Source of the DNA: a virus
Lineage: Duplodnaviria; Caudoviricetes
Virus record (IMG/VR): IMGVR_UViG_3300032218_002590
Location: 1-64,000 of that record
DNA: 64,000 nucleotides
Direction: 5' to 3' (one strand)
Shown here: positions 1-64,000 of the stretch, piece by piece
How the letters are laid out: every line of letters starts with the position of its first letter
Position numbering within the stretch: position 1 is the first letter of the stretch
Position numbers and translations under genes: made by a program
The notes under the pieces: model-generated
What the model was told of the DNA's origin: nothing
What the model saw: the letters and a program-made list of their open reading frames with translations, nothing else
Databases searched by the model: none

Positions 1-338
1 TGGAAAGGACCACCGTTATACAACCATTCATCTAAGGAAGCAGCTTCCCAGATAGGATAGAAGTGAAGACCAATAGCATTAGAAGAAGGAACAACAGCAC
101 CAGAGATGATGTTGTTTCCATACATTAGAGAACCAGAAACAGGTTCACGAATGCCGTCAATGTCCACAGGAGGAGCACCAACGAATGCGATGATGAAACA
201 AATCGTAGCAGCAAGCAACGTTGGAATCATCAACACACCAAACCAACCAACGTAAAGACGGTTGTTTGTAGAAGTAACCCACTGGCAAAAAGATTCCCAG
301 AGGTTAGTAGAATTGCGTGTAGCAATAGTAGCAGTCAT
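1..338 (-). CDS. psbA: Photosystem II D1 protein, 5' part (runs off the window start)
   Basis: Manual translation from ATG at 338: [112 protein letters not shown]; not in the supplied ORF track. Confidence 0.98.
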
Positions 339-344
339 TTTCGT

Positions 345-462
345 AAAAGGGTAAAGTATGAGTTCAAGGGGAATTGAACAGTTACAGTATTCCTACACCA
401 CCCTCCAGTGTAGGTATGAGAGACGGATTTTACTTGCCCATTATTCTCGGTGGGGCAAGGTT
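345..462 (-). ncRNA. PhotoRC-II-like structured psbA leader RNA
   Basis: Minus strand has stem CTTGCCC/GGGCAAG with a CCGAGA loop complementary to downstream GTCTCTC (possible pseudoknot), stem CCTACAC/GTGTAGG and stem GTTCAA/TTGAAC, directly upstream of the psbA ATG. Family name is from recall of the cyanophage PhotoRC-II motif. Confidence 0.75.
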
Positions 463-490
463 GAGAAATGTTTTGATTTCCTAACAATGT

Positions 491-524
491 ATTTATCATA
501 GCACAGGTTGCCCTCCGCTGTCAA
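491..524 (-). promoter_or_regulatory. sigma70-type promoter for psbA with overlapping late-like ATAAATA
   Basis: TTGACA (524-519), 18 nt, TATGAT (500-495), running into ATAAATA. Confidence 0.8.
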
Positions 525-529
525 GCCAT

Positions 530-652
530 TCAGAAAATTCCTGGAAGAATCTGGCCAGTCGTGAGGTAGGTTCCGACTGCGATTACGAAACCAAGCATGG
601 CGAGGCGACCATTAAGAATTTCTGCCTCTGGGGTCCATCCGAATTTGTTCAT
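530..652 (-). CDS. hli: High-light inducible protein (Hli), 40 aa
   Basis: MNKFGWTPEAEILNGRLAMLGFVIAVGTYLTTGQILPGIF*, with the ExxNGRxAMxG chlorophyll-binding motif; TAATG overlap with the upstream hli; below the ORF-track cutoff. Confidence 0.93.
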   Translation of the reverse strand: MNKFGWTPEAEILNGRLAMLGFVIAVGTYLTTGQILPGIF

Positions 653-861
653 TAGAATACTCCAAAAAATAGTTTACCTGTAGCAACGTAGGACACGATG
701 CCTGCAATGAATCCTAGCATAGCCCAGCGCCCGTTGGCAAGCTCTGCACGTTCGTTGTGAGTCATCATGCCATACTTAATAGCATCTGCATCTGAGATGT
801 ACATAGCGGGCTCTTTAGCAAACATGTTTTGCTGCCCACGTTCATTAGTTGTTACCGTCAT
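652..861 (-). CDS. hli: High-light inducible protein (Hli), 69 aa
   Basis: MTVTTNERGQQNMFAKEP...AELANGRWAMLGF; start moved to the ATG at 861 because a promoter lies at 886-914. Confidence 0.93.
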   Translation of the reverse strand: MTVTTNERGQQNMFAKEPAMYISDADAIKYGMMTHNERAELANGRWAMLGFIAGIVSYVATGKLFFGVF

Positions 862-867
862 TTTTTT

Positions 868-885
868 ATTACAAATTGTTACAAT
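868..885. promoter_or_regulatory. HLR1-like direct repeat (candidate RpaB site)
   Basis: Plus strand ATTACAAA-TT-GTTACAAT vs HLR1 consensus (G/T)TTACA(T/A)(T/A)-N2-(G/T)TTACA(T/A)(T/A), one mismatch; abuts the hli -10 box. Confidence 0.6.
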
Positions 886-921
886 ATTATATGTGAAAAA
901 GGGGAGCATGTCAAGCTCCCC
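886..921 (-). promoter_or_regulatory. Fused intrinsic terminator / consensus sigma70 promoter for the hli genes
   Basis: GGGGAGC-TTGACAT-GCTCCCC-TTTTT hairpin; TTGACA (914-909), 17 nt, TATAAT (891-886). Confidence 0.85.
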
Positions 922-934
922 AATTGTTTTGATA

Positions 935-1792
935 TTAGAACTTGAAACCCAGTCCGGTGGTAAAGACCGGGCTGTAACTACCTCTATTAGCAGAAGTGTT
1001 GGTAGGGAACTTCAGGTCAGCAAATCCAACTAGGGAGTTGGTGATACGACCTTCAGCACCAAGCACAAATACTGCTTGACCATTGGAAAGACCAACAGCA
1101 TTTTGAGCGTTAGCTTGAGTGTTGTTTACAAAAGGAACTTGATAACCAACACCAGTGTAGATGTTAGCAGCACTCACACCTGCTTTGCGAGCGATTGCAA
1201 AATCATAAGTGGCAGTCACACCACCACCAGCACCGATTTGGCTGTTAGGACCAGCAACGGCATTGATGTAGGGACGGACAGAAATAGCGTTGTTATTGCT
1301 GTAGTTTTTCACAGCATAACGAGCTTGTAGAGTGCCACCAGACACAGTGTTGTTCGGGCTTCCACCTGTACCAACATTGTTTAGCAGAACACCAAGACCA
1401 AGATAGTTGCCGACTCCTTGTGCTTTCTGAGCAGCAGCGATTTCTAAGGCACCTACACGGGCGTTAGTGGCACCGATTTCCTTAGCGAACTGAGCACGAA
1501 GAGCAGATGCTAGAGCAGCGTCAGCGGCGCTCTGGTACTCGCTGATGCGATCAAGGCAAGCATTGGTGAGAGCAGCAAGCTCAGCACGGGTTGCAGGTTG
1601 ACCAGGCTTGAAGGTGCCATTAGGATAACCAGCAACACAACCATAACGAGAAATCAGGTTAGAAATAGCCTGGTAAGACCAGTCAGTAGGTTGCACATCT
1701 TTAAATTGAGTGACACTAGTTACTTGTGCCATTGCAGGAGCAGCAGCAGTAGCAACAACCACCGCAGTGGCAATAAAAGAACGAATCATCAT
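935..1792 (-). CDS. SLH-domain outer-membrane beta-barrel protein (cyanobacterial porin-like N-terminus, short barrel)
   Basis: Signal peptide; QVTSVTQFKDVQPTDWSYQAISNLISRYGCVAGYPNGTF...TRAE resembles the SomA/SomB porin SLH domain; helical linker; amphipathic beta strands; C-terminal GLGFKF. Confidence 0.85.
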   Translation of the reverse strand: MMIRSFIATAVVVATAAAPAMAQVTSVTQFKDVQPTDWSYQAISNLISRYGCVAGYPNGTFKPGQPATRAELAALTNACLDRISEYQSAADAALASALRAQFAKEIGATNARVGALEIAAAQKAQGVGNYLGLGVLLNNVGTGGSPNNTVSGGTLQARYAVKNYSNNNAISVRPYINAVAGPNSQIGAGGGVTATYDFAIARKAGVSAANIYTGVGYQVPFVNNTQANAQNAVGLSNGQAVFVLGAEGRITNSLVGFADLKFPTNTSANRGSYSPVFTTGLGFKF

Positions 1793-1830
1793 AGTATTTT
1801 ATAATTAACTATAAGGTTTACTTAATGCCC

Positions 1831-1848
1831 TATGTAAAGTTTTATAAC
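1831..1848 (-). promoter_or_regulatory. Second HLR1-like direct repeat upstream of the porin-like gene
   Basis: Minus strand GTTATAAA-AC-TTTACATA (one mismatch), about 18 nt upstream of a TATAGT -10 candidate at 1813-1808. Confidence 0.5.
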
Positions 1849-1858
1849 TTTTAGGGCA

Positions 1859-1930
1859 AGCGGCTGACTGGATTCGAACCAGCGACATCTAACTTGGAAG
1901 GATAGCGTTCTACCACTGAACTACAACCGC
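1859..1930 (-). tRNA. tRNA-Gly(TCC)
   Basis: GCGGTTG...CTTCCAA anticodon loop...GTTCGAATC...CAGCCGC cloverleaf; no encoded CCA. Confidence 0.97.
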
Positions 1931-1934
1931 AGGG

Positions 1935-2122
1935 TGGGGAAGTCAATCCCCGTGAGCAGGCTCGCCACTTATTTTTTACTGAAATAAGAAACAGGCGGAG
2001 AAAGAATTCCCCATCCGCACCAACGTCATTTTAGAGATGCCGTAAACTCATTGAGGGGGGTATCCCGACCAGGGCACTTTTAGTGTCATTCCGAGACAGG
2101 TTGAGGAATTAAATCCTCGTGT
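1935..2122 (-). ncRNA. manA/wcaG-like structured RNA
   Basis: Contains AACCTGTCTCGG, TGCCCTGGTCGGGA, TGGTGCGGA..TCCGC, CTTATTT/AAATAAG and GTGGCGAGCCTGC (two UGGYG motifs) plus several stems. Similarity to the cyanophage manA/wcaG motifs is from recall only. Confidence 0.55.
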
Positions 2123-2307
2123 GCTGCTTCCACAGCATCATCAAAATCATTGTATGGTCCATGATTGACTCCATTGTAGACATAATAAAAGTTTTCGTCA
2201 ATCATCTTTACTTCAAAATATGTAATCACTTGATCACCATTGTCGAGGTTTTCGACAATACGCATTTTAGTTTCCAGCATATTATACAAAGGGTACGTTG
2301 ACTCCAC
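2086..2307 (-). CDS. Hypothetical protein
   Basis: Protein-like 73-aa ORF; start uncertain; 3' end overlaps the structured RNA. Confidence 0.65.
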   Translation of the reverse strand: MESTYPLYNMLETKMRIVENLDNGDQVITYFEVKMIDENFYYVYNGVNHGPYNDFDDAVEAAHEDLIPQPVSE

Positions 2308-2323
2308 CAGGATAAGTTAAGGT

Positions 2324-2611
2324 CTAATCCAGACCATTAGAAGTGAATGTAATAGCATCCTCAACTCCAGTACTAATGATTTTACTAGTACCAGCACCAA
2401 AATTAATATAGCCGTCATGAAAACCAGCCATATTATTATTTCCACTAATAGTAAATGTGGTTTTGTTTGTTTCGGTAATTTTAATTTGAACTACTTTATT
2501 ATAAGCATCAAATAAATTACCAATCGCAGTTTCATTTTTTTCCTGAAGAGCTATGATGAGTGCTTCACCTATAGCATCTTTAGCAATTTCAATCTGTGAT
2601 TTCAGTGTCAT
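2324..2611 (-). CDS. Hypothetical protein
   Basis: 95-aa ORF in an operon with the Phd-like gene. Confidence 0.7.
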   Translation of the reverse strand: MTLKSQIEIAKDAIGEALIIALQEKNETAIGNLFDAYNKVVQIKITETNKTTFTISGNNNMAGFHDGYINFGAGTSKIISTGVEDAITFTSNGLD

Positions 2612-2780
2612 TTAATAATTCTCCAATTTCAGTGGTGATTTCATTTAACTCATCGGCAGGCATCATTACTGTTGCTCTACCATCAGGCATTCGAATTAAA
2701 AATAATTCTTTGTCGTTTTCAACTCGATCCATATAAGTATCGAAGTTTTTTTCAAATTCATCTTGGGTAATTTCTATCAT
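2589..2780 (-). CDS. Phd/YefM-like antitoxin-fold protein
   Basis: MIEITQDEFEKNFDTYMDRVENDKELFLIRMPDGRATVMMPADE follows the Phd/YefM N-terminal beta-alpha-alpha-beta-beta pattern. Confidence 0.7.
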   Translation of the reverse strand: MIEITQDEFEKNFDTYMDRVENDKELFLIRMPDGRATVMMPADELNEITTEIGELLNDTEITD

Positions 2781-2799
2781 AATTTATAATAATGATAAG

Positions 2800-2875
2800 T
2801 CGGAATGCTCGGATTTGAACCGAGATTATTCCTGCTCCCAAAGCAGGTGCCATGACCAAGTTAGGCGACATTCCG
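2800..2875 (-). tRNA. tRNA-Pro(TGG)
   Basis: CGGAATG/CATTCCG acceptor stem, CTTTGGGAG anticodon arm, GTTCAAATC T-loop. Confidence 0.96.
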
Positions 2876-2885
2876 TTCTTGATTC

Positions 2886-2914
2886 AGTGTAGCATCATCT
2901 CACCTCAAAGTCAA
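2886..2914 (-). promoter_or_regulatory. sigma70-type promoter for tRNA-Pro
   Basis: TTGACT, 17 nt, TACACT, embedded in the 3' end of the upstream ORF. Confidence 0.7.
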
Positions 2915-3146
2915 GTCGTCTGACTTTGCGTTGTCTACGCTGTTCCTGAAACTCCAGATCTTGTTTGGATAGCAACGATTTCTGAGTCATTGGCTTAGAC
3001 CCAGTAACTATTTCTATCAACGAAAGATCAATCCCGCTGATATTCCCGCCACGGATGGCCGTAAGGTTCGGACACCGGCAACTTTTCAGTTGTGATGGGT
3101 GCTCCTCTAATACTTTCCCGCAATTCTTGCATCTGATAATTAACAT
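2895..3146 (-). CDS. Conserved cyanophage protein with CxxC...CxC putative Zn-binding motif
   Basis: MLIIRCKNCGKVLEEHPSQLKSCRCPN...RRQRKVRRLDFEVR; GAGGA Shine-Dalgarno upstream of the ATG at 3146. Confidence 0.85.
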   Translation of the reverse strand: MLIIRCKNCGKVLEEHPSQLKSCRCPNLTAIRGGNISGIDLSLIEIVTGSKPMTQKSLLSKQDLEFQEQRRQRKVRRLDFEVR

Positions 3147-3210
3147 TTCCAATCATCCTCTTCAATTCTTCAAGTTCTTTACGAATTTTTATGTATCGAT
3201 CAGTATCCAT
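3028..3210 (-). CDS. Candidate overlapping coiled-coil protein (60 aa)
   Basis: MDTDRYIKIRKELEELKRMIGNVNYQMQELRESIRG...; TATAAATA at 3220-3213 lies 2 nt upstream; overlaps the next gene by 119 nt in another frame. Confidence 0.5.
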   Translation of the reverse strand: MDTDRYIKIRKELEELKRMIGNVNYQMQELRESIRGAPITTEKLPVSEPYGHPWREYQRD

Positions 3211-3227
3211 AGTATTTATAGGGGTAA

Positions 3228-3299
3228 TGGGCGATACTGGATTCGAACCAGTGACCATCTCCGTGTAAAGGAGGCACTCTACCGCTGAGTTAATCGCCC
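3228..3299 (-). tRNA. tRNA-Val(TAC)
   Basis: GGGCGAT/ATCGCCC acceptor stem, TTTACAC anticodon loop. Confidence 0.97.
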
Positions 3300-3307
3300 G
3301 TGGCACA

Positions 3308-3336
3308 ATCATACCATGTATTGATTTGATTGTCAA
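3308..3336 (-). promoter_or_regulatory. sigma70-type promoter for tRNA-Val
   Basis: TTGACA, 17 nt, TATGAT. Confidence 0.8.
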
Positions 3337-3337
3337 G

Positions 3338-3409
3338 TGGGAAATGCTGGATTTGAACCAGCGACCTTTCGATTATCAGTCGAATGCTCTACCGCTAAGC
3401 TAATTTCCC
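3338..3409 (-). tRNA. tRNA-Ile(GAT)
   Basis: GGGAAAT/ATTTCCC acceptor stem, CTGATAA anticodon loop. Confidence 0.97.
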
Positions 3410-3412
3410 GAG

Positions 3413-3486
3413 CGGGTTAGGAGGGACTCGAACCCCCGACCAATTCATTAGAAGTGAATTGCTCTATCCATCTGAGCTACTAACCC
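3413..3486 (-). tRNA. tRNA-Arg(TCT)
   Basis: GGGTTAG/CTAACCC acceptor stem, CTTCTAA anticodon loop. Confidence 0.97.
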
Positions 3487-3498
3487 AAGCACCCATCT

Positions 3499-3527
3499 AT
3501 CATATCAGTCTTTTGGGCAGGTGTCAA
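3499..3527 (-). promoter_or_regulatory. sigma70-type promoter for tRNA-Arg/Ile
   Basis: TTGACA, 17 nt, TATGAT, embedded in the last codons of the upstream gene. Confidence 0.8.
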
Positions 3528-3906
3528 GCCATGGGGCACATAACCTCATAGGTGGACCGAGTGCCTTGCACTCATCACTGTAGCATACTGTGTCGTCGTT
3601 CTTCTCTTCTATGTATCGAGGTTTTGATACCTCTACTTTTGATAACCCAGATTGTGTCCAGTAATTATCAATTGCTCTGTCAACATCTCGGTGAATTCTT
3701 CTGTCTAGTTTTTCAGGGTCTTTAATAATAAAATCGTTGATAATAGTTTGGGGAAAATATTTTCTTTGAGCTTCATCAAGTAAATCCCAAATACTATCTT
3801 GTTTAATTCCTGTACACTGAGAAAGCGTGGCAATAATAGTTGTCAATACTACACCAACTACAGCGTATTGTTTTATATCTGGTTTCTTTTTACCGAAGTT
3901 AAACAT
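3505..3906 (-). CDS. Conserved cyanophage protein with an N-terminal membrane anchor
   Basis: MFNFGKKKPDIKQYAVVGVVLTTIIATLSQC...; Cys-rich C-terminus. Confidence 0.8.
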   Translation of the reverse strand: MFNFGKKKPDIKQYAVVGVVLTTIIATLSQCTGIKQDSIWDLLDEAQRKYFPQTIINDFIIKDPEKLDRRIHRDVDRAIDNYWTQSGLSKVEVSKPRYIEEKNDDTVCYSDECKALGPPMRLCAPWLDTCPKD

Positions 3907-3947
3907 AGGAAGGGGAGCGGCGCCACTCCCCAATATTTATGGTGTTA

Positions 3948-4310
3948 TTAAACCAGTGTGTAACAGATGCTGGCTACACCTTGACCTACAGAAGCAATGG
4001 AGGAAAATGCTCCATAAGACAAGTCTAGATCCCTACCACCCACGTAAGGACCCCGATCATTCACTCGAACAATAACTGATTTACCATTTTGTTGATTTGT
4101 GACTCTTAATCTAGTTCCGAATGGCAACCACCTATGTGCTACTGATTTTCCATAAGCATTGTATCTTTCTCCGCTGGCAGTTCTCTGCCCATGATATCCA
4201 TCACCAACTCCATAATGTGAAGCGAGGGAACATCCGCCCTCTGCCTTTGCTTGATGGGGTGCTAATCCTACAGTGGCAATGGCTAAAATTGAAAGTGTTT
4301 TAAAAAGCAT
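3948..4310 (-). CDS. rlpA: RlpA-like (DPBB) lytic transglycosylase
   Basis: Signal peptide; ASHYG...TASGE.Y......AH..LPFGT.L.VTN..NGKSVIVRVNDRGPY...R.LDLS. Confidence 0.92.
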   Translation of the reverse strand: MLFKTLSILAIATVGLAPHQAKAEGGCSLASHYGVGDGYHGQRTASGERYNAYGKSVAHRWLPFGTRLRVTNQQNGKSVIVRVNDRGPYVGGRDLDLSYGAFSSIASVGQGVASICYTLV

Positions 4311-4430
4311 TTAGTTAAATAGAATTCTACATCCCAATAGAAAGGGGGTACACCAACCCTCTCGGGAGGCACTTTCCTGGGCACAAGTTGTCACTCACTG
4401 TCTCATAATGTGATCCTCACGAATGAGGAA
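4311..4430 (-). ncRNA. Candidate structured leader RNA of rlpA
   Basis: TCCTCA-TTCG-TGAGGA hairpin at the predicted 5' end; CCCA-GGAAAG...CTTTCT-AT-TGGG stem enclosing CCTC-CCGA-GAGG; TAGAATTCTA palindrome. Confidence 0.45.
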
Positions 4431-4435
4431 TTCAT

Positions 4436-4464
4436 ACTGTACCACGTATATAGGGTTTTGTCAA
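4436..4464 (-). promoter_or_regulatory. sigma70-type promoter for rlpA
   Basis: TTGACA, 17 nt, TACAGT. Confidence 0.7.
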
Positions 4465-4482
4465 GACCCCAAATAAATATAA

Positions 4483-4695
4483 TTGGTGACGGAAACCCGA
4501 ACAATGCCTAGAGAGTGGAATACTCCGACAAGAGAACCCTGGAATGCTCCGATACATCACATACTAAAAGCAGTAGATAACCACAGACAAGAGTGGCTAT
4601 CTACTGGAGATGTATGGCATCATGAAAAAGCAGAGCAACTAGTGCAATATTTGCATGAGTTGAAAACTTGGATTCATAAACAAGAAGGTCGTTAA
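4483..4695 (+). CDS. Conserved cyanophage hypothetical protein
   Basis: MPREWNTPTREPWNAPIHHILKAVDNH...; ATAAATA just upstream; the only plus-strand gene before 51 kb; the start may be the ATG at 4504. Confidence 0.8.
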   Translation: MVTETRTMPREWNTPTREPWNAPIHHILKAVDNHRQEWLSTGDVWHHEKAEQLVQYLHELKTWIHKQEGR

Positions 4696-5153
4696 GAAAT
4701 CCAAAGTTTACCTTCTGCGGTTCTTCTTTTACGCAAACCAACTTCAACTGATGAACCAGGATTTACATAAAGCAGTAATGCTTTAGGAACATCCACCCAT
4801 CTTTTTTCTTTCAATGCTTTTGCGATAGTATTATGATAACCATCTTCCATAAAATAAGCACCATTATTATAAGCAAAAGATAGTAATGCTCCTTTTTGAT
4901 TATCACTCATTTCATTCCAATGAGAAATTTTAGAAAGTTGTGGAAGATATTCATGTTCTATTGTATACATTAATAAAGTATCTGCCTGTGCTTGAGTGAT
5001 AGTTGCACCCAATCCAAATGAATTTCCATGTGTATCTTTAGTGGAACCCCATCCAATTGTATATGGTTTTCCACCAGTTCCAGGATCTGGATATGATGTT
5101 AATCTACAACCTTCAAACTTTTTAATTAAATCTATTCCTGCTTTTAAAGTCAT
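4692..5153 (-). CDS. GH24 phage lysozyme (endolysin)
   Basis: GIDLIKKFEGCRLTSYPDPGTGGKPYTIGWG...ALLSFAYN.G...GLRKRRTAEGKLW. Confidence 0.93.
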   Translation of the reverse strand: MTLKAGIDLIKKFEGCRLTSYPDPGTGGKPYTIGWGSTKDTHGNSFGLGATITQAQADTLLMYTIEHEYLPQLSKISHWNEMSDNQKGALLSFAYNNGAYFMEDGYHNTIAKALKEKRWVDVPKALLLYVNPGSSVEVGLRKRRTAEGKLWIS

Positions 5154-5842
5154 TTGAAAATCCTGCCCCACCCGTCAGTGCCACCAGGAGCCCATCTACG
5201 GGCTAGTTCGCTTCTTTTGTATACAGCGCCCCTTCCGTTGGTTACAGCGCCCGTGTAGCCGTCGTTGAGGCTGCCGTAGGGGTCGTTTACCACATAATCC
5301 CCCGAAGGGCTCTTGCCAATCACTACAACCATGTGCCCGCCAGTAGGTGCAGAAAGAGAACCCCTGTGTAGAATACCAATAACGATAGGTTTACCAGCAG
5401 ATAAACTTTTATCAAGATCAGCAAAAGAAAGATTGTAACTAAACTGTGACTTAACACCATAGCTCTCAAGAACACGGGTCTGAACTTCGTGATCTGTTGA
5501 GTCACCAATTGCAAATACTTTCTGAATGTAAGCATCATCTCCTTTTGCTCCTTTTAGAGTGCCCGGTTTTAGAAACTCAAGGCACATAGCACAGGAAGAA
5601 GAGTTACAAGTTCTATTGGCATCTCTATAATTATCCGTTTGTGGAAAATATGGTACAGCAAGTACAGATGATTTTGGTTTCTCTTCTTTGGTTCTAAAAG
5701 TTTTCACCCACCCAGAATTATCTTCCAATTCTTCTGGTGCTTTCTGTTCAAGTACCTTTTCAAGTTGCTCTATACCAGCAACATGCTTTGGATTCTTTGG
5801 GTCATAATATTCAAAAAAGTTATTGAGGTCAATTCTTGTCAT
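5150..5842 (-). CDS. C39-like cysteine peptidase with N-terminal accessory domain
   Basis: VPYFPQTDN...RTCNSSSCAM (catalytic Cys), GGHMVVVIG (His), VNDPYG (Asp). Confidence 0.88.
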   Translation of the reverse strand: MTRIDLNNFFEYYDPKNPKHVAGIEQLEKVLEQKAPEELEDNSGWVKTFRTKEEKPKSSVLAVPYFPQTDNYRDANRTCNSSSCAMCLEFLKPGTLKGAKGDDAYIQKVFAIGDSTDHEVQTRVLESYGVKSQFSYNLSFADLDKSLSAGKPIVIGILHRGSLSAPTGGHMVVVIGKSPSGDYVVNDPYGSLNDGYTGAVTNGRGAVYKRSELARRWAPGGTDGWGRIFK

Positions 5843-6176
5843 TTTTATCTCCGAATAATTGAATGTAATACTCTGCGTCTACAACTACTAATGGTTTTTT
5901 GCCATTTTTTTTCATAACAACAATAGGTTCGTAGTTACCACAGTTGGCAGATGCCTGCTCGTAAGCTTCCCAAATATTTAGTTTCTCTACATTCTTGCAT
6001 TCAATGCTGTGGGGGAACTTTAACCTAGCAGCACGAGCCATGATAAGGTCTTCCCCACCCGCTCCCATGCTTCGAGATTCAATATCTTCTGGGTGAACTT
6101 CAAGCATCTCAATAAGTTTATCTCTTACCCATTTTTGGAGTAATCTTCCTTTAGCCTTTGCTGATTGTGGTTTCAT
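5829..6176 (-). CDS. PD-(D/E)XK-like nuclease / putative resolvase, conserved in cyanophages
   Basis: MKPQSAKAKGR...GEDL...SIECKN motif. Confidence 0.7.
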   Translation of the reverse strand: MKPQSAKAKGRLLQKWVRDKLIEMLEVHPEDIESRSMGAGGEDLIMARAARLKFPHSIECKNVEKLNIWEAYEQASANCGNYEPIVVMKKNGKKPLVVVDAEYYIQLFGDKNDKN

Positions 6177-6177
6177 A

Positions 6178-6206
6178 ATAAAATACCCCCATCACTGGAG
6201 GTATTT
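6178..6206 (-). terminator. Intrinsic terminator after nrdB, overlapping a late-like ATAAATA
   Basis: AATACCTCC-AGTGAT-GGGGGTATT-TTT. Confidence 0.6.
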
Positions 6207-6216
6207 ATCTATTGAG

Positions 6217-7407
6217 TTATAATTGGAATCCAGAAAAAGTATTGGCTTTAACATCTTGTTTAATGCCACCAATCACATACGATTCAACTTCTGTTTCTTG
6301 TGGAGCTACCTGAAGACCTTTTGAGGATAACCAATGCTCAGTCCATGGCAATGGATTATTATTCAAAGGAGCATCAAAGATTGGACTCAAACCAATTGAC
6401 TTAAGCCGACGATTAGCAATCCACTCAACATATTTTTGAAGAAGTTTAGCATTCAAACCAATCATACTTCCATCTTTGAAAAGATAATCGGCCCAAAGCT
6501 TTTCTTCTTCTACACAATTTCTAAACATATCATAAACAGTTTGCTGTTCTTCTTTAGCAATTTGTTCCATGTCAGGATCATCACCTTCACGCCATTTGTT
6601 TAGAATGTTTTGCGTGATAACCAAATGTTGAGACTCGTCACGGGCAATCAGACCAATGATTTTAGCATTGCCTTCCATAAGTTTGAGTTCACCAAAGGCA
6701 AACGAACAAGCAAAGGAAACATAGAATCGAATACCCTCAAGAATATTTACGTTAGCAACAGCACGATACAGTTTACGTTTAAGATCATACAGTGTTTCTT
6801 TGGCAGCAGGAACACCTTCTAGTTGATGTTGCCATTGATTACCAGAAGAATAATCTTGAGCTGATTGAATAAATTCATCATACGCATTAGTAACACTTTG
6901 AGCACGTTGAATGATTTGTTCGTCATGAATGATAGTATCAAATATTTCAGACGGATCTGAATACACGTTCTTGATGATGTAAGTGTATGCACGACTATGA
7001 ACCATCTCCATAGCTTGCCAAATATTCATACAACCTTCTAGCTCAGGGAGAGAACAGTATGGAGAAAATGCCATACCAGGACCACGACCCTGTACAGAAT
7101 CAAGAAGAATCTGATACTTCAAATTAGAAGTAAAGATATGCTTTTGTTCTGGGCGAAGTGATTGAAAATCAGCTCGATCTTTTTGCAAAGAAACTTCTTG
7201 AGGTCTCCAAAAAAATCCTAATTGTTGCTCAGTAAGTTTATCAAACACAGGATACTTAAACCTATCATATCTTTGGACACCCAAAGGGGCGCCAAAGAAC
7301 ATGGGTTGTTTAAGTATGTTGACTTCCTCAGTATTAAATACTGTCATTCCTTCAATTTGATTCATTGTAGTTTTATTAATTTTAAATTTTGCAACTGTCA
7401 CAATCAT
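6217..7407 (-). CDS. nrdB: Class Ia ribonucleotide reductase beta subunit
   Basis: FFWRPQEVSL, DSVQGR, EMVHSRAY, LEGIRFYVSFACSF, RDESQH, C-terminal APQETEVESY. Confidence 0.97.
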   Translation of the reverse strand: MIVTVAKFKINKTTMNQIEGMTVFNTEEVNILKQPMFFGAPLGVQRYDRFKYPVFDKLTEQQLGFFWRPQEVSLQKDRADFQSLRPEQKHIFTSNLKYQILLDSVQGRGPGMAFSPYCSLPELEGCMNIWQAMEMVHSRAYTYIIKNVYSDPSEIFDTIIHDEQIIQRAQSVTNAYDEFIQSAQDYSSGNQWQHQLEGVPAAKETLYDLKRKLYRAVANVNILEGIRFYVSFACSFAFGELKLMEGNAKIIGLIARDESQHLVITQNILNKWREGDDPDMEQIAKEEQQTVYDMFRNCVEEEKLWADYLFKDGSMIGLNAKLLQKYVEWIANRRLKSIGLSPIFDAPLNNNPLPWTEHWLSSKGLQVAPQETEVESYVIGGIKQDVKANTFSGFQL

Positions 7408-9694
7408 CCTCAGGTAAATTTAATATGTCGTTAAGCAGGTCTCCAACATCTTGTTTGGATTTATCTTCTGTAGTGTCATCCGTCTTATTATCATATGTGT
7501 TTTGATAGTAAGAAGTTTTCCATCCATACTTGTAAGTATTGAGAAAATCTTGAGCCATTACTGACACAGGAACTTCATTATCGGGATAATTTTCTGGATT
7601 ATACGACCAGTTTCCAGATATCGCTTGATCAAAGAACTTTTGCATAACTGCAACAATATTAATATAACCAGTATTGCTAGGCATATCCCACAGCAACGTA
7701 TAGTTGTTTTTAAGAGATTGATAAGAGGGGACAATTTGCTTGAGAGGTCCTTTCTTTGATTTCTTAACGGACAGGTAGTCTCTAGGTGGTTCAATTCCAT
7801 TTGTTTCATTTGACACAACGGAACTGCTCTCCGAAGGCATCTGTGCGGACAGTGTGCTATGTCGTAGCCCATATTCCTGAATGTTGGCACGTAAAATTTC
7901 CCATTCATATCTCAAAGTTGGATCGCAGATTTCATCGACATCACGCTTATAAGTGTCGATTGGGAGGATACCTTCTGAATACTTTGTTCTGTCAAAATAT
8001 CCACAGCTTCCCTTTTCCTTAGCAAGTTTGTTTGAGGCTCTGAGTAGATAGAACTGGAAAGCTTCAGTAAGGTTGTGGACGAGTTTCCATGCTCCTGGGT
8101 CATCGTAATGTTCTCCATGTTTTGCAAGATAATGTGCAAGTCCAATATAACCAATACCAAGTGAACGACGATTCTTGGTTGATAGTTCGGCAGCTTTGAT
8201 TGGATAGTTTTGATAATCAATCAATTCTTCCAAGCCACGAACAGCAAGGTCACACAGTTCTTCAAGTTCATCAAGGTTCTTTAGTTTGCCCACATTAATA
8301 GCAGAAAGAATACACAAAGCAATCTCGCCAGCGCCATCAATATGTTCAAGTGGATCTGTAGGAAGAGTAATTTCTTGACAAAGATTACTCATGTAAACTT
8401 TATCTTTGAACGATGAGTGTGTATTACAGTGATCAATATTCATGATGTAAATACGACCAGTTTCGGCACGTTCTTTTAAAAGATCAAGAATCAGTTCTTG
8501 AGCACCGATAGTTTTTTGTGGGATTGAAGAATTTGATTCGTAAGAGGTATACAAATTATCAAACTCAGGAGTGCCAAAAGCATCATAAAGACCAGGAACA
8601 TCGTGAGGTGAGAATAAAGTGATATTCCCGTTTTGAATAAATCTTTCATAAAATAGTTTGCTAATTTGAATAGAATAATCAAGTTTCCTAACACGGTTGT
8701 CTTCGGTTCCCTTATTGTTTTTGAGAACTATAATGTCTTCTATTTCCTGGTGCCAGATTGGAAAGTGGACTGTAGCTGATCCACCACGAATGCCATTTTG
8801 TGTACAGCATCGGACAGTTGCTTCAAACTTTTTGAGGAATGGGATAACCCCAGTGTGAGCAACTTCGCCCCCTCTAATTTTGCTGTTGACGCCACGGATT
8901 CTACCAGCGTTGATACCGATGCCTGCCCTTTGAGAAACATACCTCCCAATAGCCATATCGCTAGTAAAGATACTATTGAGGGTGTCATCAGCATCAATAA
9001 GAACACAGCTAGCGAACTGTCTAAGTGGCGTTCTGACTCCTGCCATGATTGGCGTGGGGATGTTGATTTTGTGCTTTGAGATGGCATTGTAATAACGACG
9101 AACGTAATCTAGACGGGAAGTTAATGGGTAATCAGCAAACAAGGTGATGGCAATCATCATGTACATATACTGAGGAGTTTCAAATATCTCAGCATTACTA
9201 CGATCTTGAACCAAATACTTATCAACTACTTGACGAAGACCAGCATAGGAAAATAGATAATCCCTATCATGTTCTACCCAAGAATTAATTTTAATCCAAT
9301 CTTCGTCACTATACTTATCCAGAATTTCTTCATCGTATACTTTAAGGATAGTGGAATTGTATAGAGCTACGTCATAGACGTTGGGCATTCCTTCTTTCCA
9401 AATATTTTTATGAAATACTTGTTTGCGAAGAGAAAACAAAAGAAGGCGAGCTGCTACAAATTGGTAATTAGGATTCTCTAGTGAAATAAGATCACTTGCA
9501 GAACGAATTAGAATCTCTTGAATTTCTTCTGTAGTGATACCATTGTAAAATTGAATTCCTGAATTCATTTCTACTTGAGAAGCAGATACTCCAGCTAATC
9601 CATCACAGGCTTCCTCAACCATACGATGAATTTTATCTAGATTAAGTGGTTCGATTAAACCTTCACGTTTTTTAACTTGAATGCCGTTGCTCAT
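7382..9694 (-). CDS. nrdA: Class Ia ribonucleotide reductase alpha subunit
   Basis: ATP-cone N-terminus, RQFASCVL, SNLCQEI, C-terminal CDSCKI; no intein or intron seen. Confidence 0.98.
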   Translation of the reverse strand: MSNGIQVKKREGLIEPLNLDKIHRMVEEACDGLAGVSASQVEMNSGIQFYNGITTEEIQEILIRSASDLISLENPNYQFVAARLLLFSLRKQVFHKNIWKEGMPNVYDVALYNSTILKVYDEEILDKYSDEDWIKINSWVEHDRDYLFSYAGLRQVVDKYLVQDRSNAEIFETPQYMYMMIAITLFADYPLTSRLDYVRRYYNAISKHKINIPTPIMAGVRTPLRQFASCVLIDADDTLNSIFTSDMAIGRYVSQRAGIGINAGRIRGVNSKIRGGEVAHTGVIPFLKKFEATVRCCTQNGIRGGSATVHFPIWHQEIEDIIVLKNNKGTEDNRVRKLDYSIQISKLFYERFIQNGNITLFSPHDVPGLYDAFGTPEFDNLYTSYESNSSIPQKTIGAQELILDLLKERAETGRIYIMNIDHCNTHSSFKDKVYMSNLCQEITLPTDPLEHIDGAGEIALCILSAINVGKLKNLDELEELCDLAVRGLEELIDYQNYPIKAAELSTKNRRSLGIGYIGLAHYLAKHGEHYDDPGAWKLVHNLTEAFQFYLLRASNKLAKEKGSCGYFDRTKYSEGILPIDTYKRDVDEICDPTLRYEWEILRANIQEYGLRHSTLSAQMPSESSSVVSNETNGIEPPRDYLSVKKSKKGPLKQIVPSYQSLKNNYTLLWDMPSNTGYINIVAVMQKFFDQAISGNWSYNPENYPDNEVPVSVMAQDFLNTYKYGWKTSYYQNTYDNKTDDTTEDKSKQDVGDLLNDILNLPEDDCDSCKI

Positions 9695-10683
9695 ACTTTC
9701 TTCCATTCGATTAATTTAAGTTTTGCTTCTAGTCCTTGATAGGTATTTGATTCTACTACATTCTGAACATTATGTCCAGCCTTAATCATATCATTAATAT
9801 CCTTATCATCAATTCCAGGAGGCCAAATGACTATCCTGTTTCCATCATCAATTGCTTTCGAATATTTTGAAACAATTTGTTTATTTCTGGGTTCGTTGTC
9901 AAAGACATACACCAGTCTATAATCACCACCGCCGAGATTGACATCACTACCACACATAGCAATGCTATTTGAAAGGAACATACTGTCGAATGGTCCTTCA
10001 GTAACATAGATTAGTTCATCTTGGTTTACCCTATCCATCCCGAATATCTTGGTCTTAGAATCATCCAACATGATTGTAATATATCTGATCTTTGCTTTAG
10101 GAGCCAAGGAGCGACCTTGATACCCAAACATGTTTCCATCTTTATCCCTAAGTGGTATGATAATTCTAGGACCATCTTGCTTCAGGTTTGGAAATACATC
10201 CACCTGAGAGTTTGTCCATTCTTTAAATTTGGGACAGTAGTAAAAATAATCCAGTTCTTTAATTTTTCGTTCTTCTAAGTACACCCTAGCTGGATGTGTA
10301 GTATTTAGTTCCGAAATCTTTTCCAGATCTATACCTGTTTTACGTTTACGAAACTCTGGTTTAGTAAAATTAAATTCGGGATTTTTGGTCTGTGTATTTT
10401 TTCCCGTCAATCCTTCACGATAACGTTCCATGATATACTGATTGTACAATTGTACACAGTTATCTTTTAAAAAATTAGTAAAGGTTCTTCCTACACCACA
10501 GTTGTGGCATTTGAATACAAAGTCATTTTTTATTTTAAAAATATACCCTCTAGTTTTATTCTTGTGCTTCTGACTGTCTCCACAGTAAGGGCATCGAAAA
10601 TTGTAAAGGGATTCTTTTTTCTTTGTAAATTTTTCAAGTTGGGGTGATATAAGGCCAATGAATTTGGCGTCAATGTAACTCAT
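9691..10683 (-). CDS. gp61: DNA primase (T4 gp61)
   Basis: NFRCPYCGDS...FKCHNCG Zn finger; TOPRIM motifs EGPFD and FDNEP. Confidence 0.96.
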   Translation of the reverse strand: MSYIDAKFIGLISPQLEKFTKKKESLYNFRCPYCGDSQKHKNKTRGYIFKIKNDFVFKCHNCGVGRTFTNFLKDNCVQLYNQYIMERYREGLTGKNTQTKNPEFNFTKPEFRKRKTGIDLEKISELNTTHPARVYLEERKIKELDYFYYCPKFKEWTNSQVDVFPNLKQDGPRIIIPLRDKDGNMFGYQGRSLAPKAKIRYITIMLDDSKTKIFGMDRVNQDELIYVTEGPFDSMFLSNSIAMCGSDVNLGGGDYRLVYVFDNEPRNKQIVSKYSKAIDDGNRIVIWPPGIDDKDINDMIKAGHNVQNVVESNTYQGLEAKLKLIEWKKV

Positions 10684-11111
10684 TTAGTAATGTTTTCTGG
10701 GTTGGGCACGTATCTGTGCTCCATTCTAAACCCTAATTCGCCTGGTGTCAACCACCCAGAAGCCAAAGTGGATACAGCAGTAGCAAGGATGGCAGACAGC
10801 ACACCCATACCAACAATCATCCACTTGATTTTACCATACTCTTCAACCTTTTTTTCAATTGTTTTGATTCGAGTATCAAGTGTTTCTTTCAACTCTTCCA
10901 TCATTTTGACAATAAGGTTGTCTGTTTTAGTTGCTTGCTCTAAACGGGACTCATGCCTTTCAAGAATAAGAGCAACGTTCTGATTGCTCTCGCTAATTTT
11001 ATCTACGGCTCTCTCAAGTTTGTCAAGCATCTCTTTAGAGAGATCTTCATAGATAGAAAATTTTGCTTCTAAAACTGATAGTTCAGTTTTATTATTAAAT
11101 CCGAAAGGCAT
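10680..11111 (-). CDS. Conserved coiled-coil protein with a C-terminal transmembrane segment
   Basis: Heptad-rich; KWMIVGMGVLSAILATAVS hydrophobic segment. Confidence 0.8.
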   Translation of the reverse strand: MPFGFNNKTELSVLEAKFSIYEDLSKEMLDKLERAVDKISESNQNVALILERHESRLEQATKTDNLIVKMMEELKETLDTRIKTIEKKVEEYGKIKWMIVGMGVLSAILATAVSTLASGWLTPGELGFRMEHRYVPNPENITK

Positions 11112-11120
11112 GATTTCCTC

Positions 11121-11840
11121 CTAGATATTTCTGATAGCAAAATCAAGAGCACTTTGATATGATGTAGCATTTTTATTGAGCATGTATCTAAACTGTTCTT
11201 GATTTTCTGGCGAAAGAGAAGCAAACGTAGCTGCAATTTTTTTAGCCGAAAAGTTATCTAGATTTTGAACACTGCCGTCGTCAAATTGAATTTTGGCGAA
11301 GTGTGTTTCTCCATGAGTTAATTCTGAAGTAGCAACTTCCATTGCAACATCAATAGCATCTAACGAAACGTTTTCCATAATAGTATTATTTCCAGGTTCA
11401 TATGAGTTTTTCATTACTTTCTTCTGTTGATCAGAAGCTTTCTTTTTGAAGTCGGCCAGACGAGCTTTCATCAAAGTATCCATTTCCTTTGTCTTCGTCA
11501 TCATTTTATTCTTAGCTTCGTCTCGTTTCTTTTGAAGATCTTTTTGACGATTAAGTTTTTTCTGCTGACCAATTTGTTTCTGGGCTCTCTCAGTTTCTGA
11601 GGGAGCCGCTTCAGAAATAATTGTTTCTAATTCTTCTTTCATTTTTTTGCGGCGGTTAATACGAGAGAGTAAATTTTTTGCTCCTTTGGATCTACCATCA
11701 ACATAATTTTGATTACTTTTTTTATATTTGCGATGTTGTTTTGGATTAACCAAAACAAAGGCAGGTGGCAATTGAAGCCCACTGCCGTCACCGACAGAAT
11801 TAATCATTTCATTTATAGTAGATTCAGTTGTTTTAGACAT
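11121..11840 (-). CDS. Conserved hypothetical (probable virion) protein
   Basis: 239-aa ORF; central coiled coil; C-terminal NLDNFSAKKI..L domain. Confidence 0.8.
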   Translation of the reverse strand: MSKTTESTINEMINSVGDGSGLQLPPAFVLVNPKQHRKYKKSNQNYVDGRSKGAKNLLSRINRRKKMKEELETIISEAAPSETERAQKQIGQQKKLNRQKDLQKKRDEAKNKMMTKTKEMDTLMKARLADFKKKASDQQKKVMKNSYEPGNNTIMENVSLDAIDVAMEVATSELTHGETHFAKIQFDDGSVQNLDNFSAKKIAATFASLSPENQEQFRYMLNKNATSYQSALDFAIRNI

Positions 11841-12169
11841 TCTTGATCAACATTATTGTTTAATGTGTCCGGTAATCTATTTAGGAAAAGCAAAAATGCC
11901 TTCAGTATAGACCAATATGTTGCTTCTATTTTAAAAAATAGCAGTGGTGTAGAAGCATCGCCAAATACATTATAAAGTAGAATGATATGATTTAAAATAA
12001 GATGGGTTTTCAACTCACCCGTCATTTCATAACGACGAAGTAATCTTTTAATGTATTTAAATTTATTCAAATCTTCTTCAAAATCTTCATACGTTACCGA
12101 AAAAGGATTTTCATAATGTTTAATAGCAAAGATAATCCAATTATCTTTAGTCAACTCACCGAAGTTCAT
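11813..12169 (-). CDS. Conserved T4-like hypothetical protein
   Basis: MNFGELTKDNWIIFAIKHYENP...LILNHIILLYNVFG. Confidence 0.85.
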   Translation of the reverse strand: MNFGELTKDNWIIFAIKHYENPFSVTYEDFEEDLNKFKYIKRLLRRYEMTGELKTHLILNHIILLYNVFGDASTPLLFFKIEATYWSILKAFLLFLNRLPDTLNNNVDQECLKQLNLL

Positions 12170-12175
12170 TTAGTA

Positions 12176-13123
12176 TCAGGCAGCAGTTACAGTGAGAGTA
12201 GCAGCATTAGAAATCACTTCTTCTGCACCAGCAGATGATGTGAGTTTCACACGATATTGATACCCGTCAGAAGCTGTAGTAAGTGTAGCAAGAGCTAGTG
12301 AAGAGCTATTGGCTCCAGAAACATTAGCCCACTTACCAGCAGTACTGGTTCTACGCTGCCACTGATAAACAAGTGAACCAGTAGAAGCTGCTGCTGTGAC
12401 AGAGAAGGTAGCAGCACCAGTAGCAACTGTGGACACAGTAATTGTAAGGTCATTAGTTGTATCTACACCACCAAGAGTGCTTCCTTTGACTACAATTGTG
12501 TCATTAGCTGCAAATCCCGAACCACCAGTTACTTTCGTAACCGTATAGGTTCCGCCAGAACGAGAAACCGTGTATTCAAATCCGGTAGAGGCTGGGGCTG
12601 CACCACCAGAAACATTATTAATTGCAATGCCAGCAGTGGATCCAGTGACGGTGTAAGTTCCTGTTCCGGCAGCGGCAGTACCAGCTCTAGTAAAGGTACG
12701 AACAGCACCCACCGGTCCATACGTGGTCTGTGCAGCAGGTTGAACGGAAATTGTAATAGCCGATGCTACGTCTGCCGCTACGTTATCATCAAGGTCAGCA
12801 AGATTTCTAGGAGCATCTTTAAATGCTACAAGGTGCTGTGCCTTATGGCGAGTGTTGCCAGAAGCATCAGTATATGTAAAATACTCCCACCAGCCAGGAG
12901 CAGTCAAACCACGCTCTCTGTTCTCGGGAAGTGTTGCTTCCACATCATCAATAAAAATTGTTCTACGGGCAGCATCAGCATAACCCTGAGAACCAGCAAC
13001 TGTGCTAGAGCCATCAACAATTCTAGAATTACCGGAATTGTATTTGTCTACAGAATTTTTTTCCGTAGTGTTTAATACTTTTAAACTTTGTGCGTTATTT
13101 TCTGAACGACTGTAGAGAGTCAT
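12176..13123 (-). CDS. Virion structural protein with Ig-like domain
   Basis: PGWWEYFTYTDASGNTRHKAQHLV; ITISVQP...YQWQ...DGYQYRV.LTS...EEVISNAATLTV Ig-like fold with an inserted beta domain. Confidence 0.8.
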   Translation of the reverse strand: MTLYSRSENNAQSLKVLNTTEKNSVDKYNSGNSRIVDGSSTVAGSQGYADAARRTIFIDDVEATLPENRERGLTAPGWWEYFTYTDASGNTRHKAQHLVAFKDAPRNLADLDDNVAADVASAITISVQPAAQTTYGPVGAVRTFTRAGTAAAGTGTYTVTGSTAGIAINNVSGGAAPASTGFEYTVSRSGGTYTVTKVTGGSGFAANDTIVVKGSTLGGVDTTNDLTITVSTVATGAATFSVTAAASTGSLVYQWQRRTSTAGKWANVSGANSSSLALATLTTASDGYQYRVKLTSSAGAEEVISNAATLTVTAA

Positions 13124-13158
13124 TTAATTTCCCCAACATGAACTTTATATCTAAAATA

Positions 13159-13192
13159 TATTTATAAAAAAAGGGGAGTTAGTTAACTCCCC
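13159..13192 (-). terminator. Intrinsic terminator followed by a late promoter
   Basis: GGGGAGTT-AACT-AACTCCCC-T7, then TATAAATA at 13166-13159. Confidence 0.8.
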
Positions 13193-13220
13193 CTAGTAAA
13201 TATTATTTTGTTTATTTAAC

Positions 13221-13400
13221 TCAGGGAGTTAAATCTTTTCCACCTTTTGCTTTTAGTTGTGCTTGAACTTGTAAAAGAATAAGTGAAAGAAGACCGTTGG
13301 CTTTGATATTTGGATTTGCGCCAAGTGCTTCTGAAACTGCAAAGAGTACAGTTGCAATAAGTGCTTGATTAGCAAGTGCCCATGCGATTAGAACTGACAT
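13221..13400 (-). CDS. Small membrane protein (59 aa)
   Basis: MSVLIAWALANQALIATVLFAVSEALGANPNIKANGLLSLILLQVQAQLKAKGGKDLTP*; GGAG RBS; below the ORF-track cutoff. Confidence 0.8.
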   Translation of the reverse strand: MSVLIAWALANQALIATVLFAVSEALGANPNIKANGLLSLILLQVQAQLKAKGGKDLTP

Positions 13401-13418
13401 AATTTTTCTCCGGGAATT

Positions 13419-13544
13419 TTAGGGTTTTCCTGTAATATTTATACTATCTTTCTTTTGAGATTTGAGAGCTTTATTAATATATTTATTATATTTTTTTCGG
13501 TTATCTTTATATTCTGGATCTTGTTTAGTAGGAATCTCTGGCAT
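13419..13544 (-). CDS. Small basic protein (41 aa)
   Basis: MPEIPTKQDPEYKDNRKKYNKYINKALKSQKKDSINITGKP*; AGAGGT RBS. Confidence 0.55.
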   Translation of the reverse strand: MPEIPTKQDPEYKDNRKKYNKYINKALKSQKKDSINITGKP

Positions 13545-13570
13545 TACCTCTACGGTAGGTTCTGCCGAAG

Positions 13571-14689
13571 TTACTTTTTTTCAGCAATGATCTCCTGCTC
13601 TAAAGCAATCATCTCATCAACCTTTTTCTTAGCAGCAATGATCTTGCTTATTTTTGAACGGCGACCTTTCAAAAACTTATCTTGCTTATCTACTTTGCCA
13701 TCATTGTTGACATCAGAATCTTCTTTGCCAACTGGATCCATTTTCTCGCCAATGACTTTAAATTTAGCGTTGTCCATTTCACCAAGTTTTTCTAATCTTT
13801 TACCAACTTCTGACCACAATTGATTAGCTGCATCTACGTCATAATCTTCTTTCTTAGTTTTCTTTTCAGGAAGACCCTTATGCTTAGTAGAAGCAAATTT
13901 GGTAGCTTCTTTATCAGTCATAGAAGCAGCAGCTTGTTTAACTTCTTTAGAGCCACCTTCCATGTCGCCTTTTTTCTTGGCGTGAACCATACCCATAAAT
14001 CTTTGTTGTGATTTGCTTACAGCTTTCTCAACAATGTCACGAAGAGTTACTTGCTCTTTCATTTCTTTTTCAGTTTTCTTTTCTCCCTTCTCTTCTTTAC
14101 CAGGAGCATGTTTGTATTCTTTGTGCTTACCACCTTCGTCTTTTTCTTTTTCTTTCTTCTCTACTTCTTCTTTCTTCATGTCATGCTTTTTATCAGCATC
14201 TGACTTCTCCCAATCTTTGAGAGACATTTTATTTTTCTTAGCAAGCTTCTCGTCTTCTTTTTTATCTTCTTTGCTTCCTTCCCATTCTTCTGACTTCACA
14301 CACTTGTCTTTACCATTTTTGGTTCCGGCATACTTATAACCATCCCAACATGCTTTACCATCAGCACCTTGCTCTTTGCCTTCCTTATTCTTAGCTTCCT
14401 CTAGTTCTGCTTCTTCTTTCTGAACGTCTTTAGCAACAACATTAGTATGTTTAATCTCAGCTCCGTGAGATTGTTTTACTCCTGTGCCACCAGCAATATT
14501 AATAGCTGGATCTGCTGCCGAAGCTTTTTCCTTTGGATCTTTTTTTGCAAAGTTATTTTCGTCACCCTTTTTCTGTAGTGAGGGAATTCCTTCTTCGCCA
14601 AGATGATATACCACAGATCGAATCAATGCTTCTGAAAAAGCATCCATATTTTTAATTTCCGTTGTTGCTTTCTGTCTTTCCATTTGCAA
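13571..14689 (-). CDS. Lys/Glu-rich modular protein (probable internal virion protein)
   Basis: Highly charged; modules CWDGYK, KAVSKSQQRFMGMVHA...FASTKHKGLPEKK and DSDVNNDGKVD. Confidence 0.8.
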   Translation of the reverse strand: MQMERQKATTEIKNMDAFSEALIRSVVYHLGEEGIPSLQKKGDENNFAKKDPKEKASAADPAINIAGGTGVKQSHGAEIKHTNVVAKDVQKEEAELEEAKNKEGKEQGADGKACWDGYKYAGTKNGKDKCVKSEEWEGSKEDKKEDEKLAKKNKMSLKDWEKSDADKKHDMKKEEVEKKEKEKDEGGKHKEYKHAPGKEEKGEKKTEKEMKEQVTLRDIVEKAVSKSQQRFMGMVHAKKKGDMEGGSKEVKQAAASMTDKEATKFASTKHKGLPEKKTKKEDYDVDAANQLWSEVGKRLEKLGEMDNAKFKVIGEKMDPVGKEDSDVNNDGKVDKQDKFLKGRRSKISKIIAAKKKVDEMIALEQEIIAEKK

Positions 14690-14939
14690 AGATACTGGTG
14701 GTGTTGTTTCTTTCTTTATTTATGTTTTCATCTATGTTAATATCACGAATATCTTTTACCCATGCTCTAAACATCTTACCAGATTCAGATACTACAATTA
14801 CGTAGTTAACTCCTGAGCGGAGTATTTTTCCTTTATCCCCTGTAAGGGATGACATAATATAGTCACCCTCTTGAAAAATTTGTTTTTGAATATATCTTTC
14901 TTGAGTTACTTCTTGTTTTAGCTGCTTGAAAGATTTCAT
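14652..14939 (-). CDS. Conserved cyanophage hypothetical protein
   Basis: QIFQEGDYI...GKILRSGVNYVIVVSESGKMFRAWVKDI (SH3-like beta pattern). Confidence 0.8.
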   Translation of the reverse strand: MKSFKQLKQEVTQERYIQKQIFQEGDYIMSSLTGDKGKILRSGVNYVIVVSESGKMFRAWVKDIRDINIDENINKERNNTTSIFANGKTESNNGN

Positions 14940-14967
14940 TAAATGTTTTATTTTTATTTATTTCTAA

Positions 14968-15040
14968 TGGAGAATAGGAGACTCGAACTCCTGACACCCG
15001 CCTTGCAAAGGCGATGCTCTACCAACTGAGCTAATTCCCC
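14968..15040 (-). tRNA. tRNA-Ala(TGC)
   Basis: GGGGAAT/ATTCTCC acceptor stem with G3:U70, TTTGCAA anticodon loop. Confidence 0.97.
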
Positions 15041-15044
15041 TAAA

Positions 15045-15131
15045 CGGAAGGTGGGCGAGTCGAACGCCCAAGGGCTTTAACACCTCAACTGTTTTCAAGA
15101 CAGGTTCCGTCGCCAATCGGATTGACCTTCC
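15045..15131 (-). tRNA. tRNA-Ser(TGA)
   Basis: GGAAGGT/ACCTTCC acceptor stem, CTTGAAA anticodon loop, long variable arm. Confidence 0.96.
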
Positions 15132-15193
15132 AGATGGTTCAAGTGTGTTATACCTCAAGGATATAACAGGGACTTGAACTCTATCAGTTCTAT

Positions 15194-15604
15194 TTAGAGA
15201 TCACCTTCTACTCTGTTTTCAGAATAGTAGATGTCAAACGCTCCACCTGGATAACGCTTTTCAAGTTTACTTACATTACGCTCAATGACTTCATTAAAGG
15301 AAACTCCAAGAGCTTGGGTTGCTTGAGCAACATACCACATAATATCACCAAGTTCAATAATAAGATGCTCCCGATTATCTTCGTTCCAAGGCTTTCCTTG
15401 AAATAACATCTTCTTAACAATCTCAAGAAACTCACCACCCTCAGCGTTAATGCCAACGCCAGCAGTAAGCAATCGTTCAATATTGGCACCCTTAGAATCC
15501 AGTTCAACAAGGCGATCAGCCAGTGAACAAAAATCTTTAGAAGCATCGCTGGTAACAGCATCTACAAATTCTTCGTAACGTTGAAATACAATAGTGTCAG
15601 ACAT
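15194..15604 (-). CDS. mazG: MazG-like nucleoside triphosphate pyrophosphohydrolase
   Basis: GINAEGGEFLEIVKK...ELGDIMWY...N..KLEKRYP. Confidence 0.93.
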   Translation of the reverse strand: MSDTIVFQRYEEFVDAVTSDASKDFCSLADRLVELDSKGANIERLLTAGVGINAEGGEFLEIVKKMLFQGKPWNEDNREHLIIELGDIMWYVAQATQALGVSFNEVIERNVSKLEKRYPGGAFDIYYSENRVEGDL

Positions 15605-15607
15605 AAG

Positions 15608-16996
15608 TTAAATTACAAATTTAGAAAATTTATCAAGGCGGTTTTGTTTGTTAGAAGTTTCACCTAAGTTTTCGTAGGTTTCCTCTTCTTTGTCGGAGGT
15701 AATATCGCCATCCGAGTCATCTACATTATACAACTGCATCTTTGATCTGTCAACACCTACAGTGAATCGCTTGTAATATGTCGGGTCGTTGTATCGGTTC
15801 TTGAGTTGTTTAACCATGATACGACCAGATTGTTCAAGCTCCTCAGTGGCAATAAGGGCAATCATAAAGTCAGCAGTAGCAGGAAGACCAAAGGATTCTG
15901 AAGTGTCAGTAAGATCAACATCAGAATTGCCAAACCCAGAACGAGTAGTTTGAGTAGCAGTAACAACTGGTACATCATGCTCAACAGCTAGTCCCCTAAG
16001 TTCTTCAGCAATTGCTTTGACATAGGTGTATGAATTTACAATATGACCTTTGTATCTAGAAGAAGCACAGATGTTAAGATAATCAATAAAGATAATATCT
16101 GGTCGAAAATCTTTCTTCAGACTTAAATCACTAAGAAGTGATTTGAAGTGTCCAGCATGAGCAGAGGCAGTTGGGTATTCTTTAATGATAAGTTTACCTT
16201 GAGTTTTTTTACCAATCTGCTGAACACGAGATGTAAATACTGCTTCAGAAATGCCAACAATATCTTTAATGTTTACATTAAGTAAATTGGCGTCAATTCT
16301 TTCAGCAATTTTTTCTTCTGCCATCTCAAGAGTAATGTATATAACATTTTTTCCCTGAGATAAACAGCTAGCAGCACAATGACACATGAACAAAGATTTG
16401 CCCACCCCTGTACCAGCCAAAATAACGTTTAACGTTTTGTTTGGCATACCACCTTTAGTAATGAGATTAAACTTTTCAAGATCAAAAGGAATCTTTGTTT
16501 CATCTCTGTGATAATATTCGTAACGTTGCTCTACATTATCTACGTAGTCGTGACCAATGTATTCATCAAACGATACTGCCAAGGCCGTTTGAAGGATGGT
16601 CGGGATAGCATCTCTTGATAACTTCGGATCTCCCCCGTCAGCAATTTTAATTGACTGGAGTAGGGCGTTATATATGGCCCGATCTTTACACCACTTTTCA
16701 GTTGTGTTGACAAGCCATTCGTTATCAACCCACTCGGTACTAAATCCTTCGATTTTTGAAATACTTTCTTTAAAAACTTCTTCAGTAAGGTCATTTCTAT
16801 TTTGCAGATTAATAATTAAAACTTCTTTTGTAGGAAGCTTATCATATTTGGTAGAGAAATCTTGAATCTCTTCAAATATAATACGTTCATCAATTTCTTG
16901 AAAGTAATCTTCTTTGAGAAAAGGTACTACCTTTCGGTAATACTCTTCGTTACAAAGAAGATTTCTTAAAATTGATTGTTCAATCTTCTCCGTCAT
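15608..16996 (-). CDS. gp41: Replicative DNA helicase (gp41)
   Basis: LAGTGVGKS Walker A, IFIDYLN, QLKNRY. Confidence 0.97.
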
Positions 16997-18011
16997 TATT
17001 TACTCCGTAAAGAAATTCAATTGCCGCTTGTTCCTCAAGTTTTGCCATCACTTCATCAGTGAAGTATTCCTCAGGATTTTTTAGAATTTCCTTACCGTAA
17101 ATTTTCTTACCATTAACCTCGTATCGACCAGCGGCATTTTTCCAGATCCCAGCACGTTCACCCAATTCTAGCAGACCGTAGTGCTTTTCGAGACCACGTT
17201 CGTCAAAGAACAACCGAGTTTCAATCTTAGATCCTTCCCTTGTCAAACGGGACTTCTTCGCCTCACACTTAATAATGTTTCCGACGAGATCTGTTCCATC
17301 CTTTTCTTTCTTTTTGCTAAGATAGATGATGCTAGAAGCGGAATACTTAAGACCACTACCACCACCCATTTCTTTTGTAGGAACGTAAGAGCCAATAACA
17401 TCGTAGGTATGATTCGTAACTAACATGGGAATATTTGCTTTGCCTAACTTGAGAGTTAGAACCCTAAACACAGATTTGGTAAGCTGTGCTTTGGTCATGT
17501 CTCTCACGTTTTTATCATTAGTAGCATCATCAATTTCTTTATTGGTGGCAAGCATACCAAGAGAATCTAGAACAAACATAAGAGGCTTACGCTCAACTTT
17601 AGGTTGTTCAATAAACTTATCAATGATACGAACAGCTTGAGTACGAAACTCTTCGATTGTATCAACTGGGAAGATGATCATCCGTTTGGAATCAATCCCC
17701 CTGCTTTCAATCATGTTCTTACTGATGGCAGATTCAGTTTCAAAATATATAACACCAGCATCGGGGTTGCTATCGAGGAAATTACGAACGACAGAGAGAC
17801 AAAAGAATGTCTTTCCTGTGCCAGATTCTCCAGCGATAGCAGTGATTTTGTTTGAGGGGATTCCTCCAAACAACGATCCTGAAACCAAAGCATTAAATAC
17901 GTAGCTGCCAGTGTCAACAAAAGATTCGACATCGCCAGCAGCAATGCCATCAGAAACAAATGAAGCGTATTCATTCTTGCTGTCTTTAATTACTTGTTGT
18001 AAAAAATCCAT
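16980..18011 (-). CDS. uvsX: RecA-like recombinase UvsX
   Basis: [29 protein letters not shown]. Confidence 0.97.
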
Positions 18012-18018
18012 AAACCTC

Positions 18019-20511
18019 CTAATTGAAAAAACTCATAAGCGATACTTTACGCTCAGTATCCCATCCAATACATTCTAGCACATTTTTCAGCGGTTCGTAA
18101 AACGACTTGTCAAATTGTGTTTTGTAGTCCACGTACTTATCTAAATTAAATTCCTCTGGTAATGTGTTAAAGAATGAAATTACATTCTCCCCGATGGGGT
18201 TGGGCATTTTGAGGTAGAGAAATTTAATCTTCTCTCCTTCTTGGATAAGAGGGTACTTGTGAGTAAGATCATTACTTCGTACATAGTAATTATACAGTAA
18301 TGCACCTCTGACCTGAATAGGAGTCCTCTCCGCATAAATTTTTGTGCGATTTGAATATTTTTGTAGTCCATTACACCCTCTCGGAAAAGCAATATCAAGA
18401 TATCCCTGTTGTTTAGTATCTTGTTTTATTTGTTCAATAAAATCAATGATATTATCATTAGTTTGATTAATAATAATTTCGTAAGCTTTGTATAATTTAT
18501 CCCTAAAGTACGAGGGGGTTGAAGATCTAGCGGTTTCCATTCCACAGATTTTCATCTTTGGTTCTTTGTATCGAACACCTTCACTATCCCACACGTTAAG
18601 AACATAACGTTTCTTAGCAGTCCAGAAGCCACGATTGGCGATATTTTCACGCTTCATCTTCATCTTCTGAGCATAAGCATTTAGGTAGTCGGCCATCTCT
18701 TGGTAAGAACTTTCAATAAAAGGTTCAAGTTCCACCGAACAGACCTTATCAAGGAACCCAACAATTTTCTCATTAGGAACCTCTCTTCCTTTGTATACAC
18801 TCTGTACCAACCCATCCAGGCACAAGTACATAGAATCAGTATCAGAAGCAATAACATAATCAACATCCTTTGTTTTAAGAACTTTGTTTAGATAAGCATT
18901 CATTCGATCACCAATCCATCGAATGGCAAGTTGCCCAGACATAGTAATTGCCTCAGCAATTTCCAGTTTATAATAACGAAAGTGTTCATTACCAATAGCA
19001 CCATAGGCAGAGTTAAGTTGAATCTTACGTGCCATCTGAATGTTATTACAACGAGAAATCTCCTTCTTTAATTCAACCGTTGGATTGTTTTCGTACTGTT
19101 GCTTAGCAACAAGCATTTTCTTTTTGTAGATAGTACGTTCTTCGTAAATCTTATCCATTAATTTTGGTAAGAAACCTTGAAAGGTAATATCATAATGAGT
19201 ACCATTGGCACACAAAGTTTTGCCATCCAAATACGAAGTATCAAATTGTTTATTCAGTAAAGTATCTACATCTACAGAAACTCTATCAGTAAGAAGTGTT
19301 TCTGGTGATAAATTATATTGCATGATCAAGTGAGGATATAGCGAGTTCAAGTCGAAACTCACTACCCAGTCATACATACCAGGAATAGGTTCTTTGACGT
19401 AGGCACCAGCATACTTATTATCTTTTACACTTTCTTTCTTGGGAGGAATTATAATATTTTGTTTAGCAAGATAGATGTAAATGATATTATCCCACATACG
19501 AACTTGAGAATAAACATCCTCAAAATTTACTTTGGCATCATATGCCATAGTAAAAGCAAGTTCCAGAAGTTTCATTTTATCATCAAGACGATCTACTAGG
19601 CGAACGTCATGAATATTATACTTAACAAACTTGTCCCAGTCTTTGGTGTAGAATTCTTTGAACGTATCAAACTCGGAGTGGTCAAGTTTCTTTTCGTCTA
19701 ATTCAACAAAGGCAATGTGATCAAGCCTGTATGATTCTTGGTTAGTATAAGTAAATTTTTTATACAGTTCCAGATAATCCAGCGTAGCAATCCCCATCAG
19801 ATCATAAGCAAAATTCTTACGACCTCGAATAAAAATCTCCCGTTCCATAGTATTTTTCCAGGGAGACAGAAGGCGAGCTTCTGCTTCCCCGATCATACGT
19901 TCAATGCGACGATAGATGTATGGAATGTCAAACAATTGAACATTCCATCCAGTAATTACATCGGGATAATTTTCTATCCACCAATGAAGAAATCCCTTAA
20001 GCAACCCAATTTCAGAATCAAAATGAAGATAGTTTACTTCATTATCATTGTTGTCGTATGGGCGAGATCCAAATACAGTAATCCTTCTTAGATCGCTATC
20101 TTTAATACTGATCAAAAGAATCTCTTGGTCAGCAGATTCTATATCTGGGAAACCATTCTCGGCACCTGTTTCAATGTCAAGAGTAAATACACGAATTTTA
20201 CTGGTGTCGTATTGGATCTCATCACCAGGATACTCTTCAAAAATATATTGATTTAAAAACCGAGTTTGACCATAGATTTGAAAATCATCAATATCTTTGT
20301 GATCCTGAATAAACTGCTTGGCATCACGAATGCTACCCTGCTTAATTTGACGAACGTTTTTACCGTCAAGTGTTTTCCATTCTTCCTTCTTGGGAGAAGG
20401 AAGAAACAGTGTTGGATTAAACCTTACTTTGTCTTGAAATTTTTTACCATTTTCATAACCACGAACGAGAATAGAATTTCCCGATTGTTCAACACTGGTG
20501 TAAAATTTCAT
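18019..20511 (-). CDS. gp43: Family B DNA polymerase (gp43)
   Basis: LDIET exonuclease motif, [23 protein letters not shown]; uninterrupted. Confidence 0.98.
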
Positions 20512-20798
20512 TCCGTAGGTTCTTCTTCAGTGGGGACAGGGATTTCAGTAGCAGTCAGATCACGGTATTGATTAAACAGAAAATCAGATGGATCAGTAAT
20601 TAAACTGATGTCAGATGATCTGATAATAAATTCTCGTTCCCTAGAGTGCTGGGGAAACGGACCCAGACAGGATCCGTCTACTTGATATGGGTATCTTAGC
20701 ACACAGTCGGGGTCTCCGAACTCTACGTCAGGAATCTCTTCAACTTCTGAAATAATCCAGACCCCAGCAAACATCAACAGTTTAATAGTTTCATTCAT
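20508..20798 (-). CDS. Conserved cyanophage hypothetical protein
   Basis: MNETIKLLMFAGVWIISEVEEI...GDPDCVLRYPY; start reassigned to 20798. Confidence 0.8.
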   Translation of the reverse strand: MNETIKLLMFAGVWIISEVEEIPDVEFGDPDCVLRYPYQVDGSCLGPFPQHSREREFIIRSSDISLITDPSDFLFNQYRDLTATEIPVPTEEEPTE

Positions 20799-21174
20799 CT
20801 GCAATAACTTCTGGGTTGATTGCTTCTTCCTGTTGAGGAATAGCATCCTGATTCATTGCTTGAGTTACTTGTTCAATTTTTAAACGATATGCTTCTTGTA
20901 AACCAGAATCAGGATTTCCAATAGCTGTTACAGAATCATAAGGAATTTTGTATTCGTAATCTGAAGAGTAGGGACACCACCTACTAAATTTAACTTGCAT
21001 ATCCATCGAGTTGTCATCTCCATCAACAGAGATGAGAGAAAGTTCATATGGATGAACCATCAAAAGGCATATGCCTTTCCGATCTTCACCCTCACCATCA
21101 AACATTTCTTTGAGATCACAAATAATTTGTGATCCGGTTTTCATAATAACAATAGCAGCGTTTGTATTTTCCAT
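20791..21174 (-). CDS. Conserved cyanophage hypothetical protein
   Basis: IVIMKTGSQIICDLKE...WCPYS (Sm-like pattern). Confidence 0.8.
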   Translation of the reverse strand: MENTNAAIVIMKTGSQIICDLKEMFDGEGEDRKGICLLMVHPYELSLISVDGDDNSMDMQVKFSRWCPYSSDYEYKIPYDSVTAIGNPDSGLQEAYRLKIEQVTQAMNQDAIPQQEEAINPEVIADE

Positions 21175-21197
21175 AATTTTCCAATTAGAACGTTAAC

Positions 21198-21252
21198 AGT
21201 ATAGCACAAAAAAAAGGGGGTGTCAACTGGATTTTGCCAGTCGAGCCCCCGA
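21198..21252 (-). promoter_or_regulatory. Fused hsp20 terminator / sigma70 promoter
   Basis: GGGG-CTCGACTGG-CAAAAT-CCAGTTGACA-CCCCC-T8; TTGACA (21226-21221), 17 nt, TATACT (21203-21198). Confidence 0.8.
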
Positions 21253-21272
21253 GCGGCAACAATACGATCTAT

Positions 21273-21713
21273 TTATGCTTCTGCAAGAAGTTGTTTCTCA
21301 GAAGCACCAATCGTATACATTGTTTTTCTTTGGTGTTCTGGAATAATCTTCTCCAATAGAATTGATAAAAGACCATCAGTAAACTCTACAGAAGATATTT
21401 TTACATCTTCACCTAGTTTCCATGTGTTTACAAAGGAACGTTTAGACAATCCTTTGTGAACATAATTTCTTCCAGTATCTCGTTTCTCAATTTTACTGGC
21501 AACTTTGAGAATATTTTGTTCTGTAGATACTTCAATTTCGTCTGCTTTAAACCCAGCAAGAGCGATTTCAATTTCGTAGTTGGCACTGTCGTGTTTGATA
21601 ACGTTGTATGGGGGATAGCTTGTGTTGTGGCCAGACATAGTTTCTAGTTGATTAAACACATCTTCTAAACCCACAGCGAACGGGGAATATATATCCCAAG
21701 TGTATTTGGTCAT
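21273..21713 (-). CDS. hsp20: Small heat shock protein Hsp20
   Basis: SYPPYNVIK, EIALAGF, HKGLSKRSF, DGLL.I.LEKIIPE. Confidence 0.96.
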   Translation of the reverse strand: MTKYTWDIYSPFAVGLEDVFNQLETMSGHNTSYPPYNVIKHDSANYEIEIALAGFKADEIEVSTEQNILKVASKIEKRDTGRNYVHKGLSKRSFVNTWKLGEDVKISSVEFTDGLLSILLEKIIPEHQRKTMYTIGASEKQLLAEA

Positions 21714-21819
21714 TGTTGTTCTCCTTTAATAAGCAAGTAGTAATCGAGACCCCGAAGGCATCTCTTAATATTATATATTGAAGAGTATTAAAAAAGAAAG
21801 TGTAGAAACCCGCACAAAA

Positions 21820-22497
21820 TTATTCGGATTTTACTAATAAAATAGAGTTATTGATAGGATCATTGATATCATGATTAGCATATTCCATGCTATGTTTTGT
21901 AAATAAATCAAACCCTATAGAAAACCTGTCTTCATCTTTTATTGGATCAACTTTATGCAGAACCCAAGAAGGAAATAAAGTTATTCTAGCCGGAATATTT
22001 TGTACTTTGTAAAATCCATAGTAATTAGTAAGATGAGGAATAGCATAATCAGTTGTAGTATCATTTGAACTCACCATAATATTTCCACTAAGATAAGTAT
22101 TTTCGTGATATGAATGACAATGAATTTTTAATCCATCATTTTTTTTCAAATTTACTGCCCATCCCCGAATCCAAATATCATCATTACTATTCAAATTAAG
22201 AGATAACATATAATTGTCATAAATGTTACGAATAATTTTTAACAAATATTTTATAACATCGTTATCCCATTGAAAAATATTATAATTTTTCCAAACATCG
22301 TGACAAATACCAGAATTATTTTTTTGAATTATCTCAATCAACTCATCCATAAACCACGGATCAAAATCTTCTATCCACAATGGAAGATCAAAGATGGGAG
22401 CAAATGGTGTGTTTGCTTCCCAATTTTTCCAACGATGCAAATTTTTATGAGTATCTTTTACTTTACAATGAGCATGATCTAAAATGTTTTCAATCAT
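21820..22497 (-). CDS. 2OG-Fe(II) oxygenase superfamily protein
   Basis: WAVN...HCH...YLSG...LFPSWVLHKV...RFSIGFD. Confidence 0.8.
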   Translation of the reverse strand: MIENILDHAHCKVKDTHKNLHRWKNWEANTPFAPIFDLPLWIEDFDPWFMDELIEIIQKNNSGICHDVWKNYNIFQWDNDVIKYLLKIIRNIYDNYMLSLNLNSNDDIWIRGWAVNLKKNDGLKIHCHSYHENTYLSGNIMVSSNDTTTDYAIPHLTNYYGFYKVQNIPARITLFPSWVLHKVDPIKDEDRFSIGFDLFTKHSMEYANHDINDPINNSILLVKSE

Positions 22498-22919
22498 TCT
22501 TCAGCTGGTTTTTTTCTACCAATGTTATACTTGCTCTCTAGTGTCCACTCATCTTTCTCTTTGAAAGCAAGGACTTTAATCTGGTTAAGAGGAGCTACAT
22601 CCACAATTTTTTCTGGGGTGATTACAGTAATTAGCCCCCAATCAGAAAGTAATTGGATGATCCGATTCCTACGTTGAACATCATTCAAAGAAAGATTAGT
22701 ATGCTTTCCGTCGAGAGCAAACAGTTCCTTAAAGTGAACGATATAATATCTACCTTGCTTATGAAGAATATGGCAAGATTGATAAATCTTTTTTTCTTTC
22801 CTAGAAGCAACACCAATACGAGTAAGAGTTTCACGAACTTTTAAAAAGTCGTCTGGCTCAGCCAGAGAAACCTCTACCATATCAGATTGCTGCCACTGGA
22901 TTATAATGTCAGTTGTCAT
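22494..22919 (-). CDS. regA: Translational repressor RegA
   Basis: FLKVRETLTRIG...QSCHILHKQGRYYIVHFKELFALDG. Confidence 0.97.
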   Translation of the reverse strand: MTTDIIIQWQQSDMVEVSLAEPDDFLKVRETLTRIGVASRKEKKIYQSCHILHKQGRYYIVHFKELFALDGKHTNLSLNDVQRRNRIIQLLSDWGLITVITPEKIVDVAPLNQIKVLAFKEKDEWTLESKYNIGRKKPAEE

Positions 22920-23302
22920 TTTGTTCCACCCTTATTCAATACTTTTTTGATAGCTTCAAGTTGATCTGTCGTAAGTATCCTTAATGCTTCCAGAGCTTTG
23001 TTATGACTATAGCCATAATACTCTTTCACCAAATCAAGATGCTCAAGTGTTTGTTTTTTAACCCAGTGAGAGAATCTCTTTCTCGGCTTCAAAGTATTTA
23101 TAAGGAAATCAAATTGGAGCTTCTTTGGCAAATGAGAATTTTTATTCATCTCATTAGCATATAGAATAGAATCTGTAAACGACGACAAACATTTATTGAT
23201 AATAAAGGGAGGATATGCTTTGGTAGCTTCCTCGTCGTCAGCAAGAATATTCTTTTTTGTTTGGTTAATTGAATTTAAATAATCTTTCAATTCATATTTC
23301 AT
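22916..23302 (-). CDS. gp62: Clamp loader small subunit (gp62)
   Basis: YPPFIINKCLS...QFDFLIN...VKEYYGYS..KA. Confidence 0.94.
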   Translation of the reverse strand: MKYELKDYLNSINQTKKNILADDEEATKAYPPFIINKCLSSFTDSILYANEMNKNSHLPKKLQFDFLINTLKPRKRFSHWVKKQTLEHLDLVKEYYGYSHNKALEALRILTTDQLEAIKKVLNKGGTK

Positions 23303-23436
23303 ATGGCAGTCACACCCATCACTTTAGCATTGGGATTCCTAGCAAGAGCAGTTTCTTTTGCTTCTTGATAGTTACGAGCTTCTACTTCTTCATTGAATAC
23401 TTTACCAGCGACATAGAGTTGAACACGGCATTTCAT
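23299..23436 (-). CDS. Small conserved cyanophage protein (45 aa)
   Basis: MKCRVQLYVAGKVFNEEVEARNYQEAKETALARNPNAKVMGVTAI*; ATGA overlap with gp62. Confidence 0.85.
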   Translation of the reverse strand: MKCRVQLYVAGKVFNEEVEARNYQEAKETALARNPNAKVMGVTAI

Positions 23437-23438
23437 AA

Positions 23439-23678
23439 TTAAAATCCTCCTTCGGTTTCATCAATCATAGCAAGGTCTTCCAACACCTTGAGTTGCTTTG
23501 TGCCAGTTTGCTTGCCGTCCCATATGGGTGGGTGGTATTTTAAATATTCTCGGAAAGTCATTTTCATTTCTTTCTGAGTCATACCACAATGAACAGCAGC
23601 CTGGGGAAGATTCATCGTAGCATGAAACAACGCTTCGTTTGCCTCACGAACATTTTCTGGAGTTGTTTTTACTTTCAT
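23439..23678 (-). CDS. Conserved hypothetical protein (HTH-like)
   Basis: NLPQAAVHCGMTQKEMKMTFREY. Confidence 0.75.
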   Translation of the reverse strand: MKVKTTPENVREANEALFHATMNLPQAAVHCGMTQKEMKMTFREYLKYHPPIWDGKQTGTKQLKVLEDLAMIDETEGGF

Positions 23679-24067
23679 AGATATCTAACTTCATCAACGT
23701 AATTAGCTTCAAGTGCAGCTTCAATCATATTATAAGAATAACTGTCTGGTTTTGGTGGAGCAGAAAAATATATTACGTAATAAGCAGAACGATAAAGATG
23801 TTTGAGTAACGCACCATTACACACAGCTTTTTTAACATTATCTGTTCGCTGTGCTCCTGGACGTTTTTTACCTCCAGTACGACCACCCTTTGCTTCCACG
23901 TATTCAGTTCTGTCTGGCAGATCAGCAATGTAATCCAACTCTATTCCAAGTTCTTTAACACAATAATCTTTACCAACTATAATTCCGTCACGAGAAATTA
24001 AATCTTGTTCTACAAGAGATTCAAATTCATCTCCTGTTTTTTTACTTTCGGATTGAAAATTAATCAT
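23675..24067 (-). CDS. PD-(D/E)XK endonuclease-like protein
   Basis: GDEFE...ELDYIAD...YVEAKGG catalytic pattern. Confidence 0.75.
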   Translation of the reverse strand: MINFQSESKKTGDEFESLVEQDLISRDGIIVGKDYCVKELGIELDYIADLPDRTEYVEAKGGRTGGKKRPGAQRTDNVKKAVCNGALLKHLYRSAYYVIYFSAPPKPDSYSYNMIEAALEANYVDEVRYL

Positions 24068-25011
24068 TTGAATTCACACCCCATCATAATTTCAGTGAGA
24101 CAAGCAAGAAGATTAATTTCTTGGTCAGCAACAACCGTGATGTCCCTCATGTATTTGGCAATGATCAAAACTGCTTCGGGGATGGAAGGTCCCTTAAGCG
24201 TATCATAAAGAGAATCATAAAGTTTCCTCATCACAATAGCCGGATCATTATCAATGTTATCCACAACCCATTTCTTGACTGTAGTAAACTCTTTGTTCTT
24301 TAGTGCCTGAACCAAATCATTCAGATTAATGTCGGCAATGTCAATAAGAATAGAAGAATCAATCCGTCCGTTGGCACTGTGTCTCTGCGTTTCATTAATC
24401 AATCTCCGCCAATCTGGATAGTAACGTTTGATCAACTTGATCAAAATTTTATCATCATACTCAATTGTATTCTCATCAAGAATATGTTTGAGTCGAGCAA
24501 AAAACTTTGCCTGTAATTTGTCAACTTCTTTATTGTTAATTTTAAAATCGATTACTGTACACCGAGAGTGTAGTGGGTCAATGATTTTGTTTGGGAAGTT
24601 GCAAGTAAAGATAAAGCGGCAGTTGCCATGAAACTCCTCTACAGCCGTCCTGAGCGAGAGTTGGACATCACTTGTGGTATTGTCTGCCTCGTCGATAATG
24701 ACGACCTTGTGGGCTGCCCCAGAGGTCAATGAGACAGTCGTGGCGAACTGCCTGACCTTGTTTCGAACTGTATCCAGGAAACGCCCCTCATCAGATCCAT
24801 TGATCACAATGTAGGAGGCGCCAATTTCATCACAGATTGCTTTCGCAACTGTGGTTTTTCCTACTCCAGCAGAACCAGAAAGGAGAAGATTGGGTATCTC
24901 TTTCTGTTCAATAAATCCTTTAAAGGAGTTTTTAATATTCACCGGAAGAATACAATCCTCAAGAGTATGAGGTCTGTACTCTTCCACCCACAAAAATTTC
25001 TTATTCATCAA
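24064..25011 (-). CDS. gp44: Clamp loader large subunit (gp44)
   Basis: LWVEEYRP, GSAGVGKT, IIDEAD, SRC. Confidence 0.97.
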   Translation of the reverse strand: MMNKKFLWVEEYRPHTLEDCILPVNIKNSFKGFIEQKEIPNLLLSGSAGVGKTTVAKAICDEIGASYIVINGSDEGRFLDTVRNKVRQFATTVSLTSGAAHKVVIIDEADNTTSDVQLSLRTAVEEFHGNCRFIFTCNFPNKIIDPLHSRCTVIDFKINNKEVDKLQAKFFARLKHILDENTIEYDDKILIKLIKRYYPDWRRLINETQRHSANGRIDSSILIDIADINLNDLVQALKNKEFTTVKKWVVDNIDNDPAIVMRKLYDSLYDTLKGPSIPEAVLIIAKYMRDITVVADQEINLLACLTEIMMGCEFK

Positions 25012-25676
25012 GGTTCAAGAGCAATGTAGTAGACAAGCGGAAGTATATCATGCTTCCATTCAGTAATCAATTTGCTAGAAATTTTTACATTGTAATTTCC
25101 TGCCACAAGATTTACATTTTCCATCTTCATCACTAGTTCATATATGCCAGTGTTATCGCCAAAAATTTCTTGGGAATAAACATTACTAGTTTCGTTTTCT
25201 CGGTCACACAAATTTAGTGTAACTGTTGCGCCACCACTTGTTTTGAATACAAGATCTGGAATGCTATAAATAATAGCTGCTTTACGTAGTGATGTGAGCT
25301 GATCTCCGCTAATAGAAAACTCAATATCTGCTCCAGGAAAATTGACTGTGCGATCAGGAGCAGTTTTTAAAGTAATCTCAGGATCCGAGAAATAATACTT
25401 AGCACTACGCCCACCACCACGAATTGTGAGATACTCAGCATTGTTAAATTCCAAAGTAGGATTTTGGAAAAGAGAAAGACCCGTCAAAAATTGGTTCAGG
25501 TCGTAGATAGCAAATGTTTGTGGAAACACTTCTGTGCATTCATATTGAGAGATTAAATTTTCTCCCACATTAATTGTTTTGAGTTGAGAACCTTCTCGGA
25601 TCAAAATTGAACCGTTGATGGTAGCATAGTTCTGTAAAACTTCTTTGGTTTTTGGTGAAAGTGTTACTTTATTCAT
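25008..25676 (-). CDS. gp45: Sliding clamp (gp45)
   Basis: LQNYATINGSI, FAIYDLNQFL, YYIALEP. Confidence 0.96.
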   Translation of the reverse strand: MNKVTLSPKTKEVLQNYATINGSILIREGSQLKTINVGENLISQYECTEVFPQTFAIYDLNQFLTGLSLFQNPTLEFNNAEYLTIRGGGRSAKYYFSDPEITLKTAPDRTVNFPGADIEFSISGDQLTSLRKAAIIYSIPDLVFKTSGGATVTLNLCDRENETSNVYSQEIFGDNTGIYELVMKMENVNLVAGNYNVKISSKLITEWKHDILPLVYYIALEP

Positions 25677-25987
25677 TTAAACTCCGAGAGACCATTTCCA
25701 GTACGGGTGTAGTGCCCGTCAAAGTGAAGCAGTAGCATAGCATAGTGAATCACTTTTAGCAAGTCACGTTTGTTACGACCATCCTTCTCGCCATATCGAG
25801 AGCCATATTTGAGGACATTTGCTTGGCAAAATGGTCCGGCAAGTTTTTTGGCTGCCATCAAATCAATAGTTTGAATATCCTCAAATCCCTCTTGGTCACT
25901 ACAATAGTGACCATTATATGTGCTCACCACATAATCTTCAATATCTTTGAGAATCTTATCCTCAGTGTATTTCCATTGCATAATCAT
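25673..25987 (-). CDS. DUF3310-like conserved protein
   Basis: FCQANVLKYGSRYG.KDG..KRDLLKVIHY. Confidence 0.7.
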   Translation of the reverse strand: MIMQWKYTEDKILKDIEDYVVSTYNGHYCSDQEGFEDIQTIDLMAAKKLAGPFCQANVLKYGSRYGEKDGRNKRDLLKVIHYAMLLLHFDGHYTRTGNGLSEFK

Positions 25988-26151
25988 TCCTCCATAACAT
26001 AGTGTATATCATCATGATAGCACTCTTTGAGTGTTCCGTCAAGTGTTTTCACAAACAATTTTAATTCGTGACCACCCATGATTTTGACGGAATTGCCATC
26101 ACAAAGGACGGCAATGTTTCCGACGTAGCCGTGAAACTCAGGCTTCATCAT
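25984..26151 (-). CDS. Small conserved hypothetical protein
   Basis: MMKPEFHGYVGNIAVLCDG...; start reassigned to 26151. Confidence 0.7.
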   Translation of the reverse strand: MMKPEFHGYVGNIAVLCDGNSVKIMGGHELKLFVKTLDGTLKECYHDDIHYVMEE

Positions 26152-27277
26152 TATTTTCAGTTTTGGTTTCTGCATCAGCATCAGCATCAGCACCGACGCT
26201 GGCATCAATCTTGTCGTACAGTTCCAGGAAACTAGTTTTAGTTTCGGCATCAAAGCGATTCACGCAAACTTGAATTGCTTTCATACGCTTCTTAAAGATA
26301 CTGTAGGCACGAATAACATGAGTCAAACGACGAGTACTGATGATCTCATCAACACCACCCTCTTTGAAAGTTTTGCGAATGGTGTCTGCCCAAGTAGCCA
26401 GTTTCTCACAAAACTCTTGGTCAACACAATCAAGTTTGACAGAAACTTTTTCAAGAATCTTCTGCTCAACTTTAGGAGAAGGATATTCTTGCTCGAAGGT
26501 AAGAGCAAATCGTTCCAGGAATGCTTCGTTCAAAACATTGGTGCCAATGAAGCGACCATCATCAGAACCTTTACCTTTGGTATTGGCGGTAGCAATGATA
26601 GTAAACCCAGCTTTGGGTTTGACATACGCACCAGTTTTCTTCAGGAAGACACCACTACCTTCGAGAATGGATTGCAGGCAGAGAATTTTATTCGATGCCA
26701 GATCCACTTCGTCAAGAAGAAGAACAGCCCCACGCTCAAGTGCTTCGATGACAGGACCATTATGCCACACAGTTTCACCATTGATCAAACGGAAACCACC
26801 AATCAGATCGTCTTCGTCAGTTTCAATGGTGATGTTAACACGAATCAACTCACGCTTGAGTTGAGCACATGCCTGTTCTACACCGAATGTTTTACCATTA
26901 CCAGACATACCAGTAATGAAAACAGGATAGAAGATCCCAGAAGAAATAATTTTCTTAAGATCACTGAAGTTACCAAAGCTGACGAAATTAGCATCTTTAT
27001 CAGGAATAAGAGATTGACGTTGAATCACCACATGCTCAACAGGTTGATCCATAGGTTCAGCAGCAGGAGCGTGGTAGGTATTTTCGATATCTTGAGCAGT
27101 CAAGTTCCACCGACCATGCCCAGTTTTGTATTGTTCAAGGCGTTTGGCAATTGTGGGATAAGAAGAACCAAATTCTTCAGCGGCGGCGATGACAGCATTG
27201 CTGCCAAAATCTTCACCAAAATTTACAGAAATAAAAGCAACGAGAGCTTGTTGATCGATGTTTGCTTTACGAGCCAT
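26138..27277 (-). CDS. cobS: CobS/MoxR-like AAA+ ATPase
   Basis: GMSGNGKT, LLDEVD, TANTKG, AFLERF. Confidence 0.93.
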   Translation of the reverse strand: MARKANIDQQALVAFISVNFGEDFGSNAVIAAAEEFGSSYPTIAKRLEQYKTGHGRWNLTAQDIENTYHAPAAEPMDQPVEHVVIQRQSLIPDKDANFVSFGNFSDLKKIISSGIFYPVFITGMSGNGKTFGVEQACAQLKRELIRVNITIETDEDDLIGGFRLINGETVWHNGPVIEALERGAVLLLDEVDLASNKILCLQSILEGSGVFLKKTGAYVKPKAGFTIIATANTKGKGSDDGRFIGTNVLNEAFLERFALTFEQEYPSPKVEQKILEKVSVKLDCVDQEFCEKLATWADTIRKTFKEGGVDEIISTRRLTHVIRAYSIFKKRMKAIQVCVNRFDAETKTSFLELYDKIDASVGADADADAETKTENNDEA

Positions 27278-27306
27278 GATGAGTAATCTCCTTTGTGGAT
27301 GAAATA

Positions 27307-27365
27307 AGTGTAACAGAGTTTGGGCACCGATGTGGTGCCCAGTGGACAGTTGAGTAAGTGGTCAA
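27307..27365 (-). promoter_or_regulatory. Non-canonical promoter/operator upstream of cobS
   Basis: GACCACTT-ACTC-AACTGTC imperfect palindrome, GGGCACC-N5-GGTGCCC hairpin, TACACT -10, then AAGGAG RBS. Confidence 0.55.
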
Positions 27366-29527
27366 GAAACCAGAGTGGCGAAAGAGGACAACAGTTTTTT
27401 GTTGGTCGCCTTCTTTTTAAGCATAGTACGGAATGCCTTGCTGATCTCCTCGGTGGATGCCTCTTCATCAACTGTCATAGTGGCATTGGATGACAGGTCA
27501 TTGCTGGAAATCATATAGAGGGCATCGTAGCCCATACCATTAATTTCATACGATTTGTTTTTACGCCACACTTTCATGGCTTCGTCTGGGTCAACCCCCC
27601 CAGCAACCCCATAAAAATCACGATATAGGTAAGAAAAGTTATGCCCACTAGCAATTCGGAATCCAATCAGATTGACTTCAGGAAAATTATCTTTTAGGTT
27701 TTCCAAAAGAATTGCAGTGAGGTTGCTGTTTACATTACTCATGTCAAAGTTTCGGTAAACATATCCAATCTTACGATCCCGTAAAGCGTTAACACTACCG
27801 ATATGATTTGTACCAAGGTAATTGTACGGAGCACCGTGACGGTTAGCAACATTAACATCATAAGCAAGATGATTACCTTCCCCATCAGTTAGAATAACAA
27901 CGTTAACCTTCTGAAGTTTATGTTGATTTTTAAACTGAGGGATAATTTGATTGAGAGAAATTACTGCCTCATTGAGAGGAGTTCCACTCAAGTCAAGACC
28001 AAGTGGAGTAGAGTAAGATTGATTATTGTAATAACAGTATTTCGAATCGTTTCGGTTAGCAAGACGCCAAAGATTCATCATACAGTTATCCAAAAACTTA
28101 CTGCTTGCACGAGAGCTGAGAAAATTCAGCATACGAAAACGACGATGAATTTCAATGGTGCCATCTTTTTTTGTGTATAGGTTTGGAGGAGAAGTCATAT
28201 TTGAGTTTATATAATGATTATGCCACTCGTAAGTAAAACCATAAACCTCAAAAGGAATCTGAACTTTCTTACAGAACCAAACAAGATTCATCAATTGCTT
28301 CACCGTATCCAAAAGATAATCGCACATAGAACCAGACCAGTCCAGCACAAAAATCAAACCATGATTTTTACCATCAGGAACTACAGAAATTTTACGAAAA
28401 ATATCTTCGCTGTATTTGTACGTATGGAGTTTACTGGTGTCGAGAGTACCAGTACGTGAAGTAGACATACGTTGATAAGCATCAGCCGTCTTTTTCATTT
28501 CAAATTCCTTAACCAGATAGTTCACTTCCTTCTGTGCTTCTGTACGGTATTTGTGATAATCCTTATCCGGTTTTTGAAAAACATTGACATCGCCAGCTGA
28601 TTTACTTGTACTGGCAAAACATTTGTTGATGTAATTGTTTAAAATTTTGTAGTCAACAATAACTTCATCAATGTCAAGTTCTGGACGTTCAATATAATAT
28701 GTTTCGCTAGTGGATTTGGTAACCAATTTTTCAGTTTGCTGGTCAAAAGATTGTTGAGTTTTAGAAACTGCTTCATCTTCAGGACCACCGCCGCCAGAAC
28801 CAATTGGAGTTTTTTCAGACGAACCAGTTTGATCACCAGAGTTTTGGCTTTCTTCACCAGAAGAATTGCTAGTTCCTTCGCCATTACCAGGCATCTGTTC
28901 ATCCGATTGCCCATTAGAATTTCCTGATAAAGATGCGTCGGAGTTATTTTCCTGAGAAAAATCGGGCATTCTTGCTACGTATTTTTCCTTTACGTATTCC
29001 TGAATCAATTTACAAATATTCAGAACTTCATCAAAAGTTTCAACCTTGTCAATCATATCAACAAACGTTTGTTCGGTTTCGTTGAACGGCATCCGAGCAT
29101 AAGCACCAACTTTAAAATGAAGATTGATACGGTCAATCAATGTCAGTGTATTCAAATCTTCGTCAGCAATACTGAAGAAGTCATCTCGGTTCAGTTCACT
29201 ATAACCATTGTAGAAAGTACGTGCCAAACCAGGAAACTTTCGCTTCATCAGTTTTTCGATGCGAGCATCTTCTACAACGTTGACATAATCTTTAGGGACT
29301 TGAACAATCTCAGTCCAATCTTTATTTGGTGTGTATAAGGCATGTCCAACCTCATGCCCCACCAGAAGGTCATATACGGTCGCTGAAGCCCTGTCCCAGA
29401 TCGGTAGGGTCAATACACGGTTGAGTACGTCAAACGACGCTGTAGGCACCTTCTTGTGCTCGATGACGAGGTTCTCAGTTGCCAGTAGCTTGGCAAGAGT
29501 GCCTTTGACTTCTTGGTTGATGTACAT
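27362..29527 (-). CDS. Metallopeptidase-motif / vWA (MIDAS) domain protein, CobT-like partner
   Basis: GHEVGH HExxH motif, VEDARIE, DWSGSM MIDAS, SGTPL, LTDGE; start at ATG 29527 downstream of the promoter. Confidence 0.88.
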   Translation of the reverse strand: MYINQEVKGTLAKLLATENLVIEHKKVPTASFDVLNRVLTLPIWDRASATVYDLLVGHEVGHALYTPNKDWTEIVQVPKDYVNVVEDARIEKLMKRKFPGLARTFYNGYSELNRDDFFSIADEDLNTLTLIDRINLHFKVGAYARMPFNETEQTFVDMIDKVETFDEVLNICKLIQEYVKEKYVARMPDFSQENNSDASLSGNSNGQSDEQMPGNGEGTSNSSGEESQNSGDQTGSSEKTPIGSGGGGPEDEAVSKTQQSFDQQTEKLVTKSTSETYYIERPELDIDEVIVDYKILNNYINKCFASTSKSAGDVNVFQKPDKDYHKYRTEAQKEVNYLVKEFEMKKTADAYQRMSTSRTGTLDTSKLHTYKYSEDIFRKISVVPDGKNHGLIFVLDWSGSMCDYLLDTVKQLMNLVWFCKKVQIPFEVYGFTYEWHNHYINSNMTSPPNLYTKKDGTIEIHRRFRMLNFLSSRASSKFLDNCMMNLWRLANRNDSKYCYYNNQSYSTPLGLDLSGTPLNEAVISLNQIIPQFKNQHKLQKVNVVILTDGEGNHLAYDVNVANRHGAPYNYLGTNHIGSVNALRDRKIGYVYRNFDMSNVNSNLTAILLENLKDNFPEVNLIGFRIASGHNFSYLYRDFYGVAGGVDPDEAMKVWRKNKSYEINGMGYDALYMISSNDLSSNATMTVDEEASTEEISKAFRTMLKKKATNKKLLSSFATLVS

Positions 29528-29549
29528 TTCATTTGTTTGAACTGAAGCC

Positions 29550-29585
29550 AGAATAGCCAAAAAAAAGGAGGGTGTCAACCCTCCT
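29550..29585 (-). promoter_or_regulatory. Fused terminator / sigma70 promoter overlapping the gp46 stop codon
   Basis: AGGAGGG-TTGACA-CCCTCCT-T7; TTGACA (29578-29573), 17 nt, TATTCT (29555-29550); the gp46 TGA lies inside TTGACA. Confidence 0.85.
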
Positions 29586-31314
29586 GTGCCACTTCATTAA
29601 CTGTCTCACGGACGGTGCTGAAGTTTTTAATTTTTTCACACTTCCATGTCTTATGAAACTTGTCTTCCATATTTTCTCTGTGTGAGATCACAAATACGTT
29701 TGTGTTGTCATCAAAGTTTTTAAGAATCCATCCTAGCTCACTACTCCCATTTTGGTCTAGAGAACCATCAAAAATTTCATCTAGTATAAGGAGGTTAGTA
29801 TCCACGCTATTCTTGAGCTTAGCAATAGCTCTCCAAGTAAGCAACAAAGAAATATCAATACGAGCCTTTTCTCCCTCACTGAAAGATTCGTAAGAGAAAG
29901 AATCTCGAAATCTAGATTTAATAGTTTCTTCAAAATTTTCATCTAATGTAAAGTTTACATAAAAATCCATGTTCTGTAGATATTGGTTGATGAGATTATT
30001 CATCACTGGCAAGTACCTTTTGATGATACGAGTTTTAATTCCATTATCTTTCAGAAGTTGACCGGCAGCAAGAAGACAATCACGTTCTTCTTTCATGCCA
30101 ATCATTTGTTTTTTAGATACATCTAAAGCTTTTTCTAATCCTTGCAATTTAGAATCTTCTTCATTACGATTTGTGTTGTTGTTTTGAAGATTAGAAATAT
30201 CTTGTTGAAGATCTTTAATCTGAGTTTGATATGATTTGATTTGAAATTGACATATTGAAATGTCATTAGAAATGCTAGACCATTGTTGATTTAACTCAAC
30301 AAACTTTTGTTCTCTTTGTTCTTCCTCAGCAATAGCATTTTCCATTTCCTCCATTCCCAGCTTAAGTTCTTTGATAGAATTCATAATCTCAGAAACCTTA
30401 GAGTCCCGAAGGTCTTCATTGATATGCTGGGTACATGTAGGACATGTAGTATTCTCAGTAAAGAACTGATGTTCCTTTCTGTGTGTTGTGAATTTCTGTT
30501 GTATCTTACCACGAAGATTACCAAGTTTTTTGAGTTTGGCGGCAGCAGTTGAAAATTGTTTTGTCTCTTCAGAAATTTTATTTTGTTCTGTAGATAACGT
30601 TTTCAATTTTTGATTTGTTTCTTCTTCGTATTTTAGAACCTGATCAATTTTTAAATTCTTTTCGTTGATCTCATTTTGATTTTGAAGATTCAGATTAACA
30701 ATAAAGTTTTTCTGCATTGTTACTTTTTCTTCTAGTAAATAAATTTGGTAATCACGATCTTTGATTTCGTCGTTAGCAAATTTAAGTTTCTCTTTGAGAT
30801 TAACATTCATTACAGAAAATATTTGAATGTCAAGAATGTCTTCAATAATTTCTCGACGAGCTGCCAAAGGCAATCTCATGAAAGGAACAAAGGTAGAAGA
30901 TCCGAGAACTACAATCTGAGTAAATGATTTATAATTCATCTTAAGAATATTTTTCTCAAGATAGATTTGATAATCTGCTATAGATGAGGATTGGTCGAGA
31001 AGAACTCCGTTCTGCCAAATCTCAAAAATTCCTGGTTTGATTCCCCTAACAATTTTGAATTCGTTTTTACCAGATTGGAATTCGATTTCTGTAACTAAGT
31101 CAGAACCGTTTACACTGTTGAGTAATAATGGTTTGTTAATTTTACGAAATGGTTTTCCAAACAATGAGAATGTCAGGGCATCTAAAATAGTACTTTTGCC
31201 AGCACCATTAGCACCAACAATTAAATTGGTTTTGGCGCTGTTCAGATTAAATTCAGTAAAGGTGTTACCGGTACTTAAAAAATTTCGCCATCTTAGCTGT
31301 TTAAATATTATCAT
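29575..31314 (-). CDS. gp46: SbcC-like recombination endonuclease subunit (gp46)
   Basis: GANGAGKS, CPTC hook, FSEGE, LDEIFD. Confidence 0.97.
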   Translation of the reverse strand: MIIFKQLRWRNFLSTGNTFTEFNLNSAKTNLIVGANGAGKSTILDALTFSLFGKPFRKINKPLLLNSVNGSDLVTEIEFQSGKNEFKIVRGIKPGIFEIWQNGVLLDQSSSIADYQIYLEKNILKMNYKSFTQIVVLGSSTFVPFMRLPLAARREIIEDILDIQIFSVMNVNLKEKLKFANDEIKDRDYQIYLLEEKVTMQKNFIVNLNLQNQNEINEKNLKIDQVLKYEEETNQKLKTLSTEQNKISEETKQFSTAAAKLKKLGNLRGKIQQKFTTHRKEHQFFTENTTCPTCTQHINEDLRDSKVSEIMNSIKELKLGMEEMENAIAEEEQREQKFVELNQQWSSISNDISICQFQIKSYQTQIKDLQQDISNLQNNNTNRNEEDSKLQGLEKALDVSKKQMIGMKEERDCLLAAGQLLKDNGIKTRIIKRYLPVMNNLINQYLQNMDFYVNFTLDENFEETIKSRFRDSFSYESFSEGEKARIDISLLLTWRAIAKLKNSVDTNLLILDEIFDGSLDQNGSSELGWILKNFDDNTNVFVISHRENMEDKFHKTWKCEKIKNFSTVRETVNEVAQEG

Positions 31315-31577
31315 TCTAAATCTTTGGGGGGAATAATAAAATCGTCTTCTGTTATTATAGTATATTTTTGATCTCGTTCTTCACATGCAGTAACAATTAC
31401 TTCTTCGGGAATTTCTACAACTTGTAATTTATATTTACTAGGAGTAAATTCAAGTAGTTCTTGATAGCGATCAGCATCATCTTCACATTCAAAGATAGGA
31501 ATAATTTGATCTCCACAAGTATCATCTATTACAGAAAATACACCGTCTTGTCTGTCTTTGAGTGTGAGAATATACAT
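31311..31577 (-). CDS. Conserved hypothetical protein
   Basis: IPIFECEDDADRY...YTIITEDDFIIPP. Confidence 0.8.
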   Translation of the reverse strand: MYILTLKDRQDGVFSVIDDTCGDQIIPIFECEDDADRYQELLEFTPSKYKLQVVEIPEEVIVTACEERDQKYTIITEDDFIIPPKDLE

Positions 31578-32626
31578 TAGATTACTTCACAACTTTCAAT
31601 ATATAGAGATTGCATAATCTGTTTTAAGTTATTTTTATTTACGGACATCTCTACTTCATCAATATATTCATTAAGAAGACACAAAGTATCTTTAATTTCT
31701 AAGTCAGAATCTTGATGTTTAATAGTATCTTTTTCAACTAAAGTTTCAACAACTTTGAGGTCATGAACATTAGCATCAAAAAGTCCTTCAATAATTTTTT
31801 CAAATTTAAAATAATCCGTTTTGTTTTCTACTATTACTTTAACAAAAGTGTTTGCATAATCGGCGGGGTTAACGCTGAAATTAGGGTCAGCATCATCATA
31901 ATATATCTTTTGGAAAATTTCGTAGGGATTTTTAACAAAACGTAACTTGTTGGATGCCGGTTCATAAAGATGAAATCCTCTAGGGTCTTTGTAGTCATTC
32001 CAGAACATCTGGTAGGGATTACCTAAGTAAGTAATATTTCCTTGTCGTGATTTGTGATGAAAGTGTCCAGAAAATACTTGTTTGAATTTAATGAATACAT
32101 CTGCATCCATGCCACCTTCATGAAGTAGACCAGGAGAAATTTCAAATCCGTTTAGCTCCAGGTGACCCATCACAATCTTAGCAGATGTTTGCTTCAGGTG
32201 CTGGTGGGTTTCTGCTTCGTTCTCAGAATTAATCCAAGGTATCATACAGATGTCAGTACCTTCAACATTTATTGTGGTTGGTTTGGAGTACACAATAATG
32301 TTATCGTAGTCAGATAACAGTAGTTCTGGGGAGTTGATGTCGTTGGTATTCTTGTAGTATACGTCATGGTTTCCCGTGATCATATGAAGAGTAATACCAA
32401 GCTCATGGATACGGTCAAAATAATGGCGGCGAATACGACTCCATACATTAAAATCAATACCTTTTCTGTTATCAAATGTGTCTCCAAGATCAATAATAGT
32501 TGTGATTCCTTTCTCTTTAATTGTTGGAAAGAAAACTTCATCATAAAATTTAGCAAAGTACTCCCAAAAAATAATGTTTCCCTTACGACCGTCGAGATGT
32601 TGATCTGTAATAAGAGCTATCGTCAT
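31577..32626 (-). CDS. gp47: SbcD-like recombination endonuclease subunit (gp47)
   Basis: TDQH, LGDTFD, GNHD, GHFH. Confidence 0.97.
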   Translation of the reverse strand: MTIALITDQHLDGRKGNIIFWEYFAKFYDEVFFPTIKEKGITTIIDLGDTFDNRKGIDFNVWSRIRRHYFDRIHELGITLHMITGNHDVYYKNTNDINSPELLLSDYDNIIVYSKPTTINVEGTDICMIPWINSENEAETHQHLKQTSAKIVMGHLELNGFEISPGLLHEGGMDADVFIKFKQVFSGHFHHKSRQGNITYLGNPYQMFWNDYKDPRGFHLYEPASNKLRFVKNPYEIFQKIYYDDADPNFSVNPADYANTFVKVIVENKTDYFKFEKIIEGLFDANVHDLKVVETLVEKDTIKHQDSDLEIKDTLCLLNEYIDEVEMSVNKNNLKQIMQSLYIESCEVI

Positions 32627-33156
32627 CGTTTGTTTTTAATTTCTAGGGTTTCTTTGATGCCTGACATGTCAGAATAACTTTGATTTAATCCTGCCATTTC
32701 ACCTTCAAAACTTTCTGTGTACATTACATGTTCATAACCTGTTCTTTCAAGAATCTTGGTTTTGATTTCTAATTGCTTTTTCTCTTTAGCAATACGCCTC
32801 AAGAAGGCAAAGTAAATTACCTGAGTAAAATAAGCAAATGGATTTTTGGATTTTTCTGGATCAAAGTTATGAATGTATTGTAAACAATTTTCAATACCAT
32901 CTGAAATCATCTCATCCCTAAACATGTAATTTACAAAATTTGGTTTGTATGAAAGATGGGTAGCAATTTTTAGAAAACAATCACCAAGATAATTTGTAAT
33001 GCCTGGTTTCCCTTCCCAATTCTTAGATCGTTCCGGTTGAGTTATATGTCTCCCGTGTTGTTTTAGAAAACTTGCTTCGACTTTATTTCTGTGAACAGTA
33101 ATAGCTTCCAAGAAATCTTTGTTATTTACATAGTTTTCTGTTTTCTTTTTTGCCAT
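32623..33156 (-). CDS. gp55: Late transcription sigma factor (gp55)
   Basis: NYVNNKDFL, IATHLSYKPNFVNY, NPFAYFTQ. Confidence 0.97.
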   Translation of the reverse strand: MAKKKTENYVNNKDFLEAITVHRNKVEASFLKQHGRHITQPERSKNWEGKPGITNYLGDCFLKIATHLSYKPNFVNYMFRDEMISDGIENCLQYIHNFDPEKSKNPFAYFTQVIYFAFLRRIAKEKKQLEIKTKILERTGYEHVMYTESFEGEMAGLNQSYSDMSGIKETLEIKNKR

Positions 33157-33188
33157 AACCCATCACATCATTTAATATTTCTTGTACC

Positions 33189-33252
33189 AGTATAGACCAT
33201 TTTCAGGGGTTTGTCAAGGGGGGTTGACAAAACCTCAGAAACCGAGTAGAAT
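33189..33252. promoter_or_regulatory. Back-to-back sigma70 promoters (gp55 sense; plus-strand antisense)
   Basis: Minus: TTGACA (33217-33212), 17 nt, TATACT. Plus: TTGACA (33224-33229), 17 nt, TAGAAT (33247-33252). Palindrome TTTGTCAA-G6-TTGACAAA. Confidence 0.75.
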
Positions 33253-33305
33253 AACACTGTCAGGGTTCAAGAGTTGTATTGAGTTCTTTAAGGTCTTTAA
33301 ATACT

Positions 33306-33719
33306 TCAAGATTTTTTATAAATCTCTTCCAAGAATTGTTTAGTTTCCTTTACAGATCCTAAGTAACCCATTTGATTACTAAATTCTTTGGGTTTAATTT
33401 GTATAGAATTTTTACTAGATTCTTCTACTAATAATGGGTTAAGATTATTAAGATAAAAGTTTCTTATTTTTTTATTAAGTTCAGTCATAGTAATAATCTG
33501 TTCCATCTTAATTACAAATAATGTATCATAAGTAGAATTTATCCATTCTTTTAAAATAAAACCTCCAGTAGAATTACCACGATGTTTTTTTGTTAGCCTT
33601 TCTACTAACATGGGATTTTCTACTAACACAGAATTTTCATCAGGTAAGTAACAGACTTTAGCTATAATTTCTTCACCTGATGTTAATTTAATAGTAGAGA
33701 AGAATTCTTCTTCCATCAT
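33306..33719 (-). CDS. Conserved cyanophage protein (Sm-like; often labelled methylamine utilisation protein)
   Basis: FFSTIKLTSGEEIIAKV. Confidence 0.8.
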   Translation of the reverse strand: MMEEEFFSTIKLTSGEEIIAKVCYLPDENSVLVENPMLVERLTKKHRGNSTGGFILKEWINSTYDTLFVIKMEQIITMTELNKKIRNFYLNNLNPLLVEESSKNSIQIKPKEFSNQMGYLGSVKETKQFLEEIYKKS

Positions 33720-35179
33720 TTTAGATTTACCTTTATTATTTCGTATTTAAAATTTTCTTCTTGATATATCTTAATCCTTTCTTGTAAATGTCTTAAAGTA
33801 TAATTTTGTCTGGTTTGAGTAGAGATGTCATCTGCAATGTCATACAAAGTAGCTATTTCTTTGTCCTCTCCTTTTCTAAGTACTCTACCAATACTTTGGA
33901 GATTCCTGATACGAGATTTAGACGGAGAAGCAAATATAATATTATGAAGACGTTTAATATTGATACCAGTGCTAAACGTTCCATAAGATGCAATAATGAT
34001 AGCATTGCTTTCTTGTTCGGTTATTTTTCTTACTTCTTCACGTTCATCAGTATCAACTGAACCATGAACAAAAAATACCTTACGAGTATTTTCTGTACTG
34101 TTATTTATTAATTCGTATAATGGCTCACCATGCTTTTCAACATAGTTAAATAAAATTAATGTGTTTCCTTCAAGATCACCTACAAGATTTTTAATCAGAT
34201 TATTTCTTTTTTTGTTTGTGACAATATAATCCATCTCTTGATGGTAATCTTCAAAGTATTGATACTCGTGCTTACACAAAAGAATTTTAATTCTAAGATT
34301 GGATAGATGACCTTTTTTAATTAGATCATCAGTTTTAGTAACCTTTTCACACGCACCAAACAATCCTTCCAACACCCACTTATGAGTTTTGGATCCATCT
34401 AAGGTTCCTGTAAATCCAAAACGATACTTAGCGTTATGAAGTTTTTCCATAATGCCAGTCAATGATTTAGATTTGAATAGGTGTGCTTCGTCACCAATTA
34501 CACAATCAATGTCATCAAAATATCTTTTAGGAAATTTATAAATGGATTGCCATGTAGTAACAATAACAGGTTTGTCAGAATTTTTTTCTTTACCTGAATA
34601 AATTTTATGAATATGCTCATCAGTGTTCCATCCGTATTCATTAAAATCTTTTACCATTTGTTCTACCAACGATGTAGTAGGAACAATGATTAGAATTTTT
34701 TTATCGGTAGCATGATAATATCTAACAAGAGAATAAATCATCAATGATTTACCAGAACCTGTGGGGGAAAGAAATAATCCTCTATGATATTTGAGGGCAA
34801 GGTAAACCGTATAGTATTGATAATCTCTGGCTTTGATACTAGAAATTTTATCAACAAAATCTTTTACTCCACCAGGAGATACTAACTCGTTAACATCATT
34901 GGCACTTCCATACCAATCATTATTAACTGATTTCAAAGAGTACTGTTTTTCTTTACACCATTGAGCAAGATGAGTATATAATCCAATATACAATTCTCCT
35001 GTTCCTGGAGAGTAAAGCCGAATAGTTCCATCCCAATATTTAAACTTTGGATTTCTTTTTAAAAATTTAGCTTCAGGAACTTCAAAAGTAAAGTAGTCAG
35101 ATAATTCTTGATGGACGTATGGTTCTGCTTGGATTTGTAAAAATACTTCGTTCTTTTTTCTGATAACCAATCTAGACAT
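33716..35179 (-). CDS. uvsW: RNA-DNA/DNA helicase UvsW
   Basis: SPTGSGKS, GDEAH, TGT, QSIGRVLR. Confidence 0.97.
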   Translation of the reverse strand: MSRLVIRKKNEVFLQIQAEPYVHQELSDYFTFEVPEAKFLKRNPKFKYWDGTIRLYSPGTGELYIGLYTHLAQWCKEKQYSLKSVNNDWYGSANDVNELVSPGGVKDFVDKISSIKARDYQYYTVYLALKYHRGLFLSPTGSGKSLMIYSLVRYYHATDKKILIIVPTTSLVEQMVKDFNEYGWNTDEHIHKIYSGKEKNSDKPVIVTTWQSIYKFPKRYFDDIDCVIGDEAHLFKSKSLTGIMEKLHNAKYRFGFTGTLDGSKTHKWVLEGLFGACEKVTKTDDLIKKGHLSNLRIKILLCKHEYQYFEDYHQEMDYIVTNKKRNNLIKNLVGDLEGNTLILFNYVEKHGEPLYELINNSTENTRKVFFVHGSVDTDEREEVRKITEQESNAIIIASYGTFSTGINIKRLHNIIFASPSKSRIRNLQSIGRVLRKGEDKEIATLYDIADDISTQTRQNYTLRHLQERIKIYQEENFKYEIIKVNLK

Positions 35180-35655
35180 TAGGTAGTACCGTTAATAAAT
35201 TTTTCCCAATCAATAGCTGATTTAATTTGAAATCCACGATTGGAAATCATTTTCATTACACTGTCTAAGAAATAAAGTGCTTGTTCAATGTATTTTAATT
35301 TTGCTTCTATGTTGATAATATCTTCATCTGATTCCAGATAAGTTCTCATCTTCTCTGCTGTTTTAATACTTGTGCCAAAAGGTTTCTCGGCATACACTTT
35401 GGCGTCTGCTTCACCAGAATAATATTCTCTTTTTTGTTTTACTATACGTCTCAGTTCAAACTCAACCGAAGTTTTTACTTGACTAATATCTGTATAGTAA
35501 TTTAAATATTTGTTGTGTTGGAAAGGAATCTCTAATGCTAGTTTTCCTAAATCTTCTGAGTATTCTTTGTTTCTAAATTGAAAATCAACATGACTATCAA
35601 TTAACCATTCTTCTTTAATTGAATCAAATAATTTAACAATGTTTTCAAATTTCAT
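35179..35655 (-). CDS. uvsY: Recombination mediator UvsY
   Basis: IPFQHNKYL, YYSGEA, RGFQIKSAIDWEKF. Confidence 0.92.
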   Translation of the reverse strand: MKFENIVKLFDSIKEEWLIDSHVDFQFRNKEYSEDLGKLALEIPFQHNKYLNYYTDISQVKTSVEFELRRIVKQKREYYSGEADAKVYAEKPFGTSIKTAEKMRTYLESDEDIINIEAKLKYIEQALYFLDSVMKMISNRGFQIKSAIDWEKFINGTT

Positions 35656-36170
35656 AATGGTTTAAAATTTTTATCACGAATAGTATAATTTTGAAATTTA
35701 AATGTTACGTCAGCGGTAAAATATTCTATGTCTCCTACAGTGGAATCAAATTGAATTGGTGTTAAATTAATGGGAAATAATTTTTCGTAATCTACAAAAA
35801 ATGCTGGATTAAAATTTGACGTTAAAATCATTAATTGTCCATTCGAATATTTAACTTCTCCGTCGCCATCAATATGTTGTTCAGAATTTCCGTTTCTTCT
35901 GATCCATTCATGAATGGAATAATAATTTTTTAGATCTTCGTCAATAATAAAGGTGACTTGTAGATCATCAAATGTTACTCCGCCACCAGGAACAATTGGA
36001 AAATTTCTGAACCTAGTGGGAACTTCAGTAACAGGCATACTAAGTCCTGGAAGATTTGCTTTTTGACAAAAGAAATCTACAGAATTAAATAATTCAAATT
36101 TTAATTGAAACCCTACTGGTGCTAGATAATTTCTATTTGTAGGTTGGTTTTTATACCATTCAGCAGCCAT
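35652..36170 (-). CDS. gp3: Tail completion / tube terminator (gp3)
   Basis: NRNYLAPVGF, FFCQKANLPG, FIIDEDLKNY. Confidence 0.9.
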   Translation of the reverse strand: MAAEWYKNQPTNRNYLAPVGFQLKFELFNSVDFFCQKANLPGLSMPVTEVPTRFRNFPIVPGGGVTFDDLQVTFIIDEDLKNYYSIHEWIRRNGNSEQHIDGDGEVKYSNGQLMILTSNFNPAFFVDYEKLFPINLTPIQFDSTVGDIEYFTADVTFKFQNYTIRDKNFKPL

Positions 36171-36205
36171 GTCAACTTCCCAAGCTATTAACTATTTATT
36201 TGCAT

Positions 36206-36232
36206 AAAAAAAGAGCCCCCGAAGGGACTCTT
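36206..36232 (-). terminator. T4-type UUCG intrinsic terminator after gp23
   Basis: AAGAGTCCC-TTCG-GGGGCTCTT-TTTTT. Confidence 0.9.
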
Positions 36233-36250
36233 GAAGAATGTGAGAAGAAC

Positions 36251-37708
36251 TCACATGAGGTTTTGAATACGTACTCTTCTGTAGTACATGTTCTTCGAAG
36301 CAGTGAGTGCCTCAGCATCGGGTACAGGTACTCCGTCGCCATCAACACCGTTGAATACGAATGGGTTAGCAACCATACCGTAACGGGTCTTGAAGCCAAT
36401 CTTAGGCTGGAAGGTCTGAGGATCAATGCTGCGTAGCATCTGGAGGGGAACGTATGGGCAATAGAAGAGACCAGCATCATAAGGTGATGTGCCCTTATAA
36501 CCCATGACGTAGTAATGATCATTCGAAACGTTAGCCGAATAAGGGTCAACGAAGACCTTGATACGACCGTTGATGGTGCCAACCATGAGGTTGCCGGTGT
36601 CATCAACTTGACCGATGGAAGGACCACCAGCACCGTTTAGACCAGAAGTATAATCAAGTACACCAGCCATAGCTAGAGCTGAAGCAACGTCAGCGGAGCA
36701 GATTAGGAAGTTGCCCTTGCCTCTACGAGTTTCCTGAGCGATAGCATTAGCATCACGCTCAACTTGGAATAGAAGTCCTTTGAACTTCTCAACTGACCAA
36801 CGACCGTTGGAATCAACGTCTAGGTCGAATACACCAGCTCTAGCAACGTTGTTCTGAGCACCAGGCTTAGCGATGGTGTACACAGTACGAACAACTTCAC
36901 GGTTGATCTCAGCAAGAATCTCGCTTGAGAGAATGTTTGCTAGCTCTTGCTCAGCGTCAAGACCGTGAACAGCCTTAAGATCCTGAGCTAGCTCTAGAGT
37001 ATACTCTGAACGTAGGGCTCTGGTTCTAGCGGTTACAGCGGACTTCTCGATGCTGAAGCTCATTTCGTTGAACAAGGTCGAACCTGACCCAAGAACTTCT
37101 GCAGTTGCACGAGAAATTTGACCTTGACCGCTAAGTGAAGAAGCACCACCTTCATAAGTACCAGCACCAGCACCAGCGTCATTAAGAAGACCTGGATTTG
37201 AAGCTGTGTATGAAGGATCGTTAGCAACACCAATTGGATCAATTGGATTATTGTAAGCAGCAGGACCCTGAGTGCTAGCCGAGAAGTTGATATCAGGCTC
37301 GTTAAATAGAGCTTCACGACCTTTACGTAGACCAGCAGAACCGTTGTGCTGATAGTGAGCCTTCATAGCGAAGATAAGTCCAGTAGGACCGCTCATTGGC
37401 TGAACGCCACAGATGTCATATGCCATTAGGTTAGGCATTGCACGACGAACTAGGCTGATCATGATAGGATCAAAACCAGCTAGTCCACCAGTTTTGGTGT
37501 CAAGACCTGAACCTGAAAGTGCGTTAGGACCGATAGCACCGATACCGTTAGGTGCTTCGGTTAGCATTGCGTTTTGGCGCATTGCTAATTCTTGGTTTTC
37601 TAGAATTACAGCAGTGACTTCTTTTCTGTACTTATCCGTAATGGCAGGAGCCTCGGAATGATTTAGAACAGGAGCCCACTTCTCTGTAAGATGGGAAGCG
37701 TTGAACAT
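36251..37708 (-). CDS. gp23: Major capsid protein (gp23)
   Basis: CGVQPMSGPTGLIFAM, ELAQDLKAVHGLDAE, FYCPYVPL, GFKTRYG. Confidence 0.99.
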   Translation of the reverse strand: MFNASHLTEKWAPVLNHSEAPAITDKYRKEVTAVILENQELAMRQNAMLTEAPNGIGAIGPNALSGSGLDTKTGGLAGFDPIMISLVRRAMPNLMAYDICGVQPMSGPTGLIFAMKAHYQHNGSAGLRKGREALFNEPDINFSASTQGPAAYNNPIDPIGVANDPSYTASNPGLLNDAGAGAGTYEGGASSLSGQGQISRATAEVLGSGSTLFNEMSFSIEKSAVTARTRALRSEYTLELAQDLKAVHGLDAEQELANILSSEILAEINREVVRTVYTIAKPGAQNNVARAGVFDLDVDSNGRWSVEKFKGLLFQVERDANAIAQETRRGKGNFLICSADVASALAMAGVLDYTSGLNGAGGPSIGQVDDTGNLMVGTINGRIKVFVDPYSANVSNDHYYVMGYKGTSPYDAGLFYCPYVPLQMLRSIDPQTFQPKIGFKTRYGMVANPFVFNGVDGDGVPVPDAEALTASKNMYYRRVRIQNLM

Positions 37709-37764
37709 TTTTACCTCTTGAACGTTTTATCGTTTGTTATTGGTTGATAATATTTATTATATAA

Positions 37765-38916
37765 TTATTTCCAGCGGGAAATAGCATTTAGGTAAGCAGC
37801 CATTGCTGGTGTTACATCTTCGCTAAGCGTTACTGGATTGTCATCACCTACTTCAGAATGTGATACTGATTCAGGGAAATACGATTTGCGAAGCGTCTTT
37901 ACAGACTCAGCAAATCTCTCTGCTGTTTCAAATGTAATTCCTTCAGACAATGAAGCAAGTTTGTCTTTTTGCGTGTCGGCAAGTCCTTCTGAAACTTGGT
38001 TCAGAATTACTACTTTGGTTGACTCGGCAAGACGATTATTTAATTCCACGTTACGCTCAATTTGTTCGTTGAGGCGCTGTTCCATTTCACGAAGCTCGTC
38101 TGCAATTTCCTCGACGACTTCAATCTTGTCTTCGGGGATATTAATATAGTGCTCTTGGAATAAATTCTTGAGCCCTGCAATAAAATCTTCAGTGATTTCA
38201 TTGCGTACACCACGATCAATAGCAACTTGATTTTGCTCGATCCATTGGCCAATACCATACTTGATAGTACCATTAACTTCTTCAGAAAGCTCAGCCTTAA
38301 CAGCTTCTACTTGCTCAACAAGTTTAGTTTCAAAATGCTCTACAAGTTTTGCATGTTCTTCAACAAGCTTGGCTTTTACGGCAGCTTCGAAAATAGTTTT
38401 TGCTTTATCTTTGTACTCTTCGGAAAGATCTTCGCCTTCGGTGAGAGCAGCGACATCACCCGAAAGATCTAACTCTTCGAAAGAAGGCTTGATAGGATAA
38501 CTAACATTAGGACCCATTGAAGTTCCGTAAGCAACTTGAACACCTACGGTTGGGGTTGCATCTCCAGGATTCTTTTGATGAGCTTGCTGAGGATCTCCTG
38601 AAATTTGTGAGATAGGAGCCGAAGCTTTTGCTCCAGGATTCTCTTCGCCTTCTTCGTCATCACTATGAAGAGGACCTGAAGTTGAACCACCTAAATCAAC
38701 TGGAGCTTTTTGTCCAATTGCTACTGTAGGAGGAACAGAAGGAGCGGGATCCTTACCACCAGCCTTAGCTGTTTGTATATCGGAAATTTGTGAAGGCTCA
38801 CTGCCGGAAGCAGGAATCACCGAAGCGGTAACTGTTGGCATGGGATCACCAGCTTCCAAGATAATGTTTTGCTCTTTAACAAGCTCGCCAAATCTTTCGT
38901 TTAACATATCTGACAT
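37765..38916 (-). CDS. gp22: Prohead core scaffold (gp22)
   Basis: KAKTIFEAAV, F..GLKNLFQEHYI.IPE, MAAYL.AISRW. Confidence 0.95.
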   Translation of the reverse strand: MSDMLNERFGELVKEQNIILEAGDPMPTVTASVIPASGSEPSQISDIQTAKAGGKDPAPSVPPTVAIGQKAPVDLGGSTSGPLHSDDEEGEENPGAKASAPISQISGDPQQAHQKNPGDATPTVGVQVAYGTSMGPNVSYPIKPSFEELDLSGDVAALTEGEDLSEEYKDKAKTIFEAAVKAKLVEEHAKLVEHFETKLVEQVEAVKAELSEEVNGTIKYGIGQWIEQNQVAIDRGVRNEITEDFIAGLKNLFQEHYINIPEDKIEVVEEIADELREMEQRLNEQIERNVELNNRLAESTKVVILNQVSEGLADTQKDKLASLSEGITFETAERFAESVKTLRKSYFPESVSHSEVGDDNPVTLSEDVTPAMAAYLNAISRWK

Positions 38917-38967
38917 TTGAGTTTCCTCTGACTTCTTTTACGATTATTCTACGATTATTTATTAAAT

Positions 38968-39615
38968 TTATAGATTTGAAAGGAAATGCTGAAATGCATT
39001 AAGTTTCCTTTCTTCTAAATTTTTCCTAGTAGATTTGGAAATATATCTTTGATAGTTAGTAATTTGCTGTTCACGCAAAATACCATTCTCCCAAACCCAC
39101 TCCTTACCTTCCATAATTCCATTTACAAATGCATCAGGAGCAGAAGGATCTGCTACAATATCTGCGGCAGTGGCGAGCATGAAATCATTACGAACGTAGT
39201 TTGCTCCATTCTTTTCTTCTAGTGTTCCCATACCACGAGAAGAAACACCAAGCTTAACTCCGTTTTCTAAAAGATTCTTTGCAATGTCTCCCATAGGAGT
39301 TGTAAGAATTTGTGCCTTACCAATAAAATTACTTCCTTCAGCTTTGAGGGAAACAATTTTATGTGAGACACGTTCAAGGTTTACAGTAGGACCATCGGGA
39401 TGTCCTAATTCACCGAGAGCACGACCAGCACCAACATAATGCTCATTGTATCTACCAACTTCACGTTCTAAAACGCTAAATGGATATACACGACCATTGC
39501 GATTTTTGATATCTGCTTGAAGAAATACTCCTTCAATATACAGATTTTTTTTGCCATTTGCTTCTTCTTCGAGGATTTTAACATCCTCAAAATTGCCCTC
39601 TGTGATTAGTTTCAT
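38968..39615 (-). CDS. gp21: Prohead protease (gp21)
   Basis: KNRNGRVYP, GELGHP, GVSSRG, DIVADPSAPDA. Confidence 0.97.
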   Translation of the reverse strand: MKLITEGNFEDVKILEEEANGKKNLYIEGVFLQADIKNRNGRVYPFSVLEREVGRYNEHYVGAGRALGELGHPDGPTVNLERVSHKIVSLKAEGSNFIGKAQILTTPMGDIAKNLLENGVKLGVSSRGMGTLEEKNGANYVRNDFMLATAADIVADPSAPDAFVNGIMEGKEWVWENGILREQQITNYQRYISKSTRKNLEERKLNAFQHFLSNL

Positions 39616-39788
39616 TCTTCTGTTTCTAGTGTTTCTACTGGCTCGTTAAAATATGTTGAAGCAACAGTTTGTTTGTACATGCCAATAGCTTCCGCCGCAG
39701 AATTCTGCATTAGATCATGAACAGCATCTAATGCTTCTGCTTTATGTTTGTCTGCAATTAAATTCACGATATCCAAAGTATTAGACAT
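39612..39788 (-). CDS. Small prohead-region protein (58 aa; gp67/68 position)
   Basis: MSNTLDIVNLIADKHKAEALDAVHDLMQNSAAEAIGMYKQTVASTYFNEPVETLETEE*; ATGA overlap with gp21. Confidence 0.8.
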   Translation of the reverse strand: MSNTLDIVNLIADKHKAEALDAVHDLMQNSAAEAIGMYKQTVASTYFNEPVETLETEE

Positions 39789-39812
39789 ATAAATACAAGT
39801 TAATTTATAATA

Positions 39813-41501
39813 TTATTTAGCAGAAGGTTTATTTGACGATGGTTTAGGGGCTAATTTTGCTTTTTCTTTTTCTGCTTCTATTCCTCGTTGATGATCTATT
39901 TCCCCTTGAGCATCTTGAATTTCTGGTGCTAATGCAGAATTTTGACGGTCCATTAAATCAAGAGAAGTTGAATCTGATGCACTAATAGCAATACCATTTT
40001 TAATATCTGTTTTAATTTGTTTATCCATTTCTTTATATTCTTTGTCAGTTTGCATAAGAATCTGACGACGAATATACTCAGTAGAAAAATACTTACCTAC
40101 AAAAGGATCCATATCTATAACTAAAGATATGCGCTCTTTCATTAATTCTGTTTCTTTTAATTCATTGAAATGGTTATCAAATAAGTAATCATATTGGATG
40201 TGCTCCTCCATCTCTTCCCAATCTTCTGGAGTTAAAACACCTTTTAAAATTAACTGAGTTTTTAAAATATCGTGAAATAGCTCAGAAAATCTTTTACGTA
40301 AACGACCAATAAACTTAGCAAACTTAAGTTCATCACGAAGTACTTCTGTGGTCTTGCCAAGATTGAATGCTTTGTTATCATCGGTTAAACGTGATGGTGG
40401 TAGGTTTAAAGAGTTATAAAGTTTTTTGCGAAAATACTCTACGTCTTTTAATTCGCCAAGATTCTGACCACCAGGAAGTGTAGTAATTTCTGTTCCTCTT
40501 CCACCTTCTCTACGTGGTAGCCAAAAATCTTCAAGCATACTCATATGTTTTTTGTCGTCACGAATCTCACCTGTTTGTGAATCGTAAACAAGTTTATTGC
40601 GATAACGTGTCATTACATCACGAAGATATTGTTCGGCTTTTACTTTTGGTAGATTGCCTACATCAATATAAAAAATTCTACGTTCTGGAGCACGAGACAA
40701 TCTGTAGATAACAAGTGAATCTTCAATCATTCTAAGTTGATTGAGTGATTTGATTGCCTTGTGTAGAAAACTAATTACAATTTTTTTGTTGGTGTCTTTT
40801 AAACCAGAATCAGAATAAGCTACTGAATCTGCAGCTATTTTGATTCCTTGATTGTTGGCATAGTTAAAAGCACCTGTGACATTAGGCACTCCAGCAACAC
40901 CAAATCCTTGTGGATTGTAAACATAATATTCTATGTAATTACCCCAATCATATTCTAAAGCAGAACCTTGTTGAGTTTTTTTTGTAGATTCGTCTCTATC
41001 TATTTTTTGACGTATTTTTTTAATTTTTAGAGGATCAATATATCTTAATTCTAAAATTCCTTTTTTTGGATTATCTAAATCAACTACTTTGTGATAATAT
41101 AAACGTCCATCAATATACCAATTTCTAATAATTTGATGGGAATTTTTATCAAATCTTAATAACCTAAGAATTTGATTAAACTCTTGTCTAATTTTATTCT
41201 TGATTGTATCTCCAAGATCCAAATTAGATAATTCAATTTCTATCGGCGGGGTATCTGCATCGGATACAATAAACTCATTCACGATTTCGTCGATGGCAGA
41301 ATCGCATTCTGGATGCAATGCCATACTACGATAACGTTGAATGAGTTCAAATTCGTTTCGTGTTGTTCCTTCAGTATCAACATACGTACCAAAATAACCA
41401 CCTGCTACAGTGGTTACTGAGTCATCTTGATTAGGAGAGATTGGGGATTGACCCTTCAATCCCTCCTTTTTGTTAATCTTAAAACCAAATAATTGACTCA
41501 T
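39813..41501 (-). CDS. gp20: Portal vertex protein (gp20)
   Basis: YRLSRAPERRIFYIDVGNLP, EDFWLPRREGGRGTEI. Confidence 0.99.
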   Translation of the reverse strand: MSQLFGFKINKKEGLKGQSPISPNQDDSVTTVAGGYFGTYVDTEGTTRNEFELIQRYRSMALHPECDSAIDEIVNEFIVSDADTPPIEIELSNLDLGDTIKNKIRQEFNQILRLLRFDKNSHQIIRNWYIDGRLYYHKVVDLDNPKKGILELRYIDPLKIKKIRQKIDRDESTKKTQQGSALEYDWGNYIEYYVYNPQGFGVAGVPNVTGAFNYANNQGIKIAADSVAYSDSGLKDTNKKIVISFLHKAIKSLNQLRMIEDSLVIYRLSRAPERRIFYIDVGNLPKVKAEQYLRDVMTRYRNKLVYDSQTGEIRDDKKHMSMLEDFWLPRREGGRGTEITTLPGGQNLGELKDVEYFRKKLYNSLNLPPSRLTDDNKAFNLGKTTEVLRDELKFAKFIGRLRKRFSELFHDILKTQLILKGVLTPEDWEEMEEHIQYDYLFDNHFNELKETELMKERISLVIDMDPFVGKYFSTEYIRRQILMQTDKEYKEMDKQIKTDIKNGIAISASDSTSLDLMDRQNSALAPEIQDAQGEIDHQRGIEAEKEKAKLAPKPSSNKPSAK

Positions 41502-41538
41502 AACATTATAAAAATGTAACTTATATACTATTTATTAC

Positions 41539-42168
41539 TCAAACGTCAGCGTTAACTTGGCGAGTTGATAGTCCAGCTCTTGATGTAGTTACTGGCTCGG
41601 TGGTCCAATATGAATATTGAAACTCAACTGAAAACTCTTCAATCTGATCATTGCTATCATAACCAAGATCAATTTGAGAAATGTTGGTTGGGAATGCATA
41701 CCATAATTTGTATGATCTCAAAATATTTGAGGACTCTGGAGTAGCACCTTTCTCTAATTGATGAACAAAGATGTGAGCTGCATAGCCATTCGCATCAGTA
41801 GCAGAAGGAACAAAAAGATCTGATGTGTTACCAGCATGACCATTGATATTTTCTGACCATTGCTCCATTATTGAACGAACTTTGAAGTCCTTATCGTTAA
41901 TGAATGTTGGACTCCAAGCGTCAAAAGTTCTGTCTCCAGAAATTTTAACAGTTCTGCCTCTGAAAGGAACTTCGATAACTCCCAAATTGGAAGCAGGAAG
42001 AGCCGCAGATTTGCACATTAGATTGACAAGCTCTTTGTCTGATTCTGCAACACCAGTGCCAAAACTGCCACCGGGGAATACAATATCAACTACGAACATG
42101 TTAGGCTTTACGCCTTGACCGACTCTACTGATAAAGTCGTTTAGTTTACTTGAGTATACTTTTGCCAT
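41539..42168 (-). CDS. gp19: Tail tube protein (gp19)
   Basis: VPFRGRTVKISGDRTF, IEEFSVEFQYSYW. Confidence 0.96.
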   Translation of the reverse strand: MAKVYSSKLNDFISRVGQGVKPNMFVVDIVFPGGSFGTGVAESDKELVNLMCKSAALPASNLGVIEVPFRGRTVKISGDRTFDAWSPTFINDKDFKVRSIMEQWSENINGHAGNTSDLFVPSATDANGYAAHIFVHQLEKGATPESSNILRSYKLWYAFPTNISQIDLGYDSNDQIEEFSVEFQYSYWTTEPVTTSRAGLSTRQVNADV

Positions 42169-42197
42169 TTTGGTTTACCTCGTTGTTGTTTTATAAA

Positions 42198-44708
42198 TTA
42201 ACGACCAACTACTTCACTGAACGATACTCCCGTCTTGGTAGCCGTGAAGGTAATCGTGATATAGTTGATGGAGCGGGTTGGTTTAATAAAAATTTCAGCA
42301 ACGAATTCATTTCGGTCAATAACATCAGGAGTGTTGTTTGTATCATCACAAATCACGAGATAATCTGTAAGACCTCTTCTAGATTGAACTTCGCTCAAAT
42401 AAGAATTGACGGCGCTTGAGAATGAAGATCTAGTACCTTCATCATTTTGTTCAAATAAAACTTGCTTGGAAAGACTACCAACTCTCTTCTCAATATTTAA
42501 GAATAAACGACGAACGTTAATTCTATCAAATGCTGATGGGGAAGAAAGAGCAGTTTTATCTCCAAATAGAGTTGCTCCAGAACCAGGGAAAGAAACAATT
42601 GGGTTGATTCTTGACTGATAAAGTTCATCTCTATCAGCTTTGTTTGGATTATAAGCAAGCTTAATAGCGTTTCTTAATGATCCTTTGTTAACTCCAGCAG
42701 GTGAATACCAATCATCGAGTGTGGCCGAAGTAGCTACACATAGACCAGCAACGTCTCCGTTGCATGGAAGATAACGATACTTATCGTTGAAGCGATCATA
42801 GAAATACTTATAACCACTATCAAAAATTGCATAAGAAGTTGAAGTTAACCCATTAAAGAAATTAATTGTGTTAATTTTTTGTTGGGAAGTAGTTAAAGGA
42901 CTGTTGTTGCCAATTTGATTACCTTTGTGGGGTGATACAAAAGCGATACAATCTTTTCTAGAAGCAGCAATAGAAACAATTTTATTAGCTTTAGCTTTAG
43001 TATCAGTTTCTGTTGCCATTGATCCGCCCATAAGGAGGAAATCAACTTCAGTAGCTTCTGTATCTAAGAACAAATCTAATGCATCGCCAATTTCTGCCGA
43101 GTTATAAACATAATCATCAACGCCACCCGAAAGATCATATGCAGATACCAAAGCTAATTTAAATTTATCACTTGGATCTAACGCAGTTGATTCTAAACCC
43201 CAATCATAGTACGCATTACCAGCACCAATATTATAATTAGTTGCTGGATGAGCACCAGTAAAAATATAGGATGATTGTTGGTTAATTACACTTCTGTAAT
43301 AAATGTCACCACCTTCGCTACTCTTTCCATCGGAAAGTTTTGAAAGATATGTAAATGTTTCAATAATATTATTTTTTGAACCAGAAATAGCACCTGTTGT
43401 ATCAATAACAGCTACGTGTACTTCGTCCCAACCAATTCCTCTGCTTGAAGCATATTCCGAAGTTCCTGGACGAGGACCAACAGCAGATAATTTAATACCT
43501 GTTGTTTGACCCATACCGTATGTAATTTCTGTGTTGGTATACCAATCTTTAACATCAGTAACAGCAATTGCTGTGTTAGTTACCGAAGCTACATGGAAAG
43601 TAACGGCTGGGCCAGTTCCACCAATTAAATTAGCAGCAACAGTAATTGTATTTCCTGTAGCATAACCCGTACCGCCATTAACTACGGCAACGCTAACTGC
43701 TCCACCGTTATTGGTTAGTGTGGCTACTTGGAAAGTAACTGGTGAACCAGTTCCGCCAATTAAATTAGCAGCAACAGTAATTGTATTTCCTGCAACATAA
43801 CCCGTACCGCCATTAACTACGGCAACGCTAACTGCTCCACCAACTCCACCGCCAGCATCAGCAATCGTCACATTAACAGTTAATCCAGAACCAGAACCAC
43901 CAGTAGTAGCCCGTGCATTGTAAGTTCCTGGAGTTCTAGCAATATCTGCAGCACTTATTTGATTTACAGTTGAGACTGTTCCTGGAGCAGTGGCAATAGT
44001 TACCGTAGCAGTTAACCCAGAACCAGAACCGCCAGTAGTAGCAACGCCAGTGTAAGTTCCTGGAGTTCTAGCAGAAGATGTAGCACTTACTGTATTAACA
44101 CCGTTAACTACTCCAGTGTCTGGGGTATCTAAAGTATCTGTAGTTGTAATTAATTGAGAATCATTAGTTAAAAGAATTGTAGCTACATTTTCAACAGAAT
44201 CCCAAGAAATTACTTCTGCGGTTTTCCCGCTAGTAAAAGTTAAAATAGTTCCTTGTACAACACCTGCTGGATCAGCAGCTAATGTTACATACTGATCTGC
44301 TCCTCTATCGATCACGGCAGCTACGACCGAATTGCCCCAAGATCCTGCAGTTCTTGCAATAAAAGTTTCTTGAATAGCAGCACCAGAAAACCAATCTTGA
44401 TCATTTTTAACTAAGTAGCCACCATCGCTACTCGCATTTTCTACGCCAGTAGTAGCACGAACAACTGCTAATCTACCACCGTAGTTTAAGAATTCTGAAG
44501 CTACGTACCAATCTTCTGCGTTAGCATCGTTTGGCTTTCCAAAAATACTTACTAGTTCCTTTTGTGAACTAACATTTACAATCTGTTCAATTGGTCCTTT
44601 TGAAAAAGTACCGGCAAAAGCAGCAGTTATTTGTTGAGCCCCAACCACTACAACATTAGATAGGTCACGCTCTTTTAATACAATTCCAGGCGAGACTTGA
44701 CTTGCCAT
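42198..44708 (-). CDS. gp18: Tail sheath protein (gp18) with inserted duplicated domain
   Basis: VSPGIVLKERD, RINVRRLF, FIKPTRSINYI. Confidence 0.97.
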   Translation of the reverse strand: MASQVSPGIVLKERDLSNVVVVGAQQITAAFAGTFSKGPIEQIVNVSSQKELVSIFGKPNDANAEDWYVASEFLNYGGRLAVVRATTGVENASSDGGYLVKNDQDWFSGAAIQETFIARTAGSWGNSVVAAVIDRGADQYVTLAADPAGVVQGTILTFTSGKTAEVISWDSVENVATILLTNDSQLITTTDTLDTPDTGVVNGVNTVSATSSARTPGTYTGVATTGGSGSGLTATVTIATAPGTVSTVNQISAADIARTPGTYNARATTGGSGSGLTVNVTIADAGGGVGGAVSVAVVNGGTGYVAGNTITVAANLIGGTGSPVTFQVATLTNNGGAVSVAVVNGGTGYATGNTITVAANLIGGTGPAVTFHVASVTNTAIAVTDVKDWYTNTEITYGMGQTTGIKLSAVGPRPGTSEYASSRGIGWDEVHVAVIDTTGAISGSKNNIIETFTYLSKLSDGKSSEGGDIYYRSVINQQSSYIFTGAHPATNYNIGAGNAYYDWGLESTALDPSDKFKLALVSAYDLSGGVDDYVYNSAEIGDALDLFLDTEATEVDFLLMGGSMATETDTKAKANKIVSIAASRKDCIAFVSPHKGNQIGNNSPLTTSQQKINTINFFNGLTSTSYAIFDSGYKYFYDRFNDKYRYLPCNGDVAGLCVATSATLDDWYSPAGVNKGSLRNAIKLAYNPNKADRDELYQSRINPIVSFPGSGATLFGDKTALSSPSAFDRINVRRLFLNIEKRVGSLSKQVLFEQNDEGTRSSFSSAVNSYLSEVQSRRGLTDYLVICDDTNNTPDVIDRNEFVAEIFIKPTRSINYITITFTATKTGVSFSEVVGR
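43595..44073 (-). repeat. Nested direct repeats A1-A2-B1-B2 in gp18
   Basis: A: 43993-44073 and 43861-43941 (offset 132). B: 43730-43841 and 43595-43706 (offset 135, near identical). Confidence 0.9.
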
Positions 44709-44761
44709 GTTTTTTACCTCTTGAAAATTTCATTTTAATCTGAAATTATTTATTAAAATCA

Positions 44762-46405
44762 TTAGTTCCACATATACGAGACCTCTTCTTGTACGTCACC
44801 ATACCAAACACTGCCGTCAGATACAAACCCTTCATCACCCTCTAACCCGGTGGTAATAAATCCAAACGGTGCCATATCTTGCTCAATTTGATTTTTTTGA
44901 TCTTCGTATATTCTTTTACGAACATCGTTATCTGTCATCTCTTTGAAATAATCTTGAACTGCCAACCAAGCAAAAATAACGAGACACATTACAAGGTCAT
45001 CATGGAATCCATCGTCAGCTTCAAACGATTGCTTTTTCTGAATAAATGTGGTAAGCTCATTGATAATATCATAATCTCTAAACAATAATTTGTCATCTTC
45101 AATAATTTGTTTAAGATTTTGGCAACCAACTTTTTTAACAGTGATACTCATCTTGACACCAAGCTGAGTTTTATTTCCAGAGAATCCCTGCCCCACAATT
45201 TGCCCAGCCCTACCTCTCATAGAACACATAAGAACATTAGGATACTCAAGATCATAGTTAAGAATGGATGCTACTTGATCTCCAACGTCATTTACTTCAC
45301 AAAGAACGTAGGCATTATTGTATGCTCTTGCTACGTCGTTAATAACGTTTGGGAAAAGCATTGGTTTAATTTCGTTGTTTCGATACTTAGCAACAATTTT
45401 ATATGGAAGTGTTGTAATATCAAAAACAATAAAAGCAGAATAATCTCCACCTATACCTCGTGAAACGTCAGCAGTAATAATGTATTCCGATTTTTCATTT
45501 GGTTTTTCGTAAATGTCCAAACCTTTGCTAGTACTTATTGGCGTATCAAATACTAGGTTTCTTAATTTAGAAGCAGCAATAAGAGTGTCAACCGATCCAA
45601 GAAATTCGCATTCAAATTCCTGAGTAAACTGTCTTGCTGATGTATTCTTGATTGTTTCTTCTTTCCATTTTTCATCACGACCAGGAACTTCAGACCAATG
45701 AACCTCTGTCCAGATGTAATTGTTTCTTTGGTTTTGAGCATCTACCCACAACTTATAGAAGTGGTTCATACCATAGGGGGTAGAAATAATAATAACTTTT
45801 GTTTTTTGACCAGACGAAATAGTAGGATACACGGACGAGAAAAAGTCGTCAGCAATGTGATTTGGAACGAAAGCAAATTCGTCCAAAAAGATAATGTTAA
45901 ATGACATTCCTCGAACAGCAGATGCTGATGTTGAAGCAGCCATAATCTTAGAACCGTTCTCCAGTTCCATAGAACCTTTGTTCCAGGAGAGAACACCCTG
46001 CTGTAACCACTTAGGAAGATTCTCGTATGCTGTTTGCAATCTTCCTAATAAGTCACGAGCAGTAGAAGCTTTGTTTGCTAGAATACCAATATTAGAACTA
46101 TCATTAAACAAAGCATAATGAAGAAGATAAGAAACCACAACAGTAGATTTGCCTGTCTGTCTTGGTAGTTTGGCAATATTAAATCTATTATTGTGAAATT
46201 TTTTGACAAGTTCTTTCTGAAAATCATACATTTTGAATGGAATCAAGCCCTCGTCAACCTGGACGATCTTGACGTAATTCAAAGCAAAATATACAGGATC
46301 TTCCTTACATTTTAAGTATTCTTTAATTTCTGCTTTAGTCCAATCTTGGGCAACGTTTGCTTTTTTTAGAAGCGGGTTGCCCAAATAAATCTGGTCACTA
46401 CTCAT
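44762..46405 (-). CDS. gp17: Terminase large subunit (gp17)
   Basis: LPRQTGKS, IFLDEFAF, ADVSRG, HDDLVM. Confidence 0.98.
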   Translation of the reverse strand: MSSDQIYLGNPLLKKANVAQDWTKAEIKEYLKCKEDPVYFALNYVKIVQVDEGLIPFKMYDFQKELVKKFHNNRFNIAKLPRQTGKSTVVVSYLLHYALFNDSSNIGILANKASTARDLLGRLQTAYENLPKWLQQGVLSWNKGSMELENGSKIMAASTSASAVRGMSFNIIFLDEFAFVPNHIADDFFSSVYPTISSGQKTKVIIISTPYGMNHFYKLWVDAQNQRNNYIWTEVHWSEVPGRDEKWKEETIKNTSARQFTQEFECEFLGSVDTLIAASKLRNLVFDTPISTSKGLDIYEKPNEKSEYIITADVSRGIGGDYSAFIVFDITTLPYKIVAKYRNNEIKPMLFPNVINDVARAYNNAYVLCEVNDVGDQVASILNYDLEYPNVLMCSMRGRAGQIVGQGFSGNKTQLGVKMSITVKKVGCQNLKQIIEDDKLLFRDYDIINELTTFIQKKQSFEADDGFHDDLVMCLVIFAWLAVQDYFKEMTDNDVRKRIYEDQKNQIEQDMAPFGFITTGLEGDEGFVSDGSVWYGDVQEEVSYMWN

Positions 46406-46634
46406 TCAAACCCCGTTGTATATCTTTATCAATGGCATCCATATTATTTAATCTGTTTTCCCACCCCCTTCCATCAGTCGTTCCTTTGCAAGGATTGATG
46501 CAAGTATCATCACCAAATTTATCACAAACAAGAGAGGCTAGTTCTGTCTCATTTCCTTTCTTGTTTGTTCCAGACCAATAATGCTGATCATTTATCCACG
46601 TAGCGCCACACTTGGAGCAGGTTTTAATATTCAT
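46398..46634 (-). CDS. Conserved Cys-rich hypothetical protein
   Basis: CSKCGATW...LVCDKFGDDTCINP. Confidence 0.8.
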   Translation of the reverse strand: MNIKTCSKCGATWINDQHYWSGTNKKGNETELASLVCDKFGDDTCINPCKGTTDGRGWENRLNNMDAIDKDIQRGLNE

Positions 46635-46640
46635 AATTTA

Positions 46641-47333
46641 CTACTTTTTTTTACTTAAAATTGGAACACTAAAGCGTTCCCATATCTTTGGACCATACGA
46701 ACATTCTTCTTTAGTTTCCGGTTTCTGACACATACGGCAGTATTTTTTTTCTTCGCTGTTTTCTTTTTCTTCTTTGTGCAATACCTGCTCGTATGTGCTA
46801 TTCATGTACCTAGCAGAAGCTCTTAGGTAATCTGATGCTAGAGTTATTTTTGATTGTACCCATGCTGGAACTTGCATATCGGGTTTTTTAATAACCCCAC
46901 GTAACATATCAATAGAATATTCTAATTCACTTAAGTCATTAAGAATCATTGATCCTTCATTATCTAACTCAGTTCCTGCTGCTATTGCAAGATGATTTTC
47001 TTGAACCACCGTTTCTTTTGCAGCTACTTCAGTTTCCACTTGAGTTTCTGCTTCTATAGGAGAATGATCTTCCTGCACCAAAGATTCTTTAATCTGCTTA
47101 TAAGTTTTTTTATTCTTCCACTCGGACTTAAGTTTTTTTTCCATTGGTAGTAAGTGCTTGTAGTAATCGGGAAACTCGGCAATATGCTGTAAGGCAATTT
47201 CGTAGGCTGCTTTGTGATCAGTAACATGTTCACGTTCAACAGTAGATCCAATCTCTGCTTGACGAATTACATATTTGACAGAGACTCCATGCTCTCTCGC
47301 AATTTCTTTTTCTGTAGGAACTCTTTTTTTCAT
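46641..47333 (-). CDS. Modular hypothetical (probable virion) protein
   Basis: G..VE.EH.....A.EIALQH..EFPDYY module plus DNEGSM...PAWVQSKIT.A.DYL module. Confidence 0.8.
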   Translation of the reverse strand: MKKRVPTEKEIAREHGVSVKYVIRQAEIGSTVEREHVTDHKAAYEIALQHIAEFPDYYKHLLPMEKKLKSEWKNKKTYKQIKESLVQEDHSPIEAETQVETEVAAKETVVQENHLAIAAGTELDNEGSMILNDLSELEYSIDMLRGVIKKPDMQVPAWVQSKITLASDYLRASARYMNSTYEQVLHKEEKENSEEKKYCRMCQKPETKEECSYGPKIWERFSVPILSKKK

Positions 47334-47353
47334 TAGTAAATCTCCCTTTATTA

Positions 47354-47980
47354 TTAGGGAACCGCTGGGTAATTAGTTGTCTTCACATATGCTGATGTGA
47401 CCTTTGCCGCAGTAAAATTATTAGACCATGTTGCTAACCAAGGATAAGCAACGTCATCTGATGAAGTGGCAAAAATTGTTCCAGAATATGAATTATCATA
47501 TAACCATTGTCCCCCATCCCACCTACACTGTTCGTCTCCGTAAATATAAGTTTCTTTTCCATAAGGAAAATAACCAACGGGTGCCATTTTTCTCCAACTT
47601 TGCCCACCAACAAAACCAGAAGAAGGATTTCCGGGAGTATTGTATAAAGGACCATCTATTAATACCCATGCCGTGGCATTTGGTTCAGCAGAATTTGCTG
47701 GATCATCTTCACCAAGAACAGGACAATCATTAATTATCACATTATTTATATCATGCCTTTGATACGCCTCTGGAGTTTTTGGAGTATTATCAGCATTTCT
47801 TGCTTGAAATGTAGCCGGAGTTTTTACAGTGTTGTCAGAATTTCTAGCAATATAATCTCCATTCCAAACTTTATATGTAATAGTACTCCATCCCTCACAA
47901 CCACCAAATACACTAATTGTATTTGATAAAGGTTGTATTGGTTTTTCTACGTTATCTTTATCGTGTCTAATGTAAGACAT
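47354..47980 (-). CDS. Hypothetical protein
   Basis: Short internal repeats ARNSDNT.KTP / ARNADNT.KTP. Confidence 0.75.
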   Translation of the reverse strand: MSYIRHDKDNVEKPIQPLSNTISVFGGCEGWSTITYKVWNGDYIARNSDNTVKTPATFQARNADNTPKTPEAYQRHDINNVIINDCPVLGEDDPANSAEPNATAWVLIDGPLYNTPGNPSSGFVGGQSWRKMAPVGYFPYGKETYIYGDEQCRWDGGQWLYDNSYSGTIFATSSDDVAYPWLATWSNNFTAAKVTSAYVKTTNYPAVP

Positions 47981-47993
47981 TTTTTATTATTAT

Positions 47994-48413
47994 TTATTCC
48001 TCCCCAATTTTTCCCATTTCTTTAATCATCTTTTGAAGATCGGCAGTGCTACCAACAAACATAGTATTGTTAACTGTTGTAGGTCCTTTGCCTTTAACGG
48101 GCGCATCAAGATCCTTCATCTTCTTCTGAAGATCAATTAATTTATCAGTCATGTCTGAGACCTGCTTCATAGCGTTCACAGCGACTTCAAACGCTCGGGG
48201 ATGCCCTGACTCCTGAGCAACCTCTAAGGCGCCTTGCACGGCCTCCTGCCCCTTCTCTATGAGGTCATATAGCTGGCCTCGTGTGTATTCGTAATCTTTT
48301 TCTGGATCTTCTTTTTTAGCGGGAGGGTTTGGTTTCTTTTGAATAACCTCAGTTTGTTCTGCTGCAATTTCAATGTCAAATATTTGTTCCATATTTTTTT
48401 CAAATTGATTCAT
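47994..48413 (-). CDS. gp16: Terminase small subunit (gp16)
   Basis: DYEYTRGQL, SGHPRAFEV, FVGSTADLQK. Confidence 0.94.
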   Translation of the reverse strand: MNQFEKNMEQIFDIEIAAEQTEVIQKKPNPPAKKEDPEKDYEYTRGQLYDLIEKGQEAVQGALEVAQESGHPRAFEVAVNAMKQVSDMTDKLIDLQKKMKDLDAPVKGKGPTTVNNTMFVGSTADLQKMIKEMGKIGEE

Positions 48414-49222
48414 AACAGATCAATTTCCTCAGTAAATCCAAAATCGTCATCTGCTGTTACCAATGCATCATCTACTGCGTTAATAACTCCATCATTATTA
48501 TTATCTTCAAGAGCTTTTGGTGTGTAAGAAAATTTAGCATTACGCTTACTTTGATTAAGATCACCAACAGTTTCAAAAATAATAGCCTTGCGAATAATAT
48601 CCGCTTGATTAAAGGGACCGTAAATATATGATTTGGCGGTAAAACTTAAAGTCCACACAATACTTCTGCGCTTCATAAAATCATCTTCCCAATCATCTTC
48701 ATAATTAATATTATTCAGTACAATTGCAACGTCACGTTTTTCATTCATATCAGGAATAAAATTAATCGTAATGTTAAAATTTGGTTGAAAGTATGGTAAA
48801 ATTTGTTCAAGAATTTGAAGGCTGTCATCTTGCGATTTTGCCAAGATACCCAATTCAAAATTCATGTTGTATGGAATTGGAACGTATTGAACCTTTACTT
48901 CATTTCCTTGATCGTTAATTATATTTTTATATTTCTGAACGGGGCTTGTTTTTCTACTAGAATCATAATCAATTCCAGACATTTCAAAATATAATCTAGG
49001 AAGCCTGATATTTCCGTAGGGTGCTCCTGGACCAGGATTAGGATTTTGTTCCAATCTAGTCAGGTATTTATTTTTGGGTCCATAAGCTAATGGAACCTTT
49101 TGTACCTCTATAACATCTGATGTACTTGGATCTGTTTTTTTTATTTCAATATTATTAAATAGAGTTCCAAATCCAACAACTGTTTTTCTAATTGCTTCGT
49201 TGTAAAAATGTGTTCCTAACAT
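48410..49222 (-). CDS. gp15: Tail sheath stabiliser / completion protein (gp15)
   Basis: HFYNEAIRKTVVGFG.LFN, VPLAYGPK, QILPYFQP. Confidence 0.95.
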   Translation of the reverse strand: MLGTHFYNEAIRKTVVGFGTLFNNIEIKKTDPSTSDVIEVQKVPLAYGPKNKYLTRLEQNPNPGPGAPYGNIRLPRLYFEMSGIDYDSSRKTSPVQKYKNIINDQGNEVKVQYVPIPYNMNFELGILAKSQDDSLQILEQILPYFQPNFNITINFIPDMNEKRDVAIVLNNINYEDDWEDDFMKRRSIVWTLSFTAKSYIYGPFNQADIIRKAIIFETVGDLNQSKRNAKFSYTPKALEDNNNDGVINAVDDALVTADDDFGFTEEIDLL

Positions 49223-50103
49223 CAGAAATTATCCGTAATATTACCATATTCACCAAAAGGATTTACTTCAGAAAAATCTAATAGTTGATTTCCTTCTTGC
49301 TCAATGTATTTATTATCATCATACTCACTATTAGCATCATCAATAGAATCGAAAGAATCTATCCTCCACGAGGCATTACTTTCAGAACCGACAACAAATT
49401 CTCCATCTACAAGATTTCCAGTTCTATCAATTACAGTTAATTTTTTAGTAGATGGATACCAAGATTTTACTTTTGCAGTAAAATCTGAAGTAGCTCCTTC
49501 AACAGTTTCTCCAATATTATAGCGACCCGTTCCTCCTGCCGCCATAGTATATTCCACCGCAGGATCTGTTAGATCATCTATTAAATCTATATCATCTATG
49601 CCAGTATCAATAGATTCATTGCCGATTTCATAAATTTCTGCAGTAATACTATAAAAATATAAGTCGCCAAGTTGGTAAAATACTTTTTCTACTTCTACAA
49701 ATTTTATTTCATATAAATTTTTAGTTAATGGAAAATAAATTAAATCTCCTTCAACTGGTCTATCTTCTTCTATTATAGTGAGAATACTTTTAGATTCTTC
49801 TTGCCAACGTCTTTTAGAAACAATAAATTTTATTTCGTCGGTAATTGTTAATCCAAATTTACTAATAAATTCTGAAGGAGAACCAAACCCTTCTATATTT
49901 TGAAGTAACATTTCTATTACTATTTTTTGATTAAATTCAGAATAAACAATATCGTTTAATTGATTATCTTGAATAATTTTTCTTGGCAAATAATAAACAT
50001 CAGTACCAAACAATTTGATTTGTTCGTCTACTAAATCCTGAATTAAATTTTGTTCTCCCCTGAACCCACCATAATTGATGGGAAAATAGTGACTAGTTGC
50101 CAT
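49222..50103 (-). CDS. gp14: Neck protein (gp14)
   Basis: EQIKLFGTDVYYLPR, GDLIYFPL, FSEVNPFG. Confidence 0.95.
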   Translation of the reverse strand: MATSHYFPINYGGFRGEQNLIQDLVDEQIKLFGTDVYYLPRKIIQDNQLNDIVYSEFNQKIVIEMLLQNIEGFGSPSEFISKFGLTITDEIKFIVSKRRWQEESKSILTIIEEDRPVEGDLIYFPLTKNLYEIKFVEVEKVFYQLGDLYFYSITAEIYEIGNESIDTGIDDIDLIDDLTDPAVEYTMAAGGTGRYNIGETVEGATSDFTAKVKSWYPSTKKLTVIDRTGNLVDGEFVVGSESNASWRIDSFDSIDDANSEYDDNKYIEQEGNQLLDFSEVNPFGEYGNITDNF

Positions 50104-50104
50104 G

Positions 50105-50935
50105 TTAACCTATCATGTCCATTGGCATTGTTGAATAATCAGAAAGCATTTTGGCTTCTAATTCTTTAACTTCGTTATTTCCATCTTCCCATAACTGTCT
50201 GCCATTTAATGATATACCACCAGGCAATTGAATGTTATTGTATTTAATCATATTCTGTCCCCACTGTCTTTTAATAAGAGCTGTAGTATATCTCTTCAAA
50301 AAACTATCATTGTAAATTTGAGACCACTGCTGTGGATCCAAAGCACGTTGGCATTCAATTACCAAATATCTATTTTGTTTAACTCTTGATACATCAATAT
50401 CAAGATATAATCTATCTTGGCGTTTGTTAAAACGATATTGAACCAAACCACCAACATTTACAACCATGTCAAGAGTTTCAAAATACTGCTTAATCATATA
50501 ATAGTATGACATGTCAAAGTTACCAAAAGTATAACCAGAAGAGAATGAAAAAATATCCAATAGAAAATACTGGTTGCTCAATCCCCACATTTCGTTGGAA
50601 GAAAGATTTGAGGTAACTCCAAATACTTTTTCAATACCAATTACGTGATCTGGAACTTCAATAAAATTTTTTCTGTTTGTCCAGTCGGCTGCATCTGGGT
50701 CATCTGTAGAACTAAATTCATCTGTCTCACTAAATCTAATTACGTCTTCTGCAGTAAACTCATGCTTTAAATACATTTTTTCAATACCATCGTAATGGTA
50801 TTCTTGATAATATTGTATAGCGTCATCAACAATATCGTCCAATTGATCTTGATCCACATTAATTTCTAGAATGGGGGCACCAAGCCTTCGTAGACAATAA
50901 TCTTTAAATTCTTCTTTGTTGGTTGGCTTTGCCAT
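50105..50935 (-). CDS. gp13: Neck protein (gp13)
   Basis: YCLRRLGAP, KRQWGQN..KY...LPGG..LNG. Confidence 0.96.
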   Translation of the reverse strand: MAKPTNKEEFKDYCLRRLGAPILEINVDQDQLDDIVDDAIQYYQEYHYDGIEKMYLKHEFTAEDVIRFSETDEFSSTDDPDAADWTNRKNFIEVPDHVIGIEKVFGVTSNLSSNEMWGLSNQYFLLDIFSFSSGYTFGNFDMSYYYMIKQYFETLDMVVNVGGLVQYRFNKRQDRLYLDIDVSRVKQNRYLVIECQRALDPQQWSQIYNDSFLKRYTTALIKRQWGQNMIKYNNIQLPGGISLNGRQLWEDGNNEVKELEAKMLSDYSTMPMDMIG

Positions 50936-50950
50936 TGTAGACAGACAATT

Positions 50951-51020
50951 TATAAATATTTATGGTTTTTGTAAATGACCGAATTGCAATAGTTATAAAT
51001 AATTGCAAGAACAAAACCAT
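50951..51020. promoter_or_regulatory. Bidirectional late-promoter hub at the strand switch
   Basis: Perfect palindrome ATAAATATTTAT (50952-50963); second TATAAATA (50994-51001) in the loop of TTGCAAT/ATTGCAA and ATGGTTTTTGT/ACAAAACCAT inverted repeats. Confidence 0.7.
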
Positions 51021-51094
51021 AATTTTTTTGATTGATAGTTTGTTTAAATGATGCTGTACATTATTGTTCCCACTAACTCATAGACATTACTATC

Positions 51095-53596
51095 ATGGCA
51101 GCACCCATTTTACAGTTTAAAAGAGGAACTACAGTTCCTGGAAGTATTTTTAACGCAGCGGAACCAGTTTATAATACAACCGGTAAAATTCTGTATCTTG
51201 GAGATGCAGGTGGTACTGGCACTGGAGCTGGTTCTGCTGTTGCTAGTGCGAGCACCTATGCAGCCGCATCAGAAATTCTTGTCAAATCTGTAGCTAGCAC
51301 GAGTGCTGGTCAGGTACTTCTCAAAGATGCTCAAGCATCACAGAATACCTTAACCGTTAAAGCACCCGCTACAGTAACAGCAAGTTATAGCTTCACCCTT
51401 CCTGCCGCTGTTCCTGCTGGAGCAAGCGGATACTTTATGACCAGTGACACAAGTGGAAACACTTCATGGTCACAGGTTGGTATTTCAATAGTAACTGGTT
51501 TAGGAACTGGAGTTTCTACATTCCTTGCCACTCCTTCATCGGCAAACTTAGCATCAGCAGTAACCGACGAAACTGGTTCTGGATCACTCGTATTTGCTAC
51601 CAGCCCAACTCTTGTTACTCCACTTCTCGGAACTCCTACTTCAGGAACCCTAACCAATTGTACTGGTCTTCCTGTTGCAGGTATCTCTGGTTTAGGAACT
51701 GGCGTTGCTACGTTCCTTGCTACTCCTTCTTCAGCAAACTTAGCTTCTGCTGTAACTGACGAAACTGGTTCTGGAGCATTAGTATTTGGTACATCTCCAA
51801 CACTAAACACTCCATCACTTTCTGGAGAAACATTCAGCACATCTAACAACGTCACTGCTGGAACAAACACTCAAGGTCAGGGTGCTCTCACTACTGACCT
51901 TAACGTAATCACCACAGCAGCCGCCGCTCCATCTGGTGTCACTCTACCAACAGCAACACTAGGCAGAAGAATTGTTATTGTTAACAAAGGTGCTAATATT
52001 ATAAACGTTTATCCTGCTACTGGCGGATCAATTGATGCTTTAGCAGCAAACGCTGCTATTGCAATTCCGGTTAACGGGTTACTAGAGTTTAATGCTTCTT
52101 CTGCCACACAATGGTATAGTTCATATAACTCTTCCGTTACTGGTACTGGCGTAACGTCATTTTCGGCAGGTACAACTGGTTTAACTCCTTCAACAGGAAC
52201 AACTGGTGCTGTTACTCTTGGGGGAACCTTAGCAGTAGCAAACGGTGGTACTGGTGTTACTTCAAGTACTGGTTCTGGCAGTGTAGTGCTCAGCACTTCA
52301 CCAACTCTTGTTACTCCAGCTCTTGGAACTCCTTCTTCAGGAACCCTAACAAGCTGTACTGGTCTTCCTATCTCCACTGGTGTTTCCGGTCTTGGAACTG
52401 GAGTTGCTACATTCTTGGCAACACCAACATCAGCAAACTTGATTTCTGCTGTAACTGACGAAACTGGTTCTGGATCACTTGTATTTGCTACAAGCCCAAC
52501 TCTTGTTACACCAGCTCTTGGAACTCCTTCTTCAGGAACCCTAACAAGCTGTACTGGTCTACCTGTTTCAACGGGTATCTCTGGTTTAGGAACTGGCGTA
52601 GCTACATTCTTGGCAACACCAACATCAGCAAACTTAATTTCCGCTGTATCTGACGAAACTGGTTCGGGAGCACTTGTATTTGCTACCAGCCCAACTCTTG
52701 TTACCCCAGCTCTTGGAACTCCTTCTTCAGGAACCCTAACAAGCTGTACTGGTCTTCCTATCTCTACTGGTGTTTCTGGTTTAGGAACTGGAGTTGCTAC
52801 ATTCTTAGCAACACCTTCTTCAGCAAACTTAGCTTCGGCTGTAACTGATGAAACTGGTTCTGGAGCACTTGTATTTGGTACTAGCCCAACTATTACTACA
52901 TCATTAGTAGCTGGTGGTGCATCATTTGATTTGCTTAACACTACCGCAACTACGGTAAACTTTGCTGGTGCTGCCACTACACTTACTGTAGGAAACACAG
53001 CAACAGCAGCACAAACTGTAAACATGTTTACGGCATCAACTGGTGCTTCAACATATAACATTGCTACTGGTGCTACTGCTACCGCAACAACCAAAGCAAT
53101 TAACATTGGTACTAACGGTGTTTCTGGATCAACAACCAACATTACTATTGGTGGCTCTGCTGGTACTTCAACAACTACTGTTAACGGAGACCTAACTGTT
53201 GGCGGAAACCTAACAATTTCTGGTAACACTACTATCCTCAACACTCAAACAATTCAGGTTGAAGATAGATTTATTGAATTGGGTCTAGTTAATGGTGCTG
53301 CTCCAGCATCTGCTACAACATGGGATTCTGCAATCGGATTTAACTACTTTGCTACAACAGCAAAGAAATCTGGTATTGTCTGGTTGGACAACACTGGATT
53401 TGCTCTTGCATCTGAACTTGCTATTGGCTCTGGTGATACTGGAACTACCGCAGCAGATCCTCAGCTAACTGTAACAACTCATGCTACATTGGCGGTTGGT
53501 AATTTGTTTGTTGGTGCTCTTGGTACTGCTACAAACGAAGTTATTAACTCATCTAAGCAAGTTATTAACGTAACAATTGATTGTGGAACATATTGA
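51095..53596 (+). CDS. Fibre-like virion protein with 64-65-aa repeats
   Basis: N-terminal ILQFKRG...AEPVY.T...LY.GD fibre-anchor motif; Thr/Gly/Ser-rich; C-terminal IDCGTY. Confidence 0.85.
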   Translation: MAAPILQFKRGTTVPGSIFNAAEPVYNTTGKILYLGDAGGTGTGAGSAVASASTYAAASEILVKSVASTSAGQVLLKDAQASQNTLTVKAPATVTASYSFTLPAAVPAGASGYFMTSDTSGNTSWSQVGISIVTGLGTGVSTFLATPSSANLASAVTDETGSGSLVFATSPTLVTPLLGTPTSGTLTNCTGLPVAGISGLGTGVATFLATPSSANLASAVTDETGSGALVFGTSPTLNTPSLSGETFSTSNNVTAGTNTQGQGALTTDLNVITTAAAAPSGVTLPTATLGRRIVIVNKGANIINVYPATGGSIDALAANAAIAIPVNGLLEFNASSATQWYSSYNSSVTGTGVTSFSAGTTGLTPSTGTTGAVTLGGTLAVANGGTGVTSSTGSGSVVLSTSPTLVTPALGTPSSGTLTSCTGLPISTGVSGLGTGVATFLATPTSANLISAVTDETGSGSLVFATSPTLVTPALGTPSSGTLTSCTGLPVSTGISGLGTGVATFLATPTSANLISAVSDETGSGALVFATSPTLVTPALGTPSSGTLTSCTGLPISTGVSGLGTGVATFLATPSSANLASAVTDETGSGALVFGTSPTITTSLVAGGASFDLLNTTATTVNFAGAATTLTVGNTATAAQTVNMFTASTGASTYNIATGATATATTKAINIGTNGVSGSTTNITIGGSAGTSTTTVNGDLTVGGNLTISGNTTILNTQTIQVEDRFIELGLVNGAAPASATTWDSAIGFNYFATTAKKSGIVWLDNTGFALASELAIGSGDTGTTAADPQLTVTTHATLAVGNLFVGALGTATNEVINSSKQVINVTIDCGTY
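51497..52890 (+). repeat. In-frame repeats of 192-195 nt
   Basis: GLGTGV.TFLATP.SANL.SAV.DETGSG.LVF.TSPT units start at 51497, 51689, 52388, 52583 and 52778. Confidence 0.9.
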
Positions 53597-53623
53597 TAAT
53601 TAACATTACTTTCGTAATTAATT

Positions 53624-54100
53624 ATGGCAAACCCGATAATTAAAGTTAAGAGGTCGGAAACTGCTTCGGCAGTTCCGACCCTCACCTACGGTGAACTAGG
53701 AGTAAATATTACCGACAAGAAAATTTTTGTCGGTAATTCTTCTAATGTTTCTACGTTGATAGTTGATGGAAACGCTAGTGGATCATCTACTACCATCAAT
53801 GCTACTAATGACACTACAACCACCACACTTTATCCTATTATGGTTGGGGCACTCGGAAGCTCCCAAACCGTAAAAGCACGAAGTACTGCAACTGCATTTA
53901 GTTTTAATGCTTCCACTAATGCTCTAAGTACTGCTAATCTTGGAGTTGGAGTAACAGCACCAGCATTCACCGCAGACATTGCAGGAGACGCAAGAGTAAC
54001 CTCCACAAACAAAATGAGATTTGGTGGAACTGCAGGAACCACAAATTTTTACATACAGTACAATTCAACTGCAAATAGTTTGGATTTTGTAGCAGGATAA
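53624..54100 (+). CDS. Short fibre-associated structural protein
   Basis: IIKVKRS....VP.L..GEL.VN..D.KIFVG fibre-type N-terminus; FYIQYNSTANSLDFV C-terminus. Confidence 0.8.
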   Translation: MANPIIKVKRSETASAVPTLTYGELGVNITDKKIFVGNSSNVSTLIVDGNASGSSTTINATNDTTTTTLYPIMVGALGSSQTVKARSTATAFSFNASTNALSTANLGVGVTAPAFTADIAGDARVTSTNKMRFGGTAGTTNFYIQYNSTANSLDFVAG

Positions 54101-54104
54101 GATT

Positions 54105-55907
54105 ATGCCAGTTGTGGGAAGATTAGATCAATATGCATCAATGCTTGCATATGAATTTGATGACTATTCTATGAGTGAGAACTTGCTTACTTATAGTGAG
54201 CAGTTTGACAATGCTTCTTGGTTAAAAAATAACTACAATGTGACTGCAAATGTTACAACGGCACCAGATGGGACATTAACAGCAGATAAATTGATTGCAG
54301 TTAATGCATCCACATACCACGATTTATATAAGGCACCATCACTGGGTTCAAATACTTATACTCTTTCAATATTTGCAAAGGCAGCAGAACAAAGTTTTAT
54401 TCAAGTAAGAATTGATGATGGAACATTGACTAGAGTTGCTATGTTCAATTTATCAACTGGAAGTGTTAGTAGTAGTTCAAATGTAACATCTTCAACAATT
54501 ACATCGTATTTAAATGGTTGGTATAGATGTTCTATTACAGTAACAACTAATATTATAAATGTAGTTTTTAATAGTTTTCCAACTAGTTCTAATGCTACTT
54601 ATTCTGGTGATGGTGTTTCTGGTATTTACATCTGGGGAGCACAATTTGAATATGGTTCAGTAGCAACAGATTACACATCAACAACAACCACAGCAATCAG
54701 TAGAGTTCTTGCATCAACAACAAACACAAACATCGCATCAACTGGAACATATTATAGTTCTGGGTTTGATGAAAATGTAGGATTTACAACACTCCTTTCT
54801 GCAAATGTCTTTGCTCCCTATGACCCCGTATATGATCAATTTGGAGGAACTCTATTTGGTGCAGGACAAGGAAGATATATGAGACAAAATATTGATAAGT
54901 CAGTAATTGTTTATAATGAAATTGATGAACTTAGCTTAGGTTTATATCCTTTTGATTCTTTTACATTTACTTACGGAACTTGGGCACGATCTCCTAATGG
55001 CAATAGCGCAACCCCAAGACAAACTACTCAGTCTTCTGCCTCTACTGGAGATACGTTGGCAACATTTAAAAGCATTTATAATACTGCAACATATTCATGG
55101 ATTAATGATACTGCATATTATAATGTTACTACTGCAGGATTTCAAAAATGGACAGCTCCGGCAGACGGAATTTATAGAATAATTGTTGCGGGCGCTGCTG
55201 GTGGATCTCATCAAGCGCCAAGATCTGGAGGATCTGGTGCCATCATAACGGCAGATGTATCACTAACCAAAGGTCAAATTTATACTATACTTGTAGGTAA
55301 AACCGGAGAAAATACTGTCAATCTTTCCACTACTAATGCTGGAGCAGGTGGTGGCGGAGGATCATTTTTCTTTATTAATGCAACTGACACAACTCCAATA
55401 ATTGCTGCTGGCGGTGGGGGCGGTTCTGCTCGTGATCGAGCGGGGGTGAATGCAAGTTTGACAACAAGTGGAGCAGACGGAAATGGGGGATTAATTTCTG
55501 GTGGGGCTATTGGTGGAGTAAATGGCGGAATTTCGACAGTAAACTCTGCAGATGGAAATTATGATGCTGGTGGTGGTGCTGGTTGGTTAGCTGGAAATGG
55601 CGAAATCAATTCTAACGCAAACGATGCTAGTTTTGGGTATGCACCAAGAAATGGTGGGGGAGGTGGATTCCGTAGTGCTGATGGTACTGATGACTGGGGT
55701 GGTCATGGAGGATTTGGAGGTGGAGGTGGAGGTACAACGGAATCCGGTAGTGCTGGCGGCGGCGGAGGATATAGTGGTGGGGGTAAAGGTAGTAATAATA
55801 CCACCTATGGAGGTGGAGGGGGCGGTGGAAGTTTTTACACAGGGACTTTAGTATCATCTTCTGCATCTAATACTGGTCAGGGATATGTAACAATAACTAA
55901 ACTATAA
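54105..55907 (+). CDS. Virion structural protein: carbohydrate-binding-like domain plus ALK/LTK-type glycine-rich domain
   Basis: ENLLTYSEQFDN..W...GWYRCSIT...YIWGAQFE; QKWTAPADGIYRI..AGAAGG...GGSGA...LVG..G...GGGGS pattern. Confidence 0.75.
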   Translation: MPVVGRLDQYASMLAYEFDDYSMSENLLTYSEQFDNASWLKNNYNVTANVTTAPDGTLTADKLIAVNASTYHDLYKAPSLGSNTYTLSIFAKAAEQSFIQVRIDDGTLTRVAMFNLSTGSVSSSSNVTSSTITSYLNGWYRCSITVTTNIINVVFNSFPTSSNATYSGDGVSGIYIWGAQFEYGSVATDYTSTTTTAISRVLASTTNTNIASTGTYYSSGFDENVGFTTLLSANVFAPYDPVYDQFGGTLFGAGQGRYMRQNIDKSVIVYNEIDELSLGLYPFDSFTFTYGTWARSPNGNSATPRQTTQSSASTGDTLATFKSIYNTATYSWINDTAYYNVTTAGFQKWTAPADGIYRIIVAGAAGGSHQAPRSGGSGAIITADVSLTKGQIYTILVGKTGENTVNLSTTNAGAGGGGGSFFFINATDTTPIIAAGGGGGSARDRAGVNASLTTSGADGNGGLISGGAIGGVNGGISTVNSADGNYDAGGGAGWLAGNGEINSNANDASFGYAPRNGGGGGFRSADGTDDWGGHGGFGGGGGGTTESGSAGGGGGYSGGGKGSNNTTYGGGGGGGSFYTGTLVSSSASNTGQGYVTITKL

Positions 55908-55943
55908 TATGAATTATAAATACAACAAAGGTAATAATTAGTT

Positions 55944-58900
55944 ATGGCAAGAAAGGCAATATTGGAAACTGGATATACATTTACTCCTTCCACAAATACT
56001 ATCGTCATTCCTCGTGCTATACAAAGAGAACGATTAATACTGATTACAAATGTAACTACAAACACGGTAATTTATAATTTTTCTGACTCAAACCTAAAAG
56101 CAAATACTTATACTGTATCAACAACTGGTGGTACAAATACAACCACAATTATATTAAATTACAGTACTACTTCAATGAGTAGTACTGATAAACTTCAAAT
56201 CACCGTTGATGAATATGATGAGAAATTTAGTCCTTCTGAAGTATATCAAGATCCTGTAAATAAATTTAGAGTATCAACTCCGCAAGCACTAATTGATACT
56301 GATTTTGAGTATGGAACTCAAATTACCAAATGGGAAAATTTGGTAACAATTAATAATAGACCATTTTCCTATCCATCTGCATCAAATATTAACGGAATTA
56401 CAGCAATTAATTTGCCCACAAGTTCTAAAACAGTAACAGTTACAACTACTGCTGGCGGAGCACCTGCAGTTGGAACTCCAATTACAGTTCAGGATTGTTA
56501 TTTAAATATTGCCAATGGTAATTATATCGTAGAAACTTCAAACGGATCAACTTCATTTACATATACAGCAAGAGCACTAAATCCCAGTACTTCATTTGCT
56601 GATATTTTTGATCCAAATAAAACAGTTATTTACACTGGAACTACTTATGCTGGTGCCTCCATTGGCGGTAGTCCTACAATTACAACTTCTGGTAATGCGG
56701 TTACTGTTACTACACCTATTCCACATGGTCTAGCAATTGGAAATGAAGTTGCAATAACTGGAACATCTGCGGCAACGTCCAATCCACCAAATGGTTCTTT
56801 TTCAGTTGCAACTATTAATAGTGCATCGCAATTTGTTATCTATACACAAACTGCTCCAGTTGGTGCTATTTCTGGTGGTTTAGTTTATGTAAGACCCCAA
56901 GGACAAATTTTACACCGTCCATTTGATGGCGGAGTTATTTTTACAAGTAATGCAACTTCTAATTATCAATCTACAACTCGCCAAACAAGAAGATATTTTC
57001 GTTATCAATCTGGTAAAGGTATTCAAATTAGTTCTGGCACAATTCTCAAACCAAATTTACAAATTGATTCTCTTACTTCTTCTGGAACAACTGTCACGGT
57101 TCAAACAAAAGAGCAACACAATATACAACCCGGAATTCCTGGAACTACTGTTACAATTTCTGGAGCAAATGAAAGTGCTTATAATGGTTCATTTGCAATT
57201 ACTTCTGTTACTGGGTATAATACATTTCAATATACTGCACTTAGTACACCGTCAGCAACTCCTGCATCTGGAAGTTATTATGCCTCTGTAACTGGTTGGT
57301 ATGGATCTTCAAATAGATTAGGTGCTTTTGATGCACAAAATGGTATTTTCTTTGAATTTGATGGACAAACACTTTATGCGGTTCGCAGAAGTTCTACTTT
57401 CCAAATTTCTGGTAAAGTAACTGCAACGCAAAATTTTACTGTTATTACTCAAACAAATTCAGCATTTCCTACATTTTTTACAAAGCAACTTAATCTTGGT
57501 GATTTTATTGTAATTCGTGGACAATCTTATCGTGTTGTTGATATTGCTGACGATACTACACTTACAATATCTCCAGCATATCGTGGAACAACTGCTTCAT
57601 TTGCAATTGTATCAAAAACCGTAGATACTAAGATACCACAATCATCTTGGAACCTTGATAAATGCGATGGTACTGGACCTTCTGGATATAATATTGATTT
57701 ATCCAAGATGCAAATGTTCTATATGGATTATTCTTGGTATGGTGCTGGATTTATCCGTTGGGGATTTAGAGCTACAACTGGTGATGTAATTTATGTTCAT
57801 AAACTTGCAAATAATAATGTAAATACTGAAGCATATATGCGTAGCGGTAACTTACCTGCTAGGTATGAAACTACTTCAGAACCACCAAAAACACAACTTG
57901 CTGCTACTTTGACTACTGGAGGCACTACACTTACTGTTGCAAGTACCTCAGGTTTTCCAAGTGCTGGAACATTATGTATTCGTAATTTTAATACTTATGA
58001 ATATGTAAATTATACTGGAATTACTACTAACACATTTACTGGATTGACGAGAGGGCAAGCAGGGGCAACTGGGGTAACTGTTACTATAGCTATTGGATCA
58101 AATAGTGGGACAGTTGCCTCAGCTACCGGAATTCAAATTGGTCAAAGAGTTGTTAATACTACAGCATTTCCTGAAGGAACATTTGTATCAGGAATTAGTG
58201 GATTAACATTAACATTCAGTCAGGCGGCAATTACTGGAAATCCAACGGGAGTTGCCTTTGCTCCAATGGGGGCAACATCAGGACAACTCTTTACTTATAC
58301 TCTAGGAGACCCAATAGCAATTGAACTTGCATTCCCAACTTATAGCCCAACAATCTCTCACTGGGGTACAAGTGTAATCATGGACGGAAGATTTGATGAC
58401 GATAAATCATTGGTCTTTACTTATGGACAAAATGCATTTACTAATATAACTCCTGGACTTGCTAACCAGAAAGCATTATTCTCAATTCGTGTTGCACCAT
58501 CGGTAGATAATGGTATTGCTGCAGCATTTGGTGCAAGAGAACTCATCAATAGAATGCAGTTGGTTCTTCGTACTCTTGACCTTACAACAAAAACAACTGG
58601 CGCAAACTTCTTGGTAAAAGCATATTTGAATGGAATTCCATCATCAGCAACTGCTTGGACAAATGCTGTTGGTAATGTTACTGGACGACAAAATTCCAGT
58701 TTGGCACAGATTGCTGATTATGCTGCAGGTACTACAACTTTATCTGGTGGTGAAATTACTGCTGGTTTCTTCGTAACTGGTACATCAAGTATTGATTTGG
58801 ACAAAGTTAGGGATTTGGGTAACTGCATACTTGGTGGGGGTGGAGCAAATGCTAATACTCAAATATATCCTGATGGACCTGATGTTCTTACTATTGTAGT

Positions 58901-58967
58901 AGAAAACGTGGGTTCTTCTGCAGTTGATGTACTCGCAAGACTTTCCTGGACGGAGGCACAAGCATAA
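55944..58967 (+). CDS. Large virion structural protein
   Basis: K.RVSTPQALIDTDFEYG.Q.TKWE, RQTRRYFRYQSGKG, DYSWYGAG.IR.G, SHWGTSVIMDG.FDDDKS motifs typical of cyanophage structural proteins. Confidence 0.85.
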   Translation: MARKAILETGYTFTPSTNTIVIPRAIQRERLILITNVTTNTVIYNFSDSNLKANTYTVSTTGGTNTTTIILNYSTTSMSSTDKLQITVDEYDEKFSPSEVYQDPVNKFRVSTPQALIDTDFEYGTQITKWENLVTINNRPFSYPSASNINGITAINLPTSSKTVTVTTTAGGAPAVGTPITVQDCYLNIANGNYIVETSNGSTSFTYTARALNPSTSFADIFDPNKTVIYTGTTYAGASIGGSPTITTSGNAVTVTTPIPHGLAIGNEVAITGTSAATSNPPNGSFSVATINSASQFVIYTQTAPVGAISGGLVYVRPQGQILHRPFDGGVIFTSNATSNYQSTTRQTRRYFRYQSGKGIQISSGTILKPNLQIDSLTSSGTTVTVQTKEQHNIQPGIPGTTVTISGANESAYNGSFAITSVTGYNTFQYTALSTPSATPASGSYYASVTGWYGSSNRLGAFDAQNGIFFEFDGQTLYAVRRSSTFQISGKVTATQNFTVITQTNSAFPTFFTKQLNLGDFIVIRGQSYRVVDIADDTTLTISPAYRGTTASFAIVSKTVDTKIPQSSWNLDKCDGTGPSGYNIDLSKMQMFYMDYSWYGAGFIRWGFRATTGDVIYVHKLANNNVNTEAYMRSGNLPARYETTSEPPKTQLAATLTTGGTTLTVASTSGFPSAGTLCIRNFNTYEYVNYTGITTNTFTGLTRGQAGATGVTVTIAIGSNSGTVASATGIQIGQRVVNTTAFPEGTFVSGISGLTLTFSQAAITGNPTGVAFAPMGATSGQLFTYTLGDPIAIELAFPTYSPTISHWGTSVIMDGRFDDDKSLVFTYGQNAFTNITPGLANQKALFSIRVAPSVDNGIAAAFGARELINRMQLVLRTLDLTTKTTGANFLVKAYLNGIPSSATAWTNAVGNVTGRQNSSLAQIADYAAGTTTLSGGEITAGFFVTGTSSIDLDKVRDLGNCILGGGGANANTQIYPDGPDVLTIVVENVGSSAVDVLARLSWTEAQA

Positions 58968-58969
58968 AA

Positions 58970-61900
58970 ATGGCAAAACTCAAATCTGGCACAAGAATTT
59001 ACGGAACCGCAACAATAGACACAAGTGTTGTTGTAGGTTCCGTCGTAACATTAAGTTCTTCTGGTATTCAATCTACCGCTCAAATAACTTCTACTGGTAC
59101 TGTTTCTGGTACTAATATTACTACAGGAGGAAATGTTACTGGTTCCTCTGCTTCTGTAGTAAACGCAGTTACATTTAATAATGGTGGTGCTGGTGCTGCC
59201 TCTGGAACTACGTTTAACGGTTCTGCTGTTCAAACAATTTCATACAACACTTTGGGGGCTTCGCCCCTGGCTGGGTCTTCTAGTTTAACCACAACTGGTA
59301 CTGTAACCTCTGGTACTTGGTCTGGTTCGTTTGGTGCTGTTTCTGGTGCTAACTTAACAAGTCTTACTGCAGGAAATTTAAGTGGTACAATACCTTCAGC
59401 AGTATTAGGTAACTCAACTGCCTATGTTGGTACTACAGCAATTCTTCTTAATAGAGCATCTGCAAACCAAGCCTTAACTGGTATTTTGAGTGTTGCTATG
59501 CCCGGTTCCACTTCAGGAACAATTACAGTACAACCAACTGCCGTTGCTGGTACTAACACTATTACTCTCCCGGCTAGCACCGGCACAGTAGCCTTGACTT
59601 CAGATTTAGGAAACGGAACCCTGACTATGGCTGTGTCTGGCACAGGTCTATCTGGGTCTGCGTCTTTTACTGCAAATCAGTCGGGTAATACAACATTTAC
59701 AGTAACTTCCAACGCAACCAACGCTAATACTGCTTCTACAATTGTTGCTAGAGATGCTTCTGGTAATTTTAGTGCTGGTACTATTACTGCTGCGGCATTA
59801 ACTGTTAGTGGTGATTTAACGGTTAACGGTACAACTACAACAATTAATTCAACAACAGTAACTGTAGATGATAAAAATATTGAACTTGGTTCTATTGCAT
59901 CGCCAACTGATACAACTGCAGATGGTGGCGGCATTACATTAAAAGGTACTACAGATAAGACACTAAACTGGTTAAGTGCTACTGGTGCATGGACTTCTTC
60001 AGAAGATTTCAATCTTGTTACTGGTAAAATTTATGCAATTGCTGGTACAACAGTTCTTTCTGCATCTCAAGTTCTCGGTAAAACATTGCCCTCAGGAGTT
60101 GTTATTGGATCCACAGATACTCAAACATTAACTAACAAAACAATTGCTGCAGGATCTAACACTATTAGTGGTCTTACCAATAGTAATTTAAGTGGTACTG
60201 CTGGTATTACTAACGCCAACCTAGCAAACTCCACAATATCTGGTGTTGCTCTTGGTTCAAACTTAGCTACCCTTACAATGGGTGTTTCTGGAACTGGATT
60301 ATCTGGATCCACAACTTTTAATGGTTCTGGTGCAGCAACGTTTACGGTTACAATTAATGCAACCAACGCTAACACAGCATCTACAGTAGTTGCTAGAGAT
60401 GCTTCTGGTAACTTCAGTGCTGGAACTATTACTGCTTCATTAACCGGTGCTGCTTCACTTAATGTGCTGAAAGCAGGAGACACGATAACAGGTCAACTGA
60501 TTTCAACATTAGCAAACTCCACAACAACTGGTGGAGGTCAAATCTACCTGAATGGTGCAACTGGAAACCGAATTGATTTTAATACAAATGGTGTTGCTGC
60601 TCCTGCTATTGTTGGTGCGACTGGCGCTACAAGAAGTGTTGGAACCAAGATTATATTATATCCAACTGGTACTCCCGCATCTGAAGTTGATTTTGCATTT
60701 GGTGTGGAAGCTACTGCTATATGGTCTTCTGTTCCAAGTTCATCACAATCATTCAAATGGTATGCAGGAACCACAAACATTGCAACCCTGAGTGGGCTTG
60801 GGGCTCTTTCTGTTACAGGAACAGTTTCGGGTACTAATATTACAACCGGAGGTAATGTTACCGGTTCTTCTGCTTCCGTAGCAAACTCAGTAACCTTCAA
60901 TAATGGTGGTGCTGGAGATGCCAGCGGAACAACTTTTAATGGATCCGCCGCAAGAATAATTTCATACAACACAGTTGGTGCATCACCTTTAGCCGGTTCT
61001 AGTAGTTTAACAACAACTGGTACTGTAACTTCTGGTACTTGGTCTGGTTCTTTTGGTGCTGTATCTGGTGCTAACTTAACATCTTTAAATGCATCAAATC
61101 TTGGTTCTGGTACTGTACCAACCGCAAGATTAGGTACAGGTACTGCTGATGCTACAACATATCTACGAGGTGATAATACTTGGGCAACTGTTACTAGTGG
61201 TAGTAGTGTAACAGTAAGTGATGATACTAGTACAAATGCCGTAAGATATCCTATATTTGAAGACATAACTTCTGGAACCAGTACCACTGTTAATGTTTCT
61301 TCTACAAAACTTACATTCAACCCATCAACTGGAGTATTATTAGCAACTGGATTTAGCGGTTCTGGTGCTAATTTAACAAGTCTTCCTGCAGGAAATCTTT
61401 CTGGAACAATACCTTCAGCAGTATTAGGTAACTCAACTGCCTATGTTGGTACTACAGCAATTCTTCTTAATAGAGCATCTGCAAACCAAGCTCTAACGGG
61501 AATTTCAAGTGTTGCGATGCCTGGATCTACTTCAGGAACAATCACATTACAACCAACTGCGGTTGCAGGTACTAATACCATTACTCTTCCAGCTAGCACT
61601 GGCACTGTTGCGTTAACTTCAGATTTAGGAAACGGAACTTTGACTATGGCGGTTTCTGGAACAGGTCTTTCTGGATCAGCAACGTTTACGGCAAATCAAT
61701 CTGGCGCTTCAACCTTTACAGTAACTTCAAACGCAACCAACGCTAATACGGCGTCAGCAATAGTTGCTAGAGATGCTTCTGGTAATTTTAGTGCTGGTAC
61801 TATTACTGCTGCACTTACTGGCAACGTAACAGGTAATGTTACCGGTTCTTCTGGTTCTTGTACTGGTAATGCTGCCACAGTAACTACTAATGCTAACTTA

Positions 61901-64000
61901 ACTGGTGACGTAACTTCTATTGGTAACGCAACTTCAATTGCTGCCGGAGTTATTGTTGATGCCGACATTAATGCATCCGCTGCTATTGCAGATACTAAAT
62001 TAGCAACTATATCAACTACAGGAAAAGTATCTAATAGTGCTACTACTGCAACCAGTGCCAACACAGCATCAACAATTGTTGCTCGTGACGCATCAGGTAA
62101 TTTTAGTGCTGGTACAATTACTGCTGCCGCATTAACTGTGAGTGGTGATTTAACTGTTAACGGTACAACTACAACAATTAATTCAACTACAGTAACTGTA
62201 GATGATATAAATATTGAGCTTGGTTCTATTGCATCACCAACCAACACAACTGCAAATGGTGGCGGTATTACTTTAAAAGGCGCTACAGATAAAACGATAA
62301 ACTGGTTAAGTGCTACTGGTGCATGGACTTCTTCAGAAGATTTTAATCTTGTTACTGGTAAGGTTTATGCGATTGCTGGCACAACAGTTCTTTCTGCATC
62401 TCAAGTTCTCGGTAAAACATTACCTTCAGGAGTGGTTGTTGGTACATCAGATACTCAAACATTAAGCAACAAAACAATTAGTGGCGCTAACAATACTTTA
62501 TCCAACATTGCCAATGCTTCTCTAACTAACTCCACAATTTCTGGTATTGCTTTAGGTGCAAATTTAAATACTCTTACCATGAATGTTTCTGGAACTGGTT
62601 TATCTGGTTCCACAACATATAATGGTTCTGCTGCAGCAACGTTCACGGTTACAATTAATGCAACTAACGCTAATACAGCATCTACAGTAGTTGCTAGAGA
62701 TGCTTCTGGCAATTTTAGTGCTGGAACTATTACTGCTAATTTAACCGGTAACTGCTCTGGTTCTTCGGGTTCTTGTTCTGGTAATTCTGCAACTTCTACT
62801 TACGCTACTTATGTATCATCTCCAGATGGAGATAGAAATTCCGGTACTAAGTTACCAACAACTACTCCTCAGTCAGTAAGATTTGACTTTTCTTCTGCTA
62901 GTTCAGCAGGCACTGGTGGAAATTATGCTGGAGTAATGACCTATGCTCCATGGACAGGAACTACTGCATCAACAGGAGACGCAAGTTATCAATTAGCATT
63001 TGGATCTACTGCTACTAATGGGGGGGGCATTCCCAAATTAAATATTAGAAAAGGTATTGATTCCACCTGGAACTCTTGGTACACTCTTTTACATTCTGGC
63101 AATTATACTGATTATTCCCCGTCATTGACAGGAACAGGAGCATCAGGATCTTGGGGCATTAGCGTTACTGGTTCTTCTGCTTCTTGTACTGGTAATGCTG
63201 CTACTGCAACATCTTCACCACTCTTAAGTGCTCTTGGCAACTATGTTTGGACTGCATCCACATTACCAACAAGTTTCAGTTCCGGTATAACATGTTCATT
63301 TGTTCAGGCATCAAATGGATTCCAAAATTATGGGTCTGTAATGACCATGAACACCTATTCTGGAGGTGGAGGTTCGTTACAACTTTATGTACCTTATTCT
63401 CCAACTTATGGTGGAACAGGTCTTCAGGTTAGATTTGGTAATTATGATGTTTCTTCAGGAAATTCTTGGACTTCCTGGAAGACTTTATTAGCAAGTGATA
63501 ACTATAATTCCTACGCCCCAACACTCACAGGAACAGGTGCATCAGGTTCTTGGGGTATTAATGTTACTGGTTCTTCTGCTTCTTGTACTGGTAACGCTGC
63601 TACTGCTACTACTGCATCTAACTTAACTGGTCTTACCCTTAATAGTTCAGCAGCAGCAATAAATCCTGATAGTGTAACTCAAAACCAAATTGGATATGAT
63701 AGTAGCGTATCTCTATTTGGACAAAGTGATGGTGGATTATATTCATCGGCATATTCAAGTTCTTGGATTCATCAAATACATGGAGATTTCCGTACAGGAC
63801 AGATTGCAATTCGTGGTAAGAATAATGGAACTTGGCAAGCATGGAGAAGAGTCTTAGATAGTACAAATTATTCGGCATCTAATGCCTGGACTCCAAACCT
63901 TACAAACATAACACCTTCATTTACATCTCCAGGAACTTTCACAAAAACTAGTGGAACCAATTCAGTATGGGATTCTCAAATTTATTCTACTGAAGGATAT
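58970..64000 (+). CDS. Very long tail fibre protein, partial (>1,677 aa, runs off the window)
   Basis: ATG at 58970 (MAKLKSGTRIYGTATIDTSV...); same frame at the window end (...KTSGTNSVWDSQIYSTEGY); repeats ARDASGNFSAGTITA and VDDKNIELG; knob-like domains near the end; absent from the ORF track because there is no stop. Confidence 0.9.
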   Translation, partial: MAKLKSGTRIYGTATIDTSVVVGSVVTLSSSGIQSTAQITSTGTVSGTNITTGGNVTGSSASVVNAVTFNNGGAGAASGTTFNGSAVQTISYNTLGASPLAGSSSLTTTGTVTSGTWSGSFGAVSGANLTSLTAGNLSGTIPSAVLGNSTAYVGTTAILLNRASANQALTGILSVAMPGSTSGTITVQPTAVAGTNTITLPASTGTVALTSDLGNGTLTMAVSGTGLSGSASFTANQSGNTTFTVTSNATNANTASTIVARDASGNFSAGTITAAALTVSGDLTVNGTTTTINSTTVTVDDKNIELGSIASPTDTTADGGGITLKGTTDKTLNWLSATGAWTSSEDFNLVTGKIYAIAGTTVLSASQVLGKTLPSGVVIGSTDTQTLTNKTIAAGSNTISGLTNSNLSGTAGITNANLANSTISGVALGSNLATLTMGVSGTGLSGSTTFNGSGAATFTVTINATNANTASTVVARDASGNFSAGTITASLTGAASLNVLKAGDTITGQLISTLANSTTTGGGQIYLNGATGNRIDFNTNGVAAPAIVGATGATRSVGTKIILYPTGTPASEVDFAFGVEATAIWSSVPSSSQSFKWYAGTTNIATLSGLGALSVTGTVSGTNITTGGNVTGSSASVANSVTFNNGGAGDASGTTFNGSAARIISYNTVGASPLAGSSSLTTTGTVTSGTWSGSFGAVSGANLTSLNASNLGSGTVPTARLGTGTADATTYLRGDNTWATVTSGSSVTVSDDTSTNAVRYPIFEDITSGTSTTVNVSSTKLTFNPSTGVLLATGFSGSGANLTSLPAGNLSGTIPSAVLGNSTAYVGTTAILLNRASANQALTGISSVAMPGSTSGTITLQPTAVAGTNTITLPASTGTVALTSDLGNGTLTMAVSGTGLSGSATFTANQSGASTFTVTSNATNANTASAIVARDASGNFSAGTITAALTGNVTGNVTGSSGSCTGNAATVTTNANLTGDVTSIGNATSIAAGVIVDADINASAAIADTKLATISTTGKVSNSATTATSANTASTIVARDASGNFSAGTITAAALTVSGDLTVNGTTTTINSTTVTVDDINIELGSIASPTNTTANGGGITLKGATDKTINWLSATGAWTSSEDFNLVTGKVYAIAGTTVLSASQVLGKTLPSGVVVGTSDTQTLSNKTISGANNTLSNIANASLTNSTISGIALGANLNTLTMNVSGTGLSGSTTYNGSAAATFTVTINATNANTASTVVARDASGNFSAGTITANLTGNCSGSSGSCSGNSATSTYATYVSSPDGDRNSGTKLPTTTPQSVRFDFSSASSAGTGGNYAGVMTYAPWTGTTASTGDASYQLAFGSTATNGGGIPKLNIRKGIDSTWNSWYTLLHSGNYTDYSPSLTGTGASGSWGISVTGSSASCTGNAATATSSPLLSALGNYVWTASTLPTSFSSGITCSFVQASNGFQNYGSVMTMNTYSGGGGSLQLYVPYSPTYGGTGLQVRFGNYDVSSGNSWTSWKTLLASDNYNSYAPTLTGTGASGSWGINVTGSSASCTGNAATATTASNLTGLTLNSSAAAINPDSVTQNQIGYDSSVSLFGQSDGGLYSSAYSSSWIHQIHGDFRTGQIAIRGKNNGTWQAWRRVLDSTNYSASNAWTPNLTNITPSFTSPGTFTKTSGTNSVWDSQIYSTEGY
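59090..62750 (+). repeat. Large internal duplication in the fibre gene
   Basis: About 59090-60440 is repeated as about 60825-62750 with two insertions (about 61080-61355 and 61810-62060); many differences are synonymous. Confidence 0.8.
63113..63612 (+). repeat. About 95-nt direct repeats flanking knob-like domains
   Basis: Y.P.LTGTGASGSWGI.VTGSSASCTGNAATA at about 63113-63210 and 63510-63612; partial copies near 61845 and 62750. Confidence 0.85.

Follow-up and report, generated by a model that had tools for sequence, protein, structure and literature searches.

The hli promoter of the window (the whole 64-kb stretch of IMGVR_UViG_3300032218_002590 analyzed here) carries an 8-2-8 direct repeat resembling HLR1, the operator bound by the cyanobacterial response regulator RpaB. 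Comparison of related phages supports the view that this box is a genuine cis-element, specific to the promoter, lying over the predicted transcription start, and conserved across hundreds of cyanophage hli promoters. We read the box of the window, with slightly better than even confidence, as an RpaB operator that overlaps the transcription start and was acquired with the hli promoters of hosts. Binding of RpaB to the hli HLR1 and repression in low light are experimentally established in model strains; there, an HLR1 centered from -38 to +23 is the mark of promoters that RpaB represses and high light induces, and the zone from -66 to -45 is activating (PMC6525291). The window belongs to a 79-kb contig from a T4-like cyanophage that is about 42% complete, and the nearest public DNA to this contig comes mainly from freshwater metagenomes.

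Direct reading and a pattern search confirmed the match that the earlier note had pointed out upstream of hli-1 (Table 1). Compared with KTTACAWW-NN-KTTACAWW, the plus-strand repeat shows exact spacing and a single mismatch, an A for K at its first base. Base 885 of the motif adjoins base 886 of the hli -10, such that this reverse register begins directly after the -10 hexamer. The adjoining promoter, also correctly described before, lies on the minus strand and matches the sigma-70 consensus at 12 of 12 positions in a promoter scan, which is the form of the sigma-70-type early promoters of T4-like cyanophages (TTGACA, 16-18 nt, TATAAT before a gene). Read on the strand of the gene, the same DNA contains a second, forward-register box (882..865) with three mismatches to the HLR1 consensus, and this one is the positional homologue of the boxes GTTACAGT-TC-TTTACAAA in P-HM2 and GTTGCAAT-TC-TTTACAAA in S-PM2d. 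The predicted start is an A whose column is kept in 125 of 142 relatives. Relative to this position, which was deduced from the -10, the center of the box would fall at about +5 to +8, inside the repressing zone.

Table 1. Features of the window around the hli promoter, with positions counted from the first base of the window.
Feature	Position	Strand	Basis and remarks
HLR1-like 8-2-8 repeat, reverse register	868..885	+	ATTACAAATTGTTACAAT, that is ATTACAAA-TT-GTTACAAT; pattern search
HLR1-like box, family-wide forward register	865..882	-	GTAACAAT-TT-GTAATAAA; begins 3 nt past the -10
hli -10 hexamer TATAAT	886..891	-	Promoter scan
hli -35 hexamer TTGACA	909..914	-	Promoter scan; 17-nt spacer to the -10
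Predicted transcription start, an A	879..880	-	Deduced from the -10 position, 6-7 nt past it
Intrinsic terminator of the SLH-domain gene	896..921	-	GGGGAGC-TTGACAT-GCTCCCC + T5
tRNA-Gly	1930..1859	-	
Second HLR1-like box, GTTATAAA-AC-TTTACATA	1831..1848	-	One mismatch; upstream of the SLH-domain gene, in the gene's orientation
SLH-domain gene (outer-membrane-like, porin-like)	1792..935	-	PF00395
hli-1, 69 aa	861..652	-	Pfam PF00504
hli-2, 40 aa	652..530	-	Pfam PF00504; overlaps the hli-1 stop
psbA promoter TTGACA-18-TATGAT, TG-extended	524..495	-	Promoter scan
psbA, 5' part (N-terminus)	338..3	-	Pfam PF00124; runs off the contig

The promoter is fused to the terminator of the upstream gene. 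This terminator consists of a 7-bp GC stem, a 7-nt loop, and a T5 run (-15.1 kcal/mol, z -4.11); the hli -35 hexamer lies within its loop, and its T-run forms the promoter spacer. The same fusion, with a GC stem around TTGACA, is present in most relatives' hli promoters.

HLR1 sites were scored with the IUPAC consensus and with a small host matrix of our own. Genome-wide significance of the single HLR1 match was rejected. At no more than one mismatch, the 64-kb window contains two matches where 0.45 are expected, a count also attained in 10 of 100 shuffles; at no more than two mismatches it contains 14 against 7.1 expected, about a twofold excess at most. Across four complete cyanophage genomes, matches with up to two mismatches were no commoner than those of a reversed-pattern control. 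The claim thus cannot rest on the consensus match. The host-derived matrix, built from 14 host hli-upstream sites that were partly picked with the phage matrix, gave the window site 10.4 bits in the forward and 6.0 bits in the reverse register, against maxima of 10.9 to 16.7 bits in shuffled copies of the contig. The site is therefore at background level with this matrix, by which it ranks about tenth in the contig. At the homologous position, the same matrix gave 20.8 bits in P-HM2 and 14.1 bits in S-PM2d.

A matrix derived from the phage family behaved differently, giving the window hli site 18.7 bits, the best score in the 79-kb contig (next best, 14.4) and above the maxima of all 20 shuffles (at most 16.1 bits); no second site in the 79 kb exceeded these maxima. 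The earlier note had held that scores of this level being common in the AT-rich intergenic DNA of the genome would speak against its reading. Because the host-matrix scores lie inside the shuffle range, this is in part what we found for the site in isolation. We also considered whether the box could be a generic feature of phage early promoters, and rejected it: among 16 strong sigma-70-like promoters in the contig, only that of hli has the box, which is absent from the other 15.

Support for the box came from related cyanophages. IMG/VR was scanned three times, with the Hli proteins of the window, P-HM2, and S-PM2, yielding 240 loci, to which the GenBank isolates P-HM2, S-PM2d, S-RSM4, and S-SM1 were added; these relatives are phylogenetically related, and the counts overstate their independence. 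In nearly all of about 240 loci and in the four isolates, TTGACA-17-TATA[A/C/G]T is followed after exactly 3 nt by a direct repeat of 8-2-8 form (family consensus, GTWAYRWW-TC-KTWAYAAA); from the -10 to the hli ATG the distance is 27-33 nt. The -10 itself is near-invariant among the promoter-anchored relatives (TATAAT, TATACT, or TATAGT). The columns of the repeat are far better conserved than their immediate flanks and less so than the near-invariant -35 and -10. When 98 unique 28-nt leaders were compared with the HLR1 consensus, 88% came within three mismatches, as opposed to 4% of composition-matched shuffles. Different loci have different genes upstream of the promoter while promoter and box stay constant, so that the two travel with hli as a module. 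The comparison of related hli promoters proposed as a check in the earlier note showed a box conserved in a fixed register at about 240 loci.

These data also bear on the possibility that the box has no function and resembles HLR1 by chance, in AT-rich intergenic DNA. The 0.45 one-mismatch matches expected per window, the two found in 10% of shuffles, and the background score with the host matrix would fit such an origin. However, the box is position-fixed and conserved in the 98 unique leaders, drawn from about 240 loci with differing neighbors, and its family-matrix score lies above all 20 shuffle maxima. Chance is already contradicted by the comparative data, and we give it hardly any credence. 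What exceeds chance is the position of the box and its conservation in relatives.

The strand on which the box best matches HLR1 depends on the clade. Only two registers (forward at +3, reverse at 0) account for the best HLR1 match of 86 of the 98 leaders; with a single mismatch in the reverse register, the window is unique among the 98. In P-HM2 and S-PM2d, the hli boxes are one-mismatch HLR1s in the forward register, each being the sole one-mismatch HLR1 of its own genome. In the clade of the window, both half-sites have A instead of T at position 3 (GTAACA, GTAATA). The half-sites are both near-palindromic and TGTAAC is the reverse complement of GTTACA, so that this T-to-A change in the two of them makes the opposite strand the better HLR1 match. 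Position 3 is A or T in both half-sites of 82 sequences, of which 48 are A/A, 15 T/T, and 19 mixed (raw counts). The reverse-strand match described in the earlier note does exist, but the register held across the family is the forward one, 3 nt past the -10.

We next turned to the hli promoters of the hosts. A first search with a phage Hli protein returned mostly internal genes of hli clusters, the upstream regions of which are coding, and was replaced by a whole-locus scan in which the phage-only matrix was run over 304 kb of picocyanobacterial hli loci, chosen for their hli content. Of 21 unique matches of at least 13 bits, 18 lay within 100 nt upstream of an hli-type open reading frame and in the orientation of the gene, a zone that makes up 3.4% of the positions scanned; at least two of the other three were also found upstream of hli genes on inspection. 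The host layout consists of a -10, 3-4 nt, and GTTAYAKT-TC-TTYACA, often with a second HLR1-like repeat across the -35/-10. The box is thus both conserved at orthologous phage promoters and common to host hli promoters, and in layout and spacer it is the same kind of element as the box of host hli operons. Several host hli promoters (L082-L092, L272, L282, L298) have two tandem HLR1-like repeats, one from the -35 to the -10 and one 3-4 nt past the -10; these make four half-sites with a period of about 10 bp, and the downstream repeat has a TC spacer like the phage box. Among the expression modules of Prochlorococcus MED4, that of HLI shows the strongest enrichment in RpaB motifs (bioRxiv 10.64898/2026.04.15.718746). 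Matching the box variant of the window to a host clade was abandoned as too anecdotal: the freshwater Synechococcus hli promoter L096 (GTAACAGT-CC-GCAATAAT) resembles the window variant, but it is a single case, and its box spans the -35 to the -10.

A different explanation for the conservation is that the sequence serves as a promoter start region and short mRNA leader, selected for initiation, promoter escape, and translation without a Shine-Dalgarno sequence, and is not an operator; its likeness to HLR1 would then be left over from capture of a host hli promoter. From the predicted start, the hli-1 leader is about 18 nt long, A-rich, and without Shine-Dalgarno sequence. Its RNA (minimum free energy -1.4 kcal/mol, z +1.74) is less structured than 198 of 200 shuffles. 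An RNA-structure explanation of the leader was rejected on this result, which is what selection to keep the translation start open would produce. Conservation extends to the AAAAC(G)AAA tract that precedes the hli ATG, and both the background host-matrix score of the window site and the lack of a light response of hli in S-PM2d (PMC5931967) would agree with a start region. Against this explanation, the best-conserved columns include a T-G-T upstream of the predicted start and outside the mRNA, indicating a constraint on the DNA and not on the mRNA alone. Moreover, a need for an unstructured, A-rich leader does not account for the exact 10-bp direct-repeat pattern with its fixed TC spacer, genes without Shine-Dalgarno sequences are also served by the 15 remaining strong promoters of the contig, none of which has the box, and the same box is retained in host hli operons with leaders of anywhere from 3 to 52 nt. 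We consider a pure start-region or leader function unlikely.

If the box is an RpaB operator, a dimer of phosphorylated host RpaB would occupy the two half-sites, which are spaced by 10 bp and straddle the start, when light is low or absent. It would thereby keep the open complex from forming, or the polymerase from escaping, at a promoter that otherwise has the sigma-70 consensus. Light or redox stress would inactivate RpaB, upon which the promoter would fire and express hli-hli, plus psbA by read-through. The terminator with the -35 in its loop would act as an insulator, such that the hli promoter and not upstream transcription sets the level. We infer RpaB binding to the drifted GTAACA/GTAATA version, as well as the start position and any light response.

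Two observations lower our confidence in this RpaB operator. The box of the window's clade has drifted and scores low with the host matrix, and hli of S-PM2d, in spite of its one-mismatch HLR1, gave no high-light response. In that study, the one published high-light versus low-light phage transcriptome, only psbA responded and hli was not differentially expressed (PMC5931967). The design pooled samples from 1 to 9 h (PMC5931967), which could hide a transient derepression of hli. The proposal of the earlier note that the phage has kept host RpaB control is hence favored by a conserved box of the host hli kind and weakened by the low-scoring site of the window itself and by the S-PM2d result. 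Our search of the literature on RpaB, HLR1, and cyanophages found no experimental test of, or binding data for, a cyanophage promoter, and a search on transcription-start mapping in Syn9 or another cyanomyovirus found none. In public RNA data, the contigs covering this stretch come from relatives and show neither the start nor expression of the window phage.

Another protein might instead occupy the box, whether an early protein encoded by the phage or a host regulator other than RpaB, and it could be a symmetric dimer. Perfect palindromes (TTGTAAA-TC-TTTACAA) occur at the hli promoters of two loci (L042, L193) and at the SLH-gene promoters of two others (L014, L007), half-sites are found in both orientations across the family, and the psbA box of S-PM2d is an arm of a long inverted repeat (PMC5931967), all of which would suit such a protein. 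Nevertheless, most variants are direct and not inverted repeats, and the same box upstream of hli operons in uninfected host genomes makes a phage-only factor unneeded. A search of the 79-kb contig also revealed no encoded OmpR-type DNA-binding domain; a phage-encoded regulator of this type was set aside accordingly, although about 42% completeness makes this evidence weak. A factor other than RpaB therefore seems to us a distinctly improbable reading, and RpaB remains our preferred candidate for binding the box.

The box precedes genes of the types known from the RpaB regulon, hli and psbA, as identified by Pfam, and tRNA-Gly, the SLH-domain gene, hli-1, hli-2, and psbA all lie on the minus strand. 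The earlier note had the promoter drive hli-hli and then psbA, as a possible photosynthesis cassette under control of the host light sensor. Pfam and the promoter scan confirm hli-hli behind this promoter, but psbA has a promoter of its own (524..495) and a leader of about 150 nt (339-494, minus strand). After the -10 of this promoter comes AAA-TACATTGTTAGG, an HLR1-like box shortened to a single half-site. With a best box match of four mismatches, and truncated, the psbA promoter was rejected as being under the same control as hli. Any RpaB-type control of psbA would thus depend on read-through that starts at the hli promoter, and a cassette forming one RpaB-controlled unit is not supported except by that route. 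A short psbA box is common to a few relatives (L033, L072), and the full box is found in L046 and L075.

The truncated psbA box of the window differs from that of S-PM2d, whose psbA promoter consists of a consensus sigma-70 promoter, AAA, and then the reverse-strand 8-2-8 repeat TTAACATT-TG-TTTACCTA, in the same register as at hli. This box makes up one arm of an inverted repeat of 36 bp that was read as an RNA hairpin by the authors, who reported no motif common to hosts (PMC5931967). Read directly, the psbA promoter in both S-PM2d and S-SM1 has AAA and then TAGGTAAACAAATGTWAM, a reverse-strand HLR1, after it. In these two phages (S-PM2d, L303:1680-1760; S-SM1, L302:1560-1600), the psbA box has the form (G/T)T(T/A)ACATT-TG-TTTACCTA and lies exactly 3 nt past the -10. 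By pattern match alone, S-RSM4 has the same reverse-strand motif (FM207411.1 8716-8733). S-PM2d also carries TTAACATA-CC-TTAACATA just upstream of psbD.

A broader idea, which we offer tentatively and regard as doubtful, is that a small 'RpaB regulon' may exist within T4-like cyanophages themselves, with an operator 3 nt past the -10 of consensus sigma-70 promoters before both hli and psbA. In this regulon, the psbA copy would be on the opposite strand in S-PM2d, S-SM1, and S-RSM4, similar 8-2-8 boxes would stand at other positions before the SLH-domain outer-membrane-like gene, and the half-sites would flip strand together in some clades, tracking the box variant of the host clade. If so, the redox sensing of the host would switch phage photosynthesis genes in general, whatever the orientation of the operator. 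This could also account for the dependence of cyanophage transcription on light and DCMU, the mechanism of which was left open (PMC6628666), as was that of the light control of cyanophage gene expression (PMC5931967; PMC6628666).

The hli box of the window can be set beside known RpaB operators, namely, those of hliA in S. elongatus PCC 7942 and hliB in Synechocystis 6803. Both phage and host elements are direct repeats of the 8-nt (G/T)TTACA(T/A)(T/A) with a 2-nt gap, precede hli genes, and lie over the transcription start (predicted for the phage), a repressing position. They differ in that the phage copy, a putative operator, resides on a lytic phage genome and has GTAACA and GTAATA half-sites that match the consensus better on the opposite strand. 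The core of the phage promoter, a perfect sigma-70 consensus fused to a terminator loop, is also atypical for host hli promoters.

Occurrences of HLR1 in cyanophage genomes have already been stated, in passages that cite a 2018 review (PMC6525291; bioRxiv 10.1101/443713). As far as these passages go, the concept is the same, a host-type HLR1 before phage photosynthesis-related genes. The concept is thus known, and the family-wide anatomy of the box is what is added here: an uncultured freshwater phage as a new instance, the register past the -10, and the spread over about 240 loci. The precedent for host control of phage auxiliary genes is the Pho box, through which host PhoBR controls cyanophage pstS and phoA (Zeng and Chisholm 2012, as cited in PMC5931967 and PMC6628666). 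There too, according to these citations, a host response regulator and a host-type site tie a phage gene to the state of the cell. The two cases differ in regulator (the OmpR-family PhoB versus RpaB) and in signal (phosphate versus light or redox). PhoB activates, as was shown experimentally according to the same citations, whereas the position of the hli box predicts repression.

An RpaB operator of host type at the hli promoters of phages, and at the psbA promoters of some of them, would be a concrete and cheaply testable mechanism of light control. If true, phages would be tying auxiliary genes to a host two-component system for a second time, the first case being PhoB with the pho box. Through the comparison, what was one weak motif match becomes a defined target with a fixed register and the TC-spaced layout of the hosts, absent from other promoters. 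For the window phage itself the value is modest, the concept being already published and its own box drifted and low-scoring.

The box upstream of the SLH-domain gene (1848..1831) is the only other one-mismatch HLR1 site in the 64-kb window. Similar boxes are found upstream of the orthologous gene in five relatives (L014, L052, L062, L064, L007), in differing promoter contexts. These SLH-gene boxes follow GTTRTAAW-WC-TTWACAWW and stand behind tRNA-Gly or about 20 nt downstream of TTGACA-17-TATAMT, and several variants are perfect palindromes, TTGTAAA-NN-TTTACAA. In S-PM2d (LN828717.1 113455-115012), the gene order is tRNA-Gly, a 'putative S-layer protein', one extra ORF, and hli, which is common to the window phage but for the extra ORF; the region upstream of its SLH gene contains no HLR1-like box. 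Finally, a freshwater metatranscriptome (X19) includes an 881-nt contig that is about 94% identical to 542-862 (hli-1/hli-2) and then diverges, running for 560 nt into sequence unlike that of the window upstream of hli. This divergence points to a related phage with a different upstream neighbor.
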